A stretch of DNA of 38,181 nucleotides, taken from assembly GCA_048939015.1 (NCBI GenBank), contig JBHLPW010000049.1:1-38181 (forward strand). Reading direction: 5' to 3'. The translations under genes were made by a program, and so were the position numbers. Below, in pieces: positions 1 to 38,181 of the stretch. The notes under the pieces are model-generated. The model saw nothing but the letters and a program-made list of their open reading frames with translations. It had not been told where the DNA came from and searched no databases. Position 1 is the first letter of the stretch. Every line of letters starts with the position of its first letter. The stretch is from Promethearchaeota archaeon. GTDB lineage: Archaea > Asgardarchaeota > Lokiarchaeia > Sigyniarchaeales > SOKP01.

Positions 1-255
1 TATTTCCTCTTCTTGTATATTTACGGATATCATTTTATCTGCAATGATTAATGTGGGCACTGAAGTAATACGATATTCTTGAGTGAATTGACGATTTTCT
101 TCAAGATCAATTGATATTTTTTCTATTCGCAGTTTTTTACCGAATAGGGAAATATTGATTTTTTTTAACATTTCTTCAACTGGTTTGCAAGGAGCGCAGT
201 GATTTGACGAGAAAAATAAAATTTTTGGATATCCTTGATCGATATCATCATACAT
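1..255 (-). CDS. Thioredoxin-family protein (3' end runs off the window; not in the supplied ORF track)
   Basis: Hand translation from ATG at 255: MYDDIDQGYPKILFFSSNHCAPCKPVEEML...EYRITSVPTLII...; CxxC active site (CAPC) and cis-Pro 'SVPT' motif; starts 3 nt after the stop of the GTPase gene. Confidence 0.85.
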   Translation of the reverse strand, partial: MYDDIDQGYPKILFFSSNHCAPCKPVEEMLKKINISLFGKKLRIEKISIDLEENRQFTQEYRITSVPTLIIADKMISVNIQEEEI

Positions 256-258
256 TTT

Positions 259-807
259 CTATTCTTCTTTATATTTGTTGTATAACTCTTTTATTATTGC
301 CTGAAATGCTTCGAATACTCCTTGCCCTGTCTTTGCAGACGTTTTATAATAGCCAAGAAAGTTCCTTTCCTCAACTAGATTTTTCACATTTTCATCATCT
401 AGATGTTCTTCGTCAATTAAATCAGTCTTATTGCCAAACAAAACAATAGGGAGGTCTCCAGTGTATTTTTTGATATCCTCATGCCAATCCACTATATTAT
501 TATAACTATCCTCATCAGTATGAGAGAATACGATAATTGCAGCCTTGCTTCCCTTATAAAATGTGGGGCGCATGAAATTAAACTCATCTTGTCCCGCAAT
601 ATCCCAAAAAAACAATTTACAATTATCTCCATCAATTTCTTCATCATATTTCGAAAATTGGGCACCCAACGTTTTAATATAATCTTTTTGAAAGCTACCC
701 TGAGTATATTTTTTAATTAAGGAAGTCTTCCCCACTGCTCCATTTCCGATTACAGTTATTTTGAATACAAATCCTTTAGCAACATCACTTTTTCCCATTT
801 TAATCAC
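259..807 (-). CDS. Rab/Ras-like small GTPase
   Basis: G1 GNGAVGKT, G2 YIKTLG, G3 WDIAGQ, G4 NKTD, G5 TSAK; no C-terminal prenylation Cys. Confidence 0.93.
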   Translation of the reverse strand: MIKMGKSDVAKGFVFKITVIGNGAVGKTSLIKKYTQGSFQKDYIKTLGAQFSKYDEEIDGDNCKLFFWDIAGQDEFNFMRPTFYKGSKAAIIVFSHTDEDSYNNIVDWHEDIKKYTGDLPIVLFGNKTDLIDEEHLDDENVKNLVEERNFLGYYKTSAKTGQGVFEAFQAIIKELYNKYKEE

Positions 808-923
808 TTGTTCAATAAAATTTGTTTAATTCTGTCATTAATGCAATATTCATCAAAAGTATACAATAATATTTTTTTATTTAATTTTATTTGTTATTAT
901 TTAATAATAATAACTGGTTTTAA

Positions 924-1388
924 ATGTTTACATTGAGATTTGAAGTTCAAGATATAAATAATATGGATTTTTGTAAGAGATGTGATATGAATGTGTTTCC
1001 TACGCGACCAAAATTTAATATTAAAATATTTGGAATTTTTGCAATAACTATGCTAATTATTTTTACCACAATTTCCATTGTATCTTTTTCTATTTTGTCA
1101 GAAGTATTTCTTTTTATCTATATTATGTGGGGCTTTCTAGTAATCAATCCCTATCTCATTTATTATGGTATACAGAAAAAGGATTACTGTCCAAATTGTT
1201 ATAATAAAACTTCTGAAAAAAATCTAGAGTATCTTCCATTTGGAAATAAAAAATCGGAAAAATTTAAGACTCTTGCTCCAACTAAAAAATCTTTGACAAA
1301 ATGGCACTGCCCTCATTGTGGTAATACTTTAAATAAAGGAGTATTATTTTGTGGATCATGTGGAAAGAAATTTGAAATAATTGGATAA
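924..1388 (+). CDS. Membrane-associated zinc-binding protein (LITAF-like split CxxC around a hydrophobic hairpin, plus C-terminal zinc ribbon); start possibly 963
   Basis: CKRC, ~45 hydrophobic residues, YCPNC, then CPHC-x10-CGSC. Confidence 0.7.
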   Translation: MFTLRFEVQDINNMDFCKRCDMNVFPTRPKFNIKIFGIFAITMLIIFTTISIVSFSILSEVFLFIYIMWGFLVINPYLIYYGIQKKDYCPNCYNKTSEKNLEYLPFGNKKSEKFKTLAPTKKSLTKWHCPHCGNTLNKGVLFCGSCGKKFEIIG

Positions 1389-1396
1389 TTAAAATC

Positions 1397-1888
1397 ATGA
1401 ATATACTAGAAAGAATAGAAAAATTAATTATTACTTTTTCACAGAAAAATCTGAAGATTTCTGTTGCTGAAAGCTGTACTGGTGGATATGTATCACATAT
1501 GTTTACTAACATTTCTGGTGCATCAAATATTTTTGAGAGAGGAATTGTTTGTTATAGCAATAAAGCCAAAATTGAACTACTTAATGTAAACCCAATAATA
1601 CTTGAGAAATTTGGGGCTGTATCCGAGAATGTTGTTAAACAATTAGCATATAATCTCAGAGTGCTTTCAAATGTGGATATTGGAATTGGTATTAGTGGTA
1701 TTGCCGGTCCAACTGGTGGAACGCCAGAAAAACCTGTAGGTCTTGTATATATAGGGATATCTACTGAAAAAGAGACATTTACTCACAAATTTAATTTCAA
1801 AACAGACCGTATAACTTTTAAAAAAAAGGTATTAGAAAAAATTATAGAAATTTTAGAAAAATTATCTCTGAAAGAGCTTACTAAATAA
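1397..1888 (+). CDS. pncC: Nicotinamide-nucleotide amidohydrolase (CinA C-terminal/PncC family)
   Basis: AESCTGG, YSNKAK, GAVSE, SGIAGPTGGTPEKPVGLVYIG motifs. Confidence 0.92.
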   Translation: MNILERIEKLIITFSQKNLKISVAESCTGGYVSHMFTNISGASNIFERGIVCYSNKAKIELLNVNPIILEKFGAVSENVVKQLAYNLRVLSNVDIGIGISGIAGPTGGTPEKPVGLVYIGISTEKETFTHKFNFKTDRITFKKKVLEKIIEILEKLSLKELTK

Positions 1889-1894
1889 TAATGA

Positions 1895-3082
1895 TTATTC
1901 TCCAATTAATTTTCCATTCTCCATTATCTCTTTCTTAGAACCATCCCTATATTCTACTGTCATATTAACTTTTGGTTCTGTAACAAAATCCCAATGCATA
2001 TGGGATGCTGAAGTTCCTCCAAATGATTTATTTGAGCCAAAAGCAACATGGACACTTCCATTAATTTTTTCATCTGTAAGTATATATCCAATTGCTTTAG
2101 TTATTACAGGATTGCATCCTATACCTAATTCTCCGACGTTATATGTCCTAATTTCTGGTACATTATTTTTTTTATCAATTTTCTCTGCTTGTTTAAAAGC
2201 ATCAATAATAAGATCTAACCCTTCATCAGCAGATACTTTATCTATCAATAATTTACCATCTTTAAAGCTAAGTTCGATATTTTTTAAGATTTTATTTGAA
2301 TATCTCTCAATGGTTAATGGGCAAAAAATCATACCTTCTCCTAATTTTTCATTGGGAGGAAAAAATACCTCACCAGCGGGTAAATTTCCTCCTTTATCTC
2401 CGGCAGCAATTTGTTCATCAGAAAGAAAACCATTATCAAGGCGCATAGGACGATTTTCTACAGAAACCCAAAAATCAGTTCCAAAATCATCTGTCACATA
2501 CACATTTTTGGCATTTTCGAAAAAAACTCCTAAATTTTTTGTAATATTTATCATCTCTTCTAAAGGTATACTCATTCCGTGAACAATGAATTTTTCGTAT
2601 AAATCATAGTCAACATTATAAAAATCTGCAGCTTTCTTGGAAGGCCAAGCGGCATAACACCATTTTTTTCCTGGTTCATATTCTTTTTTGAGAGCATACA
2701 ATATATCTCGTAATGGAGCAAGAGCTTTCTGATAAGCTTTTAGTTTTTCTTCTGGAGCTTTATTTCGAACCATAGGATCTTCGGGGTATTCTATTACTAT
2801 GTATGCATCGATTTTTTTAATCATTTCCAGTAAAGGCAATGGTGAATTCTCTAATATTTTCGCTTTAATTTGATCATCTTGCCATAGCATTTCTTCATAA
2901 TAATCACTAGTAGCGCTGATATGGGGAATTCCTCCATTTCTAAGAACACATAATCCAATTTCCTCAAGGAGTTCTTGGCTAAATGTATTACCTTTAATAT
3001 AGATGAATTCGCCCTCTTTTTTCATGTTTATACTTTTAGTAATATTCTCTGCACATAATCTAATTTGTTCTTTAGTAATCAT
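1895..3082 (-). CDS. M29-family (thermophilic/AmpS-like) metallo-aminopeptidase
   Basis: GNLPAGEVF, GELGIGCN, DEKINGSVHVAFG, HWDFV metal-ligand motifs. Confidence 0.88.
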   Translation of the reverse strand: MITKEQIRLCAENITKSINMKKEGEFIYIKGNTFSQELLEEIGLCVLRNGGIPHISATSDYYEEMLWQDDQIKAKILENSPLPLLEMIKKIDAYIVIEYPEDPMVRNKAPEEKLKAYQKALAPLRDILYALKKEYEPGKKWCYAAWPSKKAADFYNVDYDLYEKFIVHGMSIPLEEMINITKNLGVFFENAKNVYVTDDFGTDFWVSVENRPMRLDNGFLSDEQIAAGDKGGNLPAGEVFFPPNEKLGEGMIFCPLTIERYSNKILKNIELSFKDGKLLIDKVSADEGLDLIIDAFKQAEKIDKKNNVPEIRTYNVGELGIGCNPVITKAIGYILTDEKINGSVHVAFGSNKSFGGTSASHMHWDFVTEPKVNMTVEYRDGSKKEIMENGKLIGE

Positions 3083-3257
3083 ATTTTATACAAGTTTTAG
3101 ATAAATAATATTTTTTATTGAATTTTTACAATTAATTCAATCTGTATCTTAATCAAAGAATTTATTAAAATAAACTATATAATTAAAATATTAGATAGAT
3201 AACAAATATTTTTGATAATACTTTTCAACTAAGTTAGTAATTTACAAGTATTTAAAA

Positions 3258-3719
3258 ATGGTAGTTCGAGAAGCAGGCTTGTTATTTAGAGGATTTACTT
3301 TAGTAAAAAAGAGTTATCATAAAAGTACAAAAGGTAAAATTGATACTGATTTAAGAAGTGGGTTACTAACAGCTATTTTAAATTTTGCGCAATCAACTTT
3401 TTCTAAAGATCTTGTGGAGTACTTTGAAGGAAAGAAATATATTATAGCATTTATTGAGGATGAAATTACAGGAGAAGATAGTTTTGAACCAGAACTTATA
3501 ATTTCTTATGCGATTTTAGATAAAGAAAAGAGAATTGAAAAATATGTAAGGAAAGTTATACAACCATTATTGAAGCAAGTATCTAAAGAATTTAAGACAT
3601 TGAACAGCGGAAAGAATCTATCTGAAGTATCTCAATTTAAATCCTTTAAAGAAAAACTAGATCAGATATTTGGTACAGATACGCAAACAGTCGATCAAAA
3701 GTTAAAAGGTGTATTTTAG
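3258..3719 (+). CDS. Asgard longin-like domain protein
   Basis: beta-beta-alpha start with 'DLRSGLLTAILNFAQ' helix, then three strands and two helices; paralogous to 29555..30016; overlaps the convergent dys stop by 4 nt. Confidence 0.6.
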   Translation: MVVREAGLLFRGFTLVKKSYHKSTKGKIDTDLRSGLLTAILNFAQSTFSKDLVEYFEGKKYIIAFIEDEITGEDSFEPELIISYAILDKEKRIEKYVRKVIQPLLKQVSKEFKTLNSGKNLSEVSQFKSFKEKLDQIFGTDTQTVDQKLKGVF

Positions 3720-4681
3720 GTTTTTTTTTTACTATTAGTTTTTTTTAAATACCATAAAATAATAGGTAGTGCAATTGTAGCATCAGAAATAATAGTTGAA
3801 TATTTAGCTATCTCATTTATTTTTCCCCATGAAATTGCTTCTCTTAAAGTAGCACCACTTAATCCTCCCTGCTCAGGTCTATCCATTGTTATTTGAATTG
3901 CGTAGGTAGCAGAATTCGGACTGAACTGTAATGATTGCATTATAAAATTCTTTGGAACACCTCCTCCAACAATACATATACCTGCTATCTTGGCATCCCA
4001 AGCTAAGTTTACCATTTCAAGCATATCTGTAAAATGGTTCAAATTTAGTTTTTGATGATGAAAACCTAATTGCAACGCTAATCCAGAATCAGTAAATGCA
4101 GGGCAGAATATAGGAATTTGTTTATCAGCACATATTCTAAGAATTGAATTAGAGTCTTCTGGTAATTGATTTCCAAGGAATCTTAAAAAAGAACTAACAG
4201 ACATTTGGTTGTCAGGGATCACTAATTTTGAAACAAATTCTTCAATACCTTCATATACTTTGTTGGGCATGAATACATCATAGATTCTGTTAATTTGCTC
4301 TTTATGTAGATAAATATCATCTATTTCTTTCGATTCAAAAACTCCTTGTAAATGACTATAACCTAAAGCTTCTGCGAGATCATGAGTTATGTTTGCACCT
4401 GTAGTGACTAAAACATCAATATATCCTTCCATAATAAAATCATGAATAACCTTTTGCATTCCCACTGGAACAAGTGCTCCTGCTAATCCAAAAAAATTGA
4501 TGCAATCTGGATTATTAATCATCTCATTATAGATCTCACATGCTTGAGCTAATCTTTTTGCATTAAAGCCTGTTTCTCGTAATGAGGTAATCAAATCAAT
4601 AATATCTGTATCATCTTTTATTTCAAATTGGTGTATTTTTTTCAATTTTTCTCTAAAATCTTTAGTTGGCATAATAATCAT
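3716..4681 (-). CDS. dys: Deoxyhypusine synthase
   Basis: TTGANITHD, PIFCPAFTDS, GGGVPKNF, GGLSGA and EAISWGK (catalytic Lys present). Confidence 0.95.
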   Translation of the reverse strand: MIIMPTKDFREKLKKIHQFEIKDDTDIIDLITSLRETGFNAKRLAQACEIYNEMINNPDCINFFGLAGALVPVGMQKVIHDFIMEGYIDVLVTTGANITHDLAEALGYSHLQGVFESKEIDDIYLHKEQINRIYDVFMPNKVYEGIEEFVSKLVIPDNQMSVSSFLRFLGNQLPEDSNSILRICADKQIPIFCPAFTDSGLALQLGFHHQKLNLNHFTDMLEMVNLAWDAKIAGICIVGGGVPKNFIMQSLQFSPNSATYAIQITMDRPEQGGLSGATLREAISWGKINEIAKYSTIISDATIALPIILWYLKKTNSKKKT

Positions 4682-4687
4682 TATTTA

Positions 4688-5584
4688 CTAGTTTTGAGTA
4701 ATGAAAGAAATAAATTCAATTATCAATTTTGCTGCTAAATTACATGTAATCTTATTTTCTAAATCTAGATTTGGAGCTACCTCAACAAGATCGAATCCAA
4801 TTATTTTGAATTTCTCAGCTAAAATTTTCAGAATCATCCATAATTCGCGATAAGAAAATCCACCGGGCATAGCAAATCCAGTACCAGGGGCAATAGAAGG
4901 ATCTAAAGCATCAATATCTATGGAGACATACAAATACTTAATACCTGATCTATTATAAAAATTAATAATCTTTTCAATATACTTATTAAGTCCTTCAGAT
5001 AATTGGTAAGCCTTAAGATATTCAAGTTTTTCTTGCTTTACTAGCTCTAACTCAGGAATATCAATATCTCTTACCCCTGCAATAAATAAATTCTTATTAT
5101 TAATATAATCTAAATCATATAACCTATGAGTTACTGTTGCATGTGAATACACACCTTTATCCCATTCTTGATAAAAGTCTAAGTGTGCATCAAATATAAG
5201 GACTCCGAACTCATTCTTCTCTCTAAAGTGATCTCCAACGGCCTTTATTACAGGGAAGGAACAAAAATGGTCTCCCCCAATCATTATAGGTATAAGTTTT
5301 TCATTCTTATTGTATAAGTTCTTAATAAAGTTCTTGATAGAATTAAGATTTTTTTCAACATTCTGTTTTTCTATAGCAACATCTCCCACATCAGCGATTT
5401 TAAACCCATTTATTAAATCACCCAATTCAGTTGTCCAACCTATGTCATTTGTTACATTTCTAATCCTTTGAGGAGCGATTGATGAATTTGGTAAATCAAT
5501 AGAAGTTAAATAATCCCAAGGTATTCCAAAGATTACAAATTGAGTATCCTCTTTGATTATATCATTAAAATCGAAAAAATTCAC
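4688..5584 (-). CDS. speB: Agmatinase (ureohydrolase/arginase family), GTG start
   Basis: GGDH, DAHLD, SHAT, SIDIDALDPSIAPGTG metal-binding motifs. Confidence 0.88.
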   Translation of the reverse strand: MNFFDFNDIIKEDTQFVIFGIPWDYLTSIDLPNSSIAPQRIRNVTNDIGWTTELGDLINGFKIADVGDVAIEKQNVEKNLNSIKNFIKNLYNKNEKLIPIMIGGDHFCSFPVIKAVGDHFREKNEFGVLIFDAHLDFYQEWDKGVYSHATVTHRLYDLDYINNKNLFIAGVRDIDIPELELVKQEKLEYLKAYQLSEGLNKYIEKIINFYNRSGIKYLYVSIDIDALDPSIAPGTGFAMPGGFSYRELWMILKILAEKFKIIGFDLVEVAPNLDLENKITCNLAAKLIIEFISFITQN

Positions 5585-5594
5585 TTCAAATTCA

Positions 5595-7310
5595 CTACAT
5601 TTTTTCTAATGTTTCAATTCCTAATATATTTAAACCGGTTTTAATAACTATTTGAACACAATATATCAATAATAATCGTGCTTTTTCTAAATCTTTATTT
5701 TCTGAAATAACTTGACAAGAAGCATAAAATGAATTAAATATTTGACATAAACTTAGTAAGTATTGTGGGATAAGATGGATACTATATGTCTTTTCAGAAG
5801 AATCAATGATTTCAGGGAAATAAACTAATTGTTTTATCAAATATCTCTCCTTTTCATGATTAAATACATTCCAATTGATATCTGTGCTGATTTTTAGTTC
5901 AGATTTTGAAATAATTGATGCAATTCTAGCATAACAATACTGAATATAAGGTCCTGTTTCACCTTCAAAAGAGATACTCTCATCTGGCTTAAAAATAAAG
6001 CCTTTAACTGGATTATATTTTAAAATATAAAATTTTATAGCAGCTAAACCTATCTTTTCAGCTCTAATTCTTTTTTCGTTTTCAGTTAAATCTGGATATC
6101 TTTTATTAACTTCATCTAATGCTAAATTCTCAACTTCCTTAATAACATCATCTCCATCGACAACCGTTCCTTCTCTACTCTTCATTTTTCCACTTGGTAG
6201 ACTAATCATACCATAGGAAAGATGATAATTATCTTCTTTAAATCCTAACATATCTAGGATGGCAAATAACCATTTAAAATGTTGAATCTGGGGATCCCCA
6301 ACTACATAAATAGATCTGTCATAATTGAAATCTGCTTTCTTTTTATAAGCGAGATAGACATCTTGAGTAATATAAATTGAGGTTCCATCACTTCGGATTA
6401 GATACTTATCAGGTAAATTATACTTATCTGGAAATCTTACAAAAATAGCCCCATCATCAGCTTTTTCGAATATACCTTTGTTCAATGCATCTAATATAAT
6501 TTCTTTTCCTTTTAGATATAAATCAGACTCAAAATACTCTTTATCATGTGAGATTCCAAGCTTTTCATATGTAATTTTATGACCTTCTAACGCCCAATTA
6601 TTCATTTTTTTCCACAAATTTAGTGTATCCCTATCACCTTTTTCCCATAATCTTAATAATTCATAAGCCTCTTGCTCAAGCGATGGATTTTGCTCTACCA
6701 TTTTATTATATTTTACGTAAAAATCTCCCACATAATGATCGCTTTTTTTATCTGGTTCCATATTATTTCCCCATTCTTTATATGCAAGCATACTCTTACA
6801 TATGTGAATACCACGATCATTATACAAATTTACTTGAAAGACTTTATTCCCTTTATATTCAAGTAAATTAGAAAGGGAGTTACCAAGTAAAATATTTCTA
6901 ACATGCCCAAAATGGAGTGGTTTATTTGTATTAGGTGAAGGATATTCAACTATTATTCTCAGCTTTCTTGGTTTTTCTAAAATTGTTCTTATCCTTCCAT
7001 AATCAGATTTTAATTCAAAAATATTTTCTAGAATGGATTTTGGCTTAATAATAAAATTTAAGTATGGGCCTACTACATCGATTTTATTTATAAACTCAGG
7101 GATTTTAATTTTATCTTTCAATTCCTGAGCGATTAAATTTGGTTTTTTTTTAAATACTTTTGAAAGTCTAAAACAAGGAAAGGCATAAGTATATTCAAAT
7201 TCTGCAGGAGGTATTTCTATTAATTCTTCAATCTCTTCTAATTTAAGATCTAGAATATATTCCTTCAGAATATCAGCTAATGCCCTTTTATCTATAACAT
7301 TCATTTTCAA
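5595..7310 (-). CDS. argS: Arginyl-tRNA synthetase
   Basis: SPNTNKPLHFGHVRN (HIGH), GKMKSREG (KMSKS-like), GETGPYIQYCYARI, C-terminal ...LEKM. Confidence 0.97.
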   Translation of the reverse strand: MKMNVIDKRALADILKEYILDLKLEEIEELIEIPPAEFEYTYAFPCFRLSKVFKKKPNLIAQELKDKIKIPEFINKIDVVGPYLNFIIKPKSILENIFELKSDYGRIRTILEKPRKLRIIVEYPSPNTNKPLHFGHVRNILLGNSLSNLLEYKGNKVFQVNLYNDRGIHICKSMLAYKEWGNNMEPDKKSDHYVGDFYVKYNKMVEQNPSLEQEAYELLRLWEKGDRDTLNLWKKMNNWALEGHKITYEKLGISHDKEYFESDLYLKGKEIILDALNKGIFEKADDGAIFVRFPDKYNLPDKYLIRSDGTSIYITQDVYLAYKKKADFNYDRSIYVVGDPQIQHFKWLFAILDMLGFKEDNYHLSYGMISLPSGKMKSREGTVVDGDDVIKEVENLALDEVNKRYPDLTENEKRIRAEKIGLAAIKFYILKYNPVKGFIFKPDESISFEGETGPYIQYCYARIASIISKSELKISTDINWNVFNHEKERYLIKQLVYFPEIIDSSEKTYSIHLIPQYLLSLCQIFNSFYASCQVISENKDLEKARLLLIYCVQIVIKTGLNILGIETLEKM

Positions 7311-7429
7311 AATCGGAAAAAGTTCTAACTCATTAATTTATATGTTGAATGTAACTTTTATCTGTTTTGATAAATATATCTAAAATAGCTCATAAAATTT
7401 ATGTATATGAATTAAGGTTTTTTTAAATT

Positions 7430-8635
7430 ATGCCATTTAAAGAAAAGGGAAAAACGTCCTTCCCAGATTGGCCAATCTATGATAAATCTGAAATAAGCGC
7501 TTTATCAGACGTAATTAAATCCCGTAATTGGTGGGGAGGTTTTCCTGGAGATCAACAAGGTGAAAATCTTTGGAAATTCCAAGAAGAATTTGCCAAGTTT
7601 CAAGAGGCTAAACATTGTATAGCTGTTTGTAATGGAACAGTTGCTATTGAATCAGCATTAATGGCTTTAAATATTGGCCTGGGAGATGAAGTTATTGTCT
7701 CCGATTACACTTTTTTTGCTTCCGCTTCCGCTGTAATTGCAACGAACGCAGTACCTATTTTTTGTGATATCAACCCTAATACCTTGGTAATGGACACCAA
7801 TAAAATTGAATCATTAATTACAGAAAGAACTAAAGCAATTATTCCAGTACATTTGGGAGGAAATCCTGTCGAATTAGATAGAATATTAGAAATAGCTAAT
7901 AAACACAATTTATATATTATTGAAGATTGTGCTCATGCTCACGGCTCACGTTATAAAGGAAAAAGAGTAGGTAATTGGGGTGATGCAGGAACCTTTAGCT
8001 TTCAAGCTTCAAAAGTGTTAACAAGTGGAGAAGGCGGTGCGATAGTTTGTAATTCTGATGAACTTGCAGAAAAAATATATTCATATATTGATTGTGGAAG
8101 GAAAAAGAATAGATATTTTTACGCTCACTTTTCTTACGGTACAAATTACAGATTGGGTGAGTTTCAGGGTGCCATACTTCGCAAACAGCTAGAAAAATTT
8201 CCAGAACAGCACAAATTAAGAAATAAAAACGCCAAATATTTAGGAATTAAATTAAATGAAATTGAAGGTATTCAGGTAATGAAACAAACACCTGGAACCG
8301 AGGAATGTGGCTACTATATATACCCAATTGTTTTTGATCCTTCACATTTCAAAGAAATGACTAAAAAAGAGATTAAAACGAAGTTGAATAAGGAAAATAT
8401 TCCAACTGATGATTGTTATCCACCTCTACATAGATTAGAATGTTTTAAGAATATTATACTAAAAAAAGGAATTGATTATAGCAAAGCAAATTGGGGTGGA
8501 GAGAAAAGTAATGATAATAATTTTCCAGTGGTTTCAGATATCTATTCAAGGAGCGTGGAATTTCCGCATGAAATTCTCTTAACATCAAAAAATAAATTAG
8601 ATGGGATAGTTCACCATATTAGATCGTTAAAGTAA
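7430..8635 (+). CDS. DegT/DnrJ/EryC1/StrS PLP-dependent (amino)sugar/cyclitol aminotransferase
   Basis: NGT, IIPVH, IEDCAHAHG, FSFQASKVLTSGEGG (PLP Lys), GTNYRL. Confidence 0.92.
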   Translation: MPFKEKGKTSFPDWPIYDKSEISALSDVIKSRNWWGGFPGDQQGENLWKFQEEFAKFQEAKHCIAVCNGTVAIESALMALNIGLGDEVIVSDYTFFASASAVIATNAVPIFCDINPNTLVMDTNKIESLITERTKAIIPVHLGGNPVELDRILEIANKHNLYIIEDCAHAHGSRYKGKRVGNWGDAGTFSFQASKVLTSGEGGAIVCNSDELAEKIYSYIDCGRKKNRYFYAHFSYGTNYRLGEFQGAILRKQLEKFPEQHKLRNKNAKYLGIKLNEIEGIQVMKQTPGTEECGYYIYPIVFDPSHFKEMTKKEIKTKLNKENIPTDDCYPPLHRLECFKNIILKKGIDYSKANWGGEKSNDNNFPVVSDIYSRSVEFPHEILLTSKNKLDGIVHHIRSLK

Positions 8636-8724
8636 GATTAAATAATATTAATTTTATAATATTTTTATAAAAAAGTTAAAAATTTTTAAGAAAGTTTTCA
8701 AATTTATTTCTTAAGGCTTAAAAT

Positions 8725-9087
8725 TTGAATTTTGGGAAAACAATGACAGAAAAAAAAGATAATTTTATGTTAAAATGGAATGATGACACTGGTCAATTTG
8801 TACCAATCGAATCTGATGCTGACATGAACGACGGAATTTTCATAGAGCTTGTTAACGAAGAAAAATGGCGATATTTTTATATAACAGGTGCTTCATTAAT
8901 TACTCGTCGTACAGCGTTAAGAGCAGCTAATGGAATATCAAAAACAGGTTATGTTCATCCTAAAACGAATTTACGTTATGGCGTGGAATGTGAGCTTGTT
9001 GAAGAAATATCTCCTTATGAAGATATGCCAGATAACCTTAGGAAATCTCAACGTTCCTGGTATAAAGGAGAATACAAACAGTATTAA
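8725..9087 (+). CDS. Hypothetical protein, weak gelsolin-repeat-like pattern; probable start ATG 8743
   Basis: Clean ORF followed by a T-rich tract; strand-strand-helix segment FIELVNEEKWRYFYITGASLITRRTALRAANGI. Confidence 0.6.
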   Translation: MNFGKTMTEKKDNFMLKWNDDTGQFVPIESDADMNDGIFIELVNEEKWRYFYITGASLITRRTALRAANGISKTGYVHPKTNLRYGVECELVEEISPYEDMPDNLRKSQRSWYKGEYKQY

Positions 9088-9096
9088 ATACATTGA

Positions 9097-9125
9097 TTTT
9101 GTTTTCTTTCCACTTCTTTTTTTTT
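9097..9125 (+). terminator. Oligo-T archaeal-type terminator
   Basis: ttttgttttctttccacttcttttttttt about 10 nt after the 9087 stop, between convergent genes. Confidence 0.5.
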
Positions 9126-9150
9126 GAAAGCAAAATTGTAATAATATTAA

Positions 9151-10206
9151 TTAATAAATTACTTCTTCAATCTTTTTAGTTTTAGAACTCTTGTACATTG
9201 CATCAACTATACGAAGTATTTTTTGGCCAAATTTACCGTCTGTCAATGGCTTTCTATTTTGAATTATACAATTAATAAAGTGACTTATTTCTTGTGGATA
9301 ACCAAAAGACCATGATTCTTCAGGAACAGGGAATGTCCATCCTTTAGTTGTTGATGCTTTTTCCACAGCATATCCAAAACCTTTTTCACTATATACACTA
9401 ATTAAATTGCTAAATGTTGGTGCGGCTTTAAGATGTCCTTCAATTCCAAATAATTCAAATCTCACATCATATCCGCCTGGAGCTGTCCATGATTCTTCTA
9501 CTACAACTTGAGCATCATTCTCAAAATAAAGTATACCAACTGCATTATCTTCAACTTCACAGGCACCAAATTTCTCTCTTTTAGGAATTATAGTCTTGGT
9601 TTGACAAAAAACTTCAGAAACATCACAATTCAAATACCAGACTAAACACGCAATATCATGTATACCTAAATCTATTAATGCACCTCCACCAGCTTTAGAT
9701 TCTTTATAAAACCATTCAGAATGAGGTCCAGAATGCTGTTCTTTACCTCTTCCCATATAAATCCTTCCAAGAGCACCCTCATCGATAATTTCTTTAACTT
9801 TGCTAAATGAGGGAGCATACATATTATTTTCACAATAAAATATCTTTCTGTTTGATGACTTTTCAGCTTCCAACATTTCTTCTCCCTCAATACTATTTCT
9901 CGCTAATGGTTTTTCAATAAGGACATGAGTTCCAGAATTTAACACTTCAATTGTAACTCTTTTATGCAAATAATTTGGGAGACACACAGAAATTGCATCA
10001 CATTCTAACTTCAATAGATCCTTATAATCTCCAAATAGTTCACCAGAAAGGTTAAACTTTTTCTTAAAGATTTTTGCTTTTTCTATAGAATTACCAGCGA
10101 TTCCAACTATTTCTACATTCGGAAGTAGGCTATAAGCATAACTATGATCCTTTGCACTAAAACCAGTACCAATAATACCAATCTTAATTGATTCCATTTT
10201 AAACAT
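9151..10206 (-). CDS. Gfo/Idh/MocA-family NAD(P)-dependent oxidoreductase
   Basis: IGIIGTG Rossmann start, HVLIEKP, GGGALIDLGIHD, EVED. Confidence 0.93.
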   Translation of the reverse strand: MFKMESIKIGIIGTGFSAKDHSYAYSLLPNVEIVGIAGNSIEKAKIFKKKFNLSGELFGDYKDLLKLECDAISVCLPNYLHKRVTIEVLNSGTHVLIEKPLARNSIEGEEMLEAEKSSNRKIFYCENNMYAPSFSKVKEIIDEGALGRIYMGRGKEQHSGPHSEWFYKESKAGGGALIDLGIHDIACLVWYLNCDVSEVFCQTKTIIPKREKFGACEVEDNAVGILYFENDAQVVVEESWTAPGGYDVRFELFGIEGHLKAAPTFSNLISVYSEKGFGYAVEKASTTKGWTFPVPEESWSFGYPQEISHFINCIIQNRKPLTDGKFGQKILRIVDAMYKSSKTKKIEEVIY

Positions 10207-10255
10207 TACTTTATTATTTTAATAGTATTGAATTTCTAATAATTCAATGTGATGT

Positions 10256-11371
10256 TTAAGTTTTGTTCCAGAATTCTAATGGTGATAATAATTCCTTTAT
10301 TCTTGAAAATGGACATGCCATTATACAATTTCCACAATCACTTGAATTTTCAACCCAAAATTCAAAGCATTTTTCAACATCAACATAATATTTCTTTACC
10401 CCAGGATTATTCGAGATCGTGGCAGGAATAAAAGAGGGATTCTCATCTTTTGTAATTGCATCAGTTTCGCAAGCATCAGCGCATTTTGAACAAGTTTTAC
10501 AATAATCGCTAATCTTTTCAATAAAACCTAGATTTGGATTATCAGATATCATTGGTAAATCAGTAAAAACTTTACATATACGCACTCTTGGTCCAAATTC
10601 GGGAGTAAGTAATAGACCATTTCTACCTAACGCACCAAGGCCAGCATCAATTGCTAATGGTATACTAAGGGCTGTATCATTTCCACATTGAATGGCTCTA
10701 TATCCCAAATTTCTAATAAATTCACCTAGACAGGATATAATAAATGCCATTCTAGAATATGCAATCGCTGAGGCAGCAGCAGCAGGTTGAGCTGGAGCCG
10801 TTGAAATTGCAGTTTCATCCATTTCTACACCCATTACTATCACTTTATCAATTCCTTCTGGTATTTCAATAGGTAGATCATATAACGAATCTACAGATTT
10901 TCCTTCACGAATATCTTTTTTCGATTCAGCTTCACTCATATCACTGGGTCTCTTAAATCCAGTTTTATAAATCCATTTTTTATTTACGTCAGCGATACCT
11001 ACTAATGATGCTCCGTAGAATTTTGCTGCTTTTTTTATAATTTTAGTGAAAATTTCTACATTTTCAATTTTATGTTTTGATTTCATCCAATCAACTCCAT
11101 AACCAATATCCATCAACTCTTCTCTTTCCCATGTGAATGCATAAGGAAACCGTTCGTATACCGTCCACCCAGCTGCAACTAAAGCAAAATCTACCCTTGA
11201 ATATCCTTCTTTTTTTGATTCGATGTGCTTCTCTAAATTGGTATCTATCATCTTTTGATAAGTTGGTAACGCTTTATCCCACAATCTTCGAAAAAGCATA
11301 TTATTTTTTTGTTTAAACCGCGTATAATTTGTCTCATCAATTTCATAAGGATAATTTTTTTCCTTCGCCAT
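10256..11371 (-). CDS. Reductive dehalogenase-like (RdhA/QueG superfamily) cobalamin and 2x[4Fe-4S] protein, no TAT signal
   Basis: IKKAAKFYGASLVGIA, FIRNLGYRA, IPLAIDAGLGALGRNGLLLTPEFGPRVR...VFTDLP; CxxCxxCxxxC and C-x10-CxxCxxxCP. Confidence 0.88.
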   Translation of the reverse strand: MAKEKNYPYEIDETNYTRFKQKNNMLFRRLWDKALPTYQKMIDTNLEKHIESKKEGYSRVDFALVAAGWTVYERFPYAFTWEREELMDIGYGVDWMKSKHKIENVEIFTKIIKKAAKFYGASLVGIADVNKKWIYKTGFKRPSDMSEAESKKDIREGKSVDSLYDLPIEIPEGIDKVIVMGVEMDETAISTAPAQPAAAASAIAYSRMAFIISCLGEFIRNLGYRAIQCGNDTALSIPLAIDAGLGALGRNGLLLTPEFGPRVRICKVFTDLPMISDNPNLGFIEKISDYCKTCSKCADACETDAITKDENPSFIPATISNNPGVKKYYVDVEKCFEFWVENSSDCGNCIMACPFSRIKELLSPLEFWNKT

Positions 11372-11467
11372 TTATTTTTAACCTCTTTATTTAAAAAATA
11401 AACGTCAATAAATAAAATAAATTAAAATATAAAATTAGTAAATTATTTTAATTTTTAAGATTCTTTA

Positions 11468-12139
11468 TTAATGTTCTTCTATTCTCCAGACGCCATATAT
11501 TAATATGCTTAAGTCAATTAGCAAAACAATCCTCATGATTTTCTGTCCTATTACCATTATTGTACGACTAATTGTTATTCCAATCAAACCTACTAATAAT
11601 GCTATGAAGAATATAACGAAAAGTATAGTAAAAATAAATCCAAAATTCCTAGAAAATTTGTTGCTTATGAATAATGTAGCAGAATAGAAAATACCCATAA
11701 GAAATATAGATGGATATCCTATATAAACAAAGATCCAATGGGGACCATTAAGAATATCAGCAGGAGTAAAAAGAATTCCAATTATTGCTATTGATGAGAT
11801 TGTACCAAACCAAGAACCGATTTTGCTAGTTTTTACTGGTAAATCTTCTCCTTCAAATTTATTTTTAAATACTAAATAAAACAAAATCATTGTAATAGCA
11901 TTTATCCCATAAGCAAATGAAAAGAATATCATGGAAATAGGATTCGGATCACCATTCCAGGCCGTGACTCTGCCTAAATCACTAAAAGTGTTACCCCAAA
12001 ATGAATATCCAACTATCGATGTGTTGTCTTTTATACCACCAGGATATGCAAACATTGCTATGGTGATAAATATTATATATGAAATGATCCCCATAAACGC
12101 AAGAAGATAGACTTTTTTATTCGATAATTTTATATTCAT
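11468..12139 (-). CDS. Polytopic membrane protein, DUF998-like
   Basis: About 6 TM segments; 'GYSFWGNTFSDLG' loop after TM1 and a His at the start of TM4. Confidence 0.65.
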   Translation of the reverse strand: MNIKLSNKKVYLLAFMGIISYIIFITIAMFAYPGGIKDNTSIVGYSFWGNTFSDLGRVTAWNGDPNPISMIFFSFAYGINAITMILFYLVFKNKFEGEDLPVKTSKIGSWFGTISSIAIIGILFTPADILNGPHWIFVYIGYPSIFLMGIFYSATLFISNKFSRNFGFIFTILFVIFFIALLVGLIGITISRTIMVIGQKIMRIVLLIDLSILIYGVWRIEEH

Positions 12140-12250
12140 ATTTCTATACCAATTTCTTTTAATCTTTCAATATATTTTTATTAATAGTATTTGGTCTTTA
12201 ATACTATTTAATAGTTTAATTTTTAATTATCAATTAAAGAAGATGCGATA

Positions 12251-12631
12251 ATGAGTGAAAAGAAATCTCTTATTAATCAAATCGGTATGGGCGTGGATCA
12301 ACATGGGCATAATGATGATTGCACTAATGCAGCTATAAAAGCGATCAAAAATGCGATTTCAAAAAATTGTTTAAGTGGTTTGAGTGAGATTTGTGGGCTT
12401 AAAGAACCAAAAGATCTATCAAGAATGTATGTCCACGTGAAAATTGGAGCTCCATTTCCAGAAAACATCAATAAAAATAAAGTGTTGAAAGCAATACCTT
12501 TTGGAGAAAAGTCTATAGAAGTAGTACATGGAGGTTTAATAGCAAAAGGTATTATGATAAAAGAATTAGGAGATACTTCCAATAAGATTATAATTTGCAA
12601 TGCTGCTGTAACAGTTTCTGTAAAATCTTAA
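12251..12631 (+). CDS. Lin0512-family protein
   Basis: GMGVDQHG...TNAAIKAIKNAI, IPFGEKSIEVVHGGL, NAAVTV. Confidence 0.85.
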   Translation: MSEKKSLINQIGMGVDQHGHNDDCTNAAIKAIKNAISKNCLSGLSEICGLKEPKDLSRMYVHVKIGAPFPENINKNKVLKAIPFGEKSIEVVHGGLIAKGIMIKELGDTSNKIIICNAAVTVSVKS

Positions 12632-12734
12632 ATATTTTAATCTCTGAGGACAAATATTAAAGTAGACTACAAAAATTTTATTTAGAAAAAAGAACTTATT
12701 CTTAATTAAAAAAATTAGAGAGGTTAAACCAATA

Positions 12735-13775
12735 ATGTTATCCTTTAACGGCTGGATTGATGGAATTTCTTTTGTTGTATTATTAACTTTTGGTTTAATC
12801 ATAGGAATATTTTTCATTTATGAATCACAGAAATCCGGAGCAAAATTACTTACATTTCTCGGACTAGCAAATATTTTTTTTGTTTTAATATATTTAGGAA
12901 ATGTGTTTGACTTTTTCACGGTATTAATATCTGGGAGAAATTTAGGGGACGAATTTCTATCAGTTGCTAGAATTGGTTATGTAATGAGTAGTTTACCTTT
13001 AATATTTTTAGGATCCATTGGTATAAATCAAATGATATCTAATCGAAAAATAGGGATAATTCTATTCTTTTTCTTAATAGTGATGATAGTCGCCCAAATT
13101 TATCTCGTAATTTTTAGTATAGAAGATATGTTAACTTTTATATATCCTGAGAATCCTGGTGAAGAGCTTATTCAAGACAATATTAATCCTACTTCACCTG
13201 GAATGCTAATTCTAACGGTTGACAATGTAATTCTATTAATTTTTTTAGGATTTGGATTTTTATATAAAGGATTTAAATCAGAATCTATAATAAAAAAGAA
13301 ATCTTATATCATATCTTTAGGGTTTTTTATACTTTTTTCCTCGTTCTTTATAGAAGCTATATTTTCTTTTGCGTTTCTGAGAATACTTATTGTAGTTGGT
13401 TTTATTATACTTTATTATGGACTAAGGGAAGAACCTGAAGAAAAAATCGAGATAAAGAAAACTACGAAGGTAGAAGGTGATTTATTTCGAATTGCACATT
13501 TTGACAGGGATCAGATTACTGAAAAAGAGGTTTCAATCTCAAAAGAAAAAAAAATATGTATTGTATGTAAGGGAAACGCAATAGGGTTCAATATTTATAT
13601 CTGTCCTGAATGTGAAACAGTCTATTGTCAAAAATGCGCTAATACACTAATCTCTATGGAAAATGCTTGTTGGGTTTGCGAAAAGCCAATAGATCAAACT
13701 AAACCAAGTAAACCATTTCAAAAAAGAGAGGATCTTGTTATTCAAAAAGAAGATTTTGGAAAAGAAAAAAAGTAG
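12735..13775 (+). CDS. 7TM membrane protein with C-terminal C4C4 RING-like zinc finger
   Basis: Seven hydrophobic segments, charged linker, C-x2-C-x11-C-x2-C-x4-C-x2-C-x10-C-x2-C. Confidence 0.75.
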   Translation: MLSFNGWIDGISFVVLLTFGLIIGIFFIYESQKSGAKLLTFLGLANIFFVLIYLGNVFDFFTVLISGRNLGDEFLSVARIGYVMSSLPLIFLGSIGINQMISNRKIGIILFFFLIVMIVAQIYLVIFSIEDMLTFIYPENPGEELIQDNINPTSPGMLILTVDNVILLIFLGFGFLYKGFKSESIIKKKSYIISLGFFILFSSFFIEAIFSFAFLRILIVVGFIILYYGLREEPEEKIEIKKTTKVEGDLFRIAHFDRDQITEKEVSISKEKKICIVCKGNAIGFNIYICPECETVYCQKCANTLISMENACWVCEKPIDQTKPSKPFQKREDLVIQKEDFGKEKK

Positions 13776-13780
13776 ATTAA

Positions 13781-15091
13781 CTATTCAGTAAATTTTAAAT
13801 TTTCTAATCCAATTTCTTCCTCCGCATAGCTCTTTAGAGCTTTCCATTGGTCATCTGATGTCCCAAAATATTTAAATACTGCAATTCCTAAACCGAAGTC
13901 AAAACTTCTCATTTGTTTAAGCATTTCCTTAACATTGCACTCGACGGAATTTGTAACAGTTAAAGCTGGAGCATTAAACTCCTTAGCTCTTTTTTTCATG
14001 TTTCTAACAAAATACCAGTAGAATAAATCAGCAACTTTACCCCAATACCATCCATCATCTCTAGTACCCATTAAATAAGGGTATTCCATGGGTGAAACAA
14101 TATCTAGAATTGAAGATAATTTAGTCCAATCTTGTCCTAACCTCTTTCTTGAGAATAGTTTTTTAGGTCCTGGAAGACAAAACCAGCCAGTAATGCATGT
14201 GTTATCAATTGATTTTATAGTGTCATGCAGTTTTTCAGCGTAATTTGCGATAGTATTTGCTTTAAAATCATACCATTCTTTACTTTTTAATAATTTTGGT
14301 TTTTTACCGTAGTTATCTCTAAATTTTTGTATACAACGACTGCAAGTGCACAATTCTGTAAAAGCTCCATCATATCTAATGTAATCAGCAAAGAAAGCTT
14401 TTATAGGATAGTTTTTTATTACTTCCTCAGCAAGTTCTAATAAGTAACTTACATGCTCACTATTAGGGCACATGAAGCTAGTTAAAGGAATATAGCCTTT
14501 CCCTCGAGTATCTCGAGATTTGCCCTCTTTTTCATCAATTTCATCAGTTAAAAAGGGTATTTTTTTCTGATAATCTTTAAAAGAAATCCCTTCAGGCAAG
14601 TCAATTCTCATTTCGCCTTCAAAATGTGTCGAAATTTCCCCCTCTTGGTATTTAATCCCATGTTTTTCTCCACTTTTTCCATGAACACTTACTCTTTCGG
14701 GGTGTAAATATCCTTGGTAAGCATCATTCATACTAGTAAATGAAACGTTAATCTTGATATCTTTTTCCTTTCCAAAATCACAAAATTCACCCAATATATC
14801 TCTATCTGTTGGATTCCATCCTACTTTTGTATCCCAGGTACATGCTCCATCTGTATCTTTAATTACAATTCCCAGAGTATTAAAATGTGCTTCCTCCAGT
14901 TTATTCATGATTTCAAGGATATTCAAGTCCTTTTCAGCGAACTCATAATCTAACTTCCTGAATCCTTTCGGACCTCTTATAGGCATTAATCCCATTGCAT
15001 AAATTTTATTGACCCCAAAATGCTTAAAAAAAGCATCAATTTTATGTTGTTCAATTCTAAAATACTTTGACCAATCTAATTTTCTTACCAT
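13781..15091 (-). CDS. Putative glycoside-hydrolase-like TIM-barrel protein (GHL10/GHL6-like), cytoplasmic
   Basis: DILGEFCD, MCPNS, FFADYIRYD, CTCSRC, GQDW, DIVSPMEY motifs; no signal peptide. Confidence 0.65.
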   Translation of the reverse strand: MVRKLDWSKYFRIEQHKIDAFFKHFGVNKIYAMGLMPIRGPKGFRKLDYEFAEKDLNILEIMNKLEEAHFNTLGIVIKDTDGACTWDTKVGWNPTDRDILGEFCDFGKEKDIKINVSFTSMNDAYQGYLHPERVSVHGKSGEKHGIKYQEGEISTHFEGEMRIDLPEGISFKDYQKKIPFLTDEIDEKEGKSRDTRGKGYIPLTSFMCPNSEHVSYLLELAEEVIKNYPIKAFFADYIRYDGAFTELCTCSRCIQKFRDNYGKKPKLLKSKEWYDFKANTIANYAEKLHDTIKSIDNTCITGWFCLPGPKKLFSRKRLGQDWTKLSSILDIVSPMEYPYLMGTRDDGWYWGKVADLFYWYFVRNMKKRAKEFNAPALTVTNSVECNVKEMLKQMRSFDFGLGIAVFKYFGTSDDQWKALKSYAEEEIGLENLKFTE

Positions 15092-15372
15092 GATAGTTGT
15101 AAATTATTTAAACAAGAATAAAAGTATTAAACATGATTCGCTACATTAATTTCGTTGACAAATCTATAAAGTATAATGACATAAAATTTTAAACTAATAG
15201 TACAATCTTTTTTATATATCATATTATTTTCATTAATTACAAAAAGATATTTATTAAAGAAATCTTAATAGTGATTAAATCAAAAAAACAAGAAATCTCT
15301 TTAAATAAAACAAAAATATACCAAGGCCATTTTCAACTATAAATTTTTCAATAAATTGAGGTTATTTAGCTA

Positions 15373-15903
15373 ATGTATGATGCAACATATAAAATAGTGA
15401 TTTTCGGAGATGCCGGTTGTGGTAAAACTACATTAACCCAAAGATTTTTAACTAATTTGTTCAAATCTGATTCTAAAATGACTATCGGCGTAGATTTTGA
15501 AGTTAAAAGCTTAGAAATTAATGGGAAAAAAATTAAGCTTCAAATCTGGGATTTTGGAGGGGAAGAACGATTTAGATTTCTATTACCAACATATGTTCGT
15601 GGTGCTAATGGTGCTTTATTTATGTATGATGTAACAAATTATAGTTCACTAGCTCATATTGATGATTGGTTATTAGTGATAAGAAAAGAACTTAGAGCAG
15701 AAGATCAATTTCCCATAATAGTAGTGGGAGGAAAGGCGGATCTAGTTGAAGATCGTGAAGTTACAGGAGATGAAGGTATAAATATTGCTAGATCAAGGAA
15801 TGTAGATGGCTTTATTGAATGTAGTTCGAAGACAGGGGAGAATGTAGAAGAAACATTTGAAGCATTATCGCGACTAATGATGCAAAGGTCTAATTTGCTT
15901 TAA
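15373..15903 (+). CDS. Rab-like small GTPase
   Basis: G1 GDAGCGKT; RabF-like IGVDF, KLQIW, RFRFL, YVRGA, FMYDVT; G3 WDFGGE; G4 GKAD; G5 CSSK. Confidence 0.93.
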   Translation: MYDATYKIVIFGDAGCGKTTLTQRFLTNLFKSDSKMTIGVDFEVKSLEINGKKIKLQIWDFGGEERFRFLLPTYVRGANGALFMYDVTNYSSLAHIDDWLLVIRKELRAEDQFPIIVVGGKADLVEDREVTGDEGINIARSRNVDGFIECSSKTGENVEETFEALSRLMMQRSNLL

Positions 15904-15968
15904 AAATTTATATTTACTAAGTTATAAATCAAAAAAGTAATAGATATTTTTATTAAATCCTTAAGCAA

Positions 15969-16904
15969 TCACTCAATATTGTCTTCTTCTTCTAACACTA
16001 ATTGCTGTTTCAATCGTAAATCTTTTCTCCTAAGAGATACCATGATTTGAAATTCTAAATCTTTTTTATACATATCAGCGAATTTAACTATTTCCTTAGC
16101 AATTTTTTTTTCACTCTCATCTCCATCGATATGTATTCCATGAAACATTGGTATCTCAGCATACTTTTCAAGCAGTTCTTTAGATAATTCTTCAGGTAAA
16201 ACATCGGATCTATCTTTTATTGCTATGCTAATTAACTCTTCCAATCTATTATAGATTTCTCTCTTACTAAATTGACAAAGTACGCATTTTGAACTTCTTA
16301 TTAGAAAGATATTTAATAATATTAACCCTATAATAAATTTAGAATTTCTAACTAAAATCTCTTTATCTCCACTGCCAAATTCACTTATGTATCGGTCTAC
16401 ATGATCCTCCATAGTAAAGTATAAATTCGAGATAATAGAAGCTCTCCCGAAATATGCTGGAACTATACAAAAGATTCTTGTAAACCAAAAAGGTTTAATC
16501 CCTACTGGAGGATCTTCATAAAATATATAATAGATTATTCTCCCATCTCTCTTTTTATAGAGGGTAAATTCTTTTTTTAACATATTTAAATATGTTGAAA
16601 TAGTGGATCGAGCAATTTCTTTAAAATATCTTTTGTAATCTTTTTCAACTTCGCCTGTTGTAATTTTCTTTTTTCCTTCCAAATAAAATTTCAAGATGAT
16701 ACCTAGGATCCTATTCTCATGAAGACGTCCTGTTTTTATCTGTTGTTCTTCTGATTCATCTTCTCTAATTTGATATATATATGCTATTTCTGGCGCAAAA
16801 TCTTGAATTGCTTTATCTATTAAACCAAGTTCAGAATCTGTGATTTCAGCGCCTATTTTTGCGCTCTCTGTTAATATTTTATCAATTTCAGATTTTTCAG
16901 ACAA
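15969..16904 (-). CDS. Winged-helix DNA-binding domain protein with unknown helical C-terminal domain (TTG start)
   Basis: ITTGEVEKDY...IARSTISTYLNMLKKEFTLYKKRDGRIIYY fits an HTH plus wing; CVLC in the C-terminal part. Confidence 0.65.
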   Translation of the reverse strand: MSEKSEIDKILTESAKIGAEITDSELGLIDKAIQDFAPEIAYIYQIREDESEEQQIKTGRLHENRILGIILKFYLEGKKKITTGEVEKDYKRYFKEIARSTISTYLNMLKKEFTLYKKRDGRIIYYIFYEDPPVGIKPFWFTRIFCIVPAYFGRASIISNLYFTMEDHVDRYISEFGSGDKEILVRNSKFIIGLILLNIFLIRSSKCVLCQFSKREIYNRLEELISIAIKDRSDVLPEELSKELLEKYAEIPMFHGIHIDGDESEKKIAKEIVKFADMYKKDLEFQIMVSLRRKDLRLKQQLVLEEEDNIE

Positions 16905-17109
16905 TTAAAATACTCTTTTATTAATTAAATCTACTTTGATTTATATTAAAAAATATCTAGTATTATTATTAAAAAATCATTATTATCTTAATAAAAATTT
17001 GCATTCTACTAAACTAGAAAATCTAGATATATTTAACTTTCTATCAAAAATAATAATGTTTTGAATTATCTTGAAAAGTTATTTTTCTCATTTATGAGTA
17101 TAATTAGCC

Positions 17110-18951
17110 TTATATTTTCCCGTATTTCTCTTTCCATACTGGATCTGTTTCTTGTAGAACTCTTCTCTGGACTTTTCCGATAAGGTCCTTCGGTAACTCA
17201 CCAATAATCGCTACGTTATGAGGCACTTTGTAATGTGCCATATTATCTTTTGCCCATTCCTTAATCTTTTGAGGTGAACAGTCACAATCTTCTCTAATTG
17301 CAACCCAAGCTTTTATTTTTTCTCCATATTCATCATCAGGAATACCAGCAACTGCTGCTTCTGTGATATCTGGATGCTTGATCAATAATTCTTCAACTTC
17401 TTTAGGAAATACAGAATATCCTTTACATTTTATAAGTTGTTTCTTTCTATCTCTAATTTCTATGGTTCCATCATTATTCATGAACCCAATATCTCCAGTC
17501 AAAAGCCATTTCTTTCCCTCAAATTCAAAGAAGGATTCCCTTGTCTCTTCTGGCTTCTCAAGATATTCTAACATTACTTGAGGACCCGATATGCAAATTT
17601 CACCCGTATGTTCAATACCAAAATTAGAATCTTCTAGATTTCCTAAACATATCGGTCCTTTATTAGGATCATCAATGGGCCAAATCCCCCATTCTGTACC
17701 TGTAAAAGGCAGTCCAATAGTTCCAACAGGGCTCTCTCCAAATAAGTTGCCTGCACTAACAGCTGGTCCCGCCTCTGATAGACCATATCCTTCTACAATC
17801 CTACCACCTGTGTTATTAACAAAAGCATCTCGAACTTCTTTATGTAATGGACCTGCGCTTGAAATGCATAAGAGTAACTTTCCCATAACCTTAGGAAATC
17901 TTCTTTTAAAATTTTTAAGTTCTGCGAGTCTCTTAAACAATATTTCAGTACCAGCATAAATCAATCCTTCTTTACAGGGTAAAAGTTCAATTTGTTGACA
18001 CAATTCAGCTTGACTGGGAGGTGTTGGAAAAAGCATTATCCAACCTCCTATTGCCAAAGTTGTATTCATAACTGCTGTGTGAGCAAAACTGTGAAATAAA
18101 GGAAGTATTCCAATATTTCCGATACCAGGTTTTTCACCACCTAACCATAATTTACATTGCTTAGCGTTTGAAACTACATTAAAATGGGTTAATACTGCTG
18201 CTTTTGGTAAACCTGTTATTCCACCCGTCATTATATATGTAGCAGGATCTTTTTTAACATTAATATCTATTTTTGGAACATCTGCTTTTGTTTTCAAAAG
18301 TTCACTATATTTTAATGCCCCCGGAAAATCAACTTTACCAGTTGGTATTTTTTTTACAAATTTTCCTATAGCTTTTTTCACTCCTGCTATTTCTGATAAA
18401 TCTGAAAGATTTGTATAAACCAAAATTTTGATAGTTGAATCATTAATGATTGGTTTTATTGAAGATTCATATAACGCATCCAATACAATTAGCATTTTTG
18501 GCTTGATAATTTCTAATTGGTGGAGAATTTCTACTGCTTGATAAGTAGGATTAATTCCACAAGCAATTGCACCGATTCTTGTAATTGCATAATATGAAAC
18601 AATATACATAGGACAATTGTACATATGCAATGCCACTACATCACCCTTTTTGATTCCTAAATTGGTTAAACTAGTGGCAATTGATTTTACGTAATTTTGA
18701 AAATGTTTATAGGTAATCCAAGTATCTAAAAACCAAATAAAATTTTCATTTCCATATTTTTCAACTTGTTTATCCAATACCTCATTAATTGTTTTCTCTT
18801 CAAAATTACTATTAAATGGCACGCCTTCTGGCCACCATTTCTTAAACCATCGCTTATCCTCATTAACATAATACAGCTTTTGAATTTTTAAAGTCATTTT
18901 TTCTTCACAATGTATGAAATAAAAATTAATCCTTATGTCACTTAGATTCAA
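17110..18951 (-). CDS. fadD: Long-chain fatty-acid--CoA ligase (ANL/AMP-binding); probable start 18897
   Basis: MTGGITGLPKA, LPLFHSF, VEGYGLSE, TGDIG, RDRKKQLIK, VFPKEVE, LPKDLIGKVQRR. Confidence 0.88.
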   Translation of the reverse strand: MNLSDIRINFYFIHCEEKMTLKIQKLYYVNEDKRWFKKWWPEGVPFNSNFEEKTINEVLDKQVEKYGNENFIWFLDTWITYKHFQNYVKSIATSLTNLGIKKGDVVALHMYNCPMYIVSYYAITRIGAIACGINPTYQAVEILHQLEIIKPKMLIVLDALYESSIKPIINDSTIKILVYTNLSDLSEIAGVKKAIGKFVKKIPTGKVDFPGALKYSELLKTKADVPKIDINVKKDPATYIMTGGITGLPKAAVLTHFNVVSNAKQCKLWLGGEKPGIGNIGILPLFHSFAHTAVMNTTLAIGGWIMLFPTPPSQAELCQQIELLPCKEGLIYAGTEILFKRLAELKNFKRRFPKVMGKLLLCISSAGPLHKEVRDAFVNNTGGRIVEGYGLSEAGPAVSAGNLFGESPVGTIGLPFTGTEWGIWPIDDPNKGPICLGNLEDSNFGIEHTGEICISGPQVMLEYLEKPEETRESFFEFEGKKWLLTGDIGFMNNDGTIEIRDRKKQLIKCKGYSVFPKEVEELLIKHPDITEAAVAGIPDDEYGEKIKAWVAIREDCDCSPQKIKEWAKDNMAHYKVPHNVAIIGELPKDLIGKVQRRVLQETDPVWKEKYGKI

Positions 18952-19064
18952 AAAAATTTAAAACTTTGCAAGAATTTGGATAAGATTTTAATCTAACTCA
19001 AAAATCATAGTATACAGTAATAAAATTCGTTAAAATTGAAAAAAAAATAAAAAAATATTGAGAT

Positions 19065-21161
19065 TTAAAATCTTTGGTCTTTTCTTCTTTTAATTAAGAT
19101 AGTAGCTACTCCGACTAATCCTACTCCAGCAATTAACACAATTAATGCCCAGAACCCTTCACTTTCAAAAACCATGTACACACTAAATGTAGGATCATGC
19201 CATATACCAGTACCGTCCTCAAATTGAGGATAACAGACAGCGTATACCATTACACTTAATTCAGTTTGTACTCTTATGCTTGAAGCAAAAGTACTTACCT
19301 CTTGGCCTCCTTGAATGGTAAAAGTATCATGTCTTTCATGTTCCATCTCCCAGATGAAAAGTGGAATAATACTTGTGCTCGCACTTGTATTTGTCCTCAC
19401 AGACTCAGTTCCATACTCATAACCGGGTCCTGCAATATCAACAAATTCTAACTCGTCTCGAGCAGTACGACCGATATAATTGCCAACCGTAAGTTTATGC
19501 TCAGTACTCTTATAATTTTCTTGTTCCAGTATTGTTTGAGGATCTTCAGGAATTTGTCCTTCAGTTGCTATATTAAGTTCAAAGTGTAAAACCGTAGACA
19601 CATATATGATAGCTAGATCTAAACCAGCTATATCTGAATTAGCATTAGGACTTTCTGGATCATTCCAAGGAGCAAAAAATTGATTAAGCTTAACTAAGCC
19701 GAGAGCAGCACCCAATTGTGCATCAGCCTTTGGTTCAAATGTGAATCCAAAATGAATATAATCAAGATTTTCTTGAGGTGCACCTAAATAAGAATGCAAA
19801 TCAACACCTAACGGAACTGCAGAGATATTTACATCATTAATATCAATTCCCCATGAAATACTTCTATTACTGGGATTTATTTTTGGTTTAACAAATCTAA
19901 AACCACCTACTGTTCCTAATATTAATCGATGTGTTAGTTCTGTACCATGAGGTACATAAGCAGTGGTATTACCACCTAAATCGACTGGTGTATAAACAGC
20001 TGAGATGGTTTCGCTAGCATCTGTATCATTATACAAGAATGCTCCTGCCAAGTGATGTGTAAATAAGAAGAAATCAATATTACATCCTTGAAAAGCATTG
20101 GCAATAAGAAGTTCTGGACTACCCATCCCACCACCGCTACCTGTAGCAGCATTTAGAATTTCATTAACATCAATATGGAGTTCGAAATTTTTGATCCATA
20201 ACTGAATTAGATCAAATGAAAATTGAGTCCAGATAGTTTCTGCAACATTTCCATGAGTTGGAGTTAAAAGCCATTCCATATAATTGTCTTTTCTTGTATG
20301 AGCAGTAGTATTCCAAGTATCTAATAACATAGTTCCGTTAACTATTTCAGTAGCAATCTGTTTATCATCCTGAGGATTTACTGTAGTACCAGTAAAATAC
20401 CATGTTTTAGAGATATTGAACCCAGGTCCTGGTATAATAGTTAACTTCTGCCAAGTAATAGGATTCATTACAAATAATTCATCTCCCGTGAAAATATCAT
20501 TGATATGAATTAAAAACCAAGTAAGCAACGAGATCCCATTCTTAATTAGGTCTTGAGGTATTCCTTCCCCTGCAGATTGGTAAGTCCTAATTTGGTTGAA
20601 AAAGTTGAATAACTTATTAATAGCTGTGATAAACGATCTATCATTATCCCATATAATTAAAGTTACTGCTGCCCCCACTTCTACTTCATAGTCGAATTCT
20701 CCATTTTTTTCAACAAGACAATAAGCATATCCGCTGTCGTTTAAAGACATTCCTGTGATGCCTGGTACTTCAAGTAGATAATCAATAGGAGCAAGATAAA
20801 CGTCTCTTTGATCAAATTCATCCTCAAAATTATATGTGCCTTTCTCTCTATTTGTCCGATTTGCACTTAAGACAAACGTATTACCTAACATCTCATATTT
20901 ACTAAGATTTAACCCTTGCAGAAAAATTGTTTGAAATATCGAACCTAAAATTTGACCACCATAACCTAAGTGATTACTAAAAATCCCTCCAAAACCTCCC
21001 ATAAATCCTTGAAAAATGCCTACATCAATCTGGTTAACATCGAGTACATCATTAATTTCATTCTCTTGTCCCATAGCAGCTATCGGCATTGTAAATACTG
21101 AAGAAAAAATAATAGTAATAACCATTATCGATTTTGTGTTTAAATTCTTCATTATTCTCAT
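19065..21161 (-). CDS. Large membrane-anchored extracellular glycoprotein, unknown function
   Basis: N-terminal signal peptide, about 11 N-x-S/T sequons, 'WHDP' near the C-terminus, C-terminal TM followed by KRRK. Confidence 0.75.
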   Translation of the reverse strand: MRIMKNLNTKSIMVITIIFSSVFTMPIAAMGQENEINDVLDVNQIDVGIFQGFMGGFGGIFSNHLGYGGQILGSIFQTIFLQGLNLSKYEMLGNTFVLSANRTNREKGTYNFEDEFDQRDVYLAPIDYLLEVPGITGMSLNDSGYAYCLVEKNGEFDYEVEVGAAVTLIIWDNDRSFITAINKLFNFFNQIRTYQSAGEGIPQDLIKNGISLLTWFLIHINDIFTGDELFVMNPITWQKLTIIPGPGFNISKTWYFTGTTVNPQDDKQIATEIVNGTMLLDTWNTTAHTRKDNYMEWLLTPTHGNVAETIWTQFSFDLIQLWIKNFELHIDVNEILNAATGSGGGMGSPELLIANAFQGCNIDFFLFTHHLAGAFLYNDTDASETISAVYTPVDLGGNTTAYVPHGTELTHRLILGTVGGFRFVKPKINPSNRSISWGIDINDVNISAVPLGVDLHSYLGAPQENLDYIHFGFTFEPKADAQLGAALGLVKLNQFFAPWNDPESPNANSDIAGLDLAIIYVSTVLHFELNIATEGQIPEDPQTILEQENYKSTEHKLTVGNYIGRTARDELEFVDIAGPGYEYGTESVRTNTSASTSIIPLFIWEMEHERHDTFTIQGGQEVSTFASSIRVQTELSVMVYAVCYPQFEDGTGIWHDPTFSVYMVFESEGFWALIVLIAGVGLVGVATILIKRRKDQRF

Positions 21162-21233
21162 ACTATTTTTTAATTGTTAAAATAAAAGTTCTATTAAGGT
21201 AACAATCAAATTCTGACTTTTTAATAATTTTTG

Positions 21234-21337
21234 TTCTATTATAATAGAATCATACAAATTATCAATTTTAACATGAATCTCATAGATTTCCATAGGACAA
21301 AATCAAAAAATATATCATTTCTTCATACTTATGAAGA
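21234..21337. promoter_or_regulatory. Palindromes upstream of the glycoprotein gene (candidate operator sites)
   Basis: Perfect 16-bp TTCTATTATAATAGAA at 21234-21249; 8-2-8 TCTTCATA-ct-TATGAAGA at 21320-21337; AT-rich, so chance is possible. Confidence 0.3.
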
Positions 21338-21457
21338 TTATTTTAAATCAACTTAACTTGATATTTAATAACCACAAAAATCATCTTGCCTTTAAAAAAA
21401 TAGTTAATAATTTGTGTTATAAAGATTTAAAATTTTTTGAATTTGTGGATTAATATA

Positions 21458-22462
21458 TCATTCAGCGACCATAAATGTGTAAAAAAACACCACAATGTAT
21501 AACACAGCTGAAATAACTAAACTCCACATTTTTAGAAATTCAGCTATATCAGAGGTTGAGAAAATTACATTTGAACCTATAAATACCGCTGCTATTATAT
21601 ATCCAAATAAATGACTTTTAAAACTTTTTACTTTTGTCTTTCCTTGAAAGAAGTTAATTACTGATGTAATTATTATAAATACTAATCCTAATATATAAAA
21701 TAAGTGAATCACTTCATAATCACTAAAATCCAAGAACATGAAAAATCCAAATAGAAAGAGTTCCAGAATTTTTACATTCCAGAATTTTTGTTTGTCTGAA
21801 GGTTCCACAAATAACTGTTCATATTCACTAACCCCTGAAGTATAAAAAAGTAAAATAAATGAACCAATAGCTAACGCCGTAAACAATGAATATGAAATTG
21901 TATAAAGAATTTCAAGGTTAGGTACCCATATATCTTCCCACAAAAATACTGCGAGGGTAAAAAATTCTGGCAATACTATTATTGCACAGAAAATTGGAAG
22001 AATGGAAAAAATCCCCATCATAACCCAAGTTATTACAGAAATTTTAGTATCTTCTTCCCATCTCTTTTTTCTGAAAGTTGTTAATCTCCAAGCAAAAGAT
22101 GCATAACTTAATACAGCTACAACTGGTGTAACTATAGGGAAAATAAAGATAAAAAGAAGATATACAGCATTGATCCCATAAAAAAATTTCAATCTTGAGG
22201 GGACTACACTAATAATGGAGTCAAAATCATCAAGCGTATTTGCAAAACGGTTAATAAAAAGAATTAAGAAGAAAAGCCATGATATACTAAACACAGTAGG
22301 GCATAATATTTTTATTAGTACTACTTTTAGAGTTAGATCATTCGAAAACCATAAATTAAAGTTAGCTATATTGTAAATTAAAAATATGACGATAGGTACT
22401 AAAATAATTGAGACCAACACGATTAATCGACTAAGTATTATTCCTTTTACTTCTCTTGACAT
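21458..22462 (-). CDS. Uncharacterised polytopic membrane protein (about 10 TM)
   Basis: Almost entirely hydrophobic segments with short loops; no recognised family motif. Confidence 0.75.
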   Translation of the reverse strand: MSREVKGIILSRLIVLVSIILVPIVIFLIYNIANFNLWFSNDLTLKVVLIKILCPTVFSISWLFFLILFINRFANTLDDFDSIISVVPSRLKFFYGINAVYLLFIFIFPIVTPVVAVLSYASFAWRLTTFRKKRWEEDTKISVITWVMMGIFSILPIFCAIIVLPEFFTLAVFLWEDIWVPNLEILYTISYSLFTALAIGSFILLFYTSGVSEYEQLFVEPSDKQKFWNVKILELFLFGFFMFLDFSDYEVIHLFYILGLVFIIITSVINFFQGKTKVKSFKSHLFGYIIAAVFIGSNVIFSTSDIAEFLKMWSLVISAVLYIVVFFYTFMVAE

Positions 22463-22600
22463 AATCTCATTAATTACATTGAATTTTTAATATTTATATA
22501 AAATACCATAATTTAATAATTAATATATTTTAACTGAAAATTTAGGTGTTTGAAAAAAGTATAGAAATAAGTAATTAATAAATTTTATACGTGTTAATTT

Positions 22601-23380
22601 TTATTTTCTTGCACCACAATTTGTACAAAACATATCATCACTCGTAAGTTTAGCCCCACAATTACTGCAGATATTTGAACTAGGAGGACTTATTGGCTTC
22701 TCTTCTAAAACCTCTCTGGGGAACATTTCAGAAGTTTCTGCAGTTTCTTTTTTTACTTTTACTTTCTTTTTCTTTTTCTCTTTAGCGACTCCTGTTCCTT
22801 TATATTTCAAACTTCCTATAAAAGCCCCAAACACTGCCCCTACTAAACATCCTTCGAAGACGGCTGTTAGTACAGCTACAAGATATGGTAAATCTGTTAA
22901 TCCTTGCATTATTCCATCTAATATTGCAGGGCCTATACCTAATGGTATAAGAACAGCTAGTATGATATAAACCACTGATAAAATAATTGCATAACCTATT
23001 CCTATCGCAAGACTAGTATGTAAACCTCCACGTGGAGAGTGAGCAAAAAGTCCACTTGTTATGACACAACATAGAATCCAAGGAACTGTAACCGCGATAA
23101 GTAATGCAACATCATCAGGGCGATAATAAAGACACCAATGTATTGGAAATAAAAAAATAAGTAAAGCACCAATTAGCATACCTGCAACAATTGATATAAA
23201 TAATCCTAATCCACCAAGACCAAGATAACTCATTAAATCTTCTATTGCATTATCAACATTCGCAATTAAACCACCTGTTACCCCCTCTGTGAGATTGAGA
23301 AATCTAAATGAAACATAAGCCATAGGAATAAGACAACACATCCCGGCACATCCTGATTTTATTACACGCCACCATCCCAT
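22601..23380 (-). CDS. Gly-rich polytopic membrane protein with Lys-rich linker and C-terminal zinc ribbon
   Basis: About 5 TM segments, KEKKKKKVKVKKE, CSNC-x10-CTNC; purine-rich SD-like GGAAGGGGGA upstream. Confidence 0.75.
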   Translation of the reverse strand: MGWWRVIKSGCAGMCCLIPMAYVSFRFLNLTEGVTGGLIANVDNAIEDLMSYLGLGGLGLFISIVAGMLIGALLIFLFPIHWCLYYRPDDVALLIAVTVPWILCCVITSGLFAHSPRGGLHTSLAIGIGYAIILSVVYIILAVLIPLGIGPAILDGIMQGLTDLPYLVAVLTAVFEGCLVGAVFGAFIGSLKYKGTGVAKEKKKKKVKVKKETAETSEMFPREVLEEKPISPPSSNICSNCGAKLTSDDMFCTNCGARK

Positions 23381-23598
23381 AAATATCCCCCTTCCATTAG
23401 TGATTGAATGTTTTTAATTTCCTTATTACTATTCAAAACTACTTTCCATATTTATATTTTTGGCATGTAATTTTTTCAAAATATTTTCTATTAGAATCAC
23501 TAATTAGTGCTATAGTTATTATTACTAAAAATGTTAAATAAATTCTATTTAGTTTTTTAAAGAAGATTTTAAAGAAAAGAGAAAAAATAAATTTAATT

Positions 23599-24288
23599 CT
23601 ATTGAATTTTAGTTATTCGGCCATTATCCATTAGTATGGTTTTATCTCCATACTTCGATAAATCTCTATGAGTTACCACTAAGATTGTAGTTTCCATCTC
23701 TTTATTTATTTTCTTTAGCAATTCCATGACTTGTTTTTCTGATTCTGGATCTAGATTACCAGTAGGTTCATCAGCTAGAATAACTCGTGGTCTGTGAATT
23801 ATAGCTCGAGCAATACCACATCTTTGTTTTTCTCCACCAGACATTTGAACAGGAAAATGATCTTTACGATCTAATAAATCAACATCTCTTAAGGCGGCAA
23901 TTGCTCTATTTTCAATTTCTTTTTGACGTAATACTGTTGGCCATAAAACAGATTCTACATTTTCTATTGCAGTTAAGGTGTTGACAAGATTAAAATCTTG
24001 AAATACAAAACCTATTTTCTGTCTTCTGAGTCTACTCAATCTATCTTCAGTTGAACGTGCGATGTTCTCTCCATCAAATATGATTCTACCAGAATCAGGT
24101 AAGTCCAATCCTGAAAGCACATTGAGGAGTGTAGATTTTCCACAACCTGTTGGACCTTGAATCATAGCAAACTCTCCGGATCTAATTTTTAGATTCACAT
24201 CTGCTAATGCTCTAATAATAGCACCTGCTCTTCTATATTCTTTATTCACATCTACAGCTTCAATCATTATATCTTTTTCGGATGACAT
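23599..24288 (-). CDS. ABC transporter ATP-binding protein, LolD/MacB/FtsE class
   Basis: Walker A GPTGCGKS, IGFVFQDFNL, MSGGEKQR, ILADEPTGNLD, VVTH. Confidence 0.95.
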   Translation of the reverse strand: MSSEKDIMIEAVDVNKEYRRAGAIIRALADVNLKIRSGEFAMIQGPTGCGKSTLLNVLSGLDLPDSGRIIFDGENIARSTEDRLSRLRRQKIGFVFQDFNLVNTLTAIENVESVLWPTVLRQKEIENRAIAALRDVDLLDRKDHFPVQMSGGEKQRCGIARAIIHRPRVILADEPTGNLDPESEKQVMELLKKINKEMETTILVVTHRDLSKYGDKTILMDNGRITKIQ

Positions 24289-24297
24289 TTTTCTTTA

Positions 24298-24304
24298 ACC
24301 TCCT
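24298..24304 (-). promoter_or_regulatory. Shine-Dalgarno site for the ABC ATPase
   Basis: AGGAGGT abutting the permease stop, 9 nt before the ATG at 24288; suggests co-transcription. Confidence 0.7.
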
Positions 24305-24846
24305 TACTCCCCCACTTTTTTCAGTGCTATTATTGGCCGAACCTTAAGAACCTTTCTATATGCTAAAATAAAAGCAATTATTTGAACACCTATAAAAATT
24401 GCACTGGTAAGAACAACAGGAAGCAAATCAACTATAGTCGTAAGAGTAAAAGATAAAGGAGTTTGATTTAAGTATGCAACAATAGCAGCATAATGAAATA
24501 AAACCTCAATTACAATAAAAAAACCTACTAACGTTGTGAAAAAGATCATACCTGAAACAAATGATAGAATATTTCTATTTGTATATCCAATACATTTAAA
24601 AGTCGCCCAAACACGTCTTTTTCTAGAGACCAAAATCCAAGCGTAGAGTAAAGAGAGAAATAAAGATGTTCCAAAAAAGATAAAAACAAAATACCACACC
24701 ATTTCTCCAAAACTACCCTCTAGACCTAAGTCTATGAAAAATGACGTCAAAAATATAAGCGTTGTATATATTAATGTAAATACTATAAATACTTTTTTTT
24801 CACGTAAAGATAAAAGAATAGCCTTTCTCCACATTCTAAAAGCCAA
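24304..24846 (-). CDS. Minimal FtsX/MacB-type (type VII ABC) permease lacking the extracellular domain (TTG start)
   Basis: Amphipathic N-helix, 4 TM, coupling helix RKRRVWATFKCIGYTNRNI, C-terminal KVRPIIALK; 15 nt upstream of the ATPase; GGTGA SD. Confidence 0.8.
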   Translation of the reverse strand: MAFRMWRKAILLSLREKKVFIVFTLIYTTLIFLTSFFIDLGLEGSFGEMVWYFVFIFFGTSLFLSLLYAWILVSRKRRVWATFKCIGYTNRNILSFVSGMIFFTTLVGFFIVIEVLFHYAAIVAYLNQTPLSFTLTTIVDLLPVVLTSAIFIGVQIIAFILAYRKVLKVRPIIALKKVGE

Positions 24847-24952
24847 TTAATTTCACCGTACTTTTTTCAATTTATTATTAAATTATATTTAAATTTATGA
24901 TTGATTTTATTTATGTTATTATAACAATATAATAATAAATATTTGGTGGAAA

Positions 24953-25354
24953 ATGTCCGAGATTGAAGCAATTATTGATGAATTACTAGAGGTTGAACAA
25001 AATATCTATGGAATAGGAATAATAGGGAAAAATGGTAATTTAATCACTCAGACAGAAAATTGGGATTTAACTAGTGATCTCGAACTAATTAATGAATTGC
25101 TTAATCAGAAACTGGAATTAGGAGAAAAAGGGATCAGTAGTATCACTATTCAAGGTATAAAATATATGATCGTTGAAAATACAGAAGAAAGAAAAATTGG
25201 TACTAATATCATGCATAAAGGGCATATTATTATATGTCCTGTTCCAATAGGAGGTACTGGAGCATTAATATGTTATATAAATCCTCAAGCCGGTCCAAGA
25301 GATGCTCTCTTCGCAGCTCAAGAGTATGCCTTAAAACTAAAAGATTTTGTTTAA
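24953..25354 (+). CDS. Profilin (Loki-type)
   Basis: Closely matches my recollection of characterised Loki profilins: ITQTENW, KLELGEKGI (Loki-loop region), IQGIKYMIVENTEERKIGTN, PIGGTGALI, AGPRD. Confidence 0.92.
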   Translation: MSEIEAIIDELLEVEQNIYGIGIIGKNGNLITQTENWDLTSDLELINELLNQKLELGEKGISSITIQGIKYMIVENTEERKIGTNIMHKGHIIICPVPIGGTGALICYINPQAGPRDALFAAQEYALKLKDFV

Positions 25355-25369
25355 ATTTTTTTATCTTTT

Positions 25370-26488
25370 TTATTTTAATGAACTCCAATAATTATTTAGA
25401 AGTTTTTTTAGACTCGTATTAATTTTCCCTATTTCACTTTCTTTTGAATAATCTGAAAAATCTAAATATTCAATAAATGGGCGTTCATACTTCTCTTTTA
25501 ATAAAGCTTTAATTACTGAGTGTACACAAATAGGGAGTCCTATTAAGCTGTATCCCCCTTCAAGTATAAAAACTAATTTACCTTCACATATCTCCTCAGC
25601 AATTTTTAATATTTTTTCAGTGAATTTATAATATGAAATAGATGTGAGTAAGCAGTTCCCTATTGGATCAGCATAATACATATCAAAACCAGCTGCAATT
25701 AATATTATGTCGGGTTTAAATTCTCTTAAAACAAGGTCTAATATTTCAATAGCCTTCATAAAATCATTATCAGTAGAGTTAAATGGTATTGGAAAGTTAA
25801 TATTTCTTCCAAGACCTTCTCCTGAACCTATTTCATCGATAAACCCTACATCTCCTTCTACAAAATCATATTCATGAACAGAAAAATATAATACACTTGG
25901 ATCTTCATAAAAATACTGGACAAGACCATCTCCGAAATGAGCATCAATGTCAACTATTGCTATTTTTTTAGTGTATTGTAATTCTTCACGCAAGAAGATA
26001 ATTGAATTTGCGATATTATTAAATATACAAAGCCCTGAGGATTTTTCTCGTAAAGCATGATGTCCCGGGGGTCTTAGAAAGGCAAATGATTGATTTACTT
26101 CCTGATTTATAACAACGTTAATTGATGTTATAGCCGCTTCTACTGCCTTCTTTGCGAGTTCAAAAGTATCTTCAGTAATAAAGACTTCATCCTCTAATAA
26201 GCCGGTTCCTCTACTTGAGAGATTCTTAATTAAATTAATATGATATTTAGTATGTGCTAATTGAATAATATCTTCCTCTACTTTAATTGGCTTTATCTTA
26301 ATAATGTTCTCATTTTTAAAAATATCTTTCTTTTCTAAATAATTTAAGATGACTTTGATTCTTAGGGGCGTCTCATATGAAAGAAACGTCGGATATGGAT
26401 ATGGAGGTATATTTTTAGTAGCAAAATCTTCATCTACTATTATTCCAATTTTATTTCTATCTATCATCATAAAGACAAAAATTGTCAA
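25370..26488 (-). CDS. Histone deacetylase-family (Zn-dependent) deacetylase; start possibly ~26470
   Basis: RPPGHHA, GLCIFNN, DIDAHFGDG, AGFD...DP, LEGGY. Confidence 0.92.
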   Translation of the reverse strand: MTIFVFMMIDRNKIGIIVDEDFATKNIPPYPYPTFLSYETPLRIKVILNYLEKKDIFKNENIIKIKPIKVEEDIIQLAHTKYHINLIKNLSSRGTGLLEDEVFITEDTFELAKKAVEAAITSINVVINQEVNQSFAFLRPPGHHALREKSSGLCIFNNIANSIIFLREELQYTKKIAIVDIDAHFGDGLVQYFYEDPSVLYFSVHEYDFVEGDVGFIDEIGSGEGLGRNINFPIPFNSTDNDFMKAIEILDLVLREFKPDIILIAAGFDMYYADPIGNCLLTSISYYKFTEKILKIAEEICEGKLVFILEGGYSLIGLPICVHSVIKALLKEKYERPFIEYLDFSDYSKESEIGKINTSLKKLLNNYWSSLK

Positions 26489-26573
26489 AAATACCTAAAT
26501 TATTATTATAACAATTACATACATTTATTTTAAATAAATTCTAATTTTATCACTAAAATAAAAACTGTTTATT

Positions 26574-28754
26574 ATGGATGTAATAGTAATCTTTCTCACA
26601 ATTTTATTAAACGCATTACCAATACTAATTTTAATAATACCTCTATTCTTTATTTGGAAAAAAACTATAGGCAAATTATATTTTAGAATATTTTTAGGAA
26701 TTGTTGTTTTCTATTTCATTTACTGGATTGTACCAATTATTTTTCAAATCATGGATGATCCTAAAGAATTAACAGGAGGAAATACAATAATAGCTATACA
26801 ATTCATAGGAGCCCGAATTGGGACATTACTGACTTTATTTGCCACTTATCCATTAGTTACCTTACCATTCATATTTTTTGTAGCACCCTTTATTTCTCTT
26901 CTAATTGTTTGGAATCGTATAAGAACAGAAGAAGGTTCTATTAAAGAGAATTTAAAACAAATTACCTATCATTTAGAAAAAAGCCCATTTCAAATGATTC
27001 GAGATGAAATCGTTAAAAAAGACTTTACGAGAGAAAAAGAAATTCTCAAATTAATGATTGTATTATTACCGATTTCTCTCTATATAGTACAAGTAATATT
27101 AACGGTTTCTGGATTAGAAAATGAAAGCCTAACGACAGGAAATACGGCAATAGGATGGTTTCTCGAGATTTTATTCGTCTATCTTGCTATTTTAATATTA
27201 AGTATTGAGCTGGTTTTTAGTTCCAAGATTGCTTTAAAGGGTAGATATATTGGTGAAGAGATAAGAAGACAGACTTTTAAAAGTCTTTATACTGTTGGAG
27301 CGCCCATTTCTATTTTATCAATTTTACTCTTTCTTGCTCAGTATTTCGATTCTATCCTCATTATTATATTCTTTTTTGCTTATTTTATAATGGCCTCAAT
27401 CATATTTGTTTTATTTCTTAGAGTTTTTGAACCTATATCTATCCTTATATTTGTGAAACTAATTGATTGGTGGAAGACTAAAAAACAAAAAATGAGAAAT
27501 ATAGATACCAGTAATATCTTACTAATTATCTTCTACGGATTAGTCGCAATTGGACTTTTCTTTGTTATATATTTAGCAATTTCCAGTTTTATCTACTATC
27601 CATATTTAAGTGATCCAGCTCTCTTAACACAGGCAAACTTTACAGAACCTAATCCGGCTTTGATAAATTCGATAAAATTTGAATTATTAATTTCACTAGG
27701 ATTTTTACAGATACTTGTGCCAATAATCATAGTAGGACTTTTCCTTTCTAAAAGTCTAAAATATGCTAAAAGTAAGTTTATAGGATATATTGTTTTTCTG
27801 CCAATTATTATCATCATATCCATCTTTCTGTATGCAGGACAAGAATATTGGTTAACGGGGCAAATAAGCTACATAATGATGTCTGACTCATATTTTATTA
27901 CTTTCAGGACTGCTAGTTTAGACGCTAATTTATCGGCAATATTACATGGATTAGCTCTTCCTTATCTATACACTAGATATATTTTTAACATAATTTTATG
28001 GAGCATCTTAATTTTCTATTTTGGTAAATCATTTAAAAGTAAAATATTAGTGAAAGATGAATTCCATCAAGAGAAGATTATTTTCAGTACAATTAGTGAA
28101 TATCTTAAATACGATGAGTATGACAAAAGTGAAATTCAATACTTAATCACAAAAAGTGAAGAAATTCTTAGAGAAAACATTGATAAAGAACGTGAAGAGG
28201 TAAAATTAATTGTAAATAAACTGGAAGAGGATAGATTTCTTAAGGAATTAAAACCTTTAGAAGAAAATGAAAAGAAACGGTTTTATTTTACCTTAAGGTA
28301 TCTTTTTAATAATAATTTTATTAATATTTGGAAACCGGAACTAAGCTATACTTTTGAACCAGCAGAAAAGCAAGGACTTTACATTATATATGATGATGGA
28401 AGAGGTGTCTATAATTATGCTTTTCAAGAAAGTGTGGATCAAGATCCCGGACTCGTTTCGGGAATGTTCTCCGCAATTACTTCTTTTGTTAAGGAAATGA
28501 CGAAATCTACTGAAGCGTTGAAAAAAATAGACCATGGTGATATTACTATTCTCTTAGAATATGGAGAACGTATATTTGGTGCTTTATTTATAAAGGGTCC
28601 TCAGTCTGCTGAAGTAAGGGCCCCTCTAAAAGAATTTGTTAATTGGTTTGAAGAAAAATATAAGGATACGTTAAAAAATTGGACTGGAGCACTTCATTCT
28701 TTCAAGATGGATGAAAATCATAAGAAGATTGAAGAGATGTTTAAAGAGGAATAA
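26574..28754 (+). CDS. Polytopic membrane protein (over 10 TM) with C-terminal cytoplasmic longin-like domain
   Basis: Hydrophobic N-terminal ~485 aa; C-terminal GLYIIYDDGRGVY...DPGLVSGMFSAITSFVKE...KIDHGDITILLEYG...FEEKY...WTG. Confidence 0.78.
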   Translation: MDVIVIFLTILLNALPILILIIPLFFIWKKTIGKLYFRIFLGIVVFYFIYWIVPIIFQIMDDPKELTGGNTIIAIQFIGARIGTLLTLFATYPLVTLPFIFFVAPFISLLIVWNRIRTEEGSIKENLKQITYHLEKSPFQMIRDEIVKKDFTREKEILKLMIVLLPISLYIVQVILTVSGLENESLTTGNTAIGWFLEILFVYLAILILSIELVFSSKIALKGRYIGEEIRRQTFKSLYTVGAPISILSILLFLAQYFDSILIIIFFFAYFIMASIIFVLFLRVFEPISILIFVKLIDWWKTKKQKMRNIDTSNILLIIFYGLVAIGLFFVIYLAISSFIYYPYLSDPALLTQANFTEPNPALINSIKFELLISLGFLQILVPIIIVGLFLSKSLKYAKSKFIGYIVFLPIIIIISIFLYAGQEYWLTGQISYIMMSDSYFITFRTASLDANLSAILHGLALPYLYTRYIFNIILWSILIFYFGKSFKSKILVKDEFHQEKIIFSTISEYLKYDEYDKSEIQYLITKSEEILRENIDKEREEVKLIVNKLEEDRFLKELKPLEENEKKRFYFTLRYLFNNNFINIWKPELSYTFEPAEKQGLYIIYDDGRGVYNYAFQESVDQDPGLVSGMFSAITSFVKEMTKSTEALKKIDHGDITILLEYGERIFGALFIKGPQSAEVRAPLKEFVNWFEEKYKDTLKNWTGALHSFKMDENHKKIEEMFKEE

Positions 28755-28774
28755 ATATAAAATTTATATTTTAC

Positions 28775-28792
28775 TTTTTTTCTTTTTTTTTT
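28775..28792 (+). terminator. Oligo-T terminator candidate
   Basis: tttttttctttttttttt 20 nt after the 28754 stop. Confidence 0.45.
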
Positions 28793-28835
28793 ACCAGCAT
28801 AAATCTTTTTATAACTAATTATCGAAGAATTATTT

Positions 28836-29519
28836 ATGGATCCTATTAATATAATTAAAATAATTACAGCGGCTTTAACGGTAGTTATCTCATTTGTAGT
28901 AGGATTTCATGTAATTAGATTAGATCCAAAAAAGTTATTAAATAGATGGTTTACATTATTCTTCATCTCCTCCTCTCTTGGATTTTTGTTCTACACAATT
29001 TACCATTTAATATTGAACAATTCGCAAATAGTTATTTTATTAATGATAATAGGTCAGATTTTTTTCAATTTGATCTTTTTTTCCTTAATGATGACGGTAT
29101 TTATATTAGAAAAATATGAAAAAGTCGCCATGAGTGCTAAATATCTCGGAACAATGATAGCATTATTTATTATAATGAGTGTAGGATATTTTATATGGAT
29201 TCCAACATTGAATATGACTAGATATGCTCAAGGCATCATTGATACTGAAACTCCACTTCCTTGGTTTGTTATGATTATTTCTATTAGAGCTATTTTACTT
29301 ATTTATGTTGTATATAGATACGGACTAATGTCTAGTAAATTAGAGGGAGAGATTAAAAAAAGAGTACAATGGTTTTTTATAGGAATCGTTTTCATTATTA
29401 TTGCACTTCTTATCGATTTGATTGGAGGTGCATCAGGCTTTATTTTAATTGAAGCGCTTGCCTTAATTGCGGTTGACGTTGCAACATTAACAATTTTTAA
29501 AGGTTTTTTAGTAAGATAG
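28836..29519 (+). CDS. Stand-alone 7TM sensor-like membrane protein (HisKA_7TM-like)
   Basis: Seven hydrophobic helices; 'LNRWF' in TM2; 'KKRVQWFFIG' before TM6; no output domain. Confidence 0.7.
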   Translation: MDPINIIKIITAALTVVISFVVGFHVIRLDPKKLLNRWFTLFFISSSLGFLFYTIYHLILNNSQIVILLMIIGQIFFNLIFFSLMMTVFILEKYEKVAMSAKYLGTMIALFIIMSVGYFIWIPTLNMTRYAQGIIDTETPLPWFVMIISIRAILLIYVVYRYGLMSSKLEGEIKKRVQWFFIGIVFIIIALLIDLIGGASGFILIEALALIAVDVATLTIFKGFLVR

Positions 29520-29554
29520 ATTAGGAACGTGTTTATAAACTAATTAAACAACGA

Positions 29555-30016
29555 CTAAATTCCAAAGACTGATTTAATACGATCTCCTACTTTAAATCTT
29601 AAATCCCCCAATATTTCATTAATTCGAGTTTCAGATTTTTTAAAATATCTAGGATCTTTTGAAAAAATGTCATTAGGAGGAAATCTTTCAAGAAAATAAG
29701 AGACAATTTCCTTCAAATGTTGTTTTACAAAATCAGGATCTGTTTCTTTTTCAATAATGGCATAAGATAATAGAGGTTCAGGTTTTTTATTTTTTTCATC
29801 CGGTGATTGAATCATTTTGAAGTAACAAACAATTTCAAAGCCCGAAAATGAAATAACATTTATTTTATCACCATATACCTCAGTAATATAACTTTTCAAT
29901 CCAGTTAAAAATTTAGCTCTTATATTAGGATCTAAAATATTATCTGAGGATGAATAATACCTAATCTCAAGTAAACTTTTCATTCCAATGTTAATCCCAA
30001 CTTCTAAAACTGCCAT
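29555..30016 (-). CDS. Asgard longin-like domain protein, paralog of 3258..3719
   Basis: Same length (153 aa); shared MxVxExG start, SYAI(L/I)(D/E)KE and C-terminal KxVF. Confidence 0.6.
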   Translation of the reverse strand: MAVLEVGINIGMKSLLEIRYYSSSDNILDPNIRAKFLTGLKSYITEVYGDKINVISFSGFEIVCYFKMIQSPDEKNKKPEPLLSYAIIEKETDPDFVKQHLKEIVSYFLERFPPNDIFSKDPRYFKKSETRINEILGDLRFKVGDRIKSVFGI

Positions 30017-30207
30017 TTATACAAAGGAAAGTTATTTAAAAGCTCAAAGACTTTTTTATTATTTTTTTTATACCTCCATTTAATATATTTTTAATTGTTA
30101 TTTTTAGTTGTTATTTTTAATTTTTGCAGGTAAATATTCTAAAAAATATTAAATAGCACTTATGTTCATTTTATATACAAAATCATATCTTGTTCACATA
30201 AAATAAC

Positions 30208-32811
30208 ATGAATAAAAAATCAAAAATTAAATTATACAGCTTATTTCTGGGAACAATTTTCGCCGCTTCAATTCTTTTTCTTAATAATTTCAATTTCATT
30301 TCAACATATCTAAAAGATATTTCCATAAACAATGATAACGTAATTAAAAATAATGATTATCTTAAAATTTCAAAAATTTCAGCTCCAATAAACATCGATG
30401 CTAATGATCCAAACTCTAATTGGAATATTGCTAAAAGTGCAGGGATTTGCACTGGTAATGGTACAGTTTCTGATCCATATGTGATAGAGGATCTAATTAT
30501 AGATGGTGCAAGTACTTCAAATTGTATTTTGATTGAAAATTCCAAGGTATACTTTAGGATCGAAAATTGTACTGTGTTTAATTCTGGATCTTATTCTACT
30601 CATGCTGGTATTAAATTAGTAAGGGTTGGTAATGCAACACTATTGAATAATAATATTAGCAATAATAATGCTAATGGGATTTATTTAGATCATAGTGACT
30701 ATAATTTGATTTCAAGCAACATTCTAAATAATAATGATGATCATGGAATTTATTTATATTGGAGTGTTGAAAACGATATTTTAAGCAATGATGCAAGTTA
30801 TAATCATCGCGATGGAATTTTTCTCGAACATAGCCATTTAAGTCAATTTTCGGGTAACACTGTAAACTATAATCATGGTAACGGGATTAATTCTCCAATG
30901 TATCTTGATAGTAATTTTAACATATTAACTACTAATACAGTGAATAATAATTGGGGTACTGGAATAGAATTAAGTACTTCATCTTATTGCACGGTATCAG
31001 TAAATGAAGTAATTAATAACGGTAATTATGGGATTAATATGAATGGTTATGATAATTTAATTTCTGGTAATAACGTTAATAATAATTACTACGGAATACG
31101 ATTAGATAGGTGTTACAATAGTGAAGTCTCCAAAAATACTGTGAATTATAACACGAATACTGGGATCATGATTTTCGAAGGATCTAATAATCGAGTTTCA
31201 GAAAATGATGTTATCAATAATGATGAATATGGGATTTCAATAAGTGGAGATGATCATAGTATTACAGGAAATATCATTAATTTTAATGAAGTTGGGATTC
31301 TTGTAATGGATTGTTTTGATATTGAAATTATGGGTAATGGTATAAGATATAGTGATTTATATGGGATTCATGTAACAAACAGCTTTGCTATTACAATCAC
31401 AATAAACTCATTTATTGACAATTCTGTTGCGGTGTATATATATAAATCAGATGCGGACCTTTCAAATAATGTTTTTAATGGCAATGATGTTGATGTGCGA
31501 GAAATTGCTGAACCATCATTTCCTTACGCTGCGGTAATAACAGGAACTCTTATTGTAATCGGATTGTTAATAGGCAGTTTGTTTATAGTTAGAAGAAAAA
31601 AATTCAAAGCTAGAACCAAAATTTCTTCAAGTGATAAACTTAAGGAAAAGTTCCAAGTAACGGAAATACCTAAAGTAGAAAGAGCTCTAGAGGATGATAG
31701 TAAATTAGATTTAGCAATACAAGAAATAAAAGAAGAAATACCTGTTCAAGATGAATTAAAAGTTGAGTTAAGTACTGAACAGTTAAGATCTAAATATAAA
31801 TATGAGATTGATAAAATAAGAGAAAAAGTATATAATAAAAATTATTTTATCAGCTTACTCGGTATAGATCAAATCCTTATCCAATTTGAGAAATTCAATC
31901 TTAAAGAAAGACAGGAATCTCAGGATGCTTATTTAGAGTTAATTTTTAAGTATGCTACTCGGTTTTGTGAAATAGACAATGAAGTCCTAATTAGTGAGAT
32001 CCATATCGAAAAAGCTGTTAAAGAATTGTATAGAAAAGACTTGATGAGGACGTTTAGTGTGAGTGAGCTTGAGGAACAACCAGCAAAAGTAGAAATTTTA
32101 CACGAAGAGGAAGAAGTAGAGCAAAATGAAGTCGCAAAAGATGAGTTGGGACAAATATTGAGTATCGAACAGGTAAGAGATAGATATGATAAATATAATA
32201 GAGAAATTGAGAAAATCAGAGATAAATTTCAGAGTCAAAATGTATTTGTTAACTTAAAAGGTGTTAATGAAGTCATTAATTCAATTGAAAAATTAAACCT
32301 AAAAAAGAGAGAAGAAATTCTTGATGATTATTTAGAAAAACTACTAAATTATGCAATTATCTTTTGTAAAAATGGTAATGAGAATTTAGTGAATGAGAGT
32401 CATATCCAAATGGCATTTCAAGAGATATATAGAACAGAATTGGACTTAATAAAAAAAATCCAATTAAGTGAAGAAATTAGCGCAATCAGGCCAGAAGCAC
32501 AACCCAGTGAATTGCAGGTGGAAATTATGGAAGAAGAGAAAATAAGTGTTTCAGAAGTTTTACCATTAGAAGAAGACGTCATAGAAGAAAAGGAAATTGG
32601 AGTAAGCGCTCCCGTGGATCAAATAGAAGAATTGCCTATAGAGGAACAAACACCAATAGTAGAAGAAGTGATAAAAATCGAACATGAGGAACCACCAGAA
32701 GAAATATTACCCCCTGAACCTCAAATAACTTACTGTCCTTTCTGTGGGTTTGTTTTTGATGAAACACCAAACTTTTGTCCACAATGTGGGATGATATTTA
32801 AGAAAAAATAA
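30208..32811 (+). CDS. Surface NosD/right-handed beta-helix protein with TM, duplicated cytoplasmic helical domain and C-terminal zinc ribbon
   Basis: Signal/anchor, GNGTVSDPYVIE motif, Asn-rich GIxL repeats, TM ~31519-31590, two ~92-aa repeats, acidic linker, CPFC-x10-CPQC. Confidence 0.82.
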   Translation: MNKKSKIKLYSLFLGTIFAASILFLNNFNFISTYLKDISINNDNVIKNNDYLKISKISAPINIDANDPNSNWNIAKSAGICTGNGTVSDPYVIEDLIIDGASTSNCILIENSKVYFRIENCTVFNSGSYSTHAGIKLVRVGNATLLNNNISNNNANGIYLDHSDYNLISSNILNNNDDHGIYLYWSVENDILSNDASYNHRDGIFLEHSHLSQFSGNTVNYNHGNGINSPMYLDSNFNILTTNTVNNNWGTGIELSTSSYCTVSVNEVINNGNYGINMNGYDNLISGNNVNNNYYGIRLDRCYNSEVSKNTVNYNTNTGIMIFEGSNNRVSENDVINNDEYGISISGDDHSITGNIINFNEVGILVMDCFDIEIMGNGIRYSDLYGIHVTNSFAITITINSFIDNSVAVYIYKSDADLSNNVFNGNDVDVREIAEPSFPYAAVITGTLIVIGLLIGSLFIVRRKKFKARTKISSSDKLKEKFQVTEIPKVERALEDDSKLDLAIQEIKEEIPVQDELKVELSTEQLRSKYKYEIDKIREKVYNKNYFISLLGIDQILIQFEKFNLKERQESQDAYLELIFKYATRFCEIDNEVLISEIHIEKAVKELYRKDLMRTFSVSELEEQPAKVEILHEEEEVEQNEVAKDELGQILSIEQVRDRYDKYNREIEKIRDKFQSQNVFVNLKGVNEVINSIEKLNLKKREEILDDYLEKLLNYAIIFCKNGNENLVNESHIQMAFQEIYRTELDLIKKIQLSEEISAIRPEAQPSELQVEIMEEEKISVSEVLPLEEDVIEEKEIGVSAPVDQIEELPIEEQTPIVEEVIKIEHEEPPEEILPPEPQITYCPFCGFVFDETPNFCPQCGMIFKKK
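31768..32442 (+). repeat. Two diverged intragenic ~92-aa repeats (~31768-32043 and ~32158-32442), histone-fold-like
   Basis: LSTEQLR...IDKIREK...EKFNLK...YLELIFKYA..FC...HIEKAVKELYR versus LSIEQVR...IEKIRDK...EKLNLK...YLEKLLNYA..FC...HIQMAFQEIYR. Confidence 0.85.
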
Positions 32812-32954
32812 GTTATAATATTATTTTAATTAATTTGGGCGAAAAGTTTTTATAAAAACTAATCATAATTGTATAATTAGACTTTTTTGTAAAGTCAACT
32901 AAAATACGATTCCAATTAAATTGAAAGTCTGAAAAATAAAATAAGGTGATATTT

Positions 32955-33281
32955 GTGGTAATAGTTATGACTACTGTATGGATTCCCCATGCAAAAGCCT
33001 CACAGGCAGGAAAATTGTTCTTGGAAGCCCTGAAAAAATTCCCAGATGATAGATCCCTCGCGAAAAGCCTCTTGAATAATGCAGTCACTGCAACCAAAGA
33101 AGGATATAAAGTTTACATCGCGGATGAAATTAAAGAAGGAAAACTCAAAGAATATTTAGCTCAAGCGAATAAACAACTAATATTTTTCGCTGAAAATATG
33201 GAAGGATACAAATATGAGATCGAAGTTTTATCCTCACTTGTCGAAGCTATGGCAATTTTAGGGCTTAAAGTTCCTGATTAA
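32955..33281 (+). CDS. Small hypothetical alpha/beta protein
   Basis: AGGTGA SD just before an in-frame GTG at 32955; normal composition; T-run downstream. Confidence 0.7.
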   Translation: MVIVMTTVWIPHAKASQAGKLFLEALKKFPDDRSLAKSLLNNAVTATKEGYKVYIADEIKEGKLKEYLAQANKQLIFFAENMEGYKYEIEVLSSLVEAMAILGLKVPD

Positions 33282-33363
33282 AATGTCTATTTAATGTTTT
33301 TAAAAACTCACTAACTTTTTTTTTTAATTGCTTACATTATATCTAAATCCTCTTAAAAGTTTA

Positions 33364-33468
33364 CTATGAATATATTAGCATTGTGTTTATTATAGCAACA
33401 AAAACCAAGGTCGATAAGCATAATCCTGCAATCATAATTACCAAAAGAATTCTTCTTCCAATTATCAT
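33364..33468 (-). CDS. Putative 34-aa single-TM microprotein (not in ORF track)
   Basis: MIIGRRILLVIMIAGLCLSTLVFVAIINTMLIYS*; basic N-terminus plus hydrophobic helix; lies in an intergenic gap. Confidence 0.45.
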   Translation of the reverse strand: MIIGRRILLVIMIAGLCLSTLVFVAIINTMLIYS

Positions 33469-33588
33469 ATGTCGACTATTAAATTTTTGAGAACTTTATA
33501 TTTATTTTTTGAAAAAAACAATATTCTACTTATTTAAATCTATTTAATAGTGAGCTTTTAAATATTATTTATTTTCTTATCATTTTGT

Positions 33589-34113
33589 ATGTTAAAAAAT
33601 AAAAAAAAAATACTAATTTTAGGTCTTGCAAATAGTGGTAAAACCTCTATAGCTCTCTCTATGCAAGATGTCACAGATTTAATATCTTTTACGTCCCTTC
33701 CACCCACAAGGGGAATTGAGATTTCGGAGTTTGAAAATGAAGACACCAAATATTATATATGGGATTTTGGAGGACAAGAGAAATATAGAGAACAATATAA
33801 GAAAAACCTAAATAAATATATCTCTGAAACAAGTGAGATAATTTATGTTATCGACATCCAAGATGATAATGTATTTTTTATATCAGTCGTTTTCTTAAGA
33901 GAAATCCTAAATATTTTAAAGGAAGCTGGTCTGTATTTTGAAATATCCATATTTTTTCATAAATTTGACGACAATTTCAAACCAGATGAAGAAAAAGTTA
34001 GGAACTTATTGAAAATTATTAAAGAAGAAATTCCTGAAGGGTTTACCTATAAAATTTTTCATACCAAAATAAAAGCCCTTTTTGAAAAAAAAATTTCATC
34101 ATATCATGTATAA
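33589..34113 (+). CDS. Small GTPase, Rag/Gtr- or Arf-related, G-domain only
   Basis: LGLANSGKTS, PTRG, WDFGGQEKYR, YVID, HKFD (His-type G4 as in Rag). Confidence 0.85.
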   Translation: MLKNKKKILILGLANSGKTSIALSMQDVTDLISFTSLPPTRGIEISEFENEDTKYYIWDFGGQEKYREQYKKNLNKYISETSEIIYVIDIQDDNVFFISVVFLREILNILKEAGLYFEISIFFHKFDDNFKPDEEKVRNLLKIIKEEIPEGFTYKIFHTKIKALFEKKISSYHV

Positions 34114-34189
34114 TTCCTTTTTGATTTTTTAGGAAACTATTTAATTCAACATAGCTGGATACGAATTAGCTAAAAATATTACTAAAAAC

Positions 34190-34217
34190 TAAAAGAAAAA
34201 TAGAAAGAAAAAATAAA
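34190..34217. repeat. 28-bp direct repeat, copy 1
   Basis: taaaagaaaaatagaaagaaaaaataaa, identical to 35469-35496; flanks also similar. Confidence 0.8.
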
Positions 34218-34228
34218 TTAAAAAATTT

Positions 34229-34312
34229 TTAGCATATTATTTCGAAGATCCTTTCTCTCGCAAAGGGTTTATAGAATGGAATTGGCTGAGTAAATTTTAT
34301 TTGAGATTCCAT
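34229..34312 (-). CDS. Possible 27-aa small ORF
   Basis: MESQIKFTQPIPFYKPFARERIFEIIC*; GGATGA upstream; followed on the minus strand by the T-rich repeat. Confidence 0.25.
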   Translation of the reverse strand: MESQIKFTQPIPFYKPFARERIFEIIC

Positions 34313-34374
34313 GTTAATCATCCAAAAATGTTAATAATTATTATGTAATTATAAGTAATGCAATTTATGCATTT

Positions 34375-35463
34375 TTGGCGAAGAAAATGAAGAAATTTAA
34401 TAGAAGAAAGACAATTGTTTTAATCACTTTCGGAATTCTTTTCGCTTTCTCAATTATTATTACCATAAATCTTAGTTTTATTATGGGTAATAGCAGCAAA
34501 AGTTCGAACCATAGCGACAACAAAAAATTAAGAATGTCGAAAATATCGGGAAAAATTCATATTGATAATAATTGGACTGCTGCCAAGAGTGTGGGAATAA
34601 CTACGGGGAATGGAACATTTTCTGAACCTTATGTCATAGAAGATTTGGTAATAGATGCCGGAGGTTCGGAAACTGGCATCCTGATTGAAAATTCAGATGT
34701 GTACTTTAGGATTGAAAATTGTACAATCTACAATTCGGGAAATAAATCTCTGCATGTTACAGGATTTGGAATCCGATTATCATATGTTAGTAATTCCCAA
34801 TTAATTAATAATAATTGCTCATCTAATTACATCGGAATACATATAGGAAATTGTGATAATATTACCATTTCCGGGAACATCGTAAATGATAATTATCAAG
34901 GAATATGGTTTTGTGATGACTGTGATTACAACACTATTTCTGGAAATACTGTAAATAACAACGAGGAGAGAGGAATGCATTTACATTTAAACGATTACAA
35001 CTCTATTACGGGAAACAAATTTAATCACAATGGTGAATGTGGATTGTATTTAGGGATAAGCCGTTATAACAACATTATGGGAAACAATTTAGATAGTAAT
35101 GCTATAGGGATATGTTTACTCCTTAATAGTGATTACAACATAATTTCGGGAAACAATGCAAGCTACAATGAAGTCTATGGGATATGGTTACATTTTAGTA
35201 ATTACAATACAATTTCGGGAAATAAATTAATTGGGAATAATAATAAATGTTGGAAGGAAGAATCTTGTGAAGGTAATCTTTTTGAAAATAACGAATGTAG
35301 TGGTGGGAACACTTCACTAATTACTCTATTCATTTTGATATTTTCCACAATCGTTCTGTTTAGCATTATTTCGGTTGTCGTAATCCTTATAAGTAAAAAA
35401 CTTATGGTTCATAAGCAATTATCAACTTATAGTTTAATTAATGATGTAGCTAAATATCGCTAA
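34375..35463 (+). CDS. Membrane-anchored NosD/beta-helix surface protein; probable start ATG 34387
   Basis: Signal/anchor, GNGTFSEPYVIEDLVID...YFRIENCTIYNSG, Asn-rich repeats, C-terminal TM. Confidence 0.85.
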   Translation: MAKKMKKFNRRKTIVLITFGILFAFSIIITINLSFIMGNSSKSSNHSDNKKLRMSKISGKIHIDNNWTAAKSVGITTGNGTFSEPYVIEDLVIDAGGSETGILIENSDVYFRIENCTIYNSGNKSLHVTGFGIRLSYVSNSQLINNNCSSNYIGIHIGNCDNITISGNIVNDNYQGIWFCDDCDYNTISGNTVNNNEERGMHLHLNDYNSITGNKFNHNGECGLYLGISRYNNIMGNNLDSNAIGICLLLNSDYNIISGNNASYNEVYGIWLHFSNYNTISGNKLIGNNNKCWKEESCEGNLFENNECSGGNTSLITLFILIFSTIVLFSIISVVVILISKKLMVHKQLSTYSLINDVAKYR

Positions 35464-35468
35464 AAAGT

Positions 35469-35496
35469 TAAAAGAAAAATAGAAAGAAAAAATAAA
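35469..35496. repeat. 28-bp direct repeat, copy 2 (T-rich terminator-like on the minus strand, downstream of the LRR gene)
   Basis: Identical to 34190-34217. Confidence 0.8.
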
Positions 35497-35532
35497 GTTA
35501 AAAAAATAATTCAATTCATTACTTTCAATGTA

Positions 35533-36873
35533 TTAAGTGATAATAATCGTTATCAAACTGATCATTACAGCAATAATACTAATTATTACTGCTATTACAC
35601 CTCCAATTCTTTCATTTTTGATGGTATGGAATTTCAACCGTTTTTCTGGAGCTATACCTTTTACATTTGGCAAAAAATTACGACAAACTTCATTTTTCAC
35701 TTTATTTTTAAAAATACATAAGTTTCGAACTTGTAAAGCAATCCTTCTATCTTCAATTTTACTGAGATCGATCGTTTTATTAAATGCACACAAATTGCAT
35801 CCCCATTTTTTCTTTAAACTTTTTAAAGATGATTGAGGCATTAGATTACCTTCTAAATTAAGTCGCTTAAGTTTATTTATTTCATAAACTGAATTTGGGA
35901 TAGATTCTAAGTTATTATCTTCAAGATTTAATATTTTGAGTGATTTAAGTTTGGATATCGATTCTGGCAATCTTCTAAGTTTATTCTTATCGAGATTAAG
36001 TTTTTTCAAATTAGTGAGATCACCAATAGTTTCTGGTAAAATTGAAAGATTTGTGTCTCTAATACTAAGCTCGATCAAATTATCAAGATTTCCAATTGAA
36101 TTAGGTAAAGTACTAATTTTATTATTTTCAATGTAAATTCTTTTTAATTTATTAAGATGCCAAATAGATTCGGGCAATTCAGTGAGTTTACTATTAAAAA
36201 TGCCAAGATATTTTAAGTTGATAAGGTTTCCAATTGAGTCAGGTAGTTTTAAAAGTGGGCTATTTTCAATATAAAGCCTTATTAAATTGGGACGTTCCTC
36301 TAAAAATTCAGGTATTTTTGAAATATTACTTGCTCTAATATATAAAATCTCTAATTTCGGAAGTTTTCCAAGATCCTTGGGCAATTCTGTGATTTCCTTA
36401 GCATTAATATCAAGATATCTTAAATTTTTGAGGTTAGGAATCGTATCGGGCAAAGAAAACAGATTATTACTCTCAATAACAAGTTTTTGTAATGTATTAA
36501 GATTTCCAATAGTTTCTGGTAGTTCCTTGAGATCATGTTCTACAATATGTAATTCTCGTAATTTTGGAAGGTCACCAAGAGATTCTGGTAATGTAGTAAG
36601 CTGATTGTTTATAAGATTTAGTCTATACAAAATAGAAAGCTTATCAATAGATTCAGGTAATTCTACGAGATTACTGTTTGAAATATACAGTCTTTCTAAT
36701 TTCTTAAGATCCACGATTGACGGGGGTAATTGTTTGAGACGATATTTTCGGATGTCTAGAAATACAATTGATCCTTCCCCCACAATAAAATGTGGGTATA
36801 CTTTCGATGATTTTTGAAGATCTCTTAGAGTTATTACTTCTATTTCTCTTAAATTGGGGTATAAAACTGTCAT
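35533..36873 (-). CDS. Leucine-rich repeat protein (about 13 x 23-aa repeats) with Cys motif and C-terminal tail anchor
   Basis: LxxLPxSIGNLxNLxxLxI repeats; CNLC...C...C; terminal hydrophobic GGVIAVIISIIAVMISLITIIIT*. Confidence 0.92.
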   Translation of the reverse strand: MTVLYPNLREIEVITLRDLQKSSKVYPHFIVGEGSIVFLDIRKYRLKQLPPSIVDLKKLERLYISNSNLVELPESIDKLSILYRLNLINNQLTTLPESLGDLPKLRELHIVEHDLKELPETIGNLNTLQKLVIESNNLFSLPDTIPNLKNLRYLDINAKEITELPKDLGKLPKLEILYIRASNISKIPEFLEERPNLIRLYIENSPLLKLPDSIGNLINLKYLGIFNSKLTELPESIWHLNKLKRIYIENNKISTLPNSIGNLDNLIELSIRDTNLSILPETIGDLTNLKKLNLDKNKLRRLPESISKLKSLKILNLEDNNLESIPNSVYEINKLKRLNLEGNLMPQSSLKSLKKKWGCNLCAFNKTIDLSKIEDRRIALQVRNLCIFKNKVKNEVCRNFLPNVKGIAPEKRLKFHTIKNERIGGVIAVIISIIAVMISLITIIIT

Positions 36874-36976
36874 TTTAACACCACTTTGTAGATTTCCATT
36901 ATATTAATATCTATTATTTGTACTTCATATAAATTATATTGATTTCATGTTTATCCATAAAAAAAAAGATTAAGAT

Positions 36977-38181
36977 TTATTTTTTAGTCATAAAGTAATA
37001 ACCGATGACAAATTCAATTCCTATAAGGAGATATTCAGTTAAATAGACTGTTGGTATAAAAACTGCTATACCACATAGATATGCTATAAAATTTATTGAA
37101 ATACACGCTACAATATCTTTTGGAAGAATCATTAATAGATTTGAATTTCTAAAAGTTTCTAATAAATTCTCGATCTCTTGTTTCAAGTTTTTTTGGTATT
37201 TACTTACACCCTCAAGTGCATCCTTAGCTTTATCAATATAATTATTAATTTTATTTCTTACCTCATTTATTCCTTTTTTTACATTTGTAAAAGCATCAGA
37301 TAACGGAGTTTCCATATATTTTACTAAAATCTCTTGTAGATTTAAACCAAAAGCTATTGCGACAGCAGCTAGAAATGCGGCAAAAGAGATTGTTATTGCA
37401 TTAAATGGATCCCCACTAGATTCTATATAATAAATCGAAAAAATTCCAATAGAAACTAGTAGTATCATCAATCCTATTTGTTCTATTATAGTTTTACCTT
37501 TAACAGTAAAATTATCTACAAATTTATAAAATGCTTTTAAATTCTTTTTTAAAGTCTTGATATTCTCGTTCTCTTCGTACTTTTCTTTAATTTTATCTAT
37601 TAAATTCTGAGCATTCTTTTCATCCTCGTTAATGTCTTCTTTTAATTTTTCAATCCTAGTTGTCCATTTTGTAAGTTCTTGATCTATCTCTTCACACAAT
37701 ATTTCAAGTTTCGCTTCAATATTATCAATGGTTGTACTTACTCTTGGAATTCTATCAATTGTCCCATATTTTTCTGGTATTTCTGCAACAAATTGTTTTG
37801 GCAATACTTCTTCAGGTTTGATTTCATAATAGAGTAAAATTATATTAAGTGCGATAAGGAAATGCAATGGTACATCCATATTAAAAAAAACATAAGATAT
37901 AACCATTAATATCATGCAAAGAATAAGAAAACCTCTTACACTTCCACTAGGTAAAGTTAATGTGTGTTTAGGTTCTTTCAATTTTTTTAAATCTGTTGTA
38001 TTGGGATAAACCCAACGTCTCGCTGCGTACGCTCCCATTATGGCTGCTAAAGTAAAAGATACTAAAGCAATCCAGCTACGTTCATTTATTATAACAAGAT
38101 TATTCATATTGCCAATAACTAAAGTAATAGCCCATGCAGTAATGGATGTGATATAGCAAGCTAAGTAATAGATTCTAATTT
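36977..38181 (-). CDS. Polytopic membrane protein with two coiled-coil segments; 5' end lies beyond the window
   Basis: Frame stays open upstream of ATG 38107 to the edge (IRIYYLACYITSITAWAITLVIGN-M...); alternating TM hairpins and heptad-rich charged helices. Confidence 0.75.
   Translation of the reverse strand, partial: IRIYYLACYITSITAWAITLVIGNMNNLVIINERSWIALVSFTLAAIMGAYAARRWVYPNTTDLKKLKEPKHTLTLPSGSVRGFLILCMILMVISYVFFNMDVPLHFLIALNIILLYYEIKPEEVLPKQFVAEIPEKYGTIDRIPRVSTTIDNIEAKLEILCEEIDQELTKWTTRIEKLKEDINEDEKNAQNLIDKIKEKYEENENIKTLKKNLKAFYKFVDNFTVKGKTIIEQIGLMILLVSIGIFSIYYIESSGDPFNAITISFAAFLAAVAIAFGLNLQEILVKYMETPLSDAFTNVKKGINEVRNKINNYIDKAKDALEGVSKYQKNLKQEIENLLETFRNSNLLMILPKDIVACISINFIAYLCGIAVFIPTVYLTEYLLIGIEFVIGYYFMTKK

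Follow-up and report, generated by a model that had tools for sequence, protein, structure and literature searches.

AAA+ lid-like modules predicted in the cytoplasmic tail of a Lokiarchaeal beta-helix surface protein

A beta-helix membrane protein with a duplicated tail module

The window (i.e., the whole stretch of 38,181 nucleotides analyzed here, from a Lokiarchaeal contig) encodes a membrane protein with the following features.

30208..32811, + strand: open reading frame (ORF) of the 867-amino-acid (aa) membrane protein, with a beta-helix ectodomain, a transmembrane (TM) segment, and a tail carrying two lid-like modules, an acidic linker, and a zinc ribbon (ORF call, translation, Pfam)
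30226..30282, + strand: N-terminal hydrophobic segment, signal or anchor, aa 7 to 25 (hydropathy)
30373..31497, + strand: ectodomain, a NosD-like right-handed parallel beta-helix, approximately aa 56 to 430 (PF13229, PF05048, TIGR03804)
31534..31590, + strand: TM helix, aa 443 to 461, followed by a basic stop-transfer patch (hydropathy)
31768..32055, + strand: repeat 1, aa 521 to 616, predicted AAA+ C-domain (lid)-like closed four-helix bundle with a short extra N-terminal helix (self-alignment, model, Dpoe2NT match)
32056..32157, + strand: linker between the repeats, acidic (12 D/E in 34 aa) and disordered by prediction, with pLDDT <50 (composition, tandem model)
32158..32454, + strand: repeat 2, aa 651 to 749, with a predicted lid-like fold as in repeat 1 (model, structure searches)
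32293..32310, + strand: predicted hinge of repeat 2, model residues 46 to 51 (DSSP break between helices 33-45 and 52-72; -2/+1 indels in relatives)
32455..32721, + strand: low-complexity linker, acidic and proline rich (28 D/E and 11 P in 89 aa; composition)
32722..32808, + strand: C4 zinc ribbon at the C terminus (weak Pfam matches, conservation in the family)

The ectodomain matched the Beta_helix (PF13229; E = 2.5e-33) and NosD (PF05048; E = 1.8e-30) families. Basic residues flank both hydrophobic segments on their inner side, which places the tail in the cytoplasm according to the positive-inside rule. After the TM helix, this tail extends for 400 aa to the C4 zinc ribbon, which recurs in all complete family members and is 93% identical in the G065 orthologue. 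The two repeats that a first-pass annotation of this DNA had described behind the TM segment, in the cytoplasmic tail, are real (45% identity over 95 columns, E = 3e-26), although repeat 2 ends approximately 12 bp beyond position 32442, where it had been terminated. A genome-wide search revealed no third copy in the host genome.

Neither an AAA family match nor a Walker A motif was found in the 867-aa protein, and no P-loop core precedes the module. Searches of Pfam, NCBIfam, and PDB sequences with the repeats returned no significant match. In Pfam, the units were weakly and equally similar to Dpoe2NT, the N-terminal domain of DNA polymerase epsilon subunit B (E = 0.012), and to the archaeal histone family (E = 0.014), with PF00808 being matched by 2 of 18 units, below the cutoff. 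Feature searches of the ESM Atlas with the module were blank.

The gene lies downstream of a conserved block that includes a profilin-like gene (window 24953-25354; weak PF00235). Three further genes of this block, each without a Pfam match, encode a 726-aa polytopic membrane protein (26574-28754; missing in some relatives, L099 and L106), a 227-aa membrane protein (28836-29519), and a 153-aa protein (29555-30016). Downstream are genes for an Arf/Rag-like small GTPase (33589-34113), another beta-helix TM protein, whose tail is very short (34375-35463), and a leucine-rich-repeat-like protein with a hydrophobic segment at its C terminus (35533-36873); these downstream neighbors were not seen adjoining the module gene in relatives.

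A genus-restricted family with receptor and soluble forms

Searches of 1.84 billion representatives, a 5.8-billion set, and the GTDB genomes recovered approximately 20 proteins with the module, from which 27 units were aligned. In GTDB, the module occurred in 8 of the 54 genomes of the host genus and, one spurious match aside, was not found among 400 genomes of the phylum outside that genus. The spurious match (G169; E = 5.6e-4) was a Lys-rich stretch of an unrelated, eIF-2B family-like protein. No small stand-alone relatives of 32 to 174 aa were found apart from one fragment, and pattern scans of genome and metagenome contigs gave no match.

Several architectures were represented in the family. 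A beta-helix and a TM segment were combined with two units in the window protein and G065 and with one unit in P0006, P0017, and P0018; P0008 had one unit and a TM segment only. The remaining proteins were soluble, with either one unit (P0007, P0010, P0014, P0015, P0016, and G026) or two (P0005, P0012, and P0013), and these forms start at the module. Every complete member ends in an acidic linker and a zinc ribbon. Ten complete members are single copy and five carry two units, so the tandem arrangement is not essential. A tree of the units did not separate one from several tandem duplications. Conservation was 67 to 69% in the repeats, compared with 69% in the ectodomain, and the conserved surface residues were R7, K12, R21, D/N37, E38, E44, and E80 (repeat 2 numbering).

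Receptor and soluble forms can occupy the same locus, as read from sequence comparison, like the repeat, its architecture, and its distribution. Locus L113 (receptor P0017, 724 aa) and locus L101 (soluble P0010, 220 aa) are 97% identical upstream and 94% identical from the module onward. Directly before its ATG, L101 retains eight bases of linker Val codons (L101:3590-3610 versus L113:670-690 and L113:2165-2185), which suggests that the ectodomain and TM segment were deleted in L101, i.e., that its soluble gene is a deletion product of a receptor gene. At the window's locus, receptor forms (the window protein, G065, and P0006) and soluble forms (P0007, P0012, P0014, and P0015) share the upstream gene; a seven-base match is common to the receptor and soluble starts, so the change there may have run in either direction. 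The module stays highly identical without the membrane anchor.

Our search detected 38 beta-helix ORFs in the host genome, 29 with a late TM segment and 11 with tails of >80 aa. Judged by C-terminal sequence, five of the 11 long tails are TIR-like, one is WD40-like, and five end in a zinc ribbon. In a paralogue of this receptor encoded elsewhere in the host genome (C71:44567-46093), the juxtamembrane stretch and the zinc ribbon are the same but the module is missing; the module is therefore an optional part of the tail.

Each repeat is predicted to fold alone into a lid-like bundle

A single repeat modeled by AlphaFold with the family alignment, which is shallow (27 units), reached a pLDDT of 92 and a pTM of 0.83, with all five models between 85 and 92. 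Helices were predicted at residues 3-12, 14-26, 33-45, 52-72, and 80-93, and strands at residues 30-31 and 77-78 (repeat 2 numbering). Because the single-repeat model has only these two strands, they must pair with each other, and the beta-bridge is closed within the chain. The predicted topology, a closed helix-strand-helix, hinge, helix-strand-helix monomer with an intrachain parallel beta-bridge, is that of an AAA+ lid. The first-pass annotation had reported an insertion of approximately 13 aa in histone helix alpha2; an insertion is present but amounts to 12 residues, and it coincides with the hinge that separates lids from histones. According to DSSP, the central helix is broken at model residues 46 to 51.

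In an AlphaFold model of the tandem, both repeats kept this fold on either side of the disordered linker, with no defined packing and a pTM of 0.46, as would be expected for two domains without a fixed mutual orientation. Only five alignment rows spanned both repeats, so that the tandem model is weak taken alone. Good structural matches to it span one repeat each. A complex prediction for repeats 1 and 2 scored 0.11 (mark, 0.32) and counts neither for nor against pairing. The closed form may be favored in the single-repeat model because it was folded as a monomer.

Structure searches placed AAA+ lids ahead of histones. The top matches included the LonB lid (3k1j; Z = 10.1, root mean square deviation [rmsd] of 2.8, 86 residues aligned), the RuvBL lid (Z = 9.6 to 10.2, rmsd of 2.2 to 2.3), the N-terminal 79 residues of a replisome chain (7pfo_A; Z = 10.2), and Dpoe2NT (Z = 9.1 in the single-repeat search; Z = 10.1, rmsd of 2.0, and 75 aligned residues against repeat 1), followed by the lids of MCM, ORC1, Cdc6, RFC, and DnaA. 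Single-chain histone pairs trailed with Z = 7.5 to 8.4 and were aligned through both of their halves onto one repeat (1f1e, 4-154; 1q9c, 11-177). Nearly all of the top 50 matches were lids or histone pairs. Identities were 7 to 19%. A structure search of the Atlas gave the LonB lid a TM score of 0.73 and an H2B-family cluster 0.72. The first row of the Foldseek results was a single-chain Cse4/H4 construct (E = 0.027, rmsd of 5.2; Z = 8.4 on realignment), and no Foldseek match reached E = 0.001. The Z values of approximately 10 are middling for helical bundles, for which the tool asks approximately 13; the lid assignment draws on the consistency of the matches and on the topology. On these model-based grounds, the repeats probably have the AAA+ C-domain (lid) fold.

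Weak sequence signals to lids and histones

Two helix-strand-helix motifs make up both histones and AAA+ C-domains. In C-domains a hinge lies between the motifs, in histones they are continuous, and one C-domain superposes on half of a histone dimer (Alva 2007, PMC1847821). The strand-pair topology of the module and its two crossover alanines fit the motif described in that work. In profile comparisons, the best score was obtained against Lokiarchaeal Cdc6/Orc1 lids (21.5 over 60 columns, P = 0.0023, probability of 12.6%); none of 150 block shuffles reached it, and the alignment takes in the helix after the second strand. The histone-like alignment of the first-pass annotation was reproducible but weak: the HMM-HMM comparison with 32 Lokiarchaeal histones scored 18.3 (P = 0.01) over 47 columns and opened a gap of 12 residues in alpha2; 1 of 150 shuffles reached this score. 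Cdc6 lids themselves scored 20.3 against the histones, equal to or above the module, and the histone signal is thus what an ordinary lid shows and is not specific. Neither MCM lids (score of 16.1, reached by 9 of 100 shuffles) nor Lokiarchaeal DP1N (11.0, reached by 42 of 150 shuffles) were significant as parents.

Spacing and composition distinguish the module from histones. The distance from strand to strand was 47 in 22 of 25 units and 35 in all 32 Lokiarchaeal histones; the module falls between Cdc6 lids (41) and MCM lids (52), and its hinge site accepts indels of -2 and +1 among relatives. As the first-pass annotation had stated, the basic L2 motif is missing from the repeats: the pattern RK-K/R-x-T/Q was present in 32 of 32 histones and in 0 of 27 units. 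The net charge of the units is near zero (mostly -3 to +4), compared with +3 to +16 for the histones save one. One Lokiarchaeal histone (L048:565-816, minus strand) differs from the other 31 in that its C terminus is extended by an acidic stretch and its net charge is -5. The sensor-2 arginine, which in AAA+ lids sits where helix 3 begins, is absent from the module, the Cdc6 arginine facing Leu or Gln in the profile alignment, and no conserved Arg was found in the columns covering a possible register error of two at this site.

The Cdc6-lid and histone signals are both weak guides to the ancestry of the family. In one alternative reading, the same closed fold derives from an archaeal histone in which an insertion of 12 residues restored the hinge, reversing the lid-to-histone swap, and may still be able to swap into dimers. 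The histone score is near the Cdc6-lid score, the genome has five histone genes, and a genus-restricted module must have arisen recently from something; moreover, the best structural parents, the LonB (PF20436) and RuvBL (TIP49_C, PF17856) lids, had no match in 31 genomes of the host order. We nevertheless regard histone descent as unlikely, given that Cdc6, a true lid, matches histones equally well, that the units have neither the L2 motif nor the basic charge of histones, and that the Cdc6 alignment is longer, with smaller gaps. Improbable, too, is the joint proposal that the module either came from a histone by this route and is now a monomer, or is a lid still able to alternate, upon receptor clustering, between the closed monomeric state and a swapped dimer of the histone type. 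If it were true, the module would be a natural intermediate of the lid-to-histone swap, used as a signaling switch of Asgard receptors.

Predicted ATPase-free lid modules as candidate docking domains

In the reading that we prefer, with a probability of roughly 60% for the whole, the repeats are ATPase-free AAA+ C-domain (lid) modules that are optional on the receptor tail and likely dock proteins. Each repeat would be a self-contained lid-fold domain, with two helix-strand-helix motifs, a hinge, and a bridge closed within the chain. It is an optional element of the acidic, zinc-ribbon-tipped tail that one branch of the beta-helix surface proteins in this genome carries. The tail would offer either a single docking domain or two that are independent of each other, tethered by flexible acidic linkers; a second copy would add avidity and would not be needed to complete the fold, and the zinc ribbon may be a second interaction site. 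Given the lid fold, the docking role is probable by analogy with free C-domains such as Dpoe2NT, the first to be described and one without sensor 2 (PMC2528186), and DP1N and Dpb2N, which bind GINS (PMC9023282). Nucleotide sensing is unlikely because both the ATPase core and the sensor-2 arginine are absent. The architecture suggests that a signal may pass from the beta-helix to the module, and since soluble forms exist, the module is independent of such a transfer; protein binding and any signaling role are likewise what we infer for it. The module is a real, unnamed, genus-restricted family with a predicted lid fold, free of an ATPase and in a new setting.

A special case of this reading would be a lid mimic: docked on an AAA+ ring (Cdc6/Orc1, PAN, Cdc48, or Vps4), the module would substitute for the lid of the ring itself and would recruit the ring or inhibit it. 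The lid fold is compatible with this idea, as is the best sequence signal, which points to Cdc6/Orc1 lids and extends into the helix behind the second strand. However, no AAA+ gene was seen adjoining the module gene at the loci examined, and none of the genome's ATPases stands out against the module profile, which makes the special case distinctly improbable. It is very improbable that the module is a generic helical bundle that converged on the shape and is kin to neither lids nor histones. The low identities, the middling Z values, and the lack of significant family or PDB sequence matches would fit such a bundle, but the structural matches concentrate on lids and histone pairs, the strand pairing and crossover alanines follow the known motif, and the Cdc6 score lies above all shuffles.

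The first-pass annotation had favored a pseudodimer in which repeats 1 and 2 interleave in a histone-fold handshake, as in the histone domain of SOS, with an AAA+ lid-like hairpin as its main alternative; the M. kandleri doublet would be another such handshake. Despite the weak histone profile and PF00808 matches, the scores of histone pairs and the H2B-family cluster, and the known fusions of prokaryotic histone folds to Rab GTPases or TM segments (PMC11390915), the pseudodimer is highly improbable: the 12 extra residues form an indel-tolerant hinge, the beta-bridge is closed inside each repeat in both models, the SOS doublet aligns with one repeat and not with the pair, and ten complete relatives have a single copy. 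Prediction gave a closed monomer, not a histone fold, and the structures that match it best are AAA+ lids; both outcomes are among those that the first-pass annotation had named as counting against its own proposal. The lid alternative was the better reading, although the models contain a whole four-helix C-domain and no hairpin. What endures, as a prediction, is a non-DNA-binding helical module, histone-related in shape, that a receptor-like protein carries in its cytoplasmic tail.

Comparison with known systems

The closest counterparts of the module are Dpoe2NT (PDB 2v6z, PF12213), DP1N, and Pol alpha p68N, which are also free C-domain folds without an ATPase. Dpoe2NT and the module (Z = 9.1 to 10.1, rmsd of 2.0 to 2.4) are both charged and lack the sensor-2 arginine (PMC2528186). 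Whereas these counterparts sit on polymerase subunits and bind GINS, in the known cases its C-terminal domain, the module resides on a membrane-protein tail or in a small soluble protein; unlike them, it possesses one more helix at its N terminus and may occur in duplicate, and it has no profile similarity to Lokiarchaeal DP1N. AAA+ lids (LonB 3k1j, RuvBL1/2, Cdc6/Orc1 PF22606, and MCM PF17855) share the four-helix bundle, hinge, and intrachain parallel beta-bridge (Z up to 10.2), but the sequence signal to Cdc6/Orc1 lids is weak, and the module has no P-loop core, sensor-2 arginine, or family-level match.

The SOS histone domain (1q9c) and the M. kandleri histone (1f1e) have the helix-strand-helix in common with the module, one repeat fitting half of the pseudodimer (Z = 7.5 to 7.8), and SOS has likewise lost its DNA-binding residues; the basic L2 motif and positive charge are not required for SOS-type folds. 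Double histone folds (reviewed in PMC13088155) have a continuous alpha2 and need a partner, whereas each repeat of the module is predicted to be complete alone. Prokaryotic histone fusions (PMC11390915), among them the Rab GTPase histones of Lokiarchaea and the transmembrane histones, resemble the module in joining a histone-related part to signaling or membrane parts, the Rab type occurring in the same lineage. Such prokaryotic fusions are classed as true histone folds; the central region of the module is 12 residues longer than in nucleosomal histones and hinge-broken, and in the models it lacks the continuous alpha2 that defines histone fusions and double histone folds. The module provides no evidence for an archaeal SOS-like histone signaling domain.

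We found nothing relevant in the literature on a beta-helix receptor carrying this module. DNA polymerase B subunits were the first proteins for which free AAA+ lid folds were described; here, such a fold is predicted in the tail that a surface protein extends into the cytoplasm, where it would be a new output type beside the TIR, WD40-like, and zinc-ribbon tails of Lokiarchaeal beta-helix receptors. Because it occurs in only 8 of the 54 genomes in a single genus, its weight is limited. As a small, soluble, naturally hinged object, the module offers a test of the lid-to-histone domain-swap hypothesis, under which shortening the hinge by 12 residues should yield a histone-like dimer.

Other genes and contigs

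A deacetylase gene (PF00850) is located near the module gene at two of three loci (window 25370-26488 and L098:5956-7149). These are distinct paralogues that share 29% identity, and a functional link with the module is a weak, post hoc association that could be due to chance. At L098 (GCA_048885385.1), the module gene and one other gene appear to have been inserted beside the second deacetylase paralogue. At its source, this genome is labeled Odinarchaeota; the flanking genes in L098 are approximately 80% identical to host contig C17, which suggests a Lokiarchaeal contig. Elsewhere, L116:1483-2778 (G000 C47:2918-4213, minus strand) encodes a degenerate paralogue of MCM, 432 aa in length, that matches the MCM lid (E = 6e-8) and has altered ATPase motifs.
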